Shown in pieces: positions 1 to 64,000 of a stretch of 64,000 nt of DNA (its first letter is position 1; every line of letters begins with the position of its first letter). The notes under the pieces were generated by a model, which was not told where the DNA came from, did not search any database, and saw only the letters and a list, made by a program, of their open reading frames with translations. The translations under genes and the position numbers were made by a program. The stretch comes from Nitrospirota bacterium (GTDB lineage: Bacteria > Nitrospirota > UBA9217). Where the stretch lies: the NCBI GenBank assembly GCA_963737155.1, contig CAVTRN010000002.1, positions 288,001 to 352,000 of the forward strand. Direction: 5' to 3'.

Positions 1-1
1 G

Positions 2-3000
2 GCCATCTGCAACCAGGGCACCGTGTCGGCAACCGGCATTACGTCCTTCCTGACCAACGCAAGCGGCAGTTCCGCAAGCAGTCCCCAGCCGACCTGCGTA
101 ACGGTCGGAAGCGCCGAACAGCTTTCCATCACCAAAACGTATGTCGTAGTGGGCGGAGGCTCGCCGCTTCCTGGAAGCACCATTCTGTACACGGTCACCG
201 CCACGAATACCGGCACGGTCCCGGACACTAACGTTGTGATCACGGATGACCTTACCGCAGTCCTTACACAGTCTACCTATGTCGCAGGATCCGCTGCAAT
301 GAATGGCTCGGCAAATGGCGTCAGTTTCCTGTCGTCTTTGATCACGGCAAATTACGGGACCGCCGCAGGCCAGCTTGCGCCAGGAGCATCGGCGGTGCTT
401 ACCTATAGCGTCAAGCTGAACGGCACGGCGGCTTCCGGCACGGTCGTCACCAACACCGCCCAGGCAGCCTGGAACACGCCACAACAGACGGCGACGGCAA
501 GCGTCTCCTTCAGCTTAGGATTTCAGCAGGGCGGCTTCTCCGGCAGGGTATGGCAGGACGCCAATTTAAACAAAACGTACGAAACCGGGGAGCAGACGTT
601 TTCCGGATGGACGGTTAATGTTTACCTGAACGGCCAGGTCATCCATACCGCGTACACCGCAGCCGACGGTACCTACCAGATAAGCGGCCTCGCTCCCAAT
701 GCCGGAACTTCGAACACATACATGATCCGATTCAGCGCGCCAGGCGCCGGCACGAACACGGCAATGCTGGGATGGGCCGATTCACCGTTCACCAACGGCA
801 TGCAGCAGATATCGAATATTGTCCTTCCTTCGGGGACAAGCCTGTCGAACCTGAACCTCCCGCTTACCCCCGACGGCGTCATCTACGATTCCGTCGCCCG
901 CACCCCGATAGCTGGCGCCGCGCTTGTCATGCTCCAAGCCTCCACACAGTCGCCCCTCCCAGCCGCATGCTTCAACGATCCTGCGGCGCAGGGACAGTTA
1001 ACGCTTCCGGGAGGATATTACAAGTTCGACCTGAACTTCAGCGACCCGTCGACCTGCCCGTCAGGCGGAGACTACCTGATACAGGTCACGCCGCCCCCCT
1101 CAGGATACATTGCCGGACTGTCAAAACTTATACCGCCGACAACGGACGCCGTCACGCCGACCTTCTCCGTCCCGACCTGCCCTGGCAGCCCGGCAGACGC
1201 CGTCCCTTCGATCACCGGTTACTGCATGGCAGAGGCTTCCGTCAAGCCGCAGCCGGCCTCGGTGCCAGCCGGACCCGCCACGGACTATTACCTCCATCTT
1301 ACGTTAAGCAGCGCACAGCCCGGGGACAGCCAGATATACAACAACCACATAGCCATCGATCCCGTGCAGAGCAACGCGATCGCCATCACGAAGACCTCAA
1401 GCGTGACGAACGTCACGCTCGGACAGATGGTCCCGTACACCATTTCCCTGACCAACACCCTTTCGGCCAATCTTACGAACCTCGAAGTCGTCGATACGCC
1501 ACCTCTCGGATTCAAGTACGTAGCCGGCTCCGGCATGGTGGACGGACAGAAGGTCGAACCGGCGAAGAGCGGGACAGAGCTAATCTGGAACATCTCCACT
1601 CTCGCTGCGAATTCCCAGCACACCATAAACCTCATGCTGATCGTGGGGGCCGGGGTCACGAACGGCGATTATGTGAACCACGCCCAGGTATTAAACAGCG
1701 TCACCGGGGCCGTCCAGGCCGTAAATAATGCCGCAGGAAACGTTCCGGCCGTGAACAAGTCGGCCACCGCCGTCATAGCCGCTCCGGGCAGCGCCGCCTC
1801 GGCTGTGGCAATTGCCACGGTCCATGTCGCGCCTGATCCTACGATGGACTGCACCGACATTATCGGCAAGGTGTTCGACGACAGGAACGCGAACGGTTAT
1901 CCGGATACTGGAGAGCCGGGACTCCCCGGAGTGAAGGTCGTAACGGCAAACGGCCTCATAGCGACGACGGACAAGTTCGGCCGGTTCCACATCACGTGCG
2001 CCGCGTTCCCCGATGCCGACCGTGGAAGCAACTTCATCATGAAGCTCGACGACCGGACGCTGCCCTCGGGCTACCGGGTCACCACGGACAACCCGCTTGT
2101 ACTCCGGATTACCTCCGGAAAGGCTGCGAAATTCAACTTCGGCGCGACCCTTCACCGCGTCGTGCGCCTGGATATCGCAGACGGTGTTTTCGAACCTCAA
2201 ACGTCCGCGATGCGGGAACAGTGGAATATCCGGATGGACACTCTCTTAAGCGAACTGAAAAAATCCCCGTCCGTCCTGCGGATTTCCTACCTCGCGGACG
2301 CCGAGGATCGAGCGGAAGTATCTGACAGGATCAGCGCTATCAAGAATACGGTGTCGTCCCTGTGGGGAAAGGGGCCTTACAGGCTAACTATCGAGACGGA
2401 AGTCTACTGGCGGCGCGGGGGGCCTCCCGAAAAGCATTCATTTGATACATCATCCGATATCGCCACCGCCGGAATTTATACGCCTGCCTTCCCGGACATG
2501 TCTTCGTCACCAGGAAACGGCGTATCCGACGCGGCAAGCCTGGGCCATGCTGTCGAGAGGCACGCGGCCGCCGATATACCGCGGACCATGTGGGAATTTA
2601 ACTTTGATGCTCCTCTCTCTGAAACTACTTTTACACTTGACGACGGCTTTACCTTATCGTCCTTCCTCGGACGGGATGAAGAGCCGCAAACGGTTTCCGG
2701 CATGACGGGAACGGATTTAACGTCCCTGCCGACAACGACCACGGGAAAGGCGGTCAAGACCATTAAACTTACCGACCTCGTGCCACCCCTCCACTACGGA
2801 TCGGGAGAAGCGGACATCCCGGATATGTATGTCAAGCATCTTAAGGACATCCTGTCTGGCATGAAGGGAAAGAACAACGTCCGCCTGCACCTCGTGGGAC
2901 ATACTGACAATGCGCTCTTGCTCGGGGAAGCCAAAGAGAAGTACGGCGACAATACATCGCTTTCCCGTGCACGTGCCGGTGCCGCAGCACTTGCTCTCGA

Positions 3001-6000
3001 GAAGACACTGGGACTTCCCGCTGGTTCTGTCACCTATGAAGGCGTCGGCGAAGCGGGCTCTGCGGTAAGCAACGCGACATTCAAAGGACAGGAAGCGAAC
3101 CGCCGGATCGAGGTTCAAATCTGGTATGACGAAAACTCCAACAGCACTCTCGACAACGGTGGCCTCAACCCGGACCGGGTCGACCGCGTAAAGGTCTGCC
3201 GCGTCGAGACGTTATGCAAGCTCAGCTACGAGGACGGTCTGGCTAAGCGCGCCCGGATACGGAACATCGTTCCGCCGCTTCATATGGACGGAAGTACTTC
3301 GGCCGTATCCGAAGAATTCATCTCCAGCGTGCGCCGGGTGCTCGATGACCTGCGGACGAAGGAACACGTCATCGTCAAATTCATCGGGTATACCGACAGC
3401 GGGCCGCTTTCGGAGCGTGACCTGCGAATTTACGGAGACCCCATCTCGCTCTCCAAGGCAAGGGCGCGGCGCGCGGCCTTGGCAGTTAGGAACGCGCTCA
3501 AACTCCCGCTGTCCGCAATCGACATTGACGGCCGTGGCGCGGACGGACAGATCGCCCCGAATGACACCGAAAACGGAAGGTCGCAAAACCGGCGCGTCGA
3601 GGTTGAATTCTGGTATGACGACGAACTTAATGTCCTGCCGGACGGTCTCGTTCAGTGCCCGGAACCGGCCCAGCCCGTGGCGGTCACCAGGGTCTTCGAC
3701 GGCCCGTCCGGAGGCATACCGCCCATCCTGTTCGACCGCGGTGAACCGGTGGTCACTCCGGAAATGCTGGAACGCATGCGCATAAGCTTAGCTCTTGCCA
3801 AGGACAAAAAACACGCGCGCCTCCGCTTCATCGGCTATACCAACGACGAACGGCTCGACCGGCGCACCGCGATAGTGTACGGAGACGACATCGGCCTTTC
3901 CGCCTCCCGCGCAAGGCGTGCCATGGACATGGTGAAGGAACGTTTGGTGCTTAACGGCGGGCAGGCCGAGTTCGAAGGGCACGGGTACGTGCAGTCGGAC
4001 GATGTGGCCGCCACCGGCTTCATCGAGTCCGGCACGGCCAGGGTCGAGGTAGAAGTCGTGTATGACGAGATGATGGCCGGCGACAGCACCGACGGTCTTG
4101 ACATTACGAAGGTTACCCGAGACGTCGTCCCGAAGGACCCGCTCGCCTTGAACCTCATGCGCATAACCGTTGACGGGAAGCCCGTAGACGACCCAGACAA
4201 GAGCATCGCCGACATCGAGCGCTGCACCGATGTGGCACTCAGCAAGGCGGATGTGCAGTTCAAGTTCGACGACCTCTCCCTGAAGCCCCGCCTGAACGTT
4301 ACGGCCTGGCCTAATACCGTCCGTTACAAGACGGCTCCGGACGCCATACCGCCCGAGAACCTGGTGCAGTTTCGGATGTACACGAACTACCGGGCCTTCA
4401 TAGTGAGGGCCGAGGTCCGCATCTTCGGCAAAGACGAGTCGACGGCAGGTACGCCCCTCGTGGTTATCCCCGTGGACAAGGACGGGCGCGCTTCCTGGCA
4501 GCCTGTGTTTCCCGGCTACAAGGCCCCCGGGCCAGAGCTCAAGTACGTGCTCCGGGTCTACGACGCCAAAGGTCGCTTTGACGAGACCAAGCCGCTCCCC
4601 ATCTGGATCGTCGACCGGCAGTCTCCGGACATCAGGAGCCGCGATGCCGAAAAAGAGCTTCTGGTCGGCTACGGACAGAACCATCTCTATGTTGACAACA
4701 TTCCAAAGAAGGGCGGCACGATCACGGTCTCCGGGAGCTCGGTCCCGTCCGGACACAATGTATACGTCGCAGGAAGGCCCGTGCCGATAGGAAATGAGGG
4801 CAAGTTCGTCACCGAGGAGATACTGCCTTCCGGCATGCATACCGTCGAGGTGGCGATCCTCGACCAATCCGGCAACGGCGACCTCTTCCTCCGTGACCTG
4901 GAACTTAAAAAAAGCGACTGGTTCGCCACCGGCATCGCCGACTTCACCCTTTCCCAAGATCAAACAAGCGGGCCCGGCTCTTCCCAATACAGCAGCACGA
5001 CGGCGGTCAACAACGGGCTAAACTACGACGGCCGGCTGGCCTACTATACAAAAGGTACCTTCGGCAACGGCTGGCAGCTGACATCCTCCGCGTACACCGG
5101 GGAAGGACCGGTCAGAGACCTGTTCAGCGATTTCGGACAAAGGACGCCCGACGCGCTTTTCCGGAGCATTGATTCCCAGTATTACTACCCAACCTACGGA
5201 GACGACGGCAGCGTGGAAGAGGGGGCTCCCACCCTGGGCAAGTTCTACCTGAAAGTCGAAAATGACGGGAGCTACGGCATGTGGGGCGACTACAAGCTGG
5301 ATTACACTGACAACGACCTGGCCCATGTCGAACGCGGGCTCTATGGACTTTCCGGGCATTATCAGACGGACAGCACCACGAGTTTCGGCGAGAAGCGCTT
5401 CTCCCTGGACGGCTTTTCCGCCCAGCCCGGCACGGTCGCGACGCGCGAGCAGTTTCTGGGCACCGGTGGCACCCTCTACTACCTGCAGCACCAGGGTATC
5501 CTGACCGGCTCGGAAAGCATCTCCATCGAGATGCACGACAAGGACTCCGGCGTCGTGGTCGGCGTCAAGAACCTTGCCGCCTCGGTCGATTACACCATCG
5601 ATTACCTGCAGGGGCGCGTCTCTCTTACGCAGCCCCTGTCACCGACGGCCTCCGGCACCATGGTGGTAAGCTCCGGCAATTCGGCAGGCGACCTCATGTA
5701 TCTGGTAATCGGCTACGAATACGTCCCCTCCGCCGGCGACACGAACAGCATGAGCTTTGGCGGAGAGAGCCACGTCTGGCTGAACGACTACGTGAAATTA
5801 GGCGTCACTGCGGACAAGGAGGGCGGCTCCGAAACTCCGGACGACCTCACCGCAGCCGACCTGACGCTCCGGAAGAACGCCCTATCATGGGTAAAATTTG
5901 AGACATCAAGGAGCAGCGGGTCCGGGATGAACAGCCTCACCTCGAATGACGGCGGCATGACGGAGGCCCCCAACTGTCCGGGCTATATCATCTCCGCAAA

Positions 6001-7708
6001 CGGCGTTGCCACGGGAAATCCGGCCTGCCCCTCCTTCAGCAGCCCGGCGGCCGTTTCCGCGGGAGCCTACCGGATAGACAGCAGCCTTGGTTTTGCCGAC
6101 GTCTTTGCCAGCGCTAAAGGCCAGATGACGTTTTACACACAGAGCCTTGGCGCGGGCTATTCGGTCCCCGGGCTCGAGACAGCCACAGACACCAAGCAGT
6201 ACGGAGGCACCCTGAAGGCGCCGATTTCGGCCAAAGTCGATGTGACCGCCAAGACCGATGTAACGAACCGCGACCAGGGATTGAACACGAGCGCCGCCGA
6301 GGTCGACCTTAATTATCACGCAACCGACCATTGGACCGTAAGTCCCGGCGTGCGGGAAGACAGCCGCGAGGACAACTCGCCGGTCGTTCCGCCTACCGAG
6401 ACAGAGGGCGAAGAGACGAACGCCGCGCTCCGAGCGACGTACGATTCCAAAACGAACTGGAGCGCATACGGCTTCACGCAGGGCACCGTTTCCAAAAGCG
6501 GCGACCGCGAGAGCAACGACCGCATCGGGACGGGCGGCGATTACCGCATTACCGACCGGGTAAAGCTCTTAGGCGAGGTTTCGTCAGGCGACATGGGCGG
6601 CGCGGGAAAACTCGGCATGGCTTATCTCGCCTCCGACCGCACCAACATGTACTTAAACTACGTGTACGACAACGAGACCCCCGACGTCGGGATACGCGCG
6701 GGCAACGGAAACATCGTGTCGGGGATGAAGACCCGGTACGGGGACAGCACCAGCGTCTTTGCCGAGGAAAAGTATTCGTACGGCAGCGTCCCGACGGGGC
6801 TCACCCATGCCGCAGGCGTCGACCTTGCGCCCTATGACCACTGGAACATGGGCGTCAGCCTGGATTACGGGTCGCTCCGGGACCCCATCACCTACGCCGC
6901 GCTCGAAAGGAACGCCGCGACGATCCGCTTGGGCTACGGAATCAAGGGCTTCATCTGGGCCTCCTCATACGAGTACCGCGTCGACAAGACCGAGGTCATA
7001 ACCATCAACCCGGGCGATGCGACCTCGGAAAGCACCGTCGACCAGAACAGCTGGCTTGTCAAGAACGACCTCAAGTACCAGATAGACGACTCGTCCCGGC
7101 TTCTTGCCAAATTCAACCACGCCGAGAGCCACAGCGAAGCAGCGTTCTTCGGCGGCGATTACACCGAGGCGGTCATGGGATACGGCTACCGCCCGGTCAC
7201 AAACGACAAGATCAACGTCCTTTTAAAGTACACGTATTTCTACAACGTCCCGACCACCGCCCAGGTCACCGACACGGTCACCTATACCTCGTCCAACCTG
7301 GAGACAAACAATGCCTCCACGTCCATCCAGAAGAGCAACATCCTGTCATTGGACGCGGACTACGATCTTACCGAGAAGTGGACGGTCGGCGGCAAGTACG
7401 CCTACCGCCTCGGATGGGTCAGCGAGTCCCTGCAGAACCCGGTTTTCTACGAGAGCCGCGCCGCCCTCTATGTCGCCCGCGCCGACTGGCATTTCGTCCA
7501 TCTATGGGACGGCATGGTAGAAGGCAGGCTCCTGGATCTGCCCGACGCACAGGACAAAAAAAGCGGCATTCTCGCGGCAATCTACCGGCAGGTGGGGGCC
7601 AACATCAAGGCGGGCGCCGGCTACAACTTCAGCGATTTTTCGGACGACCTTACACAGCTCGACTACAAGCACCAGGGTTTCTTCGTCAACATGATCGGCG
7701 AGTTTTAG
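2..7708 (+). CDS. Giant surface protein (5' end outside window): DUF11 repeats, SdrD-B-like domains, three OmpA-like domains, C-terminal outer-membrane beta-barrel
   Basis: Frame open from base 2. DUF11-type motifs (LSITKT..PGSTILYTVTATNTG, IAITKTS..GQMVPYTISLTN), 'GKVFDDRNANGYPD' SdrD-B motif, three 'GHTD/GYTD/GYTN...LS..RA' OmpA motifs, alternating beta-strand C-terminus ending in Phe (GFFVNMIGEF). Confidence 0.85.
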   Translation, partial: AICNQGTVSATGITSFLTNASGSSASSPQPTCVTVGSAEQLSITKTYVVVGGGSPLPGSTILYTVTATNTGTVPDTNVVITDDLTAVLTQSTYVAGSAAMNGSANGVSFLSSLITANYGTAAGQLAPGASAVLTYSVKLNGTAASGTVVTNTAQAAWNTPQQTATASVSFSLGFQQGGFSGRVWQDANLNKTYETGEQTFSGWTVNVYLNGQVIHTAYTAADGTYQISGLAPNAGTSNTYMIRFSAPGAGTNTAMLGWADSPFTNGMQQISNIVLPSGTSLSNLNLPLTPDGVIYDSVARTPIAGAALVMLQASTQSPLPAACFNDPAAQGQLTLPGGYYKFDLNFSDPSTCPSGGDYLIQVTPPPSGYIAGLSKLIPPTTDAVTPTFSVPTCPGSPADAVPSITGYCMAEASVKPQPASVPAGPATDYYLHLTLSSAQPGDSQIYNNHIAIDPVQSNAIAITKTSSVTNVTLGQMVPYTISLTNTLSANLTNLEVVDTPPLGFKYVAGSGMVDGQKVEPAKSGTELIWNISTLAANSQHTINLMLIVGAGVTNGDYVNHAQVLNSVTGAVQAVNNAAGNVPAVNKSATAVIAAPGSAASAVAIATVHVAPDPTMDCTDIIGKVFDDRNANGYPDTGEPGLPGVKVVTANGLIATTDKFGRFHITCAAFPDADRGSNFIMKLDDRTLPSGYRVTTDNPLVLRITSGKAAKFNFGATLHRVVRLDIADGVFEPQTSAMREQWNIRMDTLLSELKKSPSVLRISYLADAEDRAEVSDRISAIKNTVSSLWGKGPYRLTIETEVYWRRGGPPEKHSFDTSSDIATAGIYTPAFPDMSSSPGNGVSDAASLGHAVERHAAADIPRTMWEFNFDAPLSETTFTLDDGFTLSSFLGRDEEPQTVSGMTGTDLTSLPTTTTGKAVKTIKLTDLVPPLHYGSGEADIPDMYVKHLKDILSGMKGKNNVRLHLVGHTDNALLLGEAKEKYGDNTSLSRARAGAAALALEKTLGLPAGSVTYEGVGEAGSAVSNATFKGQEANRRIEVQIWYDENSNSTLDNGGLNPDRVDRVKVCRVETLCKLSYEDGLAKRARIRNIVPPLHMDGSTSAVSEEFISSVRRVLDDLRTKEHVIVKFIGYTDSGPLSERDLRIYGDPISLSKARARRAALAVRNALKLPLSAIDIDGRGADGQIAPNDTENGRSQNRRVEVEFWYDDELNVLPDGLVQCPEPAQPVAVTRVFDGPSGGIPPILFDRGEPVVTPEMLERMRISLALAKDKKHARLRFIGYTNDERLDRRTAIVYGDDIGLSASRARRAMDMVKERLVLNGGQAEFEGHGYVQSDDVAATGFIESGTARVEVEVVYDEMMAGDSTDGLDITKVTRDVVPKDPLALNLMRITVDGKPVDDPDKSIADIERCTDVALSKADVQFKFDDLSLKPRLNVTAWPNTVRYKTAPDAIPPENLVQFRMYTNYRAFIVRAEVRIFGKDESTAGTPLVVIPVDKDGRASWQPVFPGYKAPGPELKYVLRVYDAKGRFDETKPLPIWIVDRQSPDIRSRDAEKELLVGYGQNHLYVDNIPKKGGTITVSGSSVPSGHNVYVAGRPVPIGNEGKFVTEEILPSGMHTVEVAILDQSGNGDLFLRDLELKKSDWFATGIADFTLSQDQTSGPGSSQYSSTTAVNNGLNYDGRLAYYTKGTFGNGWQLTSSAYTGEGPVRDLFSDFGQRTPDALFRSIDSQYYYPTYGDDGSVEEGAPTLGKFYLKVENDGSYGMWGDYKLDYTDNDLAHVERGLYGLSGHYQTDSTTSFGEKRFSLDGFSAQPGTVATREQFLGTGGTLYYLQHQGILTGSESISIEMHDKDSGVVVGVKNLAASVDYTIDYLQGRVSLTQPLSPTASGTMVVSSGNSAGDLMYLVIGYEYVPSAGDTNSMSFGGESHVWLNDYVKLGVTADKEGGSETPDDLTAADLTLRKNALSWVKFETSRSSGSGMNSLTSNDGGMTEAPNCPGYIISANGVATGNPACPSFSSPAAVSAGAYRIDSSLGFADVFASAKGQMTFYTQSLGAGYSVPGLETATDTKQYGGTLKAPISAKVDVTAKTDVTNRDQGLNTSAAEVDLNYHATDHWTVSPGVREDSREDNSPVVPPTETEGEETNAALRATYDSKTNWSAYGFTQGTVSKSGDRESNDRIGTGGDYRITDRVKLLGEVSSGDMGGAGKLGMAYLASDRTNMYLNYVYDNETPDVGIRAGNGNIVSGMKTRYGDSTSVFAEEKYSYGSVPTGLTHAAGVDLAPYDHWNMGVSLDYGSLRDPITYAALERNAATIRLGYGIKGFIWASSYEYRVDKTEVITINPGDATSESTVDQNSWLVKNDLKYQIDDSSRLLAKFNHAESHSEAAFFGGDYTEAVMGYGYRPVTNDKINVLLKYTYFYNVPTTAQVTDTVTYTSSNLETNNASTSIQKSNILSLDADYDLTEKWTVGGKYAYRLGWVSESLQNPVFYESRAALYVARADWHFVHLWDGMVEGRLLDLPDAQDKKSGILAAIYRQVGANIKAGAGYNFSDFSDDLTQLDYKHQGFFVNMIGEF

Positions 7709-7826
7709 GAGATATGGGATGTCCAAGGCCTTTACAGTGAATGATGAAAACAGGAAACCGGACAATCCTGTTGCCGCAATTTCAAAGAAGCATAAAAAAG
7801 AATTTTCCGAATGGGAGGGAATCAAG

Positions 7827-8342
7827 ATGTTTTACCGGCTGGCAGGCATCGTGGTTACGGTTTTCGTACTCTGTATTTACTCTTCCGCTTACGGAGCGGA
7901 CATCACCAAGGAAGAGCTGAAGGGCCAGGACGAACAGGTCCAGGATATCAAAAGCGATGTCCTTTCTATCTCCGCCGAGCTCGAAAAGCTCGAGGAAAAG
8001 CTTTTGTACCCGTCCAGCACGGAGGTCTCGGTATTCGTGTCCCTGGAAGCAGGCGAAACTTTCACGCTCGACGCGGCGGATATTACGATTGACGGAAACA
8101 CTGTCGCCCGGCATGTCTACACCTTCAAGGAGACCCTTGCCATGAGAAGGGGCGGGGTAGAGCGCATCTATACCGGCAATATCAAGACCGGCGACCATGA
8201 CCTCACGGTCCTTGTCATCGGAAAAACCGGGGGAGGCTCCGACCTCAAGGAAACGGAGCACTTCAAGGTCACCAAGGATGTCGCTCCCAGGATCGTCTTG
8301 GTCACGCTTTCCGACCAGGGCATAACGGAGAACAGCAGGTAA
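7827..8342 (+). CDS. Secreted coiled-coil/Ig-like protein of Agl-Glt-like operon
   Basis: RBS GGGAGG before ATG 7827, signal peptide (SSAYG), short coiled coil then beta-rich domain; operonic spacing. Confidence 0.65.
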   Translation: MFYRLAGIVVTVFVLCIYSSAYGADITKEELKGQDEQVQDIKSDVLSISAELEKLEEKLLYPSSTEVSVFVSLEAGETFTLDAADITIDGNTVARHVYTFKETLAMRRGGVERIYTGNIKTGDHDLTVLVIGKTGGGSDLKETEHFKVTKDVAPRIVLVTLSDQGITENSR

Positions 8343-8345
8343 AAC

Positions 8346-10229
8346 ATGAAAAGGCTCATTTTTCCACTGCTCCTCTTGATATTCTCGGCGTCTCCATCAC
8401 CGGCGGGAACGCCGAAACCGATAGATCTAAAAGATCTTTATTTCGGAGAGGCCCTCTACCACGCATACCAGGGGGAGTGGTTTGACGCCGTTTCCCGGCT
8501 CGACACGGAGCTTGCCCTTCATTACGGGGTCGATGAGCCGGAGCGGGACACCCTTCATTACCACGTCAACCAGGCGGAGTTCGATGTGGGAGACTTCGAA
8601 CTTGACTACCGGATGCACGGGAAGGCCGGGCACGCCATCAAGGAAGTGATCGAGGGGAACGTTCCCGAGATTGTCAAAAACGAGGCAATCTACCGCCTCG
8701 CGCGCATATATTTCCAGAAAGGACAGCCCAAGGATGCACAGGAGGCCGTGGACCGCATCAAGGGCGCCGTCCCCGAGAAAATTAAATATGACCTTGCTTT
8801 CTTCAAGGCGGAAATACTCATGGCGAACGGCCGCTACGGCCTGTCGGCCAAAATATTCTCCGGTATTGAGGACGCTCCGGGTTTTTCAGGCTTTTGCAAC
8901 TACAACCTGGGGATCGCCCTCCTGAAAGACGGGAAGGAGATCCAGGGACTGCGGGCACTCGACCGGGCAGGACAGATTAAGAGCGCAGACAATGTCACGC
9001 TTGCGGTCAGGGACAAGGCAAACCTCGTCTTCGGCGAAAAGCTCCTTTCGGAGAAAAAATTCGCAGCCGCCAAAAACATCCTGGACAGGGTGCGGCTGAC
9101 CGGCCCTTTCTCCGACCGGGCGCTCTTAGGCTCCGGATGGGCCGACGCTTCCCTTGGCGATTACCGGAACGCCCTGGTTCCCTGGACGGTCCTTTCAGAA
9201 AGATCCGCCATCAACGCTTCCGCAGAGGAGGCCATGCTCGCGGTCCCCTATGCTTATATAAAGCTCGGAGTCTACAGCAAGGCGGCCGTCCTGTACAGCC
9301 GGGCATTAGAGACGTTCGGCAGGGAGATCAAGAAACTTTCAGCCTCGATAACGAGCATCCAGGAAGGCAAATTCCTCACAGCGCTCCTGCGGGAAGAGCT
9401 GAAGCAGGACCCCGACTGGGTCGTAAAGCTGCGCAATCTCCCGGACGCCCCCGAGACGTACTACCTCCTTGACCTTCTTGCTTCCCAGGATTTCCAGGAG
9501 TCCCTCAAAAATTACCTGGACCTCCAGGAGCTTCGCGGGAAGCTATCGACGTGGGCGGGCGACCTCATCGCATTCAAGGACATGACGATGAAGCGCCGGG
9601 ATTATTACGAGCCGCTCCTCCCGGACATCGACCGCGAATTCCGCAGTCTTGACACCCTCATGCGCCTCAGACTTTCACAAAAGGACCGCATTGAAAAAAG
9701 ACTCCATGCCATGCTGACGGCGCCCAGGCCCGAGGATCTTCAAACCGCCGATGAGCGCATCACGCTCCTCAAGCTTGACCGGATGGAGCAAATCCTCGGT
9801 TCCGCCCCGTACGCTTCTGACGCCTTGGGCCGTATCAAACTTCTCCGGGGCGTCACCACCTGGAACATGTATGCGGAGTACGACCAGCGTCTGACAGAAG
9901 CCTTCAGGCACCTTCATGATGTAAACAAAGAAATCGACCGCATGAGGAATGAATATGCCTCCTTCATCCGAACCCGCCAGGCCGCCACGCAAAGCTACGA
10001 GGGCTACGACGACAGCATCCGCGTCTTAAGCGATCGTACCGCCGCCGCGGCAAAGAAAGTGGAGGAACTGAAGGCCCGGCAAGGGAAAATCCTCGAGACT
10101 ATGGCCATAAATGAACTGACCAGGAGGCGCGACCGCCTCGAACAATACCAGATAGACGCGCGCTTCGCCATGGGTGACAGCTATGACCGTGCCAGAAAAG
10201 CCCAGGACAGCACGAGGCCCGGACAATGA
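8346..10229 (+). CDS. Periplasmic TPR protein (GltC-like) with C-terminal coiled coil
   Basis: Signal peptide, TPR-like repeats (AIYRLARIYF, YNLGIALL), ATGA overlap with next gene. Confidence 0.75.
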   Translation: MKRLIFPLLLLIFSASPSPAGTPKPIDLKDLYFGEALYHAYQGEWFDAVSRLDTELALHYGVDEPERDTLHYHVNQAEFDVGDFELDYRMHGKAGHAIKEVIEGNVPEIVKNEAIYRLARIYFQKGQPKDAQEAVDRIKGAVPEKIKYDLAFFKAEILMANGRYGLSAKIFSGIEDAPGFSGFCNYNLGIALLKDGKEIQGLRALDRAGQIKSADNVTLAVRDKANLVFGEKLLSEKKFAAAKNILDRVRLTGPFSDRALLGSGWADASLGDYRNALVPWTVLSERSAINASAEEAMLAVPYAYIKLGVYSKAAVLYSRALETFGREIKKLSASITSIQEGKFLTALLREELKQDPDWVVKLRNLPDAPETYYLLDLLASQDFQESLKNYLDLQELRGKLSTWAGDLIAFKDMTMKRRDYYEPLLPDIDREFRSLDTLMRLRLSQKDRIEKRLHAMLTAPRPEDLQTADERITLLKLDRMEQILGSAPYASDALGRIKLLRGVTTWNMYAEYDQRLTEAFRHLHDVNKEIDRMRNEYASFIRTRQAATQSYEGYDDSIRVLSDRTAAAAKKVEELKARQGKILETMAINELTRRRDRLEQYQIDARFAMGDSYDRARKAQDSTRPGQ

Positions 10230-13200
10230 TGATAAACAGACGCCTTCCTTATATTCTATTCGCTCTTTCGCTTCTTTCCGCCTCCTGCCAGGCTCCCCGC
10301 CCAACGGACACGCTGGGAAGTCTTCGCGGAGAGCACATCGATATCAAGGAAGAGCGGATCACGGGCGGCCTCGACAAGGCCATGGAAGGGTACCAGCGTT
10401 TCCTCGAAGATACGCCGGAATCCTCCAAACTGAAGCCCGAGGCAATGCGCCGTCTGGCGGATCTTAAAATCGAGAAGGAATACGGCGTTCTTGAAGGCGG
10501 AGCGGCAGGGCTCGTGAACCGCGCATCGTTAAGCACCGCGACTCCGCCTTCCCCGGAGCATGAGTCGCAGTCCGATTTCGAGAACAGGGCGGGAGCGCTT
10601 TTGGAAGGGGAGACAGCAGCGCCGGGAAGCCTTGAACGTCGAGGCGCCCGCGAGGCCATTGCGCTCTACCAGAAACTTCTTAGCGAATATCCCCATTACG
10701 AGCACAAAGACGATGCGCTCTACCAGATGTCCCGGGCCTACGATGAACTGGGGGAGGCCGACCTCGCCATGAAAGCCATGGGCAGGATGGTGCGGGACTA
10801 TCCCGCATGCCAGTACATGGACGAGGTGCAGTTCCGGCGTGCCGAATACTTCTTCACCCGGAAGCGCTACCTGGATGCCGAGGACGCGTACCAGAGTGTT
10901 ATCCACAGGGGACCGGGTTCGTATTTTTATCAGCTCGCCCTGTACAAGCTCGGATGGACATTCTACAAGCAGGAGCTTTACGATGAAGCTCTTGGCAGCT
11001 ACGTTGCGCTTCTCGATTACAAGGTCAAGACGGGCTACGATTTCGCGCAGGCCGCCGACAAGATGGAGAAAAAACGCATCGACGATACTTTCAGGGTGAT
11101 AAGCCTCTGCTTCTCCAATTTGGGAGGGCCCAAGACCGTTGCGGAATACTTCGTAAAGCACGGTCCAAGAAGCTACGAGGACGGCATCTACAGCAATCTC
11201 GGCGAGTTTTACTTCGACAAGCGCCGGTATGCCGATGCGGCGGCAACATACAAGGCTTTTGTCGGCATGAACCTCTTCCACAGGAAAGCGCCTGCATTTG
11301 AGATGCGGGTGATCGATATCGATATCGCCGGAGGGTTCCCGAGTCTCGTCATCGATGCGAAAAAGGAGTTCTCCAGGACGTACGGGCTTGATGCCCCCTA
11401 CTGGAAACACTACAAGCCGGAAAACCGTCCGGAGGTCATGGCGTGGCTCAAGACAAACCTGACCGACCTGGCAAAGCATTACCATTCGCTGTACCAGGAC
11501 AAGGAGCAAGCAAAGGACAGGGGGACCAACTATGAGGAGGCCATGCACTGGTACAGGCAGTTCCTCGCTTCCTTCCCGAAAGACCTGGTTTCTCCGGCCG
11601 CCAATTATCTTCTGGCTGACCTCCTCATGGAGAACGGCGCATACGGCCCGGCCGCGGCGGAATACGAAAAGACATCTTACGGCTATCCCCGCCACGGCAA
11701 ATCCGCCCAGGCCGGCTACGCCGCCGTCTACGCCTACCGCCAGGAACTTGCCACTGCGGCTTCGGAGCACAAGGACGAGGTGAAGCGGAAGGCCGTTGCC
11801 TGCTCGCTCAAGTTCGCCGCAACTTATCCGGAGCATGAGAAGGCGGCTATAGTCCTCGGAGCCGCCGCGGACGATCTGTACGGGATGAAAGACTTCGAAC
11901 AGGCGCTGGCCGCCGCGAGCAAACTCGTCCTTGCCTACCCCAAGGCCGATGCCGATATCATGAGGGAAGCCTACGTCGTTATCGGCCATTCGACCTACGA
12001 GCTTCACCGCTATGCCGAAGCCGAGGCCTCCTACGGTAAGGTGCTTTCGCTCCTCCCCGCCGGAGATAAAAGCAGGGACGGGATAAGCGACAACCTCGCA
12101 GCATCCATCTACAAAGAGGGCGAGCAGGCCAGCCTTGCCAAGAATTACCGTGCCGCAGCAGACAATTTCCTGCGGGTGGGGCAGACGGTGCCCGCCTCCA
12201 AGATCAGGGTCAACGCCGAATACGACGCGGCGACCGCCCTCATTCTGCTCAAGGACTGGAAAACGGCAGCGTCCGTCCTTACCGGGTTCCGCGATAAATT
12301 CCCCAGGAGCGACCTCCTGCCCGAGGTGACCAAGAAGATCGCCTACGTTTACCGCGAAGACGAAAAGTTCGGCCTGGCGGCCGGCGAATATGAACGCATC
12401 GAGACAGAATCGAAGGACGATGTTATACGGCGCGCATCTCTAGAGACCGCGGCGGAACTCTACGACAAGGCCGGCGACCGGGACCGCGAGCTTGCCGCAT
12501 ACCGGCTTTATGTGGACCATTTCCCGCATCCCGCCGAACCCAACATGGAAACGCGTGCAAAGATCGCCGCCATGCTTAAGACAAACGACCATAGCGGGTA
12601 TCTCGCCGAGATTACGGACATGGTGGCAGTCGACGCTTCCGCCGGGTCGGAGCGCACGCCCCGTACCCGGCATCTGGCCGGCACCGCCGCACTCGTTTTG
12701 GCCGAGCAGACTTTTGGCCGGTTCACCTGTGTAAAACTGACGGAGCCGTTCAAGGAAAACCTTGAAAAAAAGAAGGCACTGATGGAGGCCTCATCGCAGG
12801 CAATGAACAAGCTCCTGGATTACGAGGACGGACTTGTGACCTCGGCCGCGACTTACTATCTGGCCGAGATTTACGCGGATTTCGGCAGGGACCTGAAGGA
12901 GTCCGAGCGTCCCAAAGACTTAAGCCCCAAGGATCGGCAGGAATACGATCAGGCGATCGACAGCCAGGCTTCCCCGTTCATGGAGAAGGCCATAGAGACG
13001 CACAAGAGCAATCTCGATCTCATTTCGCGCAGTATTTACAACGAGTGGATCGAAAAGAGCCTGGAAAGGCTGGCCGTGCTCGTTCCCGACCGCTACAACA
13101 AGACGGAAGAGGAGAGCGACGTCATCACTTCGCCGGACACCAACCTCTATGCCGTCAAACGCCAGGATGAGCCCGGGGCCCTGACAGAAAAAGTAACAGC

Positions 13201-13288
13201 ACCGCAAAGTGAACAAAAACTCCTCTCTTCGCCGTCCGGGACGGTCGTACCGGCACGTACGGCGACGAAGGAACAGGAACCAAAATAA
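10226..13288 (+). CDS. Large TPR lipoprotein (GltD/AgmU-like)
   Basis: Lipobox-like LLSASC; many TPRs (ALYQMSRAY, VQFRRAEYFF, ALYKLGWTFY). Confidence 0.75.
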   Translation: MMINRRLPYILFALSLLSASCQAPRPTDTLGSLRGEHIDIKEERITGGLDKAMEGYQRFLEDTPESSKLKPEAMRRLADLKIEKEYGVLEGGAAGLVNRASLSTATPPSPEHESQSDFENRAGALLEGETAAPGSLERRGAREAIALYQKLLSEYPHYEHKDDALYQMSRAYDELGEADLAMKAMGRMVRDYPACQYMDEVQFRRAEYFFTRKRYLDAEDAYQSVIHRGPGSYFYQLALYKLGWTFYKQELYDEALGSYVALLDYKVKTGYDFAQAADKMEKKRIDDTFRVISLCFSNLGGPKTVAEYFVKHGPRSYEDGIYSNLGEFYFDKRRYADAAATYKAFVGMNLFHRKAPAFEMRVIDIDIAGGFPSLVIDAKKEFSRTYGLDAPYWKHYKPENRPEVMAWLKTNLTDLAKHYHSLYQDKEQAKDRGTNYEEAMHWYRQFLASFPKDLVSPAANYLLADLLMENGAYGPAAAEYEKTSYGYPRHGKSAQAGYAAVYAYRQELATAASEHKDEVKRKAVACSLKFAATYPEHEKAAIVLGAAADDLYGMKDFEQALAAASKLVLAYPKADADIMREAYVVIGHSTYELHRYAEAEASYGKVLSLLPAGDKSRDGISDNLAASIYKEGEQASLAKNYRAAADNFLRVGQTVPASKIRVNAEYDAATALILLKDWKTAASVLTGFRDKFPRSDLLPEVTKKIAYVYREDEKFGLAAGEYERIETESKDDVIRRASLETAAELYDKAGDRDRELAAYRLYVDHFPHPAEPNMETRAKIAAMLKTNDHSGYLAEITDMVAVDASAGSERTPRTRHLAGTAALVLAEQTFGRFTCVKLTEPFKENLEKKKALMEASSQAMNKLLDYEDGLVTSAATYYLAEIYADFGRDLKESERPKDLSPKDRQEYDQAIDSQASPFMEKAIETHKSNLDLISRSIYNEWIEKSLERLAVLVPDRYNKTEEESDVITSPDTNLYAVKRQDEPGALTEKVTAPQSEQKLLSSPSGTVVPARTATKEQEPK

Positions 13289-13316
13289 GAAGAAGGCTTG
13301 CGGCATGGAGAAGACA

Positions 13317-14003
13317 ATGAAGGACAGAAAGGGATTTCTTTTAACAGTGTCCGGATGTAAGTGCATAGCCGCAGTATTGTTCCTTGCCGCCCTGGCCATT
13401 GCTCTCTCCGGCTGCGCCACCGGAGCAAAGGGCCTGCCGAAACCCGCCCTGACCGTAGCATTTACGGGGCCGTCCGTGGAAAGGCTCGCGGACGGACAGC
13501 AGGGGTTCGTGATCCATGACAAGCCCATCACGGATGCCCGGGCCCGCGAGGAATTTGACCGCGCCGTCAAACTCCTCTCCGACGGGAACAACGGCGGGGC
13601 CATCGAGCTTCTTTCCAAGGTGATCGAGCAGACGCCCCTGGTCACGGCTCCCCATATCGACATCGCTGTGGCCTACATGCGGTCCGGTGAGACCGTGACG
13701 GCCGAGGCCCACCTGAAGACGGCGCTCGGCCTTATCCCCGGCCATCCGGTTGCCAGCAATGAATACGGGCTTCTTCTCCGGAGGGCAGGCCGTTTTAAGG
13801 AAGCCAGGGAAGTCTACCAGAAGGAGACTGCGCTCTTCCCGGAATACCTGCCGGTCCACAAGAATCTCGGCATCCTTCTGGACCTGTATATGAATGACCC
13901 GGAAGGCGCCCTTCGTGAGTTCAATACCTACATCGCCGGCGAACCTTCGGACACAAAGGTAAAAACCTGGATTGCCGAACTGAAGACACGGCTCAAACGT
14001 TAG
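13317..14003 (+). CDS. TPR lipoprotein (GltE/AglT-like)
   Basis: Lipobox LSGC, TPRs, 'NLGILLDLY' motif; GGAG RBS before ATG 13317. Confidence 0.75.
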   Translation: MKDRKGFLLTVSGCKCIAAVLFLAALAIALSGCATGAKGLPKPALTVAFTGPSVERLADGQQGFVIHDKPITDARAREEFDRAVKLLSDGNNGGAIELLSKVIEQTPLVTAPHIDIAVAYMRSGETVTAEAHLKTALGLIPGHPVASNEYGLLLRRAGRFKEAREVYQKETALFPEYLPVHKNLGILLDLYMNDPEGALREFNTYIAGEPSDTKVKTWIAELKTRLKR

Positions 14004-14022
14004 GTGATAGGGAGGAGAAAAC

Positions 14023-14352
14023 ATGTTTCGGAAAGCACTTCTTTGGTTTTTCCTGTATCTTTGTTTGGCGGGAATTGCCGTCGCCGGAGACAATGAACCG
14101 GCGGCCAAGCGTACATTAACATTGGCACAGGAGAAAAATGATGCGAAGACGGGTGAAGCCAAGAAGCTTTCCGGAATGTCCATCGTTGGAAACGACGAGG
14201 CCCCCAAAGCTCTTTACATCGTGCCCTGGAAAAGCTCCGAGATGGGTGAAGGGGCCGGTTTTAATATGGTGCTCGATGCTTCGGACACGCCCGTGGACCG
14301 CGATGTGTTCAAGCGCCAACTGGAGTTCTACGAACAGAGCACCAAAAAATGA
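14023..14352 (+). CDS. Small secreted protein (GltF-like)
   Basis: RBS GGAGG, signal peptide, 'IVGNDEAPKALYIVPWK' motif; directly upstream of exbB. Confidence 0.65.
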   Translation: MFRKALLWFFLYLCLAGIAVAGDNEPAAKRTLTLAQEKNDAKTGEAKKLSGMSIVGNDEAPKALYIVPWKSSEMGEGAGFNMVLDASDTPVDRDVFKRQLEFYEQSTKK

Positions 14353-14389
14353 CATCGCTGTCAGAACAGCTAAAAAAGGAGGAAACACA

Positions 14390-15088
14390 ATGTTTATCGT
14401 ACGGTTTTTTCAGAAGGGCGGTTTGTTCATGTTCCCCATTTTGTTCGTGCTCCTGATCGGCCTGGTCATCGCGATCGAGCGCTGGATCCACCTGAAGCGC
14501 GTCCGGGAGGAGAACAAAAAAACGTGGGACAAAATCTGTCCCGCGCTGGATAAGGGTGAGTTCGACAAGGCCCGGGAAATCGCCAGCAAAGACACGTCAT
14601 CCATGGCGCAGATGCTCTCCATGGGACTGGCCAGGCAGGGCGCGGTCAGGCGCCGCGAGGACATCGAGATCGCCATGGAGGAAAGCATGATGGAGATTGT
14701 CCCCCAGCTGGAGAAGCGCACGCCATATCTTGCGCTCTTTTCCAACATCGCCACCCTGTTCGGGCTTTTGGGCACGATCATGGGTCTCATTATGGCTTTT
14801 GCCGCTGTGGCCACCGCAAGCCCGGCGGAGAAGGCGGCACTCCTTGCCGCCAGCATTTCCGAAGCAATGAACTGCACCGCCTTCGGCCTGATGTCCGCGA
14901 TCCCGCTCCTTTTGCTCCATGCGAAGCTCCAGACGAACACGGGCCAGATCATAAACGGCCTTGAGATGGCGGCGGTCAAGTCATTGAACGCCATTTCCAG
15001 CTTCACCAAGCGCCAGTTCGAAAGGACCCAGGCGTTACCGGGCGACACTATGACAGGAGCCGACCATGTTCAAGCGATATCGAAATAA
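14390..15088 (+). CDS. MotA/TolQ/ExbB proton channel (AglR-like)
   Basis: RBS AGGAGG; 'ATLFGLLGTIMGLI' and 'ISEAMNCTAFGL' signature helices. Confidence 0.9.
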   Translation: MFIVRFFQKGGLFMFPILFVLLIGLVIAIERWIHLKRVREENKKTWDKICPALDKGEFDKAREIASKDTSSMAQMLSMGLARQGAVRRREDIEIAMEESMMEIVPQLEKRTPYLALFSNIATLFGLLGTIMGLIMAFAAVATASPAEKAALLAASISEAMNCTAFGLMSAIPLLLLHAKLQTNTGQIINGLEMAAVKSLNAISSFTKRQFERTQALPGDTMTGADHVQAISK

Positions 15089-15581
15089 GAGGAACGCGAA
15101 GAAACCATCGGATTTCGATACCGACATCATGCACCTCATCAACCTGACGCCGATGATGGACATCCTTACAGTCTTGGTGGTCTTTCTGCTCATCACCGCC
15201 GTCTTTATCAGCATAACGATCGAGGAGCTTGCCGTACCGACTGCAGCCGGCGCGGAGACGCACAGCATGCCGAATTTCGCCATCGAGGTGATTGTCCGCA
15301 GGGCGGGACTCGAGATTGCCAATGGTTCGGTGGTTTCGGACAGGATACCCAAAAAGGACGACCAGTATGATATCGGGGCGCTTACGAAGACGCTCATTCG
15401 CCTTAAGGCCCAGTACCCGGATAAAGAGGATGTTTCGGTCCTGATGGAACCGGACATCAAGTACGACCACCTCATCGAGATCATGGATGCGGTACGAAGC
15501 ACCAACGCGGTGCCTGAAGGCGGCGGAGAGGCCAGAAAAATCGAACTCTTCCCGAAGATATCCATAGGAGACGCGCCATGA
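15066..15581 (+). CDS. ExbD/TolR family protein (AglQ-like)
   Basis: 'INLTPMMDILTVLVVFLL' TM motif with conserved Asp; 'Y..LIEIMDAVR'. Confidence 0.9.
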   Translation: MFKRYRNKRNAKKPSDFDTDIMHLINLTPMMDILTVLVVFLLITAVFISITIEELAVPTAAGAETHSMPNFAIEVIVRRAGLEIANGSVVSDRIPKKDDQYDIGALTKTLIRLKAQYPDKEDVSVLMEPDIKYDHLIEIMDAVRSTNAVPEGGGEARKIELFPKISIGDAP

Positions 15582-16060
15582 GGGCCACAAGACGCATGAA
15601 ACGGATGGAGCGGAACAACACACGGGGGGTGATCAAGGGGCTCGGCATAAACCTTATCCCGATGATGGACGTTCTCACCGTCCTGGTGTTCTTTCTTCTT
15701 TTTCACTCGTTCAACAGCACCCTGCCGGACGCGCAGATCGCGCTTCCCGATTCCGCTGTCCCGACCAGGCCACGGGAAACGGTTGCGATTGTGGTAAGTC
15801 CCGAATCGGTTATGGTCCAGGGTGAATCCGTGGTCAGCACTCCCAAGCTCCTTGATGACGGGGTCGTGATGGTCAACGAACTACGGGACCGGCTTTTGCA
15901 GATCGGGAACGGTGCAAAGGCTGCCGCCGAAACCATGGAGGTCACGCTTCTCGCCGATAAGACGATACCGTTCAAGGTGCTGAAGAAAATAATGTCAACC
16001 TGCACGGCCTGCGGATACGGAAGGATATCCCTTGCCGTGGCGGAGAAGGCGGAAAAATGA
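15578..16060 (+). CDS. ExbD/TolR family protein (AglS-like)
   Basis: 'INLIPMMDVLTVLVFFLL', 'ADKTIPFKVLKKIMSTC'. Confidence 0.9.
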   Translation: MRATRRMKRMERNNTRGVIKGLGINLIPMMDVLTVLVFFLLFHSFNSTLPDAQIALPDSAVPTRPRETVAIVVSPESVMVQGESVVSTPKLLDDGVVMVNELRDRLLQIGNGAKAAAETMEVTLLADKTIPFKVLKKIMSTCTACGYGRISLAVAEKAEK

Positions 16061-17445
16061 CGACGGCCATTTTAGAAGAGGAACTATCCCAGCTTGACGT
16101 CCAGACCCAAAACGCCCTGAAACGGCTAACCGCCCTGGAAGAGGATCTTCGGGCCGTGGACGCAGAGCTGGGAACATTCGCCACCGACCGGCAGCGCTTT
16201 GACGCGCTTAAAGACGTCTTAAGTTCCCTCGACAAGCTTGGAGAGCTCAAGGCGGGCGAGCTCTTTTGGGCAGGACTCGCCGAACAGCAAAATGCCGAAG
16301 TACACCTCAAGCGCGCGAGGAACCGGGTCGCGTTTTTCGAAGGCGATATCAGCGGAATCCTTGAGAAGAAGGCGACCCTTCAGGGAGAGATAAACCGGAG
16401 TCTTGACGAACTGGCCTATCTCCAGGAGGTAGTGCGCGAGGCGTATGAGCGCGACGAACGGCGCGAGGAGGAATATTTCGTCGACCGCGAGATTTCGCCC
16501 GTTCCCAATCACACGATGGCGCTGCCGGGGGACGATCGTTCCGAGAGCGAACGGCGGTACCGCAGGTCACTCCTTGTCGCGTTGCTGTTCTATATCCTGT
16601 TCGGAGCCGTCATACGTCTCTGGGTGCTGCCGCCACCGGAACAGCCCACCATTACGAAGGTCCCCGAACGCCTTGTCTCCATGCTCCGGAAGGAGCCGCC
16701 CAAGCCCGAGCCGCAGCCCCCGCGCCGCAACGAGGAAAAGAAGCCCGAAACAAACAGGCAAAGGGTGCCGGAGAAACGGCAGGAAGAAAAACCCAAGGCC
16801 ATGGTTTCGGAAACACAGACCGTACAGAGTAACGTGGAGCATACGGGGGTCCTTGCCTTCAAGGAGTCCTTGAAGGGTCTCTTGGACGAAGCCCCCGCTG
16901 CCCGTCTCGGAACCGAGGCGCGTCTGAATAACCAGGCGGCCGTGTCCGCAGGCCAGGCCCGTCCAAGCCGGTCTCTCGTTGCCCTGCAGTCGGCGGGCGG
17001 TTATAGCGGCGGCATCAGCAGCTCCGGGATCAGCCGCTCGATAGGCAGCGGAAACGGACGGCGTATCGGCGCAGTCGGGTTCACCCGGGTGGAAAACACG
17101 ATTGCCGGGGTGGCGGGAGATGCGAGGCCGGTTTCATCCGGGCCCGGGCCGGGCCGTACCGATGAAGAGATCCAGATTGTTTTCGACCGGTACAAGGCGT
17201 CACTCTACCGGCTCTACAATGCACAGCTCAGGAAGGATCCAACGCTTCGGGGCAATATCATCTTGCGCATCATCATCGAGCCGGGCGGTGAGGTTTCTTC
17301 CTGCACGGTGCAGTCGAATAACCTTGCTTCGGAAGTGCTTGTTTCACAGGTTGTCGAACGGGTCAAGAAGTTCAACTTTGGGCCGAAAGAGAAGGTATCG
17401 AGACTTATCATTCTGTACCCGATTGATTTCCTGCCTGCAGTGTAG
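16057..17445 (+). CDS. TonB-like protein with AgmX/PglI (GltG-type) C-terminal domain and N-terminal coiled coil
   Basis: Coiled coil, single TM, Pro/Lys/Glu linker, C-terminal 'RTDEEIQIVFDR..LY...LRKDPTLRG...I.PGG.V....FNFG....YPIDFLP'. Confidence 0.85.
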   Translation: MTTAILEEELSQLDVQTQNALKRLTALEEDLRAVDAELGTFATDRQRFDALKDVLSSLDKLGELKAGELFWAGLAEQQNAEVHLKRARNRVAFFEGDISGILEKKATLQGEINRSLDELAYLQEVVREAYERDERREEEYFVDREISPVPNHTMALPGDDRSESERRYRRSLLVALLFYILFGAVIRLWVLPPPEQPTITKVPERLVSMLRKEPPKPEPQPPRRNEEKKPETNRQRVPEKRQEEKPKAMVSETQTVQSNVEHTGVLAFKESLKGLLDEAPAARLGTEARLNNQAAVSAGQARPSRSLVALQSAGGYSGGISSSGISRSIGSGNGRRIGAVGFTRVENTIAGVAGDARPVSSGPGPGRTDEEIQIVFDRYKASLYRLYNAQLRKDPTLRGNIILRIIIEPGGEVSSCTVQSNNLASEVLVSQVVERVKKFNFGPKEKVSRLIILYPIDFLPAV

Positions 17446-17794
17446 CTTTGCAAGCGGGGGACGGCAAACCGGGTTCCTGGTACGGAAGAGGACTCTTGAC
17501 CGCAGATGAAGGCGTGGGTAAATAGGTGCAAAGTGCGATCAAAAATAACAGTGATAATTTGCAATGTGAAGTCCTCCCCGTCTCGATGACACTAATCCGA
17601 AACGCTTTGTAAAAGGGATCGAGATACTCATGAATCACGTTGAGAAGACATTAAACACGCCGCTACATGAAAGAGGAAAGACAGCATTTTGACCACCAGA
17701 ATAAATCAAAGATTCATGATGCGAAGTTTAATGAGTATACGTCTGTAGCTTAGGAGAAAAATTTTTCAGGTTTAAACAGAGCTTTTCTGGGCAA

Positions 17795-17879
17795 GTTGGG
17801 TTCGAGATCCGAAAGTCGTCGGTTCAAATCGGCCGCCGCCAAATTGTCAAGGGGTTACAGCATTAGCTGTAACCCCTTT
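17795..17879 (+). pseudogene. Degenerate tRNA-fMet 3' half plus hairpin (att-like scar 1)
   Basis: GTTGGGTTCGAGATCCGAAAGTCGTCGGTTCAAATCGGCCGCCGCCA resembles tRNA-fMet anticodon-to-3' end; followed by AAGGGGTTACAGC-ATTA-GCTGTAACCCCTT. Confidence 0.7.
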
Positions 17880-17951
17880 GTCGCCTTGTTGGGCCGCTTG
17901 CGGGCCAGTCTTCACAATAATGTTTTCGCAATCGAAAAATGAGAGGTGGCA

Positions 17952-18110
17952 ATGGACCAAAACGACAAACCGGTAGTCTCATTGTCGAAGGGAAAGAGGG
18001 AAGAAGTATTCAATAATGTCTTCGCAAAGGAGGAAGGGATCATTATCGAGTTCGATACGCCCGCAAACAACGGAAAAATTCGCGCACTTCGACGTGTGCC
18101 GGCTGTTTAA
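17952..18110 (+). CDS. Small hypothetical protein (52 aa)
   Basis: RBS GAGGTGG, ATG..TAA open frame MDQNDKPVV...RVPAV. Confidence 0.4.
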   Translation: MDQNDKPVVSLSKGKREEVFNNVFAKEEGIIIEFDTPANNGKIRALRRVPAV

Positions 18111-18279
18111 AACCGTATACTTCTATTTTTTGGCTTGACAGTTTGCTGCTACGATTCTTTCTGAAATGTTCATTTTATGATATAGTCGTATCATGATGAC
18201 TCCTTCCTGTTGATTGAGTGGATGGCATTGAGATATAGAAGTTTAATGCAAAAATCATTAAAATATGGAGGAGATCCAA

Positions 18280-18420
18280 ATGCCCAATTTTGAATATACA
18301 TACAAAAACTGTAGCAAAGAGTTTTCTATTTACCTCTCTCTTACGGGATGGAACAGTAAGGTGGTGCTTGCAAATAAATGGATCAACGGACAATCGAGAA
18401 CAACCGTCAAAAAATAGCGA
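18280..18420 (+). pseudogene. FmdB-family zinc-ribbon remnant
   Basis: RBS GGAGGAG then MPNFEYTYKNCSKEFS (MPxYEYxCxxC type, first Cys lost). Confidence 0.45.
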
Positions 18421-18428
18421 GGTAACAA

Positions 18429-18617
18429 ATGGTAGATAAAACAACAACGATTCCGTGTCCGCAATGCAGCGGTAAAGGCTCCATACAGTGTTCTGTCTGC
18501 CGGGGGCAGGGAAGGCAGCCCAGTTCAAATGCCGCGCAGCGACCCTGTCCAAATTGTCATGGAACGGGAAAAAGCATCTGTCCTCGGTGTCGGGGCGCCA
18601 GAAAAATAACTGAATAA
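18429..18617 (+). CDS. Small DnaJ-type zinc-finger protein
   Basis: Four CxxCxG repeats in 62 aa; RBS GAGGT. Confidence 0.75.
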   Translation: MVDKTTTIPCPQCSGKGSIQCSVCRGQGRQPSSNAAQRPCPNCHGTGKSICPRCRGARKITE

Positions 18618-18826
18618 AGATAAACATTACGTAGCGGTTTATCAAGTTCGGATGAGCTGGAAGATGCTCCTCACAACTAAAGCGCAAGATGCAATACGCG
18701 ACCTGTGGGGCTCCCAGCTGTTAAGACCGATGGTTGTGTTATATGGACAAATCACTGTGACTGAGGAACGAACCGATTAGGTATGGTCCTCTACGGGCTA
18801 TTGTAACAAAAGAGTATCGAAAGAGA

Positions 18827-18900
18827 TCGTCGGGTTTATAACCCAAAACGAGAGGTTCAAATCATCTCCCCGCTATCAAAAATTCAAGGGGTTACAGCGT
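18827..18900 (+). pseudogene. Degenerate tRNA-fMet 3' half (att-like scar 2)
   Basis: TCGTCGGGTTTATAACCCAAAACGAGAGGTTCAAATCATCTCCCCGCTATCA then AATTCAAGGGGTTACAGC (hairpin truncated). Confidence 0.7.
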
Positions 18901-19153
18901 ACGCAGTCAGGAACCGAAGCGGGGTGAGAACGTGCGGGGTAGTGTAGTGTCACCTCCTCGAACTAGGCTGTGCATATGATAGTCCTTCGTTCCCCGAAAG
19001 TTACCTGCCTTCCTCTCCTACTATAATATTACTTTCAGGAAGCTCGCTGGAGTGATTATAGAATATGATATAATCAAATCAATACAGTACGTAGAACGAA
19101 AAAATGGCGGCTAAAATATTGTTTCTCAATTATGGACAAAGAGGAGGTGTGTC

Positions 19154-19564
19154 GTGAGAGAAATCAAATGTGCAAGTCTTGGATATACATGCAAGTGGAA
19201 GCATATTGCCAATACCGAGGAATTACTCGCCGATATCACGGCAATCCATCTGCGTGATATTCACGGGGTGAAGGAAATCAGCCCGGGCATGCTGGGAAAG
19301 ATAAAAAACGCCTTTTCGCCCCCAACTGAAGTAGAAGCCGCAGAACTTGATGATATTAAAACGAAGGTATATAACTGCGATATCGGTCCGAATTGCTCCT
19401 GGCGGTATATAGCTATGACAGAGGAGCTTATTGTAGACGGCGCGGCAGTACATGCCAGGGAAGCTCACGGCATCAAGGAGTTTTCTCCCGCAATGATAGC
19501 CAAGGTTAAAAATGCTGCTCACGAATGGTCTTCGGATAGCGATAAAAAAAGGAAGGTAGCGTAA
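19154..19564 (+). CDS. Tandem DUF1059 (small metal-binding) protein
   Basis: Two repeats of C..G..C.W...A.TEEL......H....HG.KE.SP; RBS GAGGAGG. Confidence 0.8.
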   Translation: MREIKCASLGYTCKWKHIANTEELLADITAIHLRDIHGVKEISPGMLGKIKNAFSPPTEVEAAELDDIKTKVYNCDIGPNCSWRYIAMTEELIVDGAAVHAREAHGIKEFSPAMIAKVKNAAHEWSSDSDKKRKVA

Positions 19565-19665
19565 GGAGGTCGCAACGAGACAGGAGATAATAGGTTACAG
19601 ACAAAAGCATTAGATGAATGAGGTTGAGGCTATGCGGTGATTATCGATAGCAGGAGGTAATTCCT

Positions 19666-19830
19666 ATGCCAGAGATACTAAGAAAAGTTAAATGACCTAA
19701 ATGTGGCTTTGTGGTGCAAAGCCATGATGAAAAGGAAATCGCAGAGATTATTATGCATCATGCTAAGAAATCGCACAATACAGATATAACTGAAATAGAG
19801 GTTAGAGAGAATATGAAAGATGTCGCGTAA
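19666..19830 (+). pseudogene. DUF1059 pseudogene, paralog of 35894-36058
   Basis: Shares CCTAAATGTGGCTTT and AAGCCATGATGAAAAGGAAATCG with 35894 gene; early stop/frameshift. Confidence 0.7.
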
Positions 19831-19904
19831 ACCACATGACAACTGAGACATGCCGTCTGAAGGGACGTGGTGATTCCATGCCCCTTTTTCATGAACGGGT
19901 CGTC

Positions 19905-19995
19905 TTTTTCCGCTAATTTCATCCTCAGCCTTCTTGGTGATGGATGCCGTTTCCGCCATCTTTACTACAAACTGTGCTTTTGTCATTACCATTGC
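19905..19995 (-). pseudogene. HU N-terminal fragment
   Basis: MVMTKAQFVVKMAETASITKKAEDEI aligns with HU at 36444; upstream promoter region also similar. Confidence 0.7.
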
Positions 19996-20128
19996 GATGA
20001 ATGCACTTCCTGTGATTGAAATCGTGTTGCAATGCACGCAAATGTAGACTATTGGAAGAATTATGACAAGGATTTTCAAGCAAGTAGCGGTTGGAGCATG
20101 TTTGAAGAAAACAGCTGCGCTACGAGGA

Positions 20129-20494
20129 CTACGGAGTCATTAGCACTAACTGATGCAAAAGAGATAAATTCTGAGCCAAATCGACTTTGTATAGGAACTT
20201 ATTGGCACCTGCTTCGGCAAAAGCCTGACCCTTGTACTCACTACTAAAGCCCATGATGTATACATCAGGACGGTTATACCGTATCAATCTACACACACTA
20301 TCTCCCTTTAATCCTGGCATATTATAGTCAATGAGAATCATGTCAAAGTCGTGCTCTTTTGAAAGGTTAACGGCATCTACACCGTTATCGCAACACGATA
20401 CCGTATGCCCATATTCTTCCAGTAATAGTTGAATAACGCTGGCGAGCATTTTGTCATCATCTACAATGAGGATTGATTTTTTGTTTTGCACCAT
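20129..20494 (-). CDS. Single-domain response regulator
   Basis: ILIVDDD, DYNMPG phospho-Asp, 'GANKFLYK'. Confidence 0.85.
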   Translation of the reverse strand: MVQNKKSILIVDDDKMLASVIQLLLEEYGHTVSCCDNGVDAVNLSKEHDFDMILIDYNMPGLKGDSVCRLIRYNRPDVYIMGFSSEYKGQAFAEAGANKFLYKVDLAQNLSLLHQLVLMTP

Positions 20495-20646
20495 GCCCTC
20501 CCCTGCATGTTCATTCTACTAGAGTAAGACACTACTGCCCTCAAATAGGTTGAATCGTGTGAGAAATCACAGCGTCAGCAGTAACAGAATGATAGGAAGA
20601 AATTCAAGGCGACAGATATGGCCTTTTATCGCTATATGTTTCTCGA

Positions 20647-21040
20647 TCAGGTTTTGGATTCAAGAACCGCTTGCGAAAACAGTTTTACAACTACCTCATG
20701 TATTTCGGTTGATGTGAACGGTTTTATCAAAAGACCTTCTGCAAGTTGGATGGCTTCCCTCCACTCCACTTCTTGACCCTTCGAGAAAACCACAATAATC
20801 GGGATATTTTTAAAGGCTTCCTGCTTCTTAACCCTCTTGATAAATTCAAGACCGTTCATGCGACGCAGATGCAATATCAACAAATAAGAAGATTTACACC
20901 AGGGTTACTGGCAAACTGATTCAGCCCTTCCTGTCCATTGAGTGCTGTTAGAACAGAACAATTGTATCTCACTAATGTTATTTGATAAATATGATGAAGT
21001 GGAGCCGAGTCATCAACAACAATATTCTTTAACACAATAA
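20647..21040 (-). pseudogene. Frameshifted CheY-like response regulator
   Basis: IVVDDS...ALNGQEGL in one frame, MNGLEFIKRVK...KPFT in another. Confidence 0.75.
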
Positions 21041-21745
21041 TTAGCACTCCTCTAAGGCAGAAATCATCATGACCTGCGTCTACTTCCTGATTGATATAAG
21101 CATCCAAGCCGATAATTACTGGTTTACCATTAATAATCACATCGTAAGTTTTTTAACTACTTCTCCTAGTGACCGCTTTATTGTACTGCCTGTAAAGGCT
21201 AGAACGGCAAGGGCAGAAGCAAATACGATCATTACCGAAATACAATATGTAGGAACATAATATCTCCACTGCTTCTCATAATTGGTTTGACAAAAAGGAC
21301 ATTATCAAACTGTCTTTCGAGTTCACCCATAAGGTGGTTTCCACATTTCTTGTGGTCAAGCATGAAAAATCGCTATGTTGTCTTGCTGTTTGTTCTCACT
21401 ATATCTGCTAAGGTTAGATCCATATATGTACCATCAGGCAAAGGGATCAGTTTGAATAACCACTATTATTAGTCTATACCATAAATAATAGCACATGATG
21501 TTAATAATGTCAATTTAAAATTTGAGTATTAGCTGCCGTCTGTGCAACAAGCTTCTTTAGATAATGGGAAAAGGACAGGTACTCGATTGTCCCGTGACTT
21601 AGAATAGATATTATCGAGATGAAAGGGAAAAGGTTTGCTGTAAGAACGGGACATTTGTATAGCGGCATGTGATTTGATAAAATAGACGAAGAGCCGGGGA
21701 AAGAGAATATTCTGGTAAGGTTATGATTTAGTGTCGGTGAAAATG

Positions 21746-21931
21746 CTATTTAGAAATATCCTTTTCGTCTTCAATCCCAAATAGCTTCCGATGAAACTTA
21801 TAATCATAATCATCTTTTACACATGTTTGCATAATTTTCAGATACCACTCGGCATGTTTTCTATCCAACCCGTCCTCCATTAATTTGCTGATATACGCAA
21901 GTTCCTTCTTGGTATATTTTTTCTCGTTCAT
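21746..21931 (-). CDS. Small hypothetical protein adjacent to ISL3
   Basis: 61-aa ORF with ATG 10 bp from the IS end. Confidence 0.4.
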   Translation of the reverse strand: MNEKKYTKKELAYISKLMEDGLDRKHAEWYLKIMQTCVKDDYDYKFHRKLFGIEDEKDISK

Positions 21932-21941
21932 TAGACAATTA

Positions 21942-23316
21942 GGCTCATGGCACCCTTCTGTGGGTAAAAGACCACGGATGGAATCGATTCATCCAGGGAG
22001 TGTAGGCCTGAATGATCTTCAAATCTAGATAGGCATTGTCTCGATAACCGTATGCGCGGCGAATTACATTTCTTGCTTTAGCGTTTGCGGCCTCAATAAA
22101 TCCAAGCGGCGCTTTATTATCGCAATACGCCAAAATACCATCCAGATGCTTTTCCACCATACGTGCGAATTTTTGCATCGGCTTCAGTCGACTCCATTTA
22201 AGTTGGTCTACCCAACCTCGAAAGAACTTGCGTGCCCATGTTATTGATTCATAGCTCCACAAGTGCCCAAACGTCTCTTTCATCAAATGCGCCTTAAACA
22301 ATCGCTTATTTGCTCGCAATGCGTCATTCAGCTCTACCCGCGCATTTCCTCGTACATGGGCTTGACGGGAAAGCAGAATAAATTTTTTCCCCGACAGTCG
22401 GCCTTTCATCCATTTCCCGGCCTTTCGGATCTCCTGTACTCGCACAGCATTAAGAGCTTTTAGTAAGTGTTGGATAACGTGAAACTTATCGTAAATAATC
22501 TGCGCACTCGGACAGTGCTTGCGGACACTGTTGCGGAACGGCTTCCACATGTCCATTACTGCATGGGTGATTATATGAGCACGCTCTTTGCCAAACCACT
22601 TCCAGAACTTGCTCAAGTTGCGTTCTTTTCGCCCTTTTCCCACAAACAGCATCTCGGGACCACGAGGTCCATCCAGAGCGCTTATCATGTGCTTATACTT
22701 ATGACCCTTGCCCTTTCCATGGGAAAGTTCATCCATGCCCAATACGTTTATGCCGTCCAGAGGGCGGTTTGCCTGCTCTTCTTGTAATGCCTGTTTATCG
22801 ATCGCCTTGACCGTATGTCGGTGCAGCATCAGGATATCGCCCACGGCCTTGACCGTTGTCACTTTGCACAATTCCTTGGTTACATGCGCCAATTCTGCGG
22901 TGACCCGCGGTCCTCGGACATCTACAAAATCAAGAGGTTCCGATAAAATCCCGCACGCTTTACAGTTGCCGCGGTAGCGCTCGAATCGGATAAATGTTGG
23001 GGTACTCCAAAACAGTAAATGGCGGACCTCAAATTCCTTGCTGTCGTATCCGCCGACGTCTATTACACCACACTTCGCGCATGTATGAGTTTTATGATCC
23101 CGAGCTATCGTAACAATGACGGATATACGTTCCTTTCGGTATCCTATATCAAACTCCGTCACATGATGCCCTTGAATTCCTAATAAGCGTGTGAGATAAT
23201 CTAAATGCATCCGGAAGGCCCCTCCTTGCTTAATGATTGCGAGTCATTTGCAAGAAGTTAACGCTTTCCGGGTGTCTTTTCAACGCATTTCAGCCCATAG
23301 TATCGTGCCAAGAGCC
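21942..23316 (-). mobile_element. ISL3-family insertion sequence, intact
   Basis: Terminal IRs GGCTCATGGCAC / GGCTCTTGGCAC; 8-bp TSD GACAATTA at 21934-21941 and 23317-23324. Confidence 0.95.
21945..23210 (-). CDS. ISL3 transposase
   Basis: Zn finger, LGMDE, VMDMWKPF, YDKFHVI, EAAN..R.AYGYR motifs. Confidence 0.95.
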   Translation of the reverse strand: MHLDYLTRLLGIQGHHVTEFDIGYRKERISVIVTIARDHKTHTCAKCGVIDVGGYDSKEFEVRHLLFWSTPTFIRFERYRGNCKACGILSEPLDFVDVRGPRVTAELAHVTKELCKVTTVKAVGDILMLHRHTVKAIDKQALQEEQANRPLDGINVLGMDELSHGKGKGHKYKHMISALDGPRGPEMLFVGKGRKERNLSKFWKWFGKERAHIITHAVMDMWKPFRNSVRKHCPSAQIIYDKFHVIQHLLKALNAVRVQEIRKAGKWMKGRLSGKKFILLSRQAHVRGNARVELNDALRANKRLFKAHLMKETFGHLWSYESITWARKFFRGWVDQLKWSRLKPMQKFARMVEKHLDGILAYCDNKAPLGFIEAANAKARNVIRRAYGYRDNAYLDLKIIQAYTPWMNRFHPWSFTHRRVP

Positions 23317-23369
23317 GACAATTATAGCAGAAGGTTTGTTGAGGCGGGTTAATACGACAACTAATGACC

Positions 23370-23840
23370 TTAGTATGAGGTAAAAACGATAAACCTTATT
23401 TTAGTAAGCAGCTTCTCCGCATTATTGTTTTCTTAGTGAAGTTGAAACTGGCTGTTCCCAGGCAAGGATCATAATCTTCTTGTGAGCAATAGTATGTTGA
23501 GGATCAATATACGTTGTTATCCCCATATGAGTCATGAAAATTCCCGCACTATATTTTTTAGACCTGTTCATTTTGTCAAGAATGATTTCGACATGGACTT
23601 ACCATTTGTGTGTGTGTCTACAAGTGCTTTGGCGAGGTCATGATGTAAAATGAGTATGCCTATATAAGAACTTAATTCTTTGCCCTATCCACAGCATCTA
23701 AAATAGCTTCGGTACAACCGCCATTAGGAAAAAAATTGACTTCAGTAGAAGCATTATTCAGAGTGATGTCTTTTGCGGATACAGTGATAGGCAGAATGAT
23801 AATTAGAAGAAACATCAGAATGGGTTTGATTTCACGGTCA
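23370..23840 (-). pseudogene. Phospholipase-D/Nuc-family nuclease pseudogene
   Basis: Minus strand reads FFPNGGCTEAI..AYSF, AHKKIMI (degenerate HxK motif), SFNFT, NNAE with stops and frameshifts. Confidence 0.7.
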
Positions 23841-23869
23841 TTTTCCCGCAAGAAAATGATCTCACTAAT

Positions 23870-24043
23870 CTACCTATAAAAGATTCTACCTATACAAGTT
23901 AACCCCAAAATAATTGCTATGACTATTGAAAGGGGGATAGCAATAACACGAATCAACCTGAAGACCAGTACGAAGAGCGGAATTAAAGCCAAGCCTATGG
24001 TTACAATCAAACAACCTTTAGCGATATCTTTTGCTTCAAGCAT
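23870..24043 (-). CDS. Small membrane protein
   Basis: 57 aa, two hydrophobic stretches. Confidence 0.45.
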   Translation of the reverse strand: MLEAKDIAKGCLIVTIGLALIPLFVLVFRLIRVIAIPLSIVIAIILGLTCIGRIFYR

Positions 24044-24152
24044 CGGGCAACTCTTTCTGTTTTTATCCAGATAAAACCTATTTAAAATTATAACAGAATT
24101 GGAATATGCGGGAAGAGGGAACGATATCTTGATTATTTGATCATATTTCCAA

Positions 24153-25567
24153 TGTTTTGGCTCAGCGTGAACTGGACTTTTAGCCGATTTGAGATACACT
24201 ACTATCTCGAACGGAGGAAAGTCCATGAAAAAGAAACGTCACAACTACACACCCGAAGAAAAAGTCATGATCCTCAAACGTCATTTGACCGAAGGAGTCG
24301 CTGTTTCCGTTTTGTGCGACGAGTACCATCTTCAGCCCAAAGTTTTCTACGATTGGCAGAAGCAGTTGTTTGAGAATGCCTCGGCAGCATTCATTCGAGG
24401 CACCAATGGCTCCAACCGCAAAGATCAGAAGCGCATCCAACAGCTTGAAGAGAAGCTCCAAAAAAAGAATGAAGTAGTGTCCGAGCTGATGGAGGAGCAT
24501 GTAAAGTTAAAAAAAGAACTTGGGGAGCTTTAACCGGCGTCTGGGTTCCCCATGATACAAGAGACGCTATCGTTGACTTTGTCCAGAAATGGAACGATAA
24601 GACTGGCATCCCGATCACACATTTCATCGACTGGCTTGCCGTCCGCAAGAGCAAATTCTACACCTGGATCAAACGCTACGGCAAGGTCAACGAGCATAAT
24701 GCCCCCATCCCTCGTGATTTTTGGCTGGAGGAATGGGAACGAGAAGCAATTATTCAGTTCTGCATCAATAACCCGCTTGAAGGCTACCGGCGGCTCACGT
24801 TCATGATGCTCGACCGGAACGTGGTTGCAGTCAGCCCCGCCAGTGTATGGCGTATTCTTTCAAAGGCAGGGCTTTTAGAGCGGTGGAACAAAAAACCCAG
24901 CAAGAAGGGCACCGGCTTTGTTCAGCCGCTTCTGCCCCACGAACATTGGCACGTAGACGTTTCATACATCAACATTTGCGGCACGTTTTACTACTTGTGC
25001 AGCTTTCTCGACGGATGCAGTCGTTTTATCATCCACTGGGAGATCCGGGAGAAGATGGAGGAGACGGATATCGAGATCATCCTTCAAAAGGCAAAGGAGA
25101 AGTTCCCGGAAGCGCGTCCCCGGATCATATCGGACAACGGTCCACAGTTCATCGCCAAGGACTTCAAAGAGTTCATTCGGCTGTCCGGTATGACGCATGT
25201 ACGGACGTCGCCTTATTATCCGCAGTCAAACGGCAAACTGGAGCGGTTCCATAAAACAATCAAAGGAGAATGCATTCGCCCGAAGACACCGCTCTCACTT
25301 GACGAAGCCAGGAGACTTGTGGCAGAGTACATCGAGCACTACAACACCGTCCGACTCCATAGCGCCATCGGTTACATCGCCCCCGCAGACAAACTGAACG
25401 GTAGGGATAAGGAGATTTTCAAAGAACGGGATCAGAAGCTTGAAGCCGCCCGGGAACAACGCAGAGTCAAGAGACAGCAGGTATATGAGAAAAGCGCCCG
25501 ATCCGGGGCATCCGGATATCCCTTAACTCAGATGGCTACACTGTCCACTTCCGACTGAGGCAAAACA
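24153..25567 (+). mobile_element. IS3-family insertion sequence, intact
   Basis: Ends TGTTTTGGCTCAG / CTGAGGCAAAACA; 4-bp TSD CCAA both sides. Confidence 0.95.
24225..25558 (+). CDS. IS3 transposase OrfA/OrfB joined by -1 frameshift
   Basis: OrfA HTH 24225-24533; slippery AAAAAAAG at 24509-24516; -1 frame is continuous with the DDE domain (WHVDVSY, SDNGPQF, NGKLERF). Confidence 0.92.
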
Positions 25568-25574
25568 CCAATAC

Positions 25575-25895
25575 TAACTAATGATTATGCGATCCTATCA
25601 ATGAAACTTTTGCGAACAAAGTAGACATTATGAAGAAGACCGCAATAATCGGGATATTTCTAAAGGTATCCTGCTTCTTAACTCTCTTGATAAATTCAAG
25701 ACCGTCCATGGGAGGCATATACATATCAACAATAAGAAGATTTATGTCAGGGTTACTAGCAAGCTGATTCAGCCCTTCCTGTCCATTGAATCTGTTAGAA
25801 CAGAACATTTGTATCTCGACAATGTAATTTGATAAACCTGGTGAAGTGCGGCCGAATCATCAACAACAAGGATTTTCTTTAACACAATAAATAGC
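25575..25895 (-). pseudogene. Second CheY-like remnant, truncated near IS3
   Basis: High nucleotide similarity to 20790-21050; frameshifted. Confidence 0.7.
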
Positions 25896-25983
25896 ACTCC
25901 TTTATAACACCACAAGAATAGAATCCTACTATTGCAGAGTCACAGTATAAATATGCTGCTCTTCGAAGAGGTTAAATTGCATA

Positions 25984-26601
25984 TCATTTCACTATATACT
26001 TATTCAGAAAATCAAGAAATATCCGCAACGTTTCCTTGTCTGATGTCTTTACATCAGAAAATTCCATGCCAATAAAATATGCTTCTTGCTGTTTTACTAA
26101 ATGCTTTATTCTACAAGCTAAATGAACCTCTTTGTGCAAGAGTTGATATGTTATCGCATAGGCTTCTGCGGGTAGTAAATTCCTGCTTTCCTGTACTGGT
26201 ACTTTTAATCCGCATCCTCCTTCGCTGATGTCAATCATGACTGCATCAGGAATCGTCTGCCCAGAAGCATCTATGAGGTTGACCGACAAATCAGTTTTGA
26301 ATCGTGGTGCAACCCTGAGTTTTAAACACGCTATTTCCTGCGGATATTTGATAAACACCAGAGGAAACGGAACCTGAATTGTGATAATTTCCGATTCAAA
26401 GCCATATGCAACACCGTTCTGCAAAAAACGCACTTTGCTTGGTTCATTAGTCTTAAGCTTTGCTGGCAAATTATTAACATAGACGGCATCTGTCAGAATG
26501 AACGCATTATGCTTCCAACCTAAAACCCGAGTTGACAGATAAGCTTTGTAATATGTTTCGATTGATAAAGTTAGTCCGACATTAAAAACGATGTTTTCCA
26601 T
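25984..26601 (-). CDS. YcgR-like flagellar-brake / PilZ protein
   Basis: PilZ motifs RVAPR and DISEGG; N-terminal PilZN-like domain. Confidence 0.85.
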   Translation of the reverse strand: MENIVFNVGLTLSIETYYKAYLSTRVLGWKHNAFILTDAVYVNNLPAKLKTNEPSKVRFLQNGVAYGFESEIITIQVPFPLVFIKYPQEIACLKLRVAPRFKTDLSVNLIDASGQTIPDAVMIDISEGGCGLKVPVQESRNLLPAEAYAITYQLLHKEVHLACRIKHLVKQQEAYFIGMEFSDVKTSDKETLRIFLDFLNKYIVK

Positions 26602-26919
26602 TTCCTAATTCCTTCTTGCTAAAAAACTGCAAGTAACAAAGCGGCTTATCAGTCATTGAGGCGTTATCTTCTGTTTCCTGATATATGCATTCAAGCCAAC
26701 AATCACTGGCTTACCATCTATCATAACATCTGTTTTCTTGTTACCTCTTGTACTCGTTACCGCAAGAGTTTATCCCGATGCACTCGATATTAGTGTTTTC
26801 AGGTCAGCGGTTATGATTAGTTTGCTGCCTTAATTTTATCGATAAGCGCCATGTAAATTTCCGTTGCTGAGATGGGTGTTATTATAACAGAGATGATACT
26901 ACAGATTATTAATATAAGG

Positions 26920-27014
26920 CATCGGGTTCATTCCCCGAAAGTCACCAGTTCAAATACGGCCCCCGCTACCAAATTATCAAGGGGTTACAGCGTAAGCCGT
27001 AACCCCATTTTTTT
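26920..27014 (+). pseudogene. Degenerate tRNA-fMet 3' half plus hairpin (att-like scar 3)
   Basis: TCGGGTTCATTCCCCGAAAGTCACCAGTTCAAATACGGCCCCCGCTACCA then GGGGTTACAGC-GTAA-GCCGTAACCCC and a T run. Confidence 0.75.
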
Positions 27015-27285
27015 AAAAAGGACGGTATCAGGAGGACGGAACGGGAGGGTTTTTTGGACCCCCACAGGCACAACCACCTTACAGGATAACCGGAACGCCA
27101 AGATCGGGGTTCCGCAGCTTGCCTGTGAGACCCCCAAAACCACACTTTCTCTACCTTTGCCGGCCGCAAACCGGCTAGTTTACCCGCTCGTGATTCAGGC
27201 CGCCTAAAAGAAATCCCGCTGCCTTCATTGTCTGGTTCTTCGATATAATCGAGAAAACATGATCTTTCTCCACACCTTCTGGTAT

Positions 27286-27741
27286 CTATTTTAGCGGGTT
27301 TCGTTTACGATGCACAAGAGTTCCACTGTAGTACTGTCTGATAAATGCTCTAATTTCTGATTCAAGAGAAAGCAACGGTTTGATTTTACAACCGAGAGCA
27401 AGTTCAATATCGGTAATTTCATTTAAATCAGAAGGGTAAGGCATTGCAACTTCAAGAGTATTTCCTACTTTTCTTACTGGGATAAATTCGTATTTTCGTA
27501 CAATTGATTCTTCAACTTTTATCAGTTCCTCATCAGAAAAATTTTTAGAGAATATATCTACATAAGGTACATTGATATGTTGAGAGATTGCTATAGCTAT
27601 CTCAATTTCATCAACAAAGTTTAATTCAGTAATGATATGACCTAGTTTACCACCCGATTTTTTTTGATGCGCTAATGCATCTGCCAATTGTTTTTCATTG
27701 ATAAGTTTTGATTCTATGAGCATTTCACCTAACTTCATCAT
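27286..27741 (-). CDS. Stand-alone MshEN (GspE/PilB N-terminal) domain protein
   Basis: KLGEMLIESKLINEKQLADALAHQ...KLGHI motif; no ATPase domain. Confidence 0.8.
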   Translation of the reverse strand: MMKLGEMLIESKLINEKQLADALAHQKKSGGKLGHIITELNFVDEIEIAIAISQHINVPYVDIFSKNFSDEELIKVEESIVRKYEFIPVRKVGNTLEVAMPYPSDLNEITDIELALGCKIKPLLSLESEIRAFIRQYYSGTLVHRKRNPLK

Positions 27742-28380
27742 TGGATAATCTCCCTAACCCGGCAATATTATAGAATCTGTCGTATAAAAGTTTAAAAGCA
27801 ACGTCCGATTATTAACAAGTTTATAAACTTCTAATCTTCTATTGATAAATCGGTGCTTCCATTTTTGAGGCCCAGATATTTTCAACTTCGTTACGGATAA
27901 AGTCGAGTTTGAAATTCATTAGCATCGTTTCCGCTTTTTCACTAAGGAAGCTGTAATGCCATCCCCAATCCATTTTATAAAATCCGACCTCTCCGTCAAC
28001 GGCAATACGTACGAAGAAAGCACCGCCTTTAGTACGTCCGCCCGGAAGAACTAAGTACGCTCGACGTCTGTTTTTGAAAACATCCTCAACAAATTCTGTT
28101 GTGACTTGATTGTTACTCGTTCTTTCCTTTTTGTAGATCCAATATTATTCTTTGATGGTGATACAGGCGTTTCTTTCACTAATAACCTCCATCACCATAA
28201 TTGCCAATAAATCCATATTAGAGCTATTTTTCACTAAGTGCAAGTAATCAATTTTATCACGGTTTACCAGAATACTTGAATCCTGTATAATAACCACGCC
28301 ATGAAAACATCTTACAAAGCTAAAAGTAATTGCCCATTGTCTTTACGGTGGAACCAAAAAGACCGGGAGTGATGTAAATC

Positions 28381-28917
28381 ATGATTCTCCACTGCACCCA
28401 AAAACTGCTGAAGGAACTCGGAAGCCCTCACCTCCAGAATCCTGGTGAATCTATCACAGGTCTCGGTAACTGGTACGCCAACCTGCTTGCGATTGACCGG
28501 AGAAAATGCATCCTCTTCACCAACGAGAAAACTCTGTACTCCTTCCTTATCCTCAAGGTTAAGAAAGAGAACCTGAAGAACATTGTTGATGACTTCCTGT
28601 TCAATCTGAACTTGAATCTACAGGCTGAAGGATTCCCTATTGAAGTTATAGGCAGGGTCATGCAAGAGTACACGGATATCGGCTTTGCCAAAACCGCAAG
28701 TAGGCAAATTCTCGATTCTATGAATGAACTCACCTTCCAGTATAAATATCTTATCATAAATCGTTATGGGGGCATTGAAAATATCAGGATTCTCAGAGTC
28801 AATAAGGAAATTAACAGGGTCATTACGCGGGTGGGGAAAGTATATTCCTACCCCATTGAGTCCTTGCGGAAGATATTGATGGGGGAGAGTCAAGCGATAT
28901 ACAAGACGGATTCATAG
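28381..28917 (+). CDS. DUF6933-like hypothetical protein
   Basis: 'I.CTQKLLKEL..LGNWYAN..IDRRKCILFTNEKTLYSF' pattern (family recalled, not searched). Confidence 0.6.
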   Translation: MILHCTQKLLKELGSPHLQNPGESITGLGNWYANLLAIDRRKCILFTNEKTLYSFLILKVKKENLKNIVDDFLFNLNLNLQAEGFPIEVIGRVMQEYTDIGFAKTASRQILDSMNELTFQYKYLIINRYGGIENIRILRVNKEINRVITRVGKVYSYPIESLRKILMGESQAIYKTDS

Positions 28918-29368
28918 CCTCATGCTGTTACCATTCCCGTTGCCACACAGCATTTCAATTGCCGTTTAGGAATCTAGTCTATTTGGGCAGAGGCAAACTG
29001 TTGTGTGTGTTTCTCGGCGGTAGGATTGCTCTTTCAATGGCTGTGAAGCAGGTGGATAATCGGAAGAGGCAGACGGCGTTGAGTTATTTGGTTATGAAAT
29101 TGTACTGGAAGGAACTCATCAGGACAGTCTGAACCTTCCGAATAAAAAGCTGTACCTTGGGTTTCAGGTAATCTTGAGGTGAATAGCATCTTTTTTGCCC
29201 TAGCAGAAGCTTTAGGCTTCCCTCTCTGTTGCTAGTGAGGGCTTGCACACTGCAATCTGGCGTTAGGCTGTTAAATGCGTGTTTCCTCCGCCTCAAAGCC
29301 CAAGGTACCTGTATGAATCACTGGCGACTTCTTTCACCATTCTCAATGTTGAATTCAGCGTTAATGAA

Positions 29369-29397
29369 ACTATAGCAGAGGAATTCCGTAACGTCAA
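29369..29397 (-). promoter_or_regulatory. Sigma70 promoter with extended -10
   Basis: TTGACG-17nt-TATAGT with TG at -15/-14 on the minus strand; no convincing ORF downstream. Confidence 0.65.
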
Positions 29398-29522
29398 GGT
29401 AGGAACAAGTGATTTTGGTAAAACTGCGAGCGGAGTGCTTCAGCACGTATATCAAAAAAAACATTACAAAAAATAGTTTTAATTCAATTCATCGGACAAT
29501 CTATGATTGCTGTCGCCCGATC

Positions 29523-29563
29523 AAAAAAAAAGGGTTGGCATAATATGCCAACCCTTTTTTTTT
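29523..29563. terminator. Bidirectional intrinsic terminator
   Basis: A-run GGGTTGGCAT-AAT-ATGCCAACCC T-run. Confidence 0.8.
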
Positions 29564-29662
29564 CTTTATTGATGCTATGCTGCACTTATGAGGCATCAAG
29601 TAGAGCTTCAAACACGAAAAAAACCGTTTCTCTGCTGCTCGATGCTTCCCGCTTCAATTGCA

Positions 29663-29818
29663 TCAGTGCGAGCATTTCGGGCAAACTACATTGCACCGTA
29701 TACAGATTGAACGACTGCAAGGAAGCCATGCTCCGTCTTTTTTATCCCGCTCGCGCGATAGTTCGTATTCATAGACTACCTTCATTCCCCAGACTTGCCA
29801 ACTCGGCATGCTTCTCAT
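29663..29818 (-). CDS. Small Cys-rich ORF, possibly degraded ferredoxin, divergent from LysR
   Basis: RBS AGGAGG; 51 aa ending CSRSICIRCNVVCPKCSH; alternative frame has TDAIE. Confidence 0.4.
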   Translation of the reverse strand: MRSMPSWQVWGMKVVYEYELSRERDKKDGAWLPCSRSICIRCNVVCPKCSH

Positions 29819-29950
29819 GATTACCTCCTTAGCGATTGACAATAGTGAAATTATCTGTTTCTGCCATGCCCGACACTTTTATGATTATGATAGCCACCGC
29901 CTTGACATATGTCCAATATATTGATAATATCCATTTAATACTTTTTAGAT

Positions 29951-30847
29951 ATGGAACTACGACATCTCAAATACTTTGTTGCAGTGGCCGAAGCACTCCA
30001 TTTTGGGAGAGCTGCCAAAAAGCTTAACATCGCACAGCCGCCCTTGAGCCAGCAGATCATGAACCTGGAAGAAGAACTCGGGATAAAGCTGTTCGACAGG
30101 TCCAGGCGAAACATACAGATGACTGCTGCCGGCGTTTATTTTTTTAAAGAGGCCAGGCAGGTCCTTTTGCATGTTGAAGAGGCTGCTGAAACAGCCAGAA
30201 GGATTCACCACGGAAAGGCCGGACGTCTGGTTGTAGGGTTCGTGGGTTCAGTGATCCATACTTTTTTGCCTGAAGGGTTGCGATTATTCCGGGAGCGCTT
30301 CCCGGAGGTAGAGCTGGAACTGCATGAGATCAATACCGCAGAACAGATAGCGTCGCTTCATGCGAAACGCATTGATGTTGGATTCTTCTACACGGGCGCT
30401 GAGGATTCCATGCTTGCATCAAAAACGCTCACACTGGCTCCTTTGATGGCGGTATTGCATAATAAACACCGTCTCTCAAGCCGTAACTCGGTGCAAATCA
30501 AGGAACTGGCTCATGAGCTTTTCATTGCAAACACACGCTCCTCAGAGCCGGTTGTCCGTGATGCCTTTATCAGCCTGTGTCATTCTGCCGGCTTCAGCCC
30601 GAAAATAGCACAGGAGGCAGGGCAGGTACAAACCGTGCTGGGTCTTGTAGCTTCCGGACTGGGAGTCTGCCTCCTCCCCGATTTTATAAAAAATATCAGG
30701 CGTCCGGGAGTACAGTATATTCCGTTGTCAGGATCACCGCCGGAGGTAAAACTTGCCGTAGTCTGGCGCAGCGATAATGCTTCCATCCTGGTAAAGTCAT
30801 TTGTAAATTTAATTGAGTCTTATTCGAATTTCGACTGGGAACGTTGA
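29951..30847 (+). CDS. LysR-family transcriptional regulator
   Basis: MELRHLKYFVAVAEALHFGRAAKKLNIAQPPLSQQI HTH; substrate-binding domain. Confidence 0.95.
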   Translation: MELRHLKYFVAVAEALHFGRAAKKLNIAQPPLSQQIMNLEEELGIKLFDRSRRNIQMTAAGVYFFKEARQVLLHVEEAAETARRIHHGKAGRLVVGFVGSVIHTFLPEGLRLFRERFPEVELELHEINTAEQIASLHAKRIDVGFFYTGAEDSMLASKTLTLAPLMAVLHNKHRLSSRNSVQIKELAHELFIANTRSSEPVVRDAFISLCHSAGFSPKIAQEAGQVQTVLGLVASGLGVCLLPDFIKNIRRPGVQYIPLSGSPPEVKLAVVWRSDNASILVKSFVNLIESYSNFDWER

Positions 30848-31109
30848 AAATCCTTTCCCTATGACCCGAGCGTCAGATGACGTCCGCGAAGAAGGTGAAA
30901 TAGGGATGTTCCGCAATGGAGCGAAGCTTCCCATGTATCTTACGAGCATTTCGAGCCGACTCAAGGACGGCGCAGTGCTTCCTGAAACCTCGTAACGACA
31001 TGGTTCAAAGACAAGATCAGTGAACGGAATTATCAGACACTCAATAATAGCTAACCTGCACACAATCTCAGGTTGCCATATCTAAAGGCACACCCCCCGG
31101 TTATACAAA

Positions 31110-31625
31110 CACCTCCCAGCGCATTGTTCGTATGGATCCGCCAAGGCCGCTTCTAATCCCAGGAAACACGAAGGCGTGACCTTTGAAGAGGCTAAGCATG
31201 TTCTATTCGATCCATTTGCTCTCACTCATGAGGATAGTGATGCCCAAGGTGAACAGTGGATTGTAACTTCGGGTATTGGAGGAAAAGGGAGAATTCTGGT
31301 TGTCCTCTACACATACCGAGAATAAACAATTCGGCTTATTGCGGTTTGGAAGGCAAGTGAGGCTTAACGGATAAGATATGAAAAACATTTAAGATAAGGC
31401 ATATGCAAAGTTCAAGAATTACGATTTTTCAATGCAAAACCAGTTGCGAACACTCCGCATCTGACAAGTTCCAGGCTTCAGCCGGCAAGAAGCTCATATT
31501 ACCATGAGCGTTAACAGCAATGTCCTGGCTGTATTCAAAGCATGGGCAGAGATTGCCGGTGGCAGCTATCAGACATTGCTGAATGAAGCAGTGAAACAGT
31601 TTGCTCACGGCGTGGCCCCTCTTCC
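31110..31625 (+). pseudogene. BrnT/BrnA toxin-antitoxin remnant
   Basis: KAASN.RKH.GVTFEEAK..FDP (BrnT) and ITMSVNSNVLAVFK...SYQTLLNEAV (BrnA), both interrupted. Confidence 0.7.
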
Positions 31626-31701
31626 GCAGTTAAAAATTCAAGGTTCCAGTAAATCATTTTCTTAGCTGGCAAAATAACTATGGAATAACATACTTCCCTC
31701 C

Positions 31702-31728
31702 TAAAGATAATCATAATTATGCCGATAA
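31702..31728 (+). promoter_or_regulatory. Sigma28 (FliA) promoter
   Basis: TAAA-N15-GCCGATAA exact consensus. Confidence 0.75.
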
Positions 31729-31871
31729 ATAATCTGTCATCTAAAGATGAGACATGTATCCCGTCTCTCTGTAGTAGATTAGCAAGGTGCGCTTTGTAGG
31801 TGCGGTTTCTCTAAATGAGTATTCTGGGAACACAATATATTGTCATGGATTGTCAAAAAAGGAGGATTGCA

Positions 31872-34547
31872 ATGTTTAAAATGTTCAGGTTTTTAAGCGG
31901 GATCATGGTCTTGTCTGTTGCTCTGCTTATGGCTGGATGCAGTGGGTCGTCAAGCAGCGGGACCACAAGCAGCGGATCAACGAGCAGTAGTAGCAGTGCA
32001 AGCGGCGCAACTGTCGCTGCGACATCCTTGACCGTGGCCAGCAAAGTAAGTGTTGTAGATCCCGAACCGGGCCAAATAGGTCTATCAAGCGTCGCTGCTT
32101 CTGCAATTAAAGTTGATTTCTCAAGCGTTTCTCACCTCTTTCACTCATTAGCAGCGTCGTCATTAACGCCAACGGCCGACATCAATACCGATCAGACGCA
32201 GGTATCCGTTACGGAAATGTCCACGATGGCGCTCGATAACGTCAATAAGATATTGTGCATGGTCAACCAATCAAGGTATGATGCCATGGTCAACCAGGGC
32301 AATTATATCGCGCTGGTAAACGAAGCCCCGTGTGATCCCGCGCAGTCTGACGCGTCTGACGCAGGCCAGTCGGCCGAAGACCCGACGAATTCAGCGAGTG
32401 TCCCGGTTTACATGAACTGGACCATAAATTCTTCAAGAGCTGACGACAATTCCCCTGAAGTAGTCAAGTGCTGGATCCATCAGCCTGCAGACGGGCAGAA
32501 TCAAAGCGACGCGTACATATATGCGGACGCGGTCATTACCGGCGGCACCTCGTCGGTAAACCCGTACGGTCTTTTCACCATCAACTATGAAGTGTTTCCA
32601 GTGACGAATGGTGTGGTTGCAACGACTGCGCATGAGATCGGCACCTTGGAGGCTGTGAGCGATCCCACCTCGAGCCAGGTACTGCTCAAGTATGTTGACA
32701 GCCAGGCACAGGGTGGCGGCAACGGTGGTACACAGCAGCAGACCCAGCAAATATCGCTCTCCCGGCAGAACGGCGGTACAGGCGGTGCAGGACACGTTTT
32801 GATGACCCAGGTAAGCACGCAGGGCACCAGCACCCTGGAATACAATATTGCTTATGACTCTTCATACTTCTACCGTATGCAGCCGAATACCTCATCGCCT
32901 GATCCCATGTGCTTCAACAGAACGCAGTTTAACGACCTCGCATGGTCGTATAATCTCTACGATATGACAGGTACAAGGGTTAATCTAAATTCCGGGTTCC
33001 CCATTACATTTACCCTGGGCGGGGTGCAACACCAGGGCTATATAGGATATTGGGGGCTCTGGACAGACAACGGAGCATCGCTTAGCAACGGCACCACGGT
33101 AAATGTGCAATCCTTCAACAATGGCAATACTACATCCTCGCCGTACACCATATTCGCATCAGGCGGAGAACTTCAAATACATGTGCGGCATCTCATGACG
33201 CTTGGTGATCTGACAAGCATACCGCTTTCCTATTTCATGCAGCCGCCTATGTCGGCCGCAACTAACACCAATCAGCCGGTATCGGCTCCGTCCGGAACAA
33301 ATTATGAGGTGACCTGGAATGGCACGAATTTCATTGAAATAGCGCAAATGCCTCAAAATTGCAACGGAAACTGCACATGGGCAAGCCTCCCGCAGCCCTA
33401 TCAGACACTTGACCTTTCCAATTTGCCGCAGGGATCGCTTAATTTAAATTCCATAAACGGCGGCGGACAGTTCCAAGTACTGCTCAGCAACTGTACAGTA
33501 ACTCCTCAACCTTCAGCAACCGCCCCGGTTTCCGGTCCGACACCAACGGGGACCACGCCACAACCGACGCCCGCGCCACAGCCACAGCCACAGCCACAGC
33601 CTCAAGTCACTGTGTGTGACCCCCCGACGAACGCATCTCAGGTCATTTATTATGACCAAAATCTTGTATATCCTGGCGATACGACAGTGCCGACCACGCT
33701 TGTCGGCTATCAGCAGACCCCCATCGCGACAGCGTCGGGTGTCGATCCGTCAAATCCGTTCGGGAACAGCAATATCATGACCGCGCAAACTAATACGCCC
33801 ACGGTCTATACCTTTGACACGACGCGTCTCATGCTGGATTATAATGGATACGACGTTGTTATGACGGCAAACGGGACGAATGCCACTACTCAAAACGGGA
33901 TCATGAGCGGTCCGCTCTTCGACCCCAATGCTGTAGACATCTCCACGGGCGAGACGTATTCCACGCTTCTGCTTTGCCCCTGGAGCACAGCGCAGAACCC
34001 GCAGGTTTGTGGCTGGCAGGCCCAAGGTGTGCTGCCGGTATATTATACTTGGGAGACGGGGCCGAATAATTTCAACCAGTTCGTCACGGTCTCTGATCCA
34101 ACCGGGTCCATGATAAAATTTGATCCGCCTCTTAATGTCAACTATACATCAAACGGCACAACCTATGTGCTAGAGTATGATGGTGCCGGCCAGCTTAACG
34201 GCATCCCGAGCGAATGCATTGATTTGAATACCGGTCAGGAAGCCGACTGTTCGTTGTCCAATAACTCGATATCCATCGTTTGGGTACCGCAATTTACGAT
34301 ACCTGAATCAGATAACGGGATAATGACAACACTCACAAACGGGAATACTGAATATTATGTTCGCCCGTTACAGGTTGAGCAACTGATGATCAGTGTGCCC
34401 TCAACCAATTGTGCATCACTGGCAACGACAGATTTCAGTCCCTATACACTTCCTGATATCTCGATTTGGGTAGATCCTGTAGCATATAACGGTGCTGAGC
34501 CAACAGTAACGAGCGCACCCGCCGTCATAGGAGGCGTAGTTCAGTAA
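31872..34547 (+). CDS. Large Ser/Thr/Gln/Asn-rich surface lipoprotein
   Basis: RBS AGGAGG, lipobox LMAGC, Ser/Gly linker, multiple Cys, (PQ)n linker near 33570-33605. Confidence 0.8.
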   Translation: MFKMFRFLSGIMVLSVALLMAGCSGSSSSGTTSSGSTSSSSSASGATVAATSLTVASKVSVVDPEPGQIGLSSVAASAIKVDFSSVSHLFHSLAASSLTPTADINTDQTQVSVTEMSTMALDNVNKILCMVNQSRYDAMVNQGNYIALVNEAPCDPAQSDASDAGQSAEDPTNSASVPVYMNWTINSSRADDNSPEVVKCWIHQPADGQNQSDAYIYADAVITGGTSSVNPYGLFTINYEVFPVTNGVVATTAHEIGTLEAVSDPTSSQVLLKYVDSQAQGGGNGGTQQQTQQISLSRQNGGTGGAGHVLMTQVSTQGTSTLEYNIAYDSSYFYRMQPNTSSPDPMCFNRTQFNDLAWSYNLYDMTGTRVNLNSGFPITFTLGGVQHQGYIGYWGLWTDNGASLSNGTTVNVQSFNNGNTTSSPYTIFASGGELQIHVRHLMTLGDLTSIPLSYFMQPPMSAATNTNQPVSAPSGTNYEVTWNGTNFIEIAQMPQNCNGNCTWASLPQPYQTLDLSNLPQGSLNLNSINGGGQFQVLLSNCTVTPQPSATAPVSGPTPTGTTPQPTPAPQPQPQPQPQVTVCDPPTNASQVIYYDQNLVYPGDTTVPTTLVGYQQTPIATASGVDPSNPFGNSNIMTAQTNTPTVYTFDTTRLMLDYNGYDVVMTANGTNATTQNGIMSGPLFDPNAVDISTGETYSTLLLCPWSTAQNPQVCGWQAQGVLPVYYTWETGPNNFNQFVTVSDPTGSMIKFDPPLNVNYTSNGTTYVLEYDGAGQLNGIPSECIDLNTGQEADCSLSNNSISIVWVPQFTIPESDNGIMTTLTNGNTEYYVRPLQVEQLMISVPSTNCASLATTDFSPYTLPDISIWVDPVAYNGAEPTVTSAPAVIGGVVQ

Positions 34548-34567
34548 AATTTCAACATAGTAATTAG

Positions 34568-34605
34568 ATAAAGCTCCTTCATGGAATCTCATGAAGGAGC
34601 TTTAT
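34568..34605 (+). terminator. Intrinsic terminator
   Basis: ATAAAGCTCCTTCATG / CATGAAGGAGCTTTAT perfect stem after lipoprotein stop. Confidence 0.8.
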
Positions 34606-34623
34606 TTGTCAAATACGAAGCAG

Positions 34624-34740
34624 AAGAGCACAGGCATTAGCCCGTGGATGAATGCGTCCCTTTTGTTTCTCTACCATTCGGGGGAGTTAGGGGGTGCTTT
34701 TGTCGTTTTATACCCACGGGCTTATGCCCGTGGCACTTTG
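34624..34740. repeat. Pair of REP / IS200-IS605-end-like palindromes
   Basis: CACAGGC-ATTA-GCCCGTGGATGAATGCG and CCACGGGC-TTAT-GCCCGTGG about 60 bp apart. Confidence 0.55.
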
Positions 34741-35409
34741 ACTCAGGTTGCCCAACATATAGAATCACTGGTTATGAACGACTAACCCCAAAGCCTTTTT
34801 GAATTTGAGACTCGATTTGTGACAGGAGAAGCATGCTACAGCTATTTGATTCACTTGCACTGGCCGAATGGATGCAATGCTACCAACTCGAAACGATATC
34901 AAAAAAACACGCAAGAAGAAAAAGCGAAACACCTCTTCGGAATAGGCTGCTATCGCGCACAATAAAGTCATAATCATGACAATGAAACGGCCATAACAGG
35001 TAGCTTCATCTTTACGAAGGCCGCTAATATAGACTTCTTTTTATAGTATGCATGGCTTTTGATGTTCTATGAGCAGTCTTTTTCTTGCCATTTCGAGCTT
35101 TTCTATAAGTACATCAGGCTTAAATATCCTATCTTTCTGGATATTTCATTACTTTTAGAATCAAGCACAATTACAGTAGGTTTTGCCGTTACACAAAATC
35201 TCATAAACTGATCTGAATCTACGCCAACGCCCGATTCATATTTAATTGGGATAAAAAGTAATTTTATATAGTCCTGAACACTTTGAGTGTCAGACACACA
35301 TATTTGTTAAAGCAATTTATTTGCTGCAACTTTTGGACTGCTGACTTTTGTGATTTCCTCAGAAAGTGTATAATAAAGATAGGAGTATTTTTGCAATGTT
35401 TCCCATTTT

Positions 35410-35808
35410 ATGGACAAGGAGGTGGTTGAAATGTTGGTAAAAGCATCCAACGCAGAACTCAAGCATTTTACAAACCCTGATGAGGTGAGAACGTTTCCAA
35501 AAGGAAAGCTGGAGCTCATAAATATCGGAGGAGCCGTGATCGGTCGGGCGATATTCGAGCCGGGCTGGAAGTGGTCGACTTCCGTTCAGCCACTGGCCAA
35601 GACAAAGAGTTGCGAAGCGCCCCATTTTCAGTATCATGTGTCGGGAACGATCATTGTAAAGATGGATGATGGAACGCAGATCGAATGCAAGGCCGGTGAT
35701 GTGTCTCTGCTGCCGACAGGACATGACGCATGGGTGGTTGGTAATGAACCAGCTGTGGTAGTGGATTTTCAAGGGATGGTCGATTATTCACTGAAGCAAG
35801 CAGCATGA
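35410..35808 (+). CDS. Cupin-domain protein
   Basis: EPGWKWS...SCEAPH.QY..SG and LPTGHDAWVVG motifs. Confidence 0.85.
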   Translation: MDKEVVEMLVKASNAELKHFTNPDEVRTFPKGKLELINIGGAVIGRAIFEPGWKWSTSVQPLAKTKSCEAPHFQYHVSGTIIVKMDDGTQIECKAGDVSLLPTGHDAWVVGNEPAVVVDFQGMVDYSLKQAA

Positions 35809-35893
35809 TTTATCAGGAACCAGAGCGAACACTGTGCAAGGCGACGGGACTCTATCTAAAAACCAAAAAACAACTAAGAGGGAGGTGATGACC

Positions 35894-36058
35894 ATGGCAG
35901 AGAAATTAAAAAAAATTGAATGCGACCCTAAATGTGGCTTTCTGGTACGAAGCCATGATGAAAAGGAAATCGTGGAGATTGCTACACAGCATGCAATAAA
36001 ATCGCACAAAATGGCTATCACTGAAAAAGACGTTAAAGGTATGATGAAAGATGCATAG
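35894..36058 (+). CDS. DUF1059 small metal-binding protein
   Basis: CDPKCGF...H...H; RBS GGAGGT; terminator at 36082-36118. Confidence 0.8.
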   Translation: MAEKLKKIECDPKCGFLVRSHDEKEIVEIATQHAIKSHKMAITEKDVKGMMKDA

Positions 36059-36443
36059 ACCAGAGGCCAGCAAGCTAAACCATACTAATGGGCTTGGTGA
36101 TTCCAAGCCCATTAGTATATTAAAACCGTTTACATGTGTATTTTTAGAACAATAGTGTCTCAACACAGTGCATGTAGAGCGTGAGTTTGATCGTCGTTGA
36201 CGCATTTTCCAAGTAGCATACCGCAATGGTTTTTTTCACGCGCCGGTGCGAGCTAGGTGTAATTGAGAACCGCTTGGTTCTTAAAGAATTATAATTACTG
36301 ATAGTAACCTGAAATGCATATTTCATTGAGGACGATGGATGGACTTAACGGTGGGACCTTGATTCAAAAATGTCTTGCCATCATTCTGCCAATGGGCTAT
36401 AGTTACTGCTCAAAATACTAATCTTCTTCACTGGAGGGCATTT

Positions 36444-36731
36444 ATGGCAAAGGCAATGACGAAATCCCAATTGATAGCAAAGGTAGCGGAGAAGGCATCA
36501 CTTACGAAGAAGGCAGCAGGTGAGATATTAGACTTCATCGCTGAAACAGCTTACAAAGAAGCTAAGAACTCGTTCACGATACCCGGACTCGGCAAGCTCG
36601 TTCTCGTTCAGCGCAAAGCTCGGATGGGAAGAAATCCTGCCACAGGCGAGACTATCAAGATAAAGGCAAAGAAGGTAGTCAAATTTCGAGTAGCCAAAGC
36701 CGCCAAGGATGCGATCCTCGGCACAAAGTAA
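36444..36731 (+). CDS. hup: HU-family DNA-binding protein
   Basis: MTKSQLI..., RKARMGRNPATGETIKI, VKFRVAK; RBS GGAGG; terminator 36759-36790. Confidence 0.95.
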   Translation: MAKAMTKSQLIAKVAEKASLTKKAAGEILDFIAETAYKEAKNSFTIPGLGKLVLVQRKARMGRNPATGETIKIKAKKVVKFRVAKAAKDAILGTK

Positions 36732-37058
36732 CCAAGTCTTTCTACTCTCGACACCACCAAGCCCATTCATCATCGAGTGGGCTTTTCTTTTCTCCGAGCA
36801 ACAAAAAAAGAGAGTGATGACCATCTCTGCAGGTGGTGCCCTGAAGCACTCTTATTGACTTTCTCATGCGTAGATATTGAGCTGGGCATGGTGGATATGC
36901 TTTAATTAAGGACTCATGATGCCGGCAGCGATAAATTACGGATAACTGGTTAACGTATTCTTGTAACGTCTTGAGTCGTCTCTGCCTGGACATGGTCAAC
37001 AATATTGTGAAGTTTTCAGGATTCGCATTCCCTGATTATAATTGACAGGAGGTACTCT

Positions 37059-37550
37059 ATGTCAACAGACGATAAAGGAGCTATTGGGCCGGACGCTTTG
37101 ACTGGCGAATATGTTGCGATCGATTATAAGGCGCTTGGGTCCAAAATCAAGCACGTTCGGGATACTGTTACTCAGGCGGACTTCGCCAAAAAATTCGGCA
37201 TAACGCGGGCTGAGGTCAGCAAGATCGAGCGCGGTGAAGTCCGGCCGACTGCCGAGCTGCTTTATAATATTTGCTTGAAGTATCATCTCAGCCTTGAGTG
37301 GATATTGTCCGGTCACGAGCCCGCACCTGAGTCCGCACCTGAGTCCGCACAGGAAGAACTTTTTAAAGAAGAGACTGTAACAGCTGCGCTGGTCAAAGAG
37401 GATCCATCGACAGCGTGCGCAATGCCAATTCTTGAAATAACCGATATAATCGAATGGTTCAGGCTGCACCCGGAAGACCTGTGCTTGGTCAATAAGATGA
37501 TTCAGGGCAAGAAACTTATGCTGGATTCAATGAAGGAGCTGGAGAAATAA
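37059..37550 (+). CDS. XRE-family HTH regulator
   Basis: TQADFAKKFGITRAEVSKIERG; 12-bp tandem repeat encoding APES. Confidence 0.85.
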   Translation: MSTDDKGAIGPDALTGEYVAIDYKALGSKIKHVRDTVTQADFAKKFGITRAEVSKIERGEVRPTAELLYNICLKYHLSLEWILSGHEPAPESAPESAQEELFKEETVTAALVKEDPSTACAMPILEITDIIEWFRLHPEDLCLVNKMIQGKKLMLDSMKELEK

Positions 37551-37879
37551 CAGGGAAGTTACTCCCTCTTGTTCACCGGTGACCTGTCCCCGGGTATTGT
37601 ACTAGATGCTGATTTCATTTTGTATCATTGTATTTTATGATAAATTATTCCGTTAGTATCTACATTCTGTATCATGGGACTTGCTTTTTATCGCAACGAG
37701 CCATACTTCATCTCGAAAACAGCACGGCGGATAAGCGTCATAGGAATTGACCGAAAAGTTCTCAAGCATTAATATTTTTAGTCCTTCGAGAATGAGTGTG
37801 GACGCACTAAAATATAGCATAGAGGGGAAAAAGTAAATCCCAGTAATTAAGCAAGCCGGGAGCTTAGGGTGTTGTACGA

Positions 37880-38200
37880 TGCGGCTTGAAATTTATTTAG
37901 AAGCTTCTCTGATTTCCTCTACACGAACTTGATCCGCTCGGCAACCGAGAGACCTTTCGTTTCTTCGTAATGCTGGTCCGTGATCTTGCGAACCATTTCA
38001 CCTGTTTTAACCGGCATGGGCATGTACCTCCCGTAGGGAATAAATGGAAACCGGCTTGTACCCAATCGCGATGTTCACGGCATAGAATGCTTGTATTTTT
38101 TCAAAATGAACAATATTCTTGAAGTTCCAGCTTACGACCCTGTCCGCACCCGCGACAGTAGCGATTGCAATATGCCTGGCATCATCACGATCGTTGCGCG
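37880..38200 (-). pseudogene. PIN-domain toxin fragment and partner gene remnant
   Basis: DDARHIAIATV.GAD.VVSWNFK.IV PIN C-terminus; N-terminus missing. Confidence 0.7.
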
Positions 38201-38325
38201 TCAATATACGGTGTTTGTCACTTTTTAATGTGAGTCTCACGCTCGCAGAAGCACATCACGGGCAAGTTACCCTCAAATTGATCAAAATATCAGCTCGAAC
38301 TGGTTTTGATCTGTTCAGTCCGCGC

Positions 38326-39180
38326 TCACGGCGTATAGTACTTGCCGTTTACTTCATCTCCAATGATAGCAAAATTCGCCGTTGATGTTTCAAGTGGATC
38401 GGATTTCCATGAAAAACCGATCGATGGAACTTCAACCGAGGCCTCAAGCTGAGCTATGGCTTTGAAGCCATCGACACGGAATTGTTTCTGAGAATCGTCG
38501 TAGCTGAACTTCTCGTTTGTTGCTTTCCACACGATACGCAAGTCCATTCTAGCAGGTATTGTTTCTGCCTTGAACTGCGGCCATTTTGGCTGGTCTATTA
38601 TTTCAATCCCTTTCATTTGCAGTACCGCCGAACGTCCATCATTGCTAAAAGTGACTCCTCCTTCGGCTACAGGCACAACCCAGTAAAGGCCACACGGTCC
38701 GACCGGAGGATGAAAATCATGCACCTGATTCGCAGGGGCCAACTGCCCCTTGAAGAGGGTCACTCATATATGTGCGAACGTCCCATTTTGAGCGGTTCTC
38801 CCCGTGTAGTACTCACCCTGCATGATATCGTTATCCGTTGTAGGATTTCCAAAGGCAAGGCGATTGCCCTTGTTATCAGTGCCCATGCCTCTAAAATCTG
38901 CACATCGGGCGACCTTGCCTTTGAAATGATAAATGTGCGATGGCTCCGTGGTAGGACCAGCTGGCTGGTTGTGACTGCCGTTCTTATCAAGCCAAGGAAT
39001 GGGAAAGGGGTAATTACTTCCATCGTAAACGAAAGGTTCTTTTTCGACTTCGTTATGTTTACCCGTCGCATCAGCATGGTTTGGAATTTGAAGCGCTGAC
39101 GCTGCCGCAAGTATCGAGCCAGAAATAAGAAAACGTCGCCTACTGAACTCGAAATTGGATGACAAAAATTCTTTTTTCAT
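38326..39180 (-). CDS. Tat-exported protein with in-frame TGA (candidate selenoprotein, 284 aa, U139)
   Basis: SRRRFL Tat motif; ORFs 38764-39180 and 38326-38763 abut in frame, separated only by TGA; SECIS-like hairpin follows. Confidence 0.6.
38733..38752 (-). promoter_or_regulatory. Putative bacterial SECIS element
   Basis: AGGGGC-AGTTG-GCCCCT stem-loop; loop begins 19 nt after TGA and has G at position 2. Confidence 0.55.
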
Positions 39181-39257
39181 GTTAACCTCCCTTTCTGTAG
39201 TCCTCGTTAGAAGAAGCTTCTGCCAAAGTAATGCAAATTAGGCTTTTTGATTTCAGT

Positions 39258-39350
39258 ACCGTTCCTGAAACCATGTATTTTATTTCCATATACTAGGACG
39301 GCAGCCGAACAGGGCTGCTGCCGGTTAACGTCAAGGCGCATGCCTCTGAT
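39258..39350 (-). ncRNA. Orphan TnpB omega-RNA/right-end scaffold copy
   Basis: Reverse complement matches 52445-52538 with 4 substitutions and 1 indel. Confidence 0.7.
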
Positions 39351-39423
39351 GTAGCAGAACAGGTTAAACTACCGAGTTTAAGGAACCCATAATGAAGGTA
39401 AAAGATACTTCCTTCCTGCCCTC

Positions 39424-40254
39424 CTATTCCGCAAGTGCAACGGTGGTTTCGGATTCCTGGGAACGCATCTGCTCTTCCATTACCATATGGGTGATTACCT
39501 GCTGAAGACTGAGGAACCATGGTGAGGTCGTATCTCGTGAATGAGGAAATCTCACTTCAACAATCTTTTTCACCGTGCCTGGCCGATTGGTCATGACGAC
39601 CACACGGTCAGCGAGGTAAATGGATTCCTGTATGCTGTGGGTGACGAAGATGATGGTCTTTTTGAATTCCATCCAGATGCGAAGGAGTTCATCCTGCAGC
39701 ATACTGCGAGTCAAGGCATCCAATGCGCCGAAAGGTTCATCCATTAGCATCATCGGTGAATCGAGCGCGAGGGCTCGGGCAAAGGCTACCCGCTGACGCA
39801 TTCCCCCCGACAAGTCCTTAGGATACCGGTCACGGAAATCCGAGAGTTGCAGCTTGTCCAAAAACGCATCGACCTTTAACCTGACAGCGGCCTTCGGCAA
39901 GCCTTTGATCTTCAATCCAAATGCCACATTCTCATCCACATTCATCCATGGGAACAGCGCATACTCCTGAAAAACCATGGCGCGGTCCGGCCCCGGAGCG
40001 GCGACCTCTTTGTTATTGGCGATCAGTCTTCCTGACGTAGGGAGAGAGAAACCGGCAATGGCATTTAAAAGGGTCGATTTGCCGCAACCTGATGGTCCGA
40101 GGATGCAGATGAACTCACCACGGTGGATGTCCAGATTGAAATCCTTAAGCGCAACAATTTCCCGGCCTTCGGAACGATAAACCTTGTTGACTTGCTCGAT
40201 TCTGACGATTGGCTCGTTAGCAGCGCTCATTCTTCCAGTTAACTCCGTAAGCAT
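39424..40254 (-). CDS. NitT/TauT-family ABC ATP-binding protein
   Basis: GPSGCGKST, LSGGMRQR, LMDEPF, VTH. Confidence 0.95.
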   Translation of the reverse strand: MLTELTGRMSAANEPIVRIEQVNKVYRSEGREIVALKDFNLDIHRGEFICILGPSGCGKSTLLNAIAGFSLPTSGRLIANNKEVAAPGPDRAMVFQEYALFPWMNVDENVAFGLKIKGLPKAAVRLKVDAFLDKLQLSDFRDRYPKDLSGGMRQRVAFARALALDSPMMLMDEPFGALDALTRSMLQDELLRIWMEFKKTIIFVTHSIQESIYLADRVVVMTNRPGTVKKIVEVRFPHSRDTTSPWFLSLQQVITHMVMEEQMRSQESETTVALAE

Positions 40255-40260
40255 GTTCTT

Positions 40261-41109
40261 CTATTCGCCCGTTTCAATGCTCCGACGCCAGCGAAGCAAG
40301 TAATTGTTGATCCGGCTCATGACCGTGTCGATGGCCAAACCCAACATGCCGATAGTAATCATCCCGGCAATAATCTTGTCTGACCAGAAATATTCCCGAG
40401 CCTCAATGATCCGGTAACCCAGACCGTTATTGACTGCAATCATTTCGGCAACAATTACGCAGATAAATGCCACGCCAATTCCTACGCGCAGTCCGGTAAG
40501 AATTTGGGGCATCGCTGCTGGTACGATGACCCGGACAAAAAGCGTCTTTTTCCCGGCCCCCAGGTTCTGCGCTGCGCGTATGTAGATCGCATCTACATTC
40601 CGGACTCCGGATATTGTGTTCATGAGCACAGGAAAGAATGCGCCGAGACTGATGAGAAAATATGCCGGCGGGTTCCCCAACCCAAACCAGAGTATTGAAA
40701 GAGGAACGTATGCAATGGGGGGGATCGGCCTCAAAATCTGTATGAGGGGATTAAAAAGACGATGGACTCTTTCGAAGTTCCCCATCAGAAGTCCCAGGGG
40801 CAGTGCCAGACCGGCGCCGATAAGGAAACCGATAAGCACCCGGAGAAAAGTTGCAAACAGATCGCTGGGAAGCTCTCCTGAAAATATCCATACTAAATAG
40901 GTCATCTGTTTAGGATCGAAAGGCTCAAGAGGGCGGGCATACGCTATCCATCGTGAAAACACCTGAGTTGGGGCAGGAAGGGCCTGAGGATTGAACACTT
41001 GATTTCGGGACAGCAATTCCCAAACGACAAGAATTCCAACAGGAATGATGGCCGACTGAATGATCTGCCTGATCATTTTTGCCACCGATTGTTTTTGTTT
41101 ACCTGGCAT
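40261..41109 (-). CDS. NitT/TauT-family ABC permease
   Basis: RPIPPIA, AAQNLGA, VAEM motifs; multiple TMs. Confidence 0.95.
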   Translation of the reverse strand: MPGKQKQSVAKMIRQIIQSAIIPVGILVVWELLSRNQVFNPQALPAPTQVFSRWIAYARPLEPFDPKQMTYLVWIFSGELPSDLFATFLRVLIGFLIGAGLALPLGLLMGNFERVHRLFNPLIQILRPIPPIAYVPLSILWFGLGNPPAYFLISLGAFFPVLMNTISGVRNVDAIYIRAAQNLGAGKKTLFVRVIVPAAMPQILTGLRVGIGVAFICVIVAEMIAVNNGLGYRIIEAREYFWSDKIIAGMITIGMLGLAIDTVMSRINNYLLRWRRSIETGE

Positions 41110-42067
41110 TTAGCTCCTTCTTGGCTTTATCGAGTAAATCGAGCCTGACGTAGTCCTTTGCAACGGGTGGTTTCGTCATTTTCGCAATACCATACTTGAC
41201 CATCATGTCTGTCGAAATTTGTACCTGTGCAAGTGTGACATCATAGGTAAATGGCGAATTTTCGATGGCTTGTCGGTAGTCTTCGCTCGAGAGCTGACCC
41301 TTGAACATCTTATCCCGAACATACTGTTCAGCAACATCCGGATGTTCTATAAAATATTTTGTTGCTTCAACGAAGCATTTCATAACCCGTTCAGCAACAT
41401 CACGCCGCGTGTTATACATTTTTTCAGTCATGATCAGAGTTCGAACCGGCTCTCCAAGCGGCGTATCATAGGGTTTGATGATCTCAACGCCATAACCCTT
41501 GCTGATGGCCTGCGAGGACTGGGGTTCCGATTGACTAATGGCGTCAACGTTCCGGGAGAGAAGAGCCTGGTTAAGGTCGGCATAGGCCATGTACTCGATC
41601 TGTACATCCTTGCCCGGGTTCACAGAATAGGTCAAATTATATTTCCCTAATTCGGCAAGAAGGACCAGTTCCTGAGCGCCACCACGGGGCACTCCTACCT
41701 TTTTCCCCTTGAGATCGGCGATTGAATGCCATTTCATGTTGGAGCGTCCGACTATCCGCGCACCTCCACGGGCAAATCCTGCCACGATATAGATCGGGAC
41801 ACCTGCAGCACGGGCCGCAATTGCACCGTCGATAGCACTCGCCGCGATGTCAATGTCACCTGCGATGATTGCCGGCATAATATCGATCCCCTTGGGAAAT
41901 ATGCGCTCCTCTATCCTGAGATTGTACTTAGGCGCGATCTCCTTCATATACGATACAGTCCCGTAATGGGCGAACTTGAGGTTTCCGAGGCGGACCAAAT
42001 CTTCAGCATAAACTGATGAACTACACCAGACCATTACCCACAGAAATATTGCCGCAATCTTTTTCAT
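41099..42067 (-). CDS. SsuA/NMT1-like ABC substrate-binding protein
   Basis: Signal peptide, DLKGKKVG motif; RBS GAGGAGG before ATG 42067. Confidence 0.9.
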   Translation of the reverse strand: MKKIAAIFLWVMVWCSSSVYAEDLVRLGNLKFAHYGTVSYMKEIAPKYNLRIEERIFPKGIDIMPAIIAGDIDIAASAIDGAIAARAAGVPIYIVAGFARGGARIVGRSNMKWHSIADLKGKKVGVPRGGAQELVLLAELGKYNLTYSVNPGKDVQIEYMAYADLNQALLSRNVDAISQSEPQSSQAISKGYGVEIIKPYDTPLGEPVRTLIMTEKMYNTRRDVAERVMKCFVEATKYFIEHPDVAEQYVRDKMFKGQLSSEDYRQAIENSPFTYDVTLAQVQISTDMMVKYGIAKMTKPPVAKDYVRLDLLDKAKKELNAR

Positions 42068-42095
42068 CGAATGCCTCCTCGCCATGGCCGTCTCC

Positions 42096-42418
42096 CTAAC
42101 TCATCGGGAATCCCGCTTTTTCCCAGCCCTCTACCCCTTCGTTGAAAACCCTGACATTCAGAAAGCCCTTTCCGATATATTCTGCCACCCGAGCGGCGGC
42201 ACTCGCCTTTTTTGTTTAGGGTCAATAGAATATAATTTCCTGCCCTTTAGGCCACGAATTGATCTTGTCTCTAAATTCTGTTATGAAATAGCCCGTCAAG
42301 ATATGTCGTTTATTGATAAGCCCTATTTCTAGTATAACACGAGGAGAAATTGGGAGTATTCGGCCGCCTTCAAATTTGCCCTCCTCGGTGTGATTTTTAA
42401 AAAGTTATCAATTTTCAT
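42096..42418 (-). pseudogene. Rhodanese-like pseudogene with TGA/TAA in the active-site loop
   Basis: Reads EIIFY*P*TKKASAAAR...KGFLNVRVFNEGVEGWEKAGFP; upstream frameshifts and stops. Confidence 0.7.
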
Positions 42419-42598
42419 TATCAGTTTTTTCGCCTAATTGACAGATCATTTTTCAGTGGATTCTTGACAACGGGTTTTCATGATATATAGTCATAATAGA
42501 CTCGGTTTTCACAATCTTTTAGATAAATCAATGAACGTCGTTTTTACTACCCACTGTAACTGAAGTGCTCGGCAGGACGGGATCTGTAATCTATTTAG

Positions 42599-43240
42599 GT
42601 GCTTAAAATGCAAGAATTGCGATATTTTGCAATTATGTTTAATTTGCTGACGGCGCTTTTGGATTCCTGGACTGTATGGTCCAGTGTTGCAGGCGATGAG
42701 GTTAAAGGGAAAATATGGCGATTGAAGTATCTTCAGCTAGCTTACGGGCAGGGGCTATATCGACCCTATGAGAAACTCGTCACTCTGGCCGCCAAAGAAA
42801 CTGGTCTGCCAGAATCCAGCACCGACAAACTTGTTAAGAATTGGAAGAAGCTCAAACCGTGGACAGAGGTGAAAGAGGTCCTGACCGAACTGAATCAGCA
42901 CGTTCCTCTAGCGGTAGTCACTAACTGCTCGCAGGTTCTAGGGCTGCAGGCGGCCGCTCTTTGCGGAGTCAAATTTGACGTTGTAGTTACATCAGAACGA
43001 GCCGGTTTTTATAAACCTAACCCTGCTCCGTACCTACTTGCAATACGCGAATTGGGTTTTGAACCAAAGAAGGTATTGTATGTTTCCGGGTCTGCCTATG
43101 ACATTCGCGGGGCTATCGATGTGGGGATGGATGTATATTGGCATAACCGGATTGGCATGTCCAAACCGGAAGAAGTACCGGAGCCGGTTATTATGGCCAA
43201 CAGCCTTATGCCGCTAAAAGATTTTGTATGGAGGGCCTGA
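42599..43240 (+). CDS. HAD-family hydrolase (haloacid dehalogenase-like)
   Basis: VVTN, GFYKP, SGSAYD motifs; motif I reads FNLLT. Confidence 0.8.
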   Translation: MLKMQELRYFAIMFNLLTALLDSWTVWSSVAGDEVKGKIWRLKYLQLAYGQGLYRPYEKLVTLAAKETGLPESSTDKLVKNWKKLKPWTEVKEVLTELNQHVPLAVVTNCSQVLGLQAAALCGVKFDVVVTSERAGFYKPNPAPYLLAIRELGFEPKKVLYVSGSAYDIRGAIDVGMDVYWHNRIGMSKPEEVPEPVIMANSLMPLKDFVWRA

Positions 43241-43633
43241 TGGGCTTTTAGGTCAAACAAAGGGCTGATCAGAGCATAGATGGGTTGTCATTTATGGAAT
43301 GAACTACCAATTTAAAATATCACAGTTTGTTGTGTAGTTCAGAAAGATTCCCTCTGTGGACGCTTGATTGAAATGTGGATTTGAATAAATTCGAGGTTTT
43401 ATGTTGGTGCTTTGGCTAGAGATTTATGAACAACCCTACAATACTGAATCCGGGACATCTTTGCCGGGATTCCGCCGGAAACTCTCCTCAAGTGATCATA
43501 TAATATTATTTGTATATTCCATCCTACAGGGTAGTTTTAAGTTCCAGATTTTCTTCCAGAAGTTTTGGAGTATTCATCTTTAGCAACATTTAACAGTACA
43601 AGCGGATTTTTCATATTTAATCTACCTATCTTC

Positions 43634-43694
43634 TGCCCATTCATGGACATGCCCATTCATGGGCATTGACATAAATCAGCAGCAGGCATATAGT
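43634..43694 (+). promoter_or_regulatory. Sigma70 promoter with adjoining palindromic operator
   Basis: TTGACA-17nt-TATAGT; TGCCCATTCATGG twice, the second within palindrome ATGCCCAT-TC-ATGGGCAT. Confidence 0.6.
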
Positions 43695-44133
43695 CATCAA
43701 TGCCATTTTGAATATTATTGTCACGTTCATTGCCAAATCTGTTAACATCGAATTTCGGATATTAGTTATGCACACTCTGATGCAGCCGTACCGATAATAA
43801 ATAACCTGTTAGTCCAGAAAGAAGCGCTGATCGAAACCCAAGAATATTTTATTTCGAAAAAGTTTACTGCCATGATGAAGTGGTCAGCGGCGATTTGTGC
43901 TATATTCGGTATCCTCGAAAACAGCATTATATTCGTAGACCCTCCTAAGAAACGCGCCTTTGGCTTTTTCCCCAATATTATAGGCATACCTATTTTTGTT
44001 GGAGCTGGCTATTGCGTTCAGTTTCTAAGGCGATCAATAAAATATGCGATAACTGTCGAGGCTGCTGGGATAAGGGATATGCATCAATCGTCTACAGCAC
44101 TTGTTTGGCAAGATGTCGGACAAATAGCGGGGT

Positions 44134-45387
44134 GTGCTGGACATGGTGGCTAGGCGGTCGCTGGGGCGGCAGTTCGAGTGGCTCTGGGCGGCGTATGCGA
44201 TCAGCGTGTCCGGCACGTGGTTCGCGTTCGGTGCGTTTCCCTTGATCGCGATCCTTGTGCTGCACTCCGGGCCGACCGAGGTGTCATTGCTGGCGGCTAC
44301 GGGGCTGGCAGTGGGGGCGGTGGTGGCGGTGCCGCTCGGCACGTGGGTGGAGTTCCGCAGCAAGCGGCCGGTGATGATTGCGATGGACCTGACCCGGTTC
44401 GCGGCATTGATGAGCGTCCCCGCCGCGTTCGTGTTCGGCTGGCTCAGCTTCGTCCAGCTCCTGGTCGTGTCGGTCATCGTCGCCGCAGCCAATATCGCCT
44501 TCAAGGCGGCCAGCGGCGTATATCTGAAAGCGCTCGTGCGGCCGGAGGACCTGCTCGTCGCGAATGGGCGGTTCGAGTCCACGACCTGGATCGCCACGGC
44601 GCTCGGACCACCGCTCGGTGGGGTCGCGATCGGGCTGTTCGGCCCGGTGACGACCGTGGTGGCCGATGCGGTAAGCTACCTGTTCTCGGCAGTAGGCATC
44701 CGCGCGATTGGGGAGAGGGAGCAGCGCCCTGTACGAATTGATGCGCCACGGCTCCGAACCGGCGAACTGCTTGACGGGTGGCGGTACATCCTGACTCACC
44801 CGGCGCTGCGCCCGCTGTTCTTCAACACGGTCCTGGTTAACGGCCTGATCATGGCGACCTCGCCGCTGCTCGCCGTCCTCATGCTCGGCCGCCTCGGGTT
44901 CGCACCCTGGCAGTATGGCCTCGCGTTCGGAGCACCCTGCGTCGGCGGCCTCATCGGCTCACGACTGGCTCACCGACTCGTCGCGCGGTTCGGGCAGCAC
45001 AAGGTCATGCTCGTCGCCGGGGCACTGCGCGCGTGCTGGCCGCTCGGGTTGGCCTTCATCCGCCCCGGCGCTGCCGGGCTCATGCTTGTCATCGCTGTCG
45101 AGCTTGGGCTGATCACCTGCATAAGCGTATTCAACCCGGTGTTCGCCACCTACCGTCTGGACCAGACCGCGACGGATCGAGTCGCCCGCATCCTGTCCGC
45201 GTGGTCCGTCACCAGCAACATCACCATCGCGTCCATGACCGCCCTGTGGGGCCTGCTGGCCAGCATCACCAGCCCCCGAACCGCGATCGCGATCGCCGGT
45301 GTCCTCATGCTGGCCACACCGCTTTTGCTTCCCCGACACGACTACGTACCGCAGCACGAGCCGGAACCGGCCCGGAGCTACATATGA
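44134..45387 (+). CDS. MFS transporter (GC-rich, actinobacterial-like)
   Basis: About 12 TMs, KRPVMIAMDLTR motif; sharp GC increase relative to flanks. Confidence 0.85.
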   Translation: MLDMVARRSLGRQFEWLWAAYAISVSGTWFAFGAFPLIAILVLHSGPTEVSLLAATGLAVGAVVAVPLGTWVEFRSKRPVMIAMDLTRFAALMSVPAAFVFGWLSFVQLLVVSVIVAAANIAFKAASGVYLKALVRPEDLLVANGRFESTTWIATALGPPLGGVAIGLFGPVTTVVADAVSYLFSAVGIRAIGEREQRPVRIDAPRLRTGELLDGWRYILTHPALRPLFFNTVLVNGLIMATSPLLAVLMLGRLGFAPWQYGLAFGAPCVGGLIGSRLAHRLVARFGQHKVMLVAGALRACWPLGLAFIRPGAAGLMLVIAVELGLITCISVFNPVFATYRLDQTATDRVARILSAWSVTSNITIASMTALWGLLASITSPRTAIAIAGVLMLATPLLLPRHDYVPQHEPEPARSYI

Positions 45388-45990
45388 CACACTGCACTCG
45401 CCACTGACCCCTGAAGGCAGACAGCGGCTGGTCCGCCGATGCAGGTTGGTCTCGACAGTGGTGACGCGATGGAGACGACCAAGCACTGCTGGATCGCTAC
45501 CCAGTATCCAGCCCAACCCGGACGCCTAACCCACCATCGACTGCATTATCGACCTGCGGAAACGACATCGTAGTCGGCCGCACCATCGTCTCGCAAATCA
45601 TCGACAAGGGAATACTGATCAGCACGGCTACAGTCACTCAACACCTCAAGGCCAACGACCGGAACCGGCTGCGCCATTTAGACGCCGTCATAAGAGAACC
45701 GAACTGCAAGCCAGACAGGCAAGATTATAGCCGACTACCCCGTCCACATGATCCATCTTGACGTGAAGAAGGTCGGCTGTATCCCCGATGGCGGTGGTGA
45801 GCGCATTCACGGCAGGGATCATCGCAAGCCGGAGTCGCCGCGGTTGCCAAGACAAGGCCGCTCGGGCCGGATACACCTACCTTCACTCGGCTATCGACGG
45901 GTTCACCCGACTCGTTTACACCGAGCCGCACGACGACGAGACCGCCGCCACCGGCGCAAAAACGCTTCTGTTTCGCCGGAGTATGAGCGA
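45384..45990 (+). mobile_element. IS481-family transposase remnant
   Basis: LTPEGRQRLV, MIHLDVKKVG.IPDGGG, GYTYLHSAIDGFTRL.Y.E in shifted frames. Confidence 0.8.
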
Positions 45991-46534
45991 CATGACGAAA
46001 GTTATTACAACTTATACTCGACATACGAGACCCTTTAAATATAAGATATTCTTTACTTAACGAGCTATAATTGCTAAAGATGAAAATGGGAAAATATCTA
46101 AGCTGGAGGTTTAAGTGACATCTACGAGTGTGTAAACTTGCAGAAGAAGAAAGTCACAAAGAATGTTCTAAATGCGCCAGAACTGAAGCTGAGCCCACAA
46201 AAGACTTTGAAACACGGTTCAGTGAGTTCCGTGAGCGACCATTGATCATGCCCTTGGAGGAGTTTACTTCTCAGAAAAGTGAAGAGTATCCCGTTGTGCC
46301 AACCACATCAAGAAAGTCCGTTCTTGTGGAGTTCCTGATAGAAAGAGAATTTTAAGATAGTCAATATATCAGGACAGCAGTTGACAAACATCGAAATAAA
46401 AAAATAAATGTTGCGAACTCGCTCTGTAACTTGCCGCAATATATATGATGGATGGTCGGGTTATCAAAATAGGCAAATGGTGTGAAAGCATAATAATACA
46501 AATTTGATTATACAATAAAAAAGGGAGAGGGATT

Positions 46535-47632
46535 ATGATTAATAAATGCTTTTCCCGTACCATTATTTATTTACTATATATCATGGTTGCATTGACCCGC
46601 GTAGTCGGTGCCGGAGACGAACCACCATTGAAGGCATCTGAACAATGGAGAAAAGATTTGAAACGACTGGTTATGCTCTCCAGAATTGTTGCTGATAAAC
46701 CTTCTTTGTTAAGTCAAAAGCCTTCAACTCAACAAATTCCTGACTTAGCGGCTGAACCCTTTTGTTGTATATCGCCTGATTTGAATGAATGCTTATTATC
46801 CCAAATATCTAGCATGCTCTTGCAAATAACAACAGATACTGCAAATATATTCGATGCAACACAAGGAGCAGCGGTTCAAATAACCTTTGGTAGGGCAACA
46901 GATGTATGGACTGAAAAAGACATTTCAAATAATTGGGACACCCTGCAGAAATGGACAAATGTATTGGGACCAGCGGCCGTAGTTGTAGGCGCAATACTGA
47001 TATCTCAGCATAAAGAAGGCAGTGCTTATCGTTTGGGAGAAGAGATTGCTGGCAGCGGCGCTGCGTTGATAATAGTAGGTGATTTGGGTACGTTAGGCCA
47101 ACTGTTTGGTGGCGTCAGTCCAAAACATAGAGCAAAGACTGCAATAAGAACGATTAATACATTGCAAGATATTGAAACGTCAAGGCAAGCATACGAAGAC
47201 TCGCAACTTATTTATGGGTTTTTAGATAATTATAGTAATAAATCTAAAAAGCTTTTAAATACAATATTATCGTTATCAAACGATGCTAAAGCCTTAAGTA
47301 GTGTAGCTCCTTCTCCCGATAAATCGAAGAGGATTGTGGAACTATGTGATAAAACGAGAGAGGTAGTAAGTGATTTTAAAGAGACTGCCGGCTTTACAGA
47401 AGATTATGCAAATCAACTACTGATTCTTTATAAAAAATACCATGATGAGGTTTCTTCACCTGAAGATAAGTTAAAATTTGAGGATGCACGGCAAAGCGTG
47501 AATAATTTTAATGCTAAATATGATGAAGTAATTGTTCCTTATTTGCAAGGCGTACCTGAAGTAATTGAAGCAATGCAAAATATAAAGGCAGCTTTCATCG
47601 CAAACAGCATTGCTGATAAACATTACTTCTAA
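46535..47632 (+). CDS. Hypothetical helical protein with signal peptide and central hydrophobic hairpin
   Basis: 365-aa ORF, RBS GGGAGAGG, AT-rich. Confidence 0.7.
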   Translation: MINKCFSRTIIYLLYIMVALTRVVGAGDEPPLKASEQWRKDLKRLVMLSRIVADKPSLLSQKPSTQQIPDLAAEPFCCISPDLNECLLSQISSMLLQITTDTANIFDATQGAAVQITFGRATDVWTEKDISNNWDTLQKWTNVLGPAAVVVGAILISQHKEGSAYRLGEEIAGSGAALIIVGDLGTLGQLFGGVSPKHRAKTAIRTINTLQDIETSRQAYEDSQLIYGFLDNYSNKSKKLLNTILSLSNDAKALSSVAPSPDKSKRIVELCDKTREVVSDFKETAGFTEDYANQLLILYKKYHDEVSSPEDKLKFEDARQSVNNFNAKYDEVIVPYLQGVPEVIEAMQNIKAAFIANSIADKHYF

Positions 47633-47763
47633 CCGCTTTCTAGCGGAATGCTGACAAAAGCAGTAAAACAGCATAAAATGTATCCGTCCAAGAAACGTTT
47701 AAAAAAAGCGTTTTCTTTATGTTGCTGTACATCATTTGATGATGGTGGGAGGATTTAAATAAA

Positions 47764-47847
47764 CTCATAACCGAAGGTCGTCGGTTCAAAACCGCCTCCG
47801 CTTCCAAACTTATCATGAGGATACAGGATTTTCTGTAGCCTCTTTTT
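47764..47847 (+). pseudogene. Degenerate tRNA-fMet 3' half plus hairpin (att-like scar 4)
   Basis: CTCATAACCGAAGGTCGTCGGTTCAAAACCGCCTCCGCTTCCA then GAGGATACAG...CTGTAGCCTC and a T run. Confidence 0.75.
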
Positions 47848-48118
47848 ATTGTGCCGAGCATGTTCGACAGCTTGGATGTGCAAGATATATGTGGGTAGGG
47901 CATAAGGTTATTCTTCCCCATTAAAGTATAGGAAAAAAATTCTTCAAGACTACCCAAAATAGCAACCTCCTGCTGAGAATTACTTTTGGAACGTAGAGTG
48001 AAATCCCGTAGTTCGGCATTGTTGGTCACCCTCCTGTCGTGAAACGGGCCTGAATGATGGAGGGCGTCGGGGACAGACAACCATGCTTGGCCGTGATCGA
48101 CGTTTTAATTAACGCCTC

Positions 48119-48349
48119 TCAACCTTTCTTGTAAAACCCTTCTTTTTTAACATTACGCCGATGCCCCGTTGGGGGCTTTCCGATAGTATCAACTTTTTTC
48201 TCCATTTCGCCGGTATGTCTCTCCTGTCTTTCCATCACTATCTTTTCTGCATCGACCCAATTCTTTAAATCATTCCCGTGAACTCTGCCTGCTTTTTCAT
48301 AAAATTCGTACGCAACCCTTGCAATCTTGTCATGTATATCTTTTTTCAT
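48119..48349 (-). CDS. DUF2934-like protein
   Basis: IARVAYEFYEKAGR.HG.DL.NW..AE motif. Confidence 0.8.
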   Translation of the reverse strand: MKKDIHDKIARVAYEFYEKAGRVHGNDLKNWVDAEKIVMERQERHTGEMEKKVDTIGKPPTGHRRNVKKEGFYKKG

Positions 48350-48413
48350 TATCGTTCAATCCTCCCTCTAAATAATATTGCTTATGAGTGGTCCCATTTC
48401 AATCCTATCGACA

Positions 48414-48818
48414 CTATTTCTGAAAGTACTTCCGGACTTTCGCCGCAACCTGACGATCAGTCATCTTGTCAACAGTTTCAATGCCTGCGATGAGTCCACC
48501 GAGGTTGCTTTTTTTTAGACGTTTTATTAGTTCGCCCGTTGCCTCACCAGGGCCAAATATCAGAATAGATCTAGCATCACGAATACTCGCGATTACCGCA
48601 TCGTAGTAAATGTTGAGATGTCCCGTAAACCTTTTCTGACGGCTGTCAGCTGACGGTACTTGCAGCGGTTCATAGCGACCTTTAAGGGGGGAATCACCGG
48701 ACCGGCGGAGTTGTTTTAAAGCCTTCGATATTACCAGCGTGGTCTCTTCCCCTTTATCCGTAACAGCCACGATAATAGCCTTCCTATGGTCGATCCATAA
48801 ACCCATCGTCGTTTTCAT
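48414..48818 (-). CDS. Release-factor-like (baeRF / host-attachment type) protein
   Basis: GLWIDHRKA, ILIFGPGEA, ETVDKMT motifs. Confidence 0.7.
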   Translation of the reverse strand: MKTTMGLWIDHRKAIIVAVTDKGEETTLVISKALKQLRRSGDSPLKGRYEPLQVPSADSRQKRFTGHLNIYYDAVIASIRDARSILIFGPGEATGELIKRLKKSNLGGLIAGIETVDKMTDRQVAAKVRKYFQK

Positions 48819-49019
48819 AAATGTCTCCTTTAGCCGCTTACGCTTATATATAAAATTATACTACTAATAAAAGCTTCTGGAAGCCGCTCTTCTATCTCTC
48901 TTCCTCTTTGATGTAGATTTTACGTATCATGTTCTTACTGAGAACTCCAGGAGCGTTGTCGCCCGAGTAACCTTAAAGGAACGCCTAATCCCCGCAGGAT
49001 TTGTCCTGGACGTCTTTAA

Positions 49020-49340
49020 ATATGGCGGCATCGAAGATCGCTCTGAAAGAAGCGCAATTCTTCAGATGCGTTCCGATATAATGGCTGATCTCCGGAAACC
49101 GGTAGATGATAGCTGACAGTTGAAAGAACCTGCCCCTTGCCACGTGGGTTATACTTGGGAGTGAGAGTGCTCAAATACACAGCCACAACCAAGGGGGCAG
49201 GTAAGAATAATTGTGTCACATTCATCGGTCATGATGTCCACAAAGATTCCATAAAAACCGCGGTTGCAGACGGTTTCAGCAAGCAGGACGTTCCTCACCG
49301 CGGCACAATCGGTAGCAGCCTGGATTCGCTAGCACTTCGT
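49020..49340 (+). mobile_element. IS110-family remnant: non-coding leader plus transposase N-terminus
   Basis: FIGHDVHKDSI.TAVA (RuvC DEDD start); long stem 49128-49139/49190-49202 upstream. Confidence 0.6.
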
Positions 49341-49617
49341 TCTTCATGGAGCTGATATAGTTGCATCTGTTGGAAAATAAAAACTGCAATTGGAAGTAGT
49401 TAGAACGCGCCTTAGCGCTGGTACTCCTGCCTCCACCTGCCCGTAAAAACGAGCTATAATTAGTTAAGAATTCAAGCATGATCATCCACGTTAAACTTAT
49501 CGTTTTTGCCGCTATGCTTAACGTCGGTTGTAGGTATGGTTCTAGAGGCCACAACAGGGCACAAAGTCATTGTCACGTAAAAACGAGGTTTTAAATGAAA
49601 CAGGAGGTGACCAACAT

Positions 49618-50061
49618 ATGAAAACCATCCTCAAGGCGTTCTATACAAAACCGCTTGTGATCTATCTAATATTAGCGTTGATTGAGATCTCGACTTTCGC
49701 CGGACCAGCCGAGGCCATGTTTTTCCCTGCCGCACCTCATCAGAATATGACCGAGGCGACCGCATTATCCGCGAGCCGGGCGGCAGATATGGCTAAGATC
49801 CAGACGGCATTGGAATCGAAGATTCTCCAGCAAAAGCTTATGGACTACGGGCTATCTCCTGAGGAGACTATGGCGCGGGTGAACAAACTTTCGGACGAGC
49901 AGATTCATCAGCTCGCTACACGCGCGGACTCGCTCCAAGCGGGCGGATACGGGGGTGGTGCTGGGGTTTTGGTGTTTCTCTTCCTGGTGCTCATCATCGT
50001 TGTGTTGATTGTGGCACTCACATACCCCGGGTACGGGTACGGGTACGGCCATCACAGATAG
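49618..50061 (+). CDS. PA2779-family protein
   Basis: L.DYGLSPEE..ARV..LSDEQIHQLA...L.AGG plus C-terminal TM; RBS AGGAGGT. Confidence 0.8.
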   Translation: MKTILKAFYTKPLVIYLILALIEISTFAGPAEAMFFPAAPHQNMTEATALSASRAADMAKIQTALESKILQQKLMDYGLSPEETMARVNKLSDEQIHQLATRADSLQAGGYGGGAGVLVFLFLVLIIVVLIVALTYPGYGYGYGHHR

Positions 50062-50199
50062 GATCACGTTTCTTAAATAAAACGGGAGGGAACCACATAC
50101 GAAGAATTTACTCAATATTTCTATGCGAAGCCGCTATTAGCCGCTGTGATTATGGCGTTTAAAATGCATTCTGAGCGTAACACAAAGTGACAAATGTCC

Positions 50200-50335
50200 C
50201 TAACCTGTCTCTCAACTCGAACCGAGAGAGCATGTACCGGATGCTTTCCAAAAAGGGAACTCCGAGATTAAAAGCATCTTTACCCTGCTGCACTCGCTGG
50301 GGATGAAACTGTATGTCGAGCCGAAGACTAGGTCG
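50200..50335 (+). pseudogene. Addiction-module antidote (HTH) C-terminal remnant
   Basis: RESMYRMLSKKGNSEIKSIFTLLHSLGMKL. Confidence 0.55.
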
Positions 50336-50772
50336 GCGAAGTCATCAAAGACCAAAAAGGCGGGATAAGATAAGCAAAGGGTGCGCTCGGATTCGTGAGT
50401 TAAAATATTCGGACGCGCCGATTTACGTGAGGCAACGACCAGACCACAGTTTGTAGCAAAAGATAGCGAAAAAGGCATAGATTACAAAGAAAGCCGCAGA
50501 TGATATCTTAGAATGCATCATAGAAGTAGCCTAACAAAGAAGACAAAACACTTTCACGTTGCCTGGACTTGGCAAACTCGTTCTCGCTCAGCGTAAGGCA
50601 CGTAGCGGCAGGAACCACGCAACAGGAGAGACTAATCAAATTAAGGCAAAGAAGGGTTCTCAACTGGTCAAGCTTTAATTGTATATTAGCAACTTTTATG
50701 ATATATTATATTCAATGGAATATATAAATAAGGGCTAAGCATCAGTAAACTAACAACTTGAGGCCGTAAAAA

Positions 50773-52464
50773 GTGTCAACTAGGAAAAGCACCAAAAATA
50801 AGAATGGTGGTGGAAAAGACACCCTGTCATTCACTGCAAATATGCTTCTGGATGATCACCCCTACCCGGAAATAAAGACCTCTCTTTATGCCATCCTCGA
50901 CGATACGGGCATCTTGTATGGCCGTATAAAGCGGACCCTGTTTAAAGACTGCATTCGCTCCGGCAAAAAAACAACAGAATTAAAGAACGAATACCTGTTA
51001 ACGTACAAGATCACTGCACGGCAGTACAATGCAGTCCGCTATGACCTGGACGGGAATATCAAGGCGGTAACGGAAATCAACAAGCTCAGAATCCTGGATC
51101 TTGAAGAGAAAATAATATCAGTAAAAAAGTGGATAGCAAACAATGAGTCAAGAATACTCAAAATAACGGATGATGTGAGTATCCCAAGCACTGAAAAAAA
51201 GATCCAGGCAAAGGAGCTTCAGTATCGTGTTGATAATAAGAAACGAAAGCTTGCTTCTTTGGAGCAAAAGCTTTCCAAGCTCAGGGAAGATCAGAAAAAC
51301 CGGCGGGTAAGGATTTGTTTCGGGTCAAACAAGATATTCAGAAAACAATTTTCCCTGGAGGAAAACGGGTACAAAAGCCACAATGAATGGCTCCTGGACT
51401 GGAAAAGGTCTCGCAATAACACTTTCTTTTGCCTTGGCTCGAAGGACGAATCGGGCGGGAACCAAACGTGCACCCTGAAGTCCGATGGGACGATGAGATT
51501 AAGGGTCCCTGATTGTATGAAGGACAAATACGGGCATTCCATTGTAATTCCCCGCATAAAATATCCCTATGGTCAGGAACATATCGAAACGGCCCTTCAG
51601 GCCGGAATAGCGATTTCTCACAGGTTTACCAGGGGCGAGAAGGGCTGGTACCTGCACACGACGGTAGATGTTCCAAAGGCAAAAACAGTTACTTACAAGC
51701 CAAAGGAAATCGGGTCTATCGGAGTGGACGTCAATGAAAAAGAAATCGCGGTTAGCGAGACCGACCGGTACGGGAATTATGTCAGGAGCATAACATATCC
51801 ATCCTGCGTTAAGGATTTGCGTACTGAACAGACAGAAGCAATGTATAGCGATATCTGCAAGTCCATCGTGGACCGGGCAGCCAAGACGAGAAAACCTATA
51901 TCCCACGAAGAACTCGATTTTAGCAAGAAGAAAGCTTCCTTAAAAGAGCAGGGCGTTACTTACGCAAGGATGCTTTCCGGTTTCGCCTACGGAACCTTCC
52001 TCACCCTGCTGGATAGAAGGGCGGCAAAACATGGCGTTTCCGTGCTCCCGGTCAACCCTGCTTTCACCACGACCATAGGGAAATTTAATTACGTGGACCG
52101 CTATGGTATTACGTCGCATGAAGCTGCGGCGCTGGCCATCGCGAGACGCTCTCAACATTTCAGTGAAAGGCCTGATTCCGCCAGAATCGCGCCTCCCGTA
52201 CCTGCAAGGAATCGGGGGGTGCATATCTGGAGCATTTGGAGAAGGCTGAAGACGAGACGGGCGGGCGGTAGCATTAGCCTGACCGGCTCAAGGCGGTCCT
52301 TACAGGACTCCTCAGGTTGCGCTGAACCACAAACGAAATTTACATCAACGAAGACAGCGCAATCCATGCGGCCACCTCTTGCTACAATAAAGAGTGTGCA
52401 CCGCCGCATGGGATCCCAATTCAAAAATCACGGGACTTGGGTGAATCAGAGGCATGCGCCCTGA
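50773..52464 (+). CDS. tnpB: Long TnpB-related RuvC protein (563 aa)
   Basis: RuvC-I IGVDVN, RuvC-II HEELDF, VNPAFTT, RuvC-III region SHEAAALAIARR; no C-terminal zinc finger. Confidence 0.85.
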   Translation: MSTRKSTKNKNGGGKDTLSFTANMLLDDHPYPEIKTSLYAILDDTGILYGRIKRTLFKDCIRSGKKTTELKNEYLLTYKITARQYNAVRYDLDGNIKAVTEINKLRILDLEEKIISVKKWIANNESRILKITDDVSIPSTEKKIQAKELQYRVDNKKRKLASLEQKLSKLREDQKNRRVRICFGSNKIFRKQFSLEENGYKSHNEWLLDWKRSRNNTFFCLGSKDESGGNQTCTLKSDGTMRLRVPDCMKDKYGHSIVIPRIKYPYGQEHIETALQAGIAISHRFTRGEKGWYLHTTVDVPKAKTVTYKPKEIGSIGVDVNEKEIAVSETDRYGNYVRSITYPSCVKDLRTEQTEAMYSDICKSIVDRAAKTRKPISHEELDFSKKKASLKEQGVTYARMLSGFAYGTFLTLLDRRAAKHGVSVLPVNPAFTTTIGKFNYVDRYGITSHEAAALAIARRSQHFSERPDSARIAPPVPARNRGVHIWSIWRRLKTRRAGGSISLTGSRRSLQDSSGCAEPQTKFTSTKTAQSMRPPLATIKSVHRRMGSQFKNHGTWVNQRHAP

Positions 52465-52538
52465 CGTTAACCGGCAGCAGCACTGTTCGGCTGCCGTCCT
52501 AGTATGTGGAAATAAAATACTATGGTTCCAGGAACGGT
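52445..52538 (+). ncRNA. Putative omega-RNA scaffold 3' part
   Basis: Overlaps tnpB stop and ends at the element boundary; hairpin CGGCAGC/GCTGCCG whose loop CTGTTC can pair with terminal GAACGG (pseudoknot). Confidence 0.65.
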
Positions 52539-52676
52539 GTCAAATTCGGAGTAGCAAAAGTCGTTAAACATGCAATTCTCCGCACAAAGAAGTAATCACC
52601 CCCCTTTGTTTTGTTATTCTAAGCCCATTCCCAATCGAGGGGGCGACCGTACTCGCGGCTAAATGGGGAAGGGCTC

Positions 52677-53013
52677 TCATAGTCTATCTGAAACGCCGCG
52701 GTGTCGCGTCCTGATTTTCGGCGAGCATTGGCGTCGCGCTTCGTTCAAACACAAGCATTTCTGGTACTGCAGCGGGCTCATGGCCGTTACCGCTCGGAAA
52801 TGATGGTGGAAGGTCGATGTACGCAGGTTATCCTGCGCTGCGAAGTAATCGATGCGCAACGGCTGTGTGAAGGTACTCTTCAACCAATCGATTGCCCGCG
52901 CTATCTGTTGACTCTGACTTCCCGCCGATGATCGGCGCAAGGACCGGGATATCCTTCGGGTCAGTAAGCAAGTCGATCAACCGTTGAACACTTGACACTT
53001 GCTCAATCCTCAA
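52677..53013 (-). pseudogene. AraC-family regulator remnant
   Basis: IARAIDWLK..STFHHHFRAVTAMSPLQYQK..L.EARR, frameshifted. Confidence 0.75.
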
Positions 53014-53774
53014 TAATACTATAATAAAGATAAAGCGCTCCCTTTTCGTGGAAAAAAGGCAACTCCTACCGCGATTGTGGGAGGCCGCCGCTGGTGATTT
53101 AAATGTGGCTATGAAAATAGCACTTTAGTCGGATTGATATATTCTTGAAGCGGACGATCCTTAAGAAAAGAATTCGGCTCCCAACAGATCCGATGTCGTC
53201 CGTGTTAGTAGCCGTCCGCGGAAAAGGCGGATGCGACCGCAGATCTCACGGAGTCCACACGCTTTCTCTATGATTATGTGGCGGAGGTATCGGACTGATA
53301 TTCGAATTGGTGTTCCATTGCCTCTGGGAGCCTGTGCATGTGGCGAGGGTGAACCTTGTGTACTTCAGCCTGCACGCCGGCCGCGTTCGGCTGAAGTTGT
53401 TTGATCATCCCGCAAAAGCCATGATCGCTTCCGATGACATGTTTCTGCCTGGCTAGAAGGACAACAAGTACACCACAAATCCTAATGCGGAACAACGAGG
53501 AACGCAGTTGAACTACGCGCCAGTGCTACTGGTGTGTGGTGAAGACGATCTCCTCTTTACAGAATCTGCCAGCCGGAAGATCTTTCAGCGCTATTACAGC
53601 TCGGGGTACAGGTTCAGCATAACGTATACCCCGGTTTTTGACACGATCCGGTCGTCTACACCTTGATGATAGATCATCTGGACTGGAGCGCAGACTGGTT
53701 TGCCGGAGAACCGGCGCCAAACAATTGTCCCTCGTATTCTAAAAATGTCAATGCGTATCAGGCAGGAGTGAAAA

Positions 53775-54923
53775 TTGGTCTCTGACACAACGAAGCAGAA
53801 AGCCGAGGTGACCCTGCTGCGTCTTCCCGACGCCACGCTAACAGTGCGCCTATCAGGGGAATGGAAATTGGGAAGGCAGCTGTCGCAGGGTGAGGAGTTC
53901 CGGCGCCAGATCGAGTCCGCCGGCACGGTCAGCCGAATCACCCTTGATACTCAAGCAATGACAGCATGGGACAGCGGCCTCATTACCTTTCTCCTACATA
54001 TCATCGAGATTGGCTCTGAATTGCATATTCCTGTCGAGAAGGATAGCCTACCAGCAGGCGTGCAGCGGATCCTGGCCCTTACCTCTGCGGTCCCTGAAAG
54101 TAAAGGTGCCCGCAGGGAAGCAGCGAATATCTCCTTTCTTGACAGGGTCGGCGACTCTGCGATCGCTTTCTGGCATTCTAATCTCGAAATGCTCGCTTTC
54201 ATCGGAGAGGCATCTGTCGCCTTTATGAAGTTGTTCGTTGGAAAGGCCCAGTTCCGCCCCGCGGATCTCCTTCTCTTGATGCAGGAATGCGGTGCGCAAG
54301 CGCTTCCGATTGTCTCCCTCATCAGCATCCTTGTCGGGATCATCCTGGCTTTCATCGGCGCCATCCAGCTTAAAATTTTTGGTGCGCAGATTTACGTCGC
54401 CAGCCTCGTAGGGATCGGGATGGTCCGGGCACTTGCGGCTATTATGACCGGGATCATTATGGCCGGTCGTACAGGAGCATCATTCGCCGCGCAGCTCGGC
54501 ATGATGCAGGTAAACGAAGAGATCGACGCCTTAAAAACCCTTGGTATCTCGCCTATGGAATTGCTCGTGGTCCCGAGAATGCTCGCCCTTTTTCTGATGA
54601 TGCCTCTTTTAAGTCTTTACGCAAATCTGATGGGATTACTCGGAGGTTTGATCATTGGGGTCTCGATGCTTGATTTGGGTTTCATGGAATATTACAACAA
54701 TACACGGGAATACGTGCACCTGAACGACTTGTGGGTCGGGCTCTTCAGTGCCGCGGTCTTCGGCATCCTCGTGGCACTAGCAGGCTGTCTTCGCGGGCTG
54801 CAGTCCGGACGGAGCGCTTCAGCAGTCGGTGAAGCGACAACCTCTGCAGTGGTGACAAGCATAGTCAGCATTGTTGTGGCGATGGCGTTGATAACCTTTG
54901 TTTGTTATATGCTGAATATCTGA
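53775..54923 (+). CDS. mlaE: STAS + MlaE ABC permease
   Basis: AGRTGASFAAQLG.M.VNEEIDAL..LG, VGEATTSAVV. Confidence 0.9.
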   Translation: MVSDTTKQKAEVTLLRLPDATLTVRLSGEWKLGRQLSQGEEFRRQIESAGTVSRITLDTQAMTAWDSGLITFLLHIIEIGSELHIPVEKDSLPAGVQRILALTSAVPESKGARREAANISFLDRVGDSAIAFWHSNLEMLAFIGEASVAFMKLFVGKAQFRPADLLLLMQECGAQALPIVSLISILVGIILAFIGAIQLKIFGAQIYVASLVGIGMVRALAAIMTGIIMAGRTGASFAAQLGMMQVNEEIDALKTLGISPMELLVVPRMLALFLMMPLLSLYANLMGLLGGLIIGVSMLDLGFMEYYNNTREYVHLNDLWVGLFSAAVFGILVALAGCLRGLQSGRSASAVGEATTSAVVTSIVSIVVAMALITFVCYMLNI

Positions 54924-54939
54924 GGAGTACAGAGCGGAG

Positions 54940-55701
54940 ATGAAGAAAGCAGAGCCACATATTGTTGTACAGGACCTGACCGTGGCCTATGGGAGTAATG
55001 TGATCCTGCATGACCTAACCTTTACCATTAACAGGGGCGATATATTTATAATAATGGGAGTAAATGGTGGAGGCAAGAGCACCGTTTTGCGGAGTATGGT
55101 CGGACTCCTTCCTCCGACAAAAGGACAGGTCCTCTATGACGGCTTGAGCTACTGGTCCGCAGAGCCCGAAGAACAGAAGAGCATCATGAGAAAATTCGGC
55201 ATACTCTATCAGAGCGGCGCCCTCTGGAGTTCTCTCACCCTTGCCGAAAACATTGCCCTCCCGCTCCAGCAATACACGGATCTGAGCCCAGGTCAAATTA
55301 AGAAGATTGTCTTGCTCAAGCTCGCAATTGTCGGACTTGCCGGCTTCGAGGAGTACTATCCATCCGAGATCAGCGGTGGTATGAAGAAGCGCGCCGGCCT
55401 GGCCCGCGCCATGGCATTAGACCCTGATATCCTTTTCTTCGATGAGCCTTCTGCGGGGCTAGACCCGATCAGCGCCCATCTGCTTGACGAGCTGATCATC
55501 GAACTGAGAAATAGTCTCGGAACTACAGTCGTTGTTTTGACCCATGATTTGGCGAGCATCTTTGCGATCGGGAACAACTCGGTCTTTCTCGACGCCGACA
55601 CGAAAACGATGATCGCTGTGGGAGAGCCCAGGATACTTCTCGCCGAGTCAAAGGACCCCAAAGTGATTAACTTTCTGACCCGGGGAGAGGGACGTGTATA
55701 A
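54940..55701 (+). CDS. mlaF: MlaF-type ABC ATPase
   Basis: GVNGGGKST, ISGGMKKRAGLARA, FDEPSAGLDP. Confidence 0.9.
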   Translation: MKKAEPHIVVQDLTVAYGSNVILHDLTFTINRGDIFIIMGVNGGGKSTVLRSMVGLLPPTKGQVLYDGLSYWSAEPEEQKSIMRKFGILYQSGALWSSLTLAENIALPLQQYTDLSPGQIKKIVLLKLAIVGLAGFEEYYPSEISGGMKKRAGLARAMALDPDILFFDEPSAGLDPISAHLLDELIIELRNSLGTTVVVLTHDLASIFAIGNNSVFLDADTKTMIAVGEPRILLAESKDPKVINFLTRGEGRV

Positions 55702-55740
55702 AAGTGATATGATCGATATCTATAATTGAGGTGAAAAATA

Positions 55741-56742
55741 ATGAGTAAACAGGCAAGCAGAACGCTCATCGGCGCTTTTGTCCTGGGCGCTTTGGGACTT
55801 ATCGTTGCGGGCGTAGTCGTTTTTGGTTCGGGCAGGTTTTTCAGGAAGGTCAATAGGGATGTGATGTTCTTTGAGGGCTCGGTGAAAGGACTTCAGATCG
55901 GGGCACCGGTTGTGTTCCGTGGCGTCCAGATAGGACAGGTGACCAAGGTTGTCCTGGAAATCAATAAAAAAAACCTCAGCGCTCTCATCCCGGTTTACGT
56001 GGAAATCTATCCGCAAAATATCGTGCAAATAGGGGGCGATCATAGCAATGACCAACGGTATCTTCAGGCATTGATAGAGAAGGGATTGAGAGCTCAGCTC
56101 CAGTTACAGAGCTTTGTCACTGGCCAACTCTTGGTCAACCTCGATTTCTACCCGGATACTCCGATCAGGCTTGTAGGTCTCGAAACGGAGTATCCTGAGA
56201 TCCCGACAATTCCTTCGGATCTGGAGCAGCTGACAAAAAGATTAGAGGAGTTGCCGCTCAATGAGATCGCCAACAGATTAAACGAAACCCTTGCAGGAAT
56301 AAATAAGCTCCTCAATTCCCGGGACCTGCAGACAAGCATCGGCTCGTTAAATCGGTTGCTCAAAAACAGTGATGCGCTTGTGAATAATCTTAATGCCGAA
56401 GTCAGGCCGCTAGCTTCAGACATCAAGGGGACAACGGATGCCGCCAGGGCAGCTTTTGTGCAGGCCGAAAAAACACTCAGATTAGATGAAGGCGTGCCTG
56501 GGGAGGTTGCATCGAGTATTAAAGAAACCCTATCGGCAGCCGACGCCACTCTGAAAGAAACACACGCGGCAGTCGAAAATCTCAACGGGATTGCCGTGCA
56601 GAATGCAAATCTCGGATATGAGATAGGCAGGACACTTGAGCAGATCACTCAGCTTTCACGTTCCATCCGTGTTCTGGCGGATTACCTTGAACGCCACCCT
56701 GAAGCACTGCTTAGAGGGAAGAGCCCCGCTAAAGGAGAATGA
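55741..56742 (+). CDS. mlaD: MCE/MlaD-family protein
   Basis: SVKGLQIGAPVVFRGVQIGQV, YLERHPEALLRG. Confidence 0.9.
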   Translation: MSKQASRTLIGAFVLGALGLIVAGVVVFGSGRFFRKVNRDVMFFEGSVKGLQIGAPVVFRGVQIGQVTKVVLEINKKNLSALIPVYVEIYPQNIVQIGGDHSNDQRYLQALIEKGLRAQLQLQSFVTGQLLVNLDFYPDTPIRLVGLETEYPEIPTIPSDLEQLTKRLEELPLNEIANRLNETLAGINKLLNSRDLQTSIGSLNRLLKNSDALVNNLNAEVRPLASDIKGTTDAARAAFVQAEKTLRLDEGVPGEVASSIKETLSAADATLKETHAAVENLNGIAVQNANLGYEIGRTLEQITQLSRSIRVLADYLERHPEALLRGKSPAKGE

Positions 56743-57384
56743 ATGAGAACTATTCGTTTGGATCAGCATACGCTTGTTACCCTCGCATTATTCGTGGTAA
56801 TTCTCACCGGGTGCGCCAGTTCACCGCCGTCGAAGTTCTATCAGTTAAACCCGGTGCAGAGCAGGACTTCGGTCGACCATGATGTCGCGCCCTACCAAAA
56901 CTTGGTCATTGCCATAGGTCCCATTAGCATACCTGACTATCTGGACCGACCCCAGATAGTGACCCGCAATGGCCAGAATGAACTTAAACTCTCGGAATTT
57001 GACCGATGGGCCGGCTCTTTGGAGAGCGATGTCAACCGTGTTCTCGCAGAGGACATCTCGAGCATTCTTCCTGTGGATCGTTTTTCTATCGTGTGTTGGA
57101 CGACACCCTACCTGGAGAGTCAAGTGCCCGCTTCGTATGGAGTCGAAGTGCATGTGGACCGTTTTGAGGGAATGCTCGGTGATTCAGTGCAGTTGAAAGC
57201 CCAATGGGGAGTATTCGCCAAAGACAGGAGTTTGCTCCTGAAAAAAGAATCACGGATCAGCGAACAGATGCATGGCAATAGTTATGGTGCACTTGTTGCT
57301 GCGATGAGTAGTGCTCTTGAAAGACTGAGCCGTGATATCGCGGGAGGAATCATGTCTGTTCTCCCTCAGGAGCCGACAAGATAA
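56743..57384 (+). CDS. pqiC: PqiC-like ABC auxiliary lipoprotein
   Basis: Lipobox LTGC; IPDYLDRPQIV, DRWA. Confidence 0.85.
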   Translation: MRTIRLDQHTLVTLALFVVILTGCASSPPSKFYQLNPVQSRTSVDHDVAPYQNLVIAIGPISIPDYLDRPQIVTRNGQNELKLSEFDRWAGSLESDVNRVLAEDISSILPVDRFSIVCWTTPYLESQVPASYGVEVHVDRFEGMLGDSVQLKAQWGVFAKDRSLLLKKESRISEQMHGNSYGALVAAMSSALERLSRDIAGGIMSVLPQEPTR

Positions 57385-57471
57385 TCTAGAACAAAGTACA
57401 CAAGTTCAATACATGAAGCTGCTCGATTACATCGCGCAGCGTTTTAGCGGACGGAACAACGCGGCCCCATT

Positions 57472-57882
57472 TCATTCATTGGTCGAAGCCATCAGCCGCT
57501 GCCTGTCCTTGAACAGCATCTCGCATTTGTGGGCATGGAGCTTCATTACAATGCCCTTGCCGAACGTTTGGTGATTTACAATGTCGCCTATGCGGTATTT
57601 CGAAGCCATGCTGTAATCACGCTCTTTTCCTTTTGCCTCTGCGAGACCGGCCGTCCAGATGATCTCCGCTGTCGCTGCTTCTCCGGCACCTTTTTTCGCT
57701 CTCGGTTTCCGGACTTTTTGAGCTTCAAGGGGACTCCTGAATTTGTGCATGCTGCCGCACATCTTGCATCTCACTTTTGCGATCGTTTCTCCATCCATTG
57801 TCATGATGGTATGATCGCGATTCACCTTGCACTTCCCGCAATAGGAATCAATGTTAAAACCCGCCGAATTCTTTTCCACCAT
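57472..57882 (-). CDS. Zinc-ribbon hypothetical protein
   Basis: CGKCK..H, CKMCGS.H, H.TFG.G.V. Confidence 0.75.
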   Translation of the reverse strand: MVEKNSAGFNIDSYCGKCKVNRDHTIMTMDGETIAKVRCKMCGSMHKFRSPLEAQKVRKPRAKKGAGEAATAEIIWTAGLAEAKGKERDYSMASKYRIGDIVNHQTFGKGIVMKLHAHKCEMLFKDRQRLMASTNE

Positions 57883-58430
57883 ATTGCCTCCTCATTATTT
57901 GTTTACGACGAACAAGTCTGTGCTGTGAAACTGATCGGAGAGAGGGGTGAAGGCCTGAAGCTACGCTTCTCTAGGATAGAGTCATTATACACTTTACTCG
58001 CGGAAAAGCTAGTAGTCACGACATACTGGCCTGATGGCAATATCTTTGAGGCAACGAACGAATATTACGGCCCGGCCCAGTCGGTCTTTGGCATGTATTC
58101 ACGAAATGATCAAGCGGAAGCGGAAATAGTCTATACATGGTGATTGTATCCCTCTCACTCGTCCCTTCGCACTCCTGAGCAAATATTCGCGATCTGTCGT
58201 TGATATTCTCCCTGACCTGAAAGCGGAGGATTCCCGAATCAGGCGGTAGTGCACTGAGATTCGCTGCTGATTCTGTTAGCAACGGTGGCAGAGATGCTTG
58301 CCACCGTTGCTGCCACCCTCCGCGACACCAGTCCTGCGAGAAAAGGGGCTGCGATAATCGATGAAGGACTGCGCGCTCTTGTTGATCCCTATCTAATGAA
58401 GATGGCCCTTGCCAACCTGTTTGCCCCTGC

Positions 58431-58650
58431 GTGAAGATTATTACCGATAAGTTTCACATTATTCAACACCTATTACAACCCTTCAACGCTGTGCGCTTCC
58501 AGGAGATTTGCAAGGGTGGGAAAGGGATGAAAAAAAGGCTGTCGGGAGAAAAAGCTTATCCTGCGTTCCCATCAGCCCCATGTGCAAAGGAATGCGCGAG
58601 TGGCGCTCAACGACACCTTGCGTGCGAACAGTCGATTGGTGAAGTCGCAT
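58431..58650 (+). mobile_element. Internal ISL3 transposase fragment
   Basis: DKFHIIQHLL..NAVR.QEI.K matches the transposase at 21945-23210. Confidence 0.75.
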
Positions 58651-58859
58651 TTAATGTAGCTATTGTTAAAAAAAATAGAGCTGAATCCGAGGCTCTCTAT
58701 AATTCTACTATATTGAAAAAATGTGATACATTGTGGTGACATGCCTATTTTGCGGTAATTTCTTGATCAAATTACGAAAATGATGACATCAGCACCGGTA
58801 ACCAGTTGAATCTATTGCCATAACGTTGGGACACAAAGTGACTATCACTATTAAACTGA

Positions 58860-59435
58860 TTACAATGCTGCCCAGGCAGTCGTGCAAATCCCGCCAGGCG
58901 CAGCAGATAAGTTACTGGTAGTAGCTGTTCCAGCTATGTCACCAACCTTTACCTCTCCGCCTAAGGCAGAGCCAGTAGCATTTTGGGACCAATATAGAGA
59001 CGTCGTTGTGGAATCCATCCCGTAACAGCGGTTCCCCGAAGTATTATCTGAAACTCCGGTATAAGTAACACCTGAACCATTTGCATTAATTAATAAAGAG
59101 TCGTTCTGGGAAAGACCAAAGTTTATGAACGTAGCAGAGGATGGAATTGTTGTGCCATTAATTGCATTTTTAGCAACCATGGTGCTAACCGTTGCGTTGG
59201 TGATCACAGTGCCAACAGCACCGGCACCCGCAGTCGATACATACGCCTGCCAATCAGAGTAGAAAGCTTCTTCCGAGGTGCGGGCATTGCGAAGGTCAGC
59301 CAATGCGGCGGCATTATAACCTTTCATACGATACTGAGAGAACTGCGGAATGGCGATGGCGGCTAAAATTGCAATGATGGCCACCACGATAAGAAGTTCT
59401 ATAAGGGTAAAACCTTTGCTGTTTTTAATCTTCAT
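58860..59435 (-). CDS. pilA: Type IVa major pilin
   Basis: KG|FTLIELLIVVAIIAILAAIAIPQF prepilin motif; RBS AGGAGG; C-terminal Cys pair. Confidence 0.9.
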   Translation of the reverse strand: MKIKNSKGFTLIELLIVVAIIAILAAIAIPQFSQYRMKGYNAAALADLRNARTSEEAFYSDWQAYVSTAGAGAVGTVITNATVSTMVAKNAINGTTIPSSATFINFGLSQNDSLLINANGSGVTYTGVSDNTSGNRCYGMDSTTTSLYWSQNATGSALGGEVKVGDIAGTATTSNLSAAPGGICTTAWAAL

Positions 59436-59566
59436 CTTGTTCCTCCTATAAGGTGAGTTGTCATAGATGTACAAAATTACTATACATCATCAATAATTAC
59501 TGCTTCTGTACAACGCTTAATCCTGAATACAGACCCCCTTTGTATTGCGTTTTCCTTTTTTAATAC

Positions 59567-59581
59567 GCACTCTACATGCCA
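59567..59581 (-). promoter_or_regulatory. Sigma54 promoter of pilin
   Basis: TGGCATGTAGAGTGC = GG-N10-GC. Confidence 0.65.
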
Positions 59582-59626
59582 TAATAAAAATAAGCCTGAT
59601 AAGTTGCGGTTCAATTGCTATTTTAT

Positions 59627-59653
59627 TTATCGGCAAATATTTGTAAATCTTTA
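59627..59653 (-). promoter_or_regulatory. Sigma28 (FliA) promoter upstream of pilin
   Basis: TAAA-N15-GCCGATAA exact consensus. Confidence 0.7.
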
Positions 59654-59884
59654 ATTTATTTTTTTCCTAAAATTATTTTTTTGGCTCTTGGCACGGAACC
59701 ATGGGTTGATACGTTCTATAACTTTTTAAGGCAATCATTGAGGGAAACGAAAAAAGATTGAAGTTTGTAACCCATTGAAATTATGAGATTGCCGTCCTGA
59801 CAATGACGGCTTTCAAAAAAAATGTGTAGCCATAATGACATATCCACACATATCGCCTTGAGCCGAAGGATTTTCAGTTATCTG

Positions 59885-60079
59885 CTAAGCGACACATCTT
59901 ACATGAAACTCGCTTCTGAAGAAATCACACTCCAGACAATGGAATAGTTTATCATCAAAATTATCTTGTTTCTCTTCATTACAGATTGTCCCAAGTACAA
60001 GGGCGCACTGATTTCCATTCGAAGGGTATGCAGAGCAGAATTCGCGACAGTCGCATCTTTTAAAGTCCCAGCAATTCAT
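59885..60079 (-). CDS. Small Cys-rich two-CW-type protein
   Basis: NCWDFKRC...C.AY...C...GT.C...C..C.F. Confidence 0.7.
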   Translation of the reverse strand: MNCWDFKRCDCREFCSAYPSNGNQCALVLGTICNEEKQDNFDDKLFHCLECDFFRSEFHVRCVA

Positions 60080-60163
60080 GATTGAGCGCGTCCTTTCGCC
60101 GAGAATGCTCTTATCTCTTCAGTACTTGTTCATCTTCCCCTTGGGAGAAGTGCCCCGGCATTT

Positions 60164-60412
60164 TTATATGGCGCGTTTTTTCAGCACAATTATGAGCGCC
60201 AGATAACTGATGATCGTTGCAGACATGAAGGTATCTGCAATAAACGCCCCCGTTGTTCCCGTTCTTTCCAGTGTTTCAAAGTAATTTGTTGCCAACAGGA
60301 GAAAGGGATAAGCAACCACAACCATGATTTTCCATATACGGGGAATGAATATTGAAAAACTGGTGACCCGATTCTCATCGGCTTGACCACTATCAACGCG
60401 TATTATTCCCAT
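60164..60412 (-). CDS. Small membrane protein
   Basis: RBS GGAGG; two hydrophobic segments. Confidence 0.5.
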   Translation of the reverse strand: MGIIRVDSGQADENRVTSFSIFIPRIWKIMVVVAYPFLLLATNYFETLERTGTTGAFIADTFMSATIISYLALIIVLKKRAI

Positions 60413-60989
60413 ACTTGGCGTCCTCCAATCGAAAATACGGCTAACTTATTGATATTCTTATGCATTGTTTATGGTAACCTCAATTCTAACTAATTGTCGC
60501 TTGGCTACTTTGTATGAGCGGATGTTTTATTTTACATTATCACAATAAAATTGGTTTGTCAAGTTTTTAGTTGTTTTTTTCGGGACGCCTTCCCGCGCCT
60601 TCATAATGAAATAAAGTTCGAAAGAACGGGGATTGGCCCAGCCCTCGTCGAACGGATTATTCGCCATCACGAAGGGAAAAAGCTGAGCGGAGGGAGAGGT
60701 TGCTAAGGGGCGACGATCTATTTCACGCTCGGACAATAAAAGGACTAGGTGTCACTGATACATGATACAATGAGAAATCTTTGCCCATGTCGTAAATTGA
60801 CATTACAATGTTGTAGGTGGAAACGAGATAGACATAATTTTTGATGTGGTGTAAAATCCATGTCCTCAGTATCGCTTCCGAGTCCTATGACGTTTTTTAT
60901 CATTTTAAACAAATTTACCCACCACCACGATTGAGAGCGAGGTCAACGCGATGGTCAGTCGAAGCTGTAATGCCGAAAGGAGAGCAACG

Positions 60990-61451
60990 ATGCAGAGGCT
61001 CATTGTGCTGATCTTGGTGTTGGGGACGGGCGTGTGGCTCAGCCAGACCGCAATTGCTGGCGGCGACTGGAACGACGCCGACATTAACTGGCAGCCCTAT
61101 GAGCAAGGGTTGGCCATGGCGAAAGAGGAGAACAAGCCCGTGTGTCTCATCTTCTACACCGAGTGGTGCCCGCACTGCATCAACTACAGCAAGCTGTTCC
61201 ACAATGATAACGTGGTCGAGCGAACGAAACAGTTTATCATGATTCGCGTCGATAATGACAAACACCCGGACCTGCGCATGAAGTATGCATCGGACGGCCA
61301 GTACATCCCGCGAACGTATTTCCTGTCACCTGAAGGCACGCTCGATACGTCGATCCACGTGGCACGCGACCGCTACATGTACTTTTACGACGAGCACAAT
61401 CCATCCGCGTTGCTGGACGGTATGAACCAAGCATTACAGAAGCTGCGCTGA
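60990..61451 (+). CDS. Periplasmic thioredoxin-family protein
   Basis: Signal peptide, WCPHC, YIPR. Confidence 0.9.
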   Translation: MQRLIVLILVLGTGVWLSQTAIAGGDWNDADINWQPYEQGLAMAKEENKPVCLIFYTEWCPHCINYSKLFHNDNVVERTKQFIMIRVDNDKHPDLRMKYASDGQYIPRTYFLSPEGTLDTSIHVARDRYMYFYDEHNPSALLDGMNQALQKLR

Positions 61452-61571
61452 GAAGAGAACGCATCCGGGGTCAGTGTCGCTCCGCACGTATAAACGGGTT
61501 CACTTACTCCCATCCGTTGCTGAATGGAAGAGTTATCATTGCTGAAAAAGCCTTTGAAAAGACGATATCCT

Positions 61572-62552
61572 ATGACAATTAAAATTCTATCTTTAGACGG
61601 CGGGGGGATACGGGGAATTATACCCGCAACAATCTTGGCCGAAATAGAGGGCCGGACGAAGAGGCCTATCAGTTCACTGTTCGATCTCATTGCGGGAACG
61701 TCAACGGGCGGCATCCTTGCCCTCGGACTAGCAAAGCCGAATAACGGCAAACCCAGCTACAGCGCACGCGACTTCGTCCAACTCTACGAGGACAAAGGAG
61801 AAAGGATCTTTTCGCATTCCCTCTGTTACGAGATCCGCTCACTCCGGGGATTGAGGGAGGAGCGTTATCCGTCGAACGGCATCGAGGCCGTATTGGATGA
61901 GTACTTTGGCACCGCGAGACTTTCCGAATCGTTAACGGACCTCTTTATCACGAGCTATGAAATCGAAAGCCGTGATCCTTTTTTCTTCAGAACCACGAAA
62001 GCGAAAAACGACCCGGCCTACGATTATCTGATGAGGGACGTTGCCCGCGCCACCTCAGCGGCCCCGACCTACTTCGAGGCGGCCAAAGTGCGTTCCGTAA
62101 AGCAGGCTGCAGGTAACGATCGTTTGGACTATTACGCCCTTGTCGACGGGGGAATGTTCGCGAACAACCCGGGCATGTGCGCGTTCGTCGAGGCGAAGGC
62201 CGACAGAACAATCAACAAACGGAGCAAGGAGGATGTACTGATGGTATCGGTCGGGACCGGTCAGCTTACCAGGACGCTTCCTTACACGAGGGTAAAAGAT
62301 TGGGGCATTGTGCAGTGGGCGAAACCGGCGTTGGACGTCGTTTTCGACGGGGTGAACGACACGATCGATTACCAGCTGAGACTATTATTGACTGAGGACA
62401 GTTATTACCGCTTCCAAGTCAGCCTCGAGATTCTGGGCAGCGATGATATGGACAATACAACCGAGCAGAATTTGCACGAGCTGAAAGCAGTCGCAGAGGA
62501 ATTGATCAAAAAAGAGAGTGAAATGCTGGATCGTTTGTGCGAAAAACTATAA
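61572..62552 (+). CDS. Patatin-like phospholipase (CapV-like)
   Basis: DGGGIRG, GTSTG, SAAPTYF, DGG. Confidence 0.9.
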   Translation: MTIKILSLDGGGIRGIIPATILAEIEGRTKRPISSLFDLIAGTSTGGILALGLAKPNNGKPSYSARDFVQLYEDKGERIFSHSLCYEIRSLRGLREERYPSNGIEAVLDEYFGTARLSESLTDLFITSYEIESRDPFFFRTTKAKNDPAYDYLMRDVARATSAAPTYFEAAKVRSVKQAAGNDRLDYYALVDGGMFANNPGMCAFVEAKADRTINKRSKEDVLMVSVGTGQLTRTLPYTRVKDWGIVQWAKPALDVVFDGVNDTIDYQLRLLLTEDSYYRFQVSLEILGSDDMDNTTEQNLHELKAVAEELIKKESEMLDRLCEKL

Positions 62553-63153
62553 TTCAGTGATTTGTGAGGTTTCAGACCGATCTAGGTTCTTTGCCAAGAG
62601 GCTGGGCTAAAATAGAAAGACGTTATTTTGACAATGCGGTTAGCGTGAATTTGTCATGATCCTGACATGCAATGATTAAACCGGTATTCTTTGCCCTTGT
62701 CAAAATATCGGCAGTCTAGCAAGAGATGCAGAAATGATTTGATATTCGATGGAGGTGCTGCTGCATCATCTAGATGCCGTTTTCCCGAGGGGCGAGCCAT
62801 TTTCCGTGAAACAGGCACTTATGAATTGGAGCCAAGTGGTCTGGAAGCAGGCAAACAAATACGGGTTTAAATCTTCCTGTTCCCGTGTCCGCTCTTAATG
62901 GTGATCCTTTTATTCCTTCCGTAACTGCTCATTGACCTGAGTAGTTATAAAAAATCAACATACCAAAATCTCATAACTGCCGATAAGGATAAGCATATAT
63001 GCAAGGGTTTCAATATTAGCTCATAGTTATTTAAAAAAGCAGCATCATGAAATAATATTTTATACGAGAATGTTCATAAATATCAACCTGATACGAAGTC
63101 GCACAGAAGGGTCTATTTTATAGTATTTATCATGTTGATGAGAATAGTATATA

Positions 63154-63627
63154 ATGACAACGTTATTGTTCAATTACGTTGTGAGGTTAATGCATGGTTT
63201 TAATATGAGTATATACAAAGAATATTTTGAATATCTAGCAATATTTTATATCATTATTTTTTTCACTGCGGCTCCTTGTGTCGCAGGGGATAATACTAAT
63301 CTTATGTCTTATGAAACAGACACGATAATGAACACCTTATCGAACAATTTGACCAAAACAAATGATCCACCTTCAAAATTATTAACTGACGATTCCTATT
63401 TTACTGGATATTTTCCAAGTTCAAGAAGCTTATCCGATAATTTCGATAGAAAATATAATTTATTACCGATGTCTGTGGACGAATGTTTCTTAGATAAGGC
63501 TGCTATTACAATCGGTAAATACGGAGACAATATCACATGGAGTTTTGTCCCATTATTTAATGCGTCAGGTTACAACCCAATAGACGCTATTAGAAATTTT
63601 CAGGTAAAGTGCCAGTTTAAATTCTAG
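63154..63627 (+). CDS. Hypothetical secreted protein
   Basis: Hydrophobic N-region, C-terminal Phe; start uncertain. Confidence 0.5.
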   Translation: MTTLLFNYVVRLMHGFNMSIYKEYFEYLAIFYIIIFFTAAPCVAGDNTNLMSYETDTIMNTLSNNLTKTNDPPSKLLTDDSYFTGYFPSSRSLSDNFDRKYNLLPMSVDECFLDKAAITIGKYGDNITWSFVPLFNASGYNPIDAIRNFQVKCQFKF

Positions 63628-64000
63628 TTTTTTGCCGGCATTGAAAAGTATGAATGCTCATTTCTCCTGTATTGAGGTGAATAACATAGCGTATTATTGT
63701 CACTATGTGTCTAGAAGAAGGGATTAACGCCGTTTATCCATGCTAAACCGCACAATGTAGTACAAGAAACAGAGCATAAACCCTGACATTTAGGGTGGAA
63801 ATGACCGCAATCTCAGCCACCAAACAATTTTAGGCAGCCAAATGTCGGAAGAGTAGGGGAGTAAACAGTCGCGCGAACATGTCAACTGTTGCGGGGATTT
63901 AAAATATCGTGCATGGGGGAGATGCTGCCCTCTTGGCCTGGGGACAGATATGGTGCGGCAGGCAGCCATTGTTCTTTAAGGCGAAAAGTAATCACCAAAA

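Follow-up and report, generated by a model that had tools for sequence, protein, structure and literature searches.

Among the known systems closest to the locus described here are two kinds. The first are the TldRs, which Wiegand et al. (bioRxiv 10.1101/2023.11.30.569447) describe as immobile, nuclease-dead tnpB homologues that lie beside oppF/ABC operons, lack transposon ends and carry short guides directed to the oppA promoter, that is, to the operon's own promoter; in the part of that preprint used here, these domesticated TnpB relatives act as repressors. The second are the protein-less IS200/IS605 (PATE-like) elements of Meers et al. (bioRxiv 10.1101/2023.03.14.532601), which carry omega RNAs that would need TnpB in trans, a use that according to the sections cited serves the selfish retention of the element. 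A first-pass annotation of the DNA studied here had referred to trans-encoded omega RNAs and to TldRs, and its two literature points agree with these portions of the preprints. Three further reports bear on the locus, each in the passages cited. IS607-family elements have neither inverted repeats nor a target duplication and show GG at their termini and at the target (PMC6188088). The 5' 115 nt of the 231-nt scaffold of ISDra2 are dispensable, a core of 116 nt or shorter being active (PMC10097598). Finally, in the major clade RIIIr-4 of the TnpB proteins the RuvC-III aspartate has become a histidine and the C4 zinc finger is missing, and Altae-Tran et al. deem this clade probably active (PNAS 2023, PMC10691335).

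The window that we analysed is a stretch of 64,000 nucleotides (C2:288001-352000) from a two-contig genome of 4.84 Mb. Aligned over 94 columns, positions 39258-39350 of the minus strand and positions 52445-52538 of the plus strand differ by 4 substitutions and a one-base deletion; this near-identity, previously claimed for the two segments, was reproduced both by pairwise alignment and by a repeat finder. In a whole-genome search the match between this orphan segment and its family reached 89 identical columns out of 94 (95% identity, E 3.9e-35), so the likeness is not due to chance. The identity halts at ...GGAACGGT, which is where all six copies of the family to which the intact segment belongs (family A, below) diverge into differing flanks, and the exact stop at the element end that had been proposed is therefore the real boundary of the element. 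The orphan thus corresponds to the final 93 nt of a family-A right end, the 3' part of an omega-RNA-like scaffold. Read on the minus strand, it contains hairpin 1 (about 39332-39348), hairpin 2 (39299-39323), formed by CGGCAGC and GCTGCCG, and hairpin 3 (about 39273-39295), weakened by the deletion of 1 nt, together with the two pseudoknot partners CTGTTC (39307-39312) and GAACGG (39259-39264). The stem of hairpin 2 and the pseudoknot partners are both unaltered, as had been stated.

Upstream of the orphan, and on the same strand, is the gene for an ABC transporter ATPase (39424-40254, minus; Pfam ABC_tran, 113.9 bits), the last of a three-gene operon that also encodes a permease (40261-41109; BPD_transp_1, 99.4 bits) and an NMT1/THI5-like binding protein (41099-42085; NMT1, 56.8 bits). 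The spacer from the ATPase stop codon to the orphan (39351-39423, minus) measures 73 nt, so the sense placement that had been put at about 74 bp behind the ATPase holds, and no terminator-like site was predicted between the ATPase gene and the orphan. Immediately 3' of the element end, the flank at 39238-39257 (minus) would be a putative guide of 20 nt. The start codon of the next gene (38326-39180, minus), a 284-codon frame with a Tat-like signal peptide, follows 58-77 nt downstream of this flank.

The intact counterpart of the orphan belongs to a full element of 1885 bp (50654-52538, plus), whose boundaries are given by six copies with different flanks and whose only gene is tnpB. The 563-aa product of this gene gave 32 matches at E<=0.001 in a protein search of the genome, which fall into two families and fragments of them. 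Family A comprises five full-length copies with 94-100% amino-acid identity and no stops, and a sixth that is broken near its start. Family B, at 58% amino-acid identity, comprises at least nine copies that span nearly the whole protein, one of them with an internal TAG, and further fragments. The family-B elements are longer (about 2.6 kb) and carry a second gene directly upstream of tnpB; the representative that we analysed (L041:933-1499) matches Pfam Resolvase with 65.8 bits, and its homologue in a related genome (G011) does so with 57 bits. This serine-recombinase tnpA is absent from family A, the parent of the orphan, and family A is a non-autonomous, tnpB-only derivative that would depend on the TnpA of family B. 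No terminal inverted repeats or target duplications were found at the junctions of the six family-A and nine family-B copies. In both families the elements have (G)GG at the start and GG at the end, and the base after the end is usually T. The window copy is inserted at a GG and splits the 3' end of a paralogue of an HU-like gene; the uninterrupted HU-like paralogues read ...AAGAAGGT..., which places the insertion point at that GG.

These features make the parent of the 563-aa protein a prolific IS607-type insertion sequence rather than a single nuclease. It shares with IS607 the Resolvase-domain gene adjoining tnpB in family B, the GG ends, the (G)GG targets and the lack of inverted repeats and duplications. 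Family A belongs with it despite its missing tnpA, as its final 109 nt are 88% identical to those of family B while the proteins are just 58% identical. It differs from IS607 in its TnpB, which here is 540-590 aa in length, has an extended helical N-terminal half and falls under the NCBIfam guided_TnpB cutoff, and in its guide-RNA region, which matches no Rfam family, including the RAGATH-18 type that other IS607 TnpBs are reported to use.

The protein itself (50773-52464, plus; 563 codons from a GTG) is atypical. It scored 45.9 bits against NCBIfam guided_TnpB, for which the cutoff is 100, and 15.7 bits against the Pfam TNB domain. A database search that scored 8000 candidates gave 353 homologues at E<=1e-5, with names such as 'IS605 OrfB family transposase' and 'IS200/IS605 family accessory protein TnpB-related protein'. 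When 25 of these homologues were aligned, D319 and E379 proved invariant and the RuvC-III position is a histidine (H449) in at least 90% of the rows; the same alignment has no zinc-finger cysteines and no cysteine pairs between RuvC-II and RuvC-III. In place of the canonical D-E-D triad and C4 zinc finger, the protein thus shows a D319/E379/H449 RuvC-like site and no zinc finger. Since a PDB sequence search with the 563-aa protein returned a single weak and unrelated match (E 0.1), a fold search was needed to place it. The AlphaFold2 model had a mean pLDDT of 79.3 and was confident up to about residue 496, with values below 50 for residues 497-563; these 67 C-terminal residues, modelled as disordered, are encoded where the coding region overlaps the RNA scaffold. 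Foldseek searches of PDB with this model gave 47 matches at E<=0.001 with TM-scores of only 0.3-0.55, and the best 31 of the 47 were all Cas12f, k, m, e or g, Fanzor2 or TnpB, including 8hr5_A (2.1e-8), 8iaz_A (ISFba1 TnpB, 1.1e-4) and 8exa_A (ISDra2 TnpB, 1.8e-4). The model thus shows the bilobed fold of the TnpB/Cas12 superfamily with a RuvC-like domain. The D-E-H signature and the loss of the zinc finger are the features that the cited passages give for RIIIr-4, so that the protein family, judged by this signature, would belong to a known atypical clade and not to the typical TnpBs. As far as the clade literature cited here extends, it contains no demonstration of RNA guidance in RIIIr-4.

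To describe the right end as an RNA we used two structural models. The short model, made of three hairpins and the CTGTTC:GAACGG pseudoknot, was applied to 28 right ends, taken from this genome and those of three congeners. In it 80.2% of the cells were paired, compared with 30-47% when the partners were slid, and 16 of the 30 pairs showed a compensatory change on both sides. Its covariation score was 0.171, against 0.138 in shuffles, with 1 of 500 shuffles reaching 0.171. Two rows, both of them degenerate copies, have A-U in place of G-C as the third pseudoknot pair, and at one pseudoknot position 24 of the 28 rows have a U-G pair, which fits an RNA of that strand only. Applied to 12 longer sequences, RNAalifold added helices further upstream. 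After its invariant CGTT/AACG helix had been swapped for the pseudoknot, the long model contained 54 pairs in 9 helices and covered 52311-52538 (plus) in the intact copy, of which the orphan corresponds to 52445-52538 only. Here 90.4% of the cells were paired (31-41% with slid partners), 24 of the 54 pairs carried a compensatory change, and the covariation score was 0.295 versus 0.163, with none of 500 shuffles attaining the score or the number of compensatory pairs. The structure was, however, predicted on the same alignment that tested the pairing, and kinship among the copies inflates shuffle tests; comparison with slid partners is the fairer one.

The element thus has a conserved region with the structure of an RNA, which extends over the 3' end of tnpB, stops at the transposon boundary and places its pseudoknot beside the putative guide. 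At gathering thresholds no Rfam family was found anywhere in the window, and RAGATH-18 or another curated RNA family is therefore not what the scaffold represents. Because TnpA is a serine recombinase, which acts on double-stranded DNA, and the structure is strand-specific and covarying, the right-end region of roughly 228 nt is best read as the omega RNA of the element, with a probable role as an RNA guide.

The orphan is one of many such right ends. When R1, a covariance model of the last 125 positions, was run over the genome and matches were counted at E<=0.01, it found 37 right-end copies. Within 2.3 kb upstream, 19 of these have at least 317 TnpB residues, six have 47-195 and 12 have none, the orphan being one of these 12 without coding remains of tnpB. 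The first-pass annotation, which had suggested looking for further scaffold copies, had regarded the orphan as a second guide for the same nuclease 13 kb away; with 19 tnpB-attached right ends among 37 scaffold-like copies in the genome, that pairing loses its basis. The 5' limits of the right ends without tnpB are scattered. Two copies (C1:1616623-1616953 and C2:2748630-2748897) are clear deletion derivatives that join a left end to a right end. A solo right end at C2:2582173 has its internal start within 3 nt of that of the orphan, and a family-B left-end motif occurs 24-32 nt upstream of it, a motif score that 5% of random windows equal. Against a family-A query the remaining tnpB-less copies are 72-85% identical and the orphan 95%, which by sequence divergence would make the orphan the youngest of them.

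What the orphan retains is a minor part of the scaffold. The copy is not whole. It holds 93 of the approximately 228 structured nucleotides, its first base being the start of helix 6, and keeps helices 6-9 with 23 of the 54 pairs. Helices 1-5 are absent, and with them 31 pairs, 19 of which show a compensatory change, so that most of the covariation lies in the lost 5' helices; also absent are the first 15 nt of the 109-nt block that is conserved between the families. An omega RNA gene is accordingly not present in full at the locus. Five positions distinguish the orphan from the window copy, and sorting by eye from the alignment identified two of these as variants common to other family-A copies and three as private. 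The first private change, C to T, turns a G-C pair of hairpin 1 into G-U; the second replaces A by C in the hairpin-2 loop and creates a competing helix; the third is the 1-nt deletion, which affects the 3' strand of hairpin 3. The intact 94 nt folded alone into the three consensus hairpins, and the minimum-energy fold of the orphan failed to reproduce these. With R1 the orphan scored 99.6 bits and ranked 24th of the 37 copies, compared with 128-144 bits for the 19 tnpB-attached copies. Decay is nevertheless not demonstrated by these changes, as about 3 private changes in 93 nt compare with about 1 per intact family-A copy, both counted by eye. Since the truncated core of ISDra2 works, the 93-nt 3' core could, by analogy, still bind TnpB.

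We also searched for targets of the putative guide. With up to 3 mismatches the 20-mer (39257-39238) matched only itself in the genome, so the guide that had been predicted finds no further genomic match. Its 16-mer form had two matches at 1 mismatch, both without a GGG-type 5' motif. One of the two extends to a 21/23 match at C2:1261754-1261776, which includes part of the element end, and was set aside as chance or as a resemblance between target sites. In characterised TnpB systems the motif 5' of the target comes from the left flank of the element, and this prevents cutting of the occupied site. Here, 13 left junctions of full copies were compared by eye, and in 12 of them the context is purine-G-GG; the uninterrupted paralogue of the target of the window copy shows GAAGG. 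The guide flank of the orphan is preceded by the element end (…AACGG; ACGG) and not by the (G)GG-type target seen at the left junctions. As the motif is supplied by the left flank, the orphan guide would have no legitimate target unless the unit excises.

Starting from the homology, the multicopy insertion-sequence context, the RNA-type covariation, the truncation and the single genomic match of the guide, we consider the orphan to be probably an inert deletion stump of a family-A copy of this IS607-type insertion sequence. In the history that we propose, the serine recombinase TnpA, encoded by family B only, would move the elements at GG dinucleotides. The D-E-H TnpB without a zinc finger would be encoded upstream of, and overlapping, the roughly 228-nt RNA that ends at the right end, and this RNA would, if it behaves as in characterised TnpB systems, read into the flank as a guide. 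A family-A copy would once have stood between the ABC operon and the next gene, or would still stand there in miniature, and a deletion or rearrangement would have taken most or all of its left end, the whole of tnpB and, from the 5' side, 60% of the scaffold, so that the last 93 nt were left. Its 95% identity to an active family suggests that the stump is young. One specific route was considered for the deletion, namely TnpA acting between an internal GGG (TTGGGTGA, just before the first base of the orphan) and a host GG, and was rejected because the orphan junction has no GG. The stump is most likely without function. Since no terminator is predicted between the ATPase gene and the stump, transcription that reads through from the ABC operon may well include it.

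The reading that competes best with a deletion stump, unlikely as we judge it, is a miniature non-autonomous element of about 131 bp (MITE/PATE-like, 39258-39388), in which a left terminus beginning GGGTTC would be joined to the 93-nt right end. Such an element would still be recognisable to the family-B recombinase, and TnpB supplied in trans, guided by the truncated RNA of the element, would re-cut the empty site after excision, a form of selfish homing and not of host regulation. The case turns on the 38 nt upstream of the orphan (39351-39388), which open with the same six bases, GGGTTC, as the family-A left end; a remnant of the left terminus, if real, would mean a mini-element instead of a deletion stump. 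When gap costs were lenient, the spacer aligned with positions 1-26 of the left end, from the first base, with a score that 0.4% of 5000 random genomic 73-mers match. When they were stricter, as in the first scheme, and the 100 nt upstream were compared with a family-A left end of 80 nt, an equally good score was reached by 31% of 2000 shuffles. BLAST with the left ends of both families gave no match in the vicinity of the orphan, and the AT-rich subterminal motifs common to both left ends are absent from the spacer stretch. The resemblance hence depends on the scoring scheme and is uncertain. The earlier statement that neither tnpB nor a left end is attached stands in its first half, as no tnpB remains upstream, and has become doubtful in its second.

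The two left-plus-right derivatives in this genome speak for a mini-element, as does the solo right end at C2:2582173 with its nearly identical internal start and upstream family-B left-end motif, and protein-less IS605 elements with omega RNAs are known from the cited part of 10.1101/2023.03.14.532601. The 5' junction of the orphan, however, is single-copy: no second copy was found in this genome or in the 40 relatives searched, and an exact 28-mer of it had 0 records in metagenome contigs, so there is no sign that it ever transposed as a unit. The comparison with the PATE-like elements is similarly divided. The orphan resembles them as a protein-less remnant or mini-element that keeps the guide-RNA end and would need TnpB in trans; it differs in that they keep both ends and belong to Y1-transposase systems, whereas the orphan has a doubtful left end, a serine recombinase for its family and a scaffold reduced to the 3' 41%.

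That the orphan is a functional extra guide RNA appears improbable to us. Under this proposal it would be transcribed together with the ABC operon, TnpB from other copies would take it up, and the complex would bind or cut a target for regulatory ends, perhaps in the promoter or 5' UTR of the downstream gene, which has an in-frame TGA (below). The sense orientation 73 nt behind the ATPase gene with no predicted terminator between, the intact hairpin 2 and pseudoknot partners, and the position of the flank 58-77 nt before a start codon are all compatible with it, and so are the activity of truncated ISDra2 scaffolds and the repression by domesticated TnpB relatives, as far as the portions of PMC10097598 and 10.1101/2023.11.30.569447 cited above describe them. 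But 60% of the covarying scaffold is gone and one of the retained helices is damaged; the sole genomic match of the guide is its own flank, preceded by ACGG and not by the (G)GG found 5' of insertion sites, which is the usual safeguard against self-targeting; and the 11 other tnpB-less copies are arranged alike with varied truncation, which looks like random decay. In addition, the protein is mobile and has a catalytic-site signature, unlike the TldRs, and conservation of the stump could not be shown among the 40 relatives.

The analogy with TldRs does not hold beyond the setting. Here too a TnpB-type guide scaffold adjoins the ATPase gene that ends an ABC transporter operon. The locus has no tnpB-like ORF, though, and its scaffold is a transposon end, while the protein family is mobile, multicopy, bounded by transposon ends and conserved in its catalytic signature (D319 and E379 invariant, H449 in at least 90% of rows). 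The guide of the orphan has no other target, and the operon is of the NMT1/THI5 type, not Opp. We thus found neither an immobile nuclease-dead homologue by the operon nor a guide that matches a promoter, which together characterise a TldR-type repressor. Of the initial view of this locus there remains the 3' part of a covarying scaffold from a TnpB element, with a different flank and in sense orientation; the partnership with a particular nuclease, the whole scaffold, the target and the likeness to TldRs fall away.

A bolder version, which we regard as somewhat more improbable still, is that the stump is a minimal, naturally trimmed guide gene, transcribed by read-through from the ABC operon. 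The D-E-H TnpB without a zinc finger, made by any of about 15 intact copies, would load this RNA in trans, and the complex would sit on, or nick, the DNA just upstream of the TGA-containing gene. If this were true, decaying IS607 ends would seed host-gene regulation, an early step towards TldR-like domestication within RIIIr-4. Finally, the idea that the likeness arose by chance, or reflects a generic hairpin repeat with no relation to the insertion sequence, has nothing in its favour that we found and is refuted to the point of near-certainty by the 89 identical columns of 94, the E value of 3.9e-35 and the end at the exact boundary of six independent insertions.

A solo transposon end in a genome rich in insertion sequences is ordinary in kind, and protein-less guide-RNA remnants have already been described. 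What the present analysis adds, and what is modestly useful, is a covariation-supported, pseudoknotted scaffold of roughly 228 nt for an IS607-linked D-E-H TnpB family that lacks the zinc finger. The 18 copies without substantial tnpB upstream form a natural truncation series. Should any of these truncated copies load TnpB, they would define the minimal scaffold of a little-studied clade and would show how transposon debris could turn into trans-acting guides.

Related genomes inform on the insertion site. The ABC operon was found in 7 of the 40 relatives searched, with 72-83% identity, and no match extends past the stop codon. In G003 there is no element behind the orthologous ATPase gene. 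In G011 a full element that resembles family B, its resolvase-type gene coding for 201 aa and its tnpB for 549 aa, follows the ATPase gene in the same orientation, directly after the stop between TAG and GG; it reaches the contig end and has a right end of B type. The genome of the orphan keeps GGGCAG after the ATPase stop, like the empty site of G003. The G011 element thus lies at a different point and has a B-type end, and the retention of GGGCAG here indicates that one permissive spot received separate, independent insertions. In G011, G003 and G007 the ABC operon does not adjoin the gene that follows the orphan here, and the context of this downstream gene differs between G011 and G007; no homologue of the upstream oxidoreductase-like gene of G011 was found in the genome of the orphan. 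As the context of the downstream gene varies anyway, the break in synteny cannot be tied to the element.

We also compared the locus with contigs from 4 soil or peat metagenome or metatranscriptome runs, in which no contig bridged 39350/39351. DNA contigs that touch 39307-39350 continue into the full family-A sequence and so stem from other copies, and the RNA-library contigs that match the orphan cover only 39298-39330 and come from a related element. One RNA-library contig, from a relative with roughly 92% identity, covers 38518-39240; its loose end of 25 letters runs along the putative guide and then departs from the right end in the last 6 letters. This contig is a weak hint of an empty site in that relative.

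As a separate observation, the gene downstream of the orphan, in which no Pfam family was found, contains an in-frame TGA at 38764-38766, and its homologue in G011 has a TGA at the same codon. From its reading frame, this gene is a candidate selenoprotein gene.

In the congeneric genome G011, a complete serine-recombinase and tnpB element (positions 3339-5718 of L073, a locus extracted from contig G011:C12) sits immediately 3' of the ABC ATPase orthologue's stop codon, in the same orientation as the orphan, the 93-nt right end without tnpB at 39258-39350 (-). The G011:C12 contig terminates within the right end of this element. The site after the orthologous ABC ATPase gene is empty in G003, another relative. 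Apparently, the G011 element and the orphan are separate insertions at the same intergenic spot.

The source genome carries another tnpB-less right end, at C2:2582173-2582296 (-), which starts no more than 3 nt away from the internal position where the orphan begins. Compensatory changes are found in both its hairpin 2 (CGGCATC/GATGCCG) and its pseudoknot (CTATTC:GAATGG), and the left-end motif of family B (the serine-recombinase tnpA and tnpB elements), GAATACTGT, is present 24-32 nt upstream. The origin of this copy may be a lost subfamily or a mini-element. The orphan's element end together with the 16 flanking nt next to it, part of the 20-nt predicted guide, has a 21/23 match at C2:1261754-1261776, within an ORF that reads like a multihaem cytochrome. 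By a simple count about 3e-4 such matches were expected; the GGG-type 5' motif is absent at this position, and the match is possibly due to chance.

Two peat metatranscriptome assemblies, X9 and X20, contain a 369-nt and a 423-nt contig that cover window 39298-39330 and belong to the right-end region of a related element, with word depths of 69 and 48, compared with 4-8 for neighbouring contigs of this genome's relatives. These values suggest that RNA from this region is abundant, contig depth not being a measure of expression.

The window's full copy of family A, the tnpB-only element at 50654-52538 (+), breaks an HU-like (Bac_DNA_binding) paralogue at its 3' end (50430-50653 and 52539-52644). 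Using as stand-ins for the empty site the uninterrupted paralogues at window 36479-36740, C1:412868-413198 and C2:1519907-1520239, the insertion point was placed at a GG. The final 67 codons of the tnpB ORF (residues 497-563, window 52261-52464) are disordered in the model and are overlapped by covarying RNA helices. This tail is partly conserved as protein (for example, SLQD.SG), a conservation that may reflect constraint on the RNA rather than on the protein.

Directly downstream of the orphan, a gene at 38326-39180 (-), with a counterpart entry at L096 1771-2628 (-), forms a single 284-codon frame that encodes a twin-arginine-type signal and matches no known Pfam family. This gene is a candidate selenoprotein gene: its one in-frame TGA (38764-38766) is followed 3' by a GC-rich, hairpin-like stretch and occupies the identical codon position in the G011 homologue.

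Follow-up and report, generated by a model that had tools for sequence, protein, structure and literature searches.

A transposase-less IS607-family element, carrying a gene for a TnpB with a D-E-H RuvC site together with a right-end RNA, has very probably inserted at a GGT in an HU paralogue that had already decayed, with the match of its flank to an intact HU gene being passive. The element lies in a 64,000-nucleotide stretch of a Nitrospirota genome (hereafter, the window), whose features relevant to this reading are as follows.

36444 to 36731, + strand: intact HU gene, 95 aa (PF00216, 85.6 bits), in which positions 36678-36699 form a 19/22 near-match to the right flank of the element.
50430 to 50657, + strand: 5′ part of a decayed HU paralogue (pseudogene), matching intact HU positions 36451-36675 plus junction bases.
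50654 to 50657, + strand: left junction motif GGGT, the last three bases of which (GGT) recur at the right end.
50654 to 50772, + strand: non-coding left end, with subterminal AT-rich motifs common to the left end of an autonomous sister family.
50658 to 52538, + strand: non-autonomous IS607-family element, 1,881 bp with one GGT counted, containing a tnpB-like gene and end sequences only.
50773 to 52464, + strand: tnpB-like open reading frame, 563 aa, with D319 (RuvC-I), E379 (RuvC-II), His449 at the RuvC-III position and no zinc finger.
52300 to 52538, + strand: predicted conserved structured RNA (omega, or right-end, scaffold) of at least 240 nt, identified by covariation, with its 3′ limit at the element boundary.
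52539 to 52560, + strand: putative guide, corresponding to the first ~16-22 nt of the right flank (HU-pseudogene sequence) and proposed from TnpB biology and a drop in conservation.
52539 to 52595, + strand: 3′ part of the HU pseudogene, 40/51 (78%) identical without gaps to intact HU positions 36678-36728, with a stop codon at 52593-52595.

The ends of the element were defined by its copies. Six are present in the genome with a DNA identity of 96-100%, and five of these six contain open frames of 564-568 aa. Alignment of the five other near-identical copies ends at window position 52538, and four of the six start with GGGT, followed by identical element sequence, at position 50654. Both ends are sharp, with flanks beyond them unrelated between copies. 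Among 14 left ends, GGT and a purine at -5 were invariant and G occupied -4 in 13; the left end of the close copy at C2:1168991 agrees with this motif. At the right side, ...ACGGT is seen in 17 of 19 long copies and, as printed, in 23 of all 32 right ends. In addition to these near-identical copies, about a dozen autonomous sister elements were found, and the lineage looks recently active.

The junctions have the form typical of the IS607 family, a G-rich core at both sides with neither target duplication nor terminal inverted repeats. The lack of inverted repeats had been noted from the sequence alone and was borne out by comparing the left end with the reverse-complemented right end: the best local score was 8 (shuffle mean 7.0), a value equalled by 31% of 500 shuffles. 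It also holds that excision of 50658-52538, with one GGT kept, restores the HU frame locally, the left piece ending on a complete codon (50657) and the right piece continuing in frame. Since no orthologous empty site was found when the left flank and the upstream gene were searched in 30 relatives, the exact pre-insertion sequence can be predicted from the paralogue only. In the closest genome the upstream gene is present (87% identity) and synteny is lost before the HU pseudogene, and HU-like matches in the searched relatives are at the level of paralogues (73-79%). Contigs from four soil-metagenome DNA runs, compared with 50200-52800, cover the element, not the HU flanks; none of them joins across the element, and they therefore reveal neither an empty site nor the present insertion.

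Assignment of the encoded protein to the TnpB family is based on fold, motifs and context, because its profile matches fall below the NCBIfam and Pfam cut-offs and span only ~90 residues: NF040570 matched residues 361-447 only (E 4.6e-12, 45.9 bits against a cut-off of 100), and PF07282 scored 15.7 bits against 26.3. In an AF2 model (pLDDT 79.3), the overall TnpB/Cas12 fold, with WED/REC and a split RuvC, was recognizable, and the top Foldseek matches were Cas12f (E 3.7e-8), ISFba1 TnpB, Fanzor2 and ISDra2 TnpB, with TM-scores that are low (0.3-0.4) across these multi-domain chains. Residues 497-563 had pLDDT values below 50; this C-terminal tail of ~67 residues lacks structure, and its coding sequence overlaps the RNA region. 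The TnpB-like identity that the sequence-only reading had proposed is thus supported by the fold, by the RuvC residues and, below the cut-off, by the profile match.

In an alignment of 24 relatives, D319 and E379 were invariant and H449 was conserved in at least 90%. The third position of the canonical D-E-D triad is therefore His449, and the segment of ~70 residues between E379 and H449 has no Cys in this protein and no CxxC in the 24 aligned rows. The major TnpB clade RIIIr-4, as described by Altae-Tran et al. 2023 (PMC10691335), is characterized by these traits, a RuvC-III Asp changed to His and a missing C4 zinc finger. The protein appears to be a TnpB of this His-variant, zinc-finger-less clade, placed there by the two stated hallmarks and not by a tree.

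The same two hallmarks could indicate a nuclease-dead protein that serves as an RNA-guided DNA-binding factor, similar to TldR or Cas12k, and not as a homing nuclease; moreover, the literature searched contained no cleavage test of any member of the His-variant clade. TldRs are TnpB-like nuclease-dead repressors whose genes are single-copy and non-mobile and whose guides are conserved against a host promoter. With them the element shares a TnpB-derived protein and a guide RNA, in principle able to bind a host gene. Unlike the TldR genes, however, the gene described here belongs to multi-copy mobile elements, each copy with its own flank, and retains the catalytic D and E; it does not occupy a set position in the host genome at which one guide is conserved. 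Invariance of D319 and E379, together with conservation of the His, argues for a retained active site, which is also what the describers of the His-variant clade inferred for it (PMC10691335). We regard loss of nuclease function as improbable and proceed on the assumption that the His variant is an active nuclease.

A serine-recombinase TnpA, with a MerR-like HTH plus a resolvase domain, is a hallmark of the IS607 family. This copy has no tnpA of its own whereas sister copies in the same genome have one, so that the element is best classed as an IS607-family derivative that lacks the transposase. The sister family encodes a protein 57-58% identical to that of the element, in nine frames of 587 aa, one of which holds a TAG. 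These frames directly follow a 188-aa IS607 transposase that matches NF033518 at 190 bits (cut-off 110). An IS607 serine TnpA, which the sequence-only reading had suggested looking for in the genome, is thus present, and its location beside TnpB supports the lineage expected from the proposed recombination at a G-rich core. The element and the sister family have in common the GGGT start and the ...GGAACGGT end, and 53 of 82 alignment columns are identical between their left ends (first ~75 nt). Of 16 resolvase-domain matches in the genome, 13 directly adjoin a sister TnpB gene, and a TnpA(Ser)-like gene was detected just upstream in 61 of 80 related loci of other genomes.

ISXfa1-type IS607 elements with TnpB offer the closest comparison. 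As far as PMC10711439 describes them, IS607 crossover takes place at GG, the right-end RNA extends past the boundary and the TAM of ISXfa1 is GGG. Several traits of this arrangement recur here: a serine TnpA directly upstream of tnpB in the autonomous sisters, one G-rich core at both junctions without target duplication or inverted repeats, a structured right-end RNA abutting the element boundary, and a G-rich left junction resembling the GGG TAM. By analogy with IS607, GGGT would contain the GG at which crossover takes place and probably also the TAM, for which RGGGT is the candidate sequence. In contrast to the ISXfa1 type (PMC10711439), this copy has lost tnpA, its candidate RNA matches no Rfam family, and its TnpB, at ~560 aa, contains a long helical insertion, lacks the zinc finger and has His in the RuvC-III position.

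A conserved tetranucleotide in the left flank, without target duplication or inverted repeats, would also fit a tnpB-only element of the IS200/IS605 type, inserted 3′ of GGGT by single-strand "peel and paste" and mobilized by a Y1 TnpA, and the genome has 22 Y1_Tnp matches. However, autonomous IS200/IS605 members carry a Y1 HUH TnpA, whereas the sister family that shares the ends of this element carries an IS607 serine transposase, and 61/80 relatives likewise have the serine type. Furthermore, GGT is found at both junctions, as it should be if crossover occurs at a core common to the two sides. Mobilization by a Y1 TnpA was accordingly judged unlikely, and the IS200/IS605 reading as a whole is very doubtful. 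What IS200/IS605 systems do share with the element is the logic of TnpB homing: in the account of ISDra2 and Geobacillus ISGst (10.1101/2023.03.14.532601), the guide corresponds to the right flank and the TAM to the left-junction motif, and the proposed role of TnpB is to cut the donor site again once it has been vacated, which leads to the element being copied back. The differences from that account lie in the chemistry (Y1 HUH versus serine recombinase) and in the junction bases, which in our element are shared between both ends.

Returning to the IS607 reading, its right-end RNA was predicted from covariation in an alignment of only seven sequences, representing about 3-4 lineages. Among 55 pairs, 19 had compensatory changes compared to 1-3 in slid controls, and 93.7% of cells were paired compared to 34-40% when slid; the z value of the region was -2.59. 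The last 70 nt are identical at 61 positions between families whose proteins are 57% identical, and conservation falls sharply at 52538. A structured RNA encoded at the 3′ side and stopping at the element boundary is a feature of the TnpB superfamily, and the predicted scaffold conforms to it. No Rfam family was matched in a scan of 50400-52700 at E≤1. The structured RNA stops precisely at the right boundary, which makes the HU-derived flank a plausible guide; by analogy, the RNA would be expressed and its 3′ end would extend into this flank. The putative guide, 52539-52560, is matched perfectly nowhere else in the genome.

With regard to the insertion site, the sequence-only reading had placed the element in an HU gene. 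HU-like sequence is indeed interrupted, but it is not a gene: the HU-matching frame contains three stops, no start codon is in register, and 1-nt indels have accumulated. The left piece is 171/228 (75%) identical to intact HU with five 1-nt gaps, the left and right pieces are colinear with it, and tblastn of HU matches the interrupted copy with an internal stop. An intact open reading frame with PF00216 is found at 36444-36731 and not in the interrupted copy. Five intact HU paralogues are present in the genome, including this one.

The 22 nt past the right end match 36678-36699 at 19 positions, with the first eight perfect and mismatches at positions 9, 10 and 18, and the sequences upstream of the two differ on direct comparison, both as previously noted. 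A special meaning of this match is not supported, because paralogue identity of 75-78% is enough to explain it: for identities of 75.6% and 78.4%, the binomial probability of at least 19 matches in 22 is 0.18 and 0.27, respectively. Among the four other intact paralogues, two match the 22 nt at 18 positions, one at 19 and one at 15. Position 9 or 10 is mismatched in the 36444-36731 gene and in at least three of these four (position 9 in two of the five). The GGGT junction motif is in register in none of the five; instead, AAGGT followed by A, T or C precedes the match. Likeness of the guide to intact HU is a passive consequence of paralogy and not a targeting relationship.

These data bear on the earlier suggestion that an HU-guided complex could bind, repress or home into HU genes, either the intact paralogues or those carried by mobile elements, with the intact copy protected by TAM and guide mismatches. 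The guide-like flank does match all five intact paralogues at 15-19/22, and in one IS605 system, as reported in 10.1101/2023.03.14.532601, off-target binding of TnpB was governed chiefly by the TAM and occurred despite guide mismatches. However, the similarity equals background paralogue identity, GGGT in register is absent from every intact paralogue, and position 9 or 10 is mismatched in at least four of the five. The host HU was already a pseudogene, whereas this copy of the element shares 99-100% identity with a second one, which indicates a recent insertion into old debris. Of the 32 right ends present in this genome, only one is located at HU-like sequence. An HU-carrying mobile unit was also considered and rejected: homology between the paralogues reaches no more than ~80 bp beyond the gene on either side, and thus they are not cargo of a common mobile unit. 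Targeting of HU is highly unlikely, and hardly any weight can be given to the related idea that the complex of this particular copy docks weakly on the five intact paralogues (15-19/22), modulating nucleoid-protein expression as an accidental first step to a TldR-like regulator.

The preferred IS607 reading can be outlined as follows. A non-autonomous family member would have inserted at the GGT of the decayed HU paralogue, probably mobilized in trans by the serine TnpA that its sister family encodes in this genome. The element is predicted to encode a TnpB with a D-E-H RuvC site and without a zinc finger, along with a structured right-end (omega) RNA of at least 240 nt. If this RNA runs on into the flank, as in characterized TnpB systems, its first ~16-20 nt of flank sequence would be the guide, which would direct TnpB to the vacated site (RGGGT plus flank) after excision and so favour retention of the element.

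As a finding about HU, the match has no importance, as guide similarity of this kind arises whenever an element inserts into one of several related genes. The insertion is ordinary, and the element adds to a known type of IS607 TnpB elements. The value of the lineage is modest and lies in the combination of the IS607 family with a His-variant, zinc-finger-less TnpB. It offers sharply defined ends, a candidate TAM (RGGGT) and an RNA scaffold supported by covariation, and is thus a handy natural system in which to test whether RNA-guided cleavage of DNA is possible with a D-E-H RuvC site.

Four features of the window are referred to here:

36444-36731, + strand, intact HU gene (PF00216, 85.6 bits)
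39258-39350, - strand, solo right end, 93 nt long, from the family of the 50658-52538 element; 95% identical to the terminal portion of the RNA region
50773-52464, + strand, tnpB-like ORF of 563 aa, the sole long ORF of its region
52677-52940, - strand, 87-aa ORF immediately right of the HU remnant

Compared with the intact HU gene, HU-homologous sequence was present on either side of the 563-aa ORF. The stretch 50600-52600, searched against its own genome (4.84 Mb in two contigs), yielded 45 matches, including six close copies of the element at 96-100% identity (the window's own among them) and 13 copies of a related family, represented by 14 match rows at 65-71% identity; the remaining 25 matches were shorter fragments. 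Alignments of the close copies ended at 52538 on the right, and four of the six started at 50654 (GGGT...) on the left, with unrelated flanks outside these boundaries. Both junctions carry GGT. Since 50657 closes a complete codon of the left HU piece and the reading frame resumes at 52539, running through the right piece to the stop at 52593-52595, the excision of 50658-52538 proposed in the sequence-only reading, with one GGT remaining, is correct. The absence of terminal inverted repeats was also confirmed (end-versus-end score 8, shuffle mean 7.0, equalled by 31% of 500 shuffles).

What is split is a pseudogene rather than the HU gene originally described. Its left part (171/228 identical to the intact gene, with five 1-nt gaps) has three stop codons in the HU frame and no in-register start; identity in the right part is 40/51. 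HU copies of this type occur in the genome as five intact genes and five fragments, the interrupted copy among the latter, along with two distant HU/IHF-like genes, and homology between the HU copies is limited to the gene and about 80 bp on each side. A further HU fragment, 28 aa at 57% identity, lies at ~19915-19998 on the - strand; the adjoining stretch, ~19653-19886, shares 73% identity with upstream sequence of the intact HU gene. Because another copy matches this element at 99-100% identity whereas the HU remnant is strongly decayed, the insertion was most likely recent and into old HU debris, an age estimate that gene conversion between IS copies could obscure. No orthologous empty site was found when the left flank and upstream gene were searched in 30 relatives. 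The translated 87-aa ORF, judged by eye, resembles the helix-turn-helix portion at the C-terminus of an AraC-type regulator, and the neighbourhood of the remnant may be generally decayed. A repeat of ~124 nt at 49106-49223 has at least eight other genome copies at about 78% identity.

It had been suggested that the HU-derived guide could bind, repress or home into HU genes. The 22 nt past the right end do match 36678-36699 at 19/22 positions, with mismatches at 9, 10 and 18. This near-match is what paralogy would predict, because at background identities of 75.6-78.4% the probability of 19 or more matches is 0.18-0.27, and the remaining four intact paralogues agree with this 22-mer at 18, 19, 18 and 15 positions. 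Elsewhere in the genome, the first 12, 16 or 20 nt of the flank have no perfect match. In an IS605 system, TnpB binding is described as governed mainly by the target-adjacent motif (TAM) (10.1101/2023.03.14.532601). All five intact paralogues read AAGGT and then one further base before the matching 22-mer, and thus the GGGT junction motif is out of register in each. Within this genome, only 1/32 right ends adjoins HU-like sequence. A functional link between element and HU is therefore unsupported and very improbable, and the HU aspect of the insertion is ordinary. The right end next nearest to HU is the solo right end in the window, 2.5 kb from the intact gene, which terminates in GGAACGGT followed by unrelated sequence; others, 60-110 nt long, are dispersed across the genome.

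The 563-aa protein gave a weak, partial match to NF040570 (E 4.6e-12, residues 361-447), and matches to TIGR01766, Cas12f2 and PF07282 were each under cut-off. Its homologues number in the hundreds (353 at E<=0.001 among 8,000 candidates scored), with source annotations of 'IS605 OrfB' or 'TnpB-related protein'. In an AlphaFold2 model (mean pLDDT 79.3; residues 497-563 below 50), the best fold matches were Cas12f, Cas12k/m, ISFba1 TnpB, Fanzor2 and ISDra2 TnpB. Across 24 aligned homologues D319 (RuvC-I) and E379 (RuvC-II) are invariant, and at least 90% carry His449 at the RuvC-III position. With no cysteine among the ~70 residues that separate E379 from H449, the zinc finger is absent. A RuvC-III His in place of Asp and a missing C4 zinc finger are described as hallmarks of the major TnpB clade RIIIr-4, whose authors inferred it to be catalytically active (PMC10691335); in the literature searched the clade is named in two papers, and no activity test of it was found. 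By these two hallmarks, as distinct from tree placement, the protein fits RIIIr-4.

The ~240 nt before the right boundary are conserved between the families, and in Nitrospirota relatives, far above the protein level, and conservation stops exactly at 52538. In six loci of other genomes (L041-L046), where the TnpB proteins have 55-62% identity to that of the window, a 24-nt hairpin is identical save for one base in L044. RNAalifold predicted 55 pairs from a small alignment of seven sequences, 19 with compensatory changes; 93.7% of cells were paired, versus 34-40% with partners slid 1-3 columns, and 19 pairs changed on both sides, versus 1-3 in the slid controls. The covariation score was reached by 0/500 shuffles, and the single-sequence fold had z = -2.59. 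An Rfam scan of 50400-52700 gave no family match. By analogy, this region has the expected architecture of a putative omega/right-end RNA, with the adjacent flank as guide. At L042:4238, a Nitrospirota MAG locus, the 7 nt preceding the terminal GGAACGGT are tandemly duplicated, a length variant at the scaffold/guide junction.

The related, or sister, family bears on how the element moves. Its TnpB is 57-58% identical to the element's and is represented by nine 587-aa frames, one containing TAG. The IS607 serine TnpA that the sequence-only reading proposed to look for lies directly upstream, as a 188-aa ORF (NF033518, 190.2 bits, cut-off 110), and 13 of the 16 resolvase-domain matches in the genome adjoin a TnpB-like match. 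Both families share the GGGT start, subterminal AT-rich motifs at the left ends, the terminal ...GGAACGGT (17/19 long copies; 23/32 right ends overall) and 61/70 identical positions in the last 70 nt. Among 14 left ends found by pattern, GGT occurred in all, G at -4 in 13 and a purine at -5 in all; the left end of a fourth close copy agrees. In other genomes, relatives are encoded in 501/581 candidate stretches, nearest in Nitrospirota MAGs, and a TnpA(Ser)-like gene is immediately upstream in 61 of the 80 loci kept. The shared G-rich junctions fit the IS607 mechanism described in PMC10711439, in which the two ends and the target cross over at GG dinucleotides, and GGGT fits the GGG TAM given there for ISXfa1. 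The genome's load of TnpB-type elements is heavy, with 22 Y1 (IS200/IS605) transposase matches (e.g., G000:C1:884139-884504), about ten with intact 147-aa frames, besides the IS607 copies.

The sister serine TnpA, the common ends and the upstream TnpA of relatives indicate that the window's element is a tnpA-less, non-autonomous member of an IS607-family TnpB lineage. Its mobilisation would presumably be supplied in trans, and by analogy it would work like an IS607-family TnpB element.
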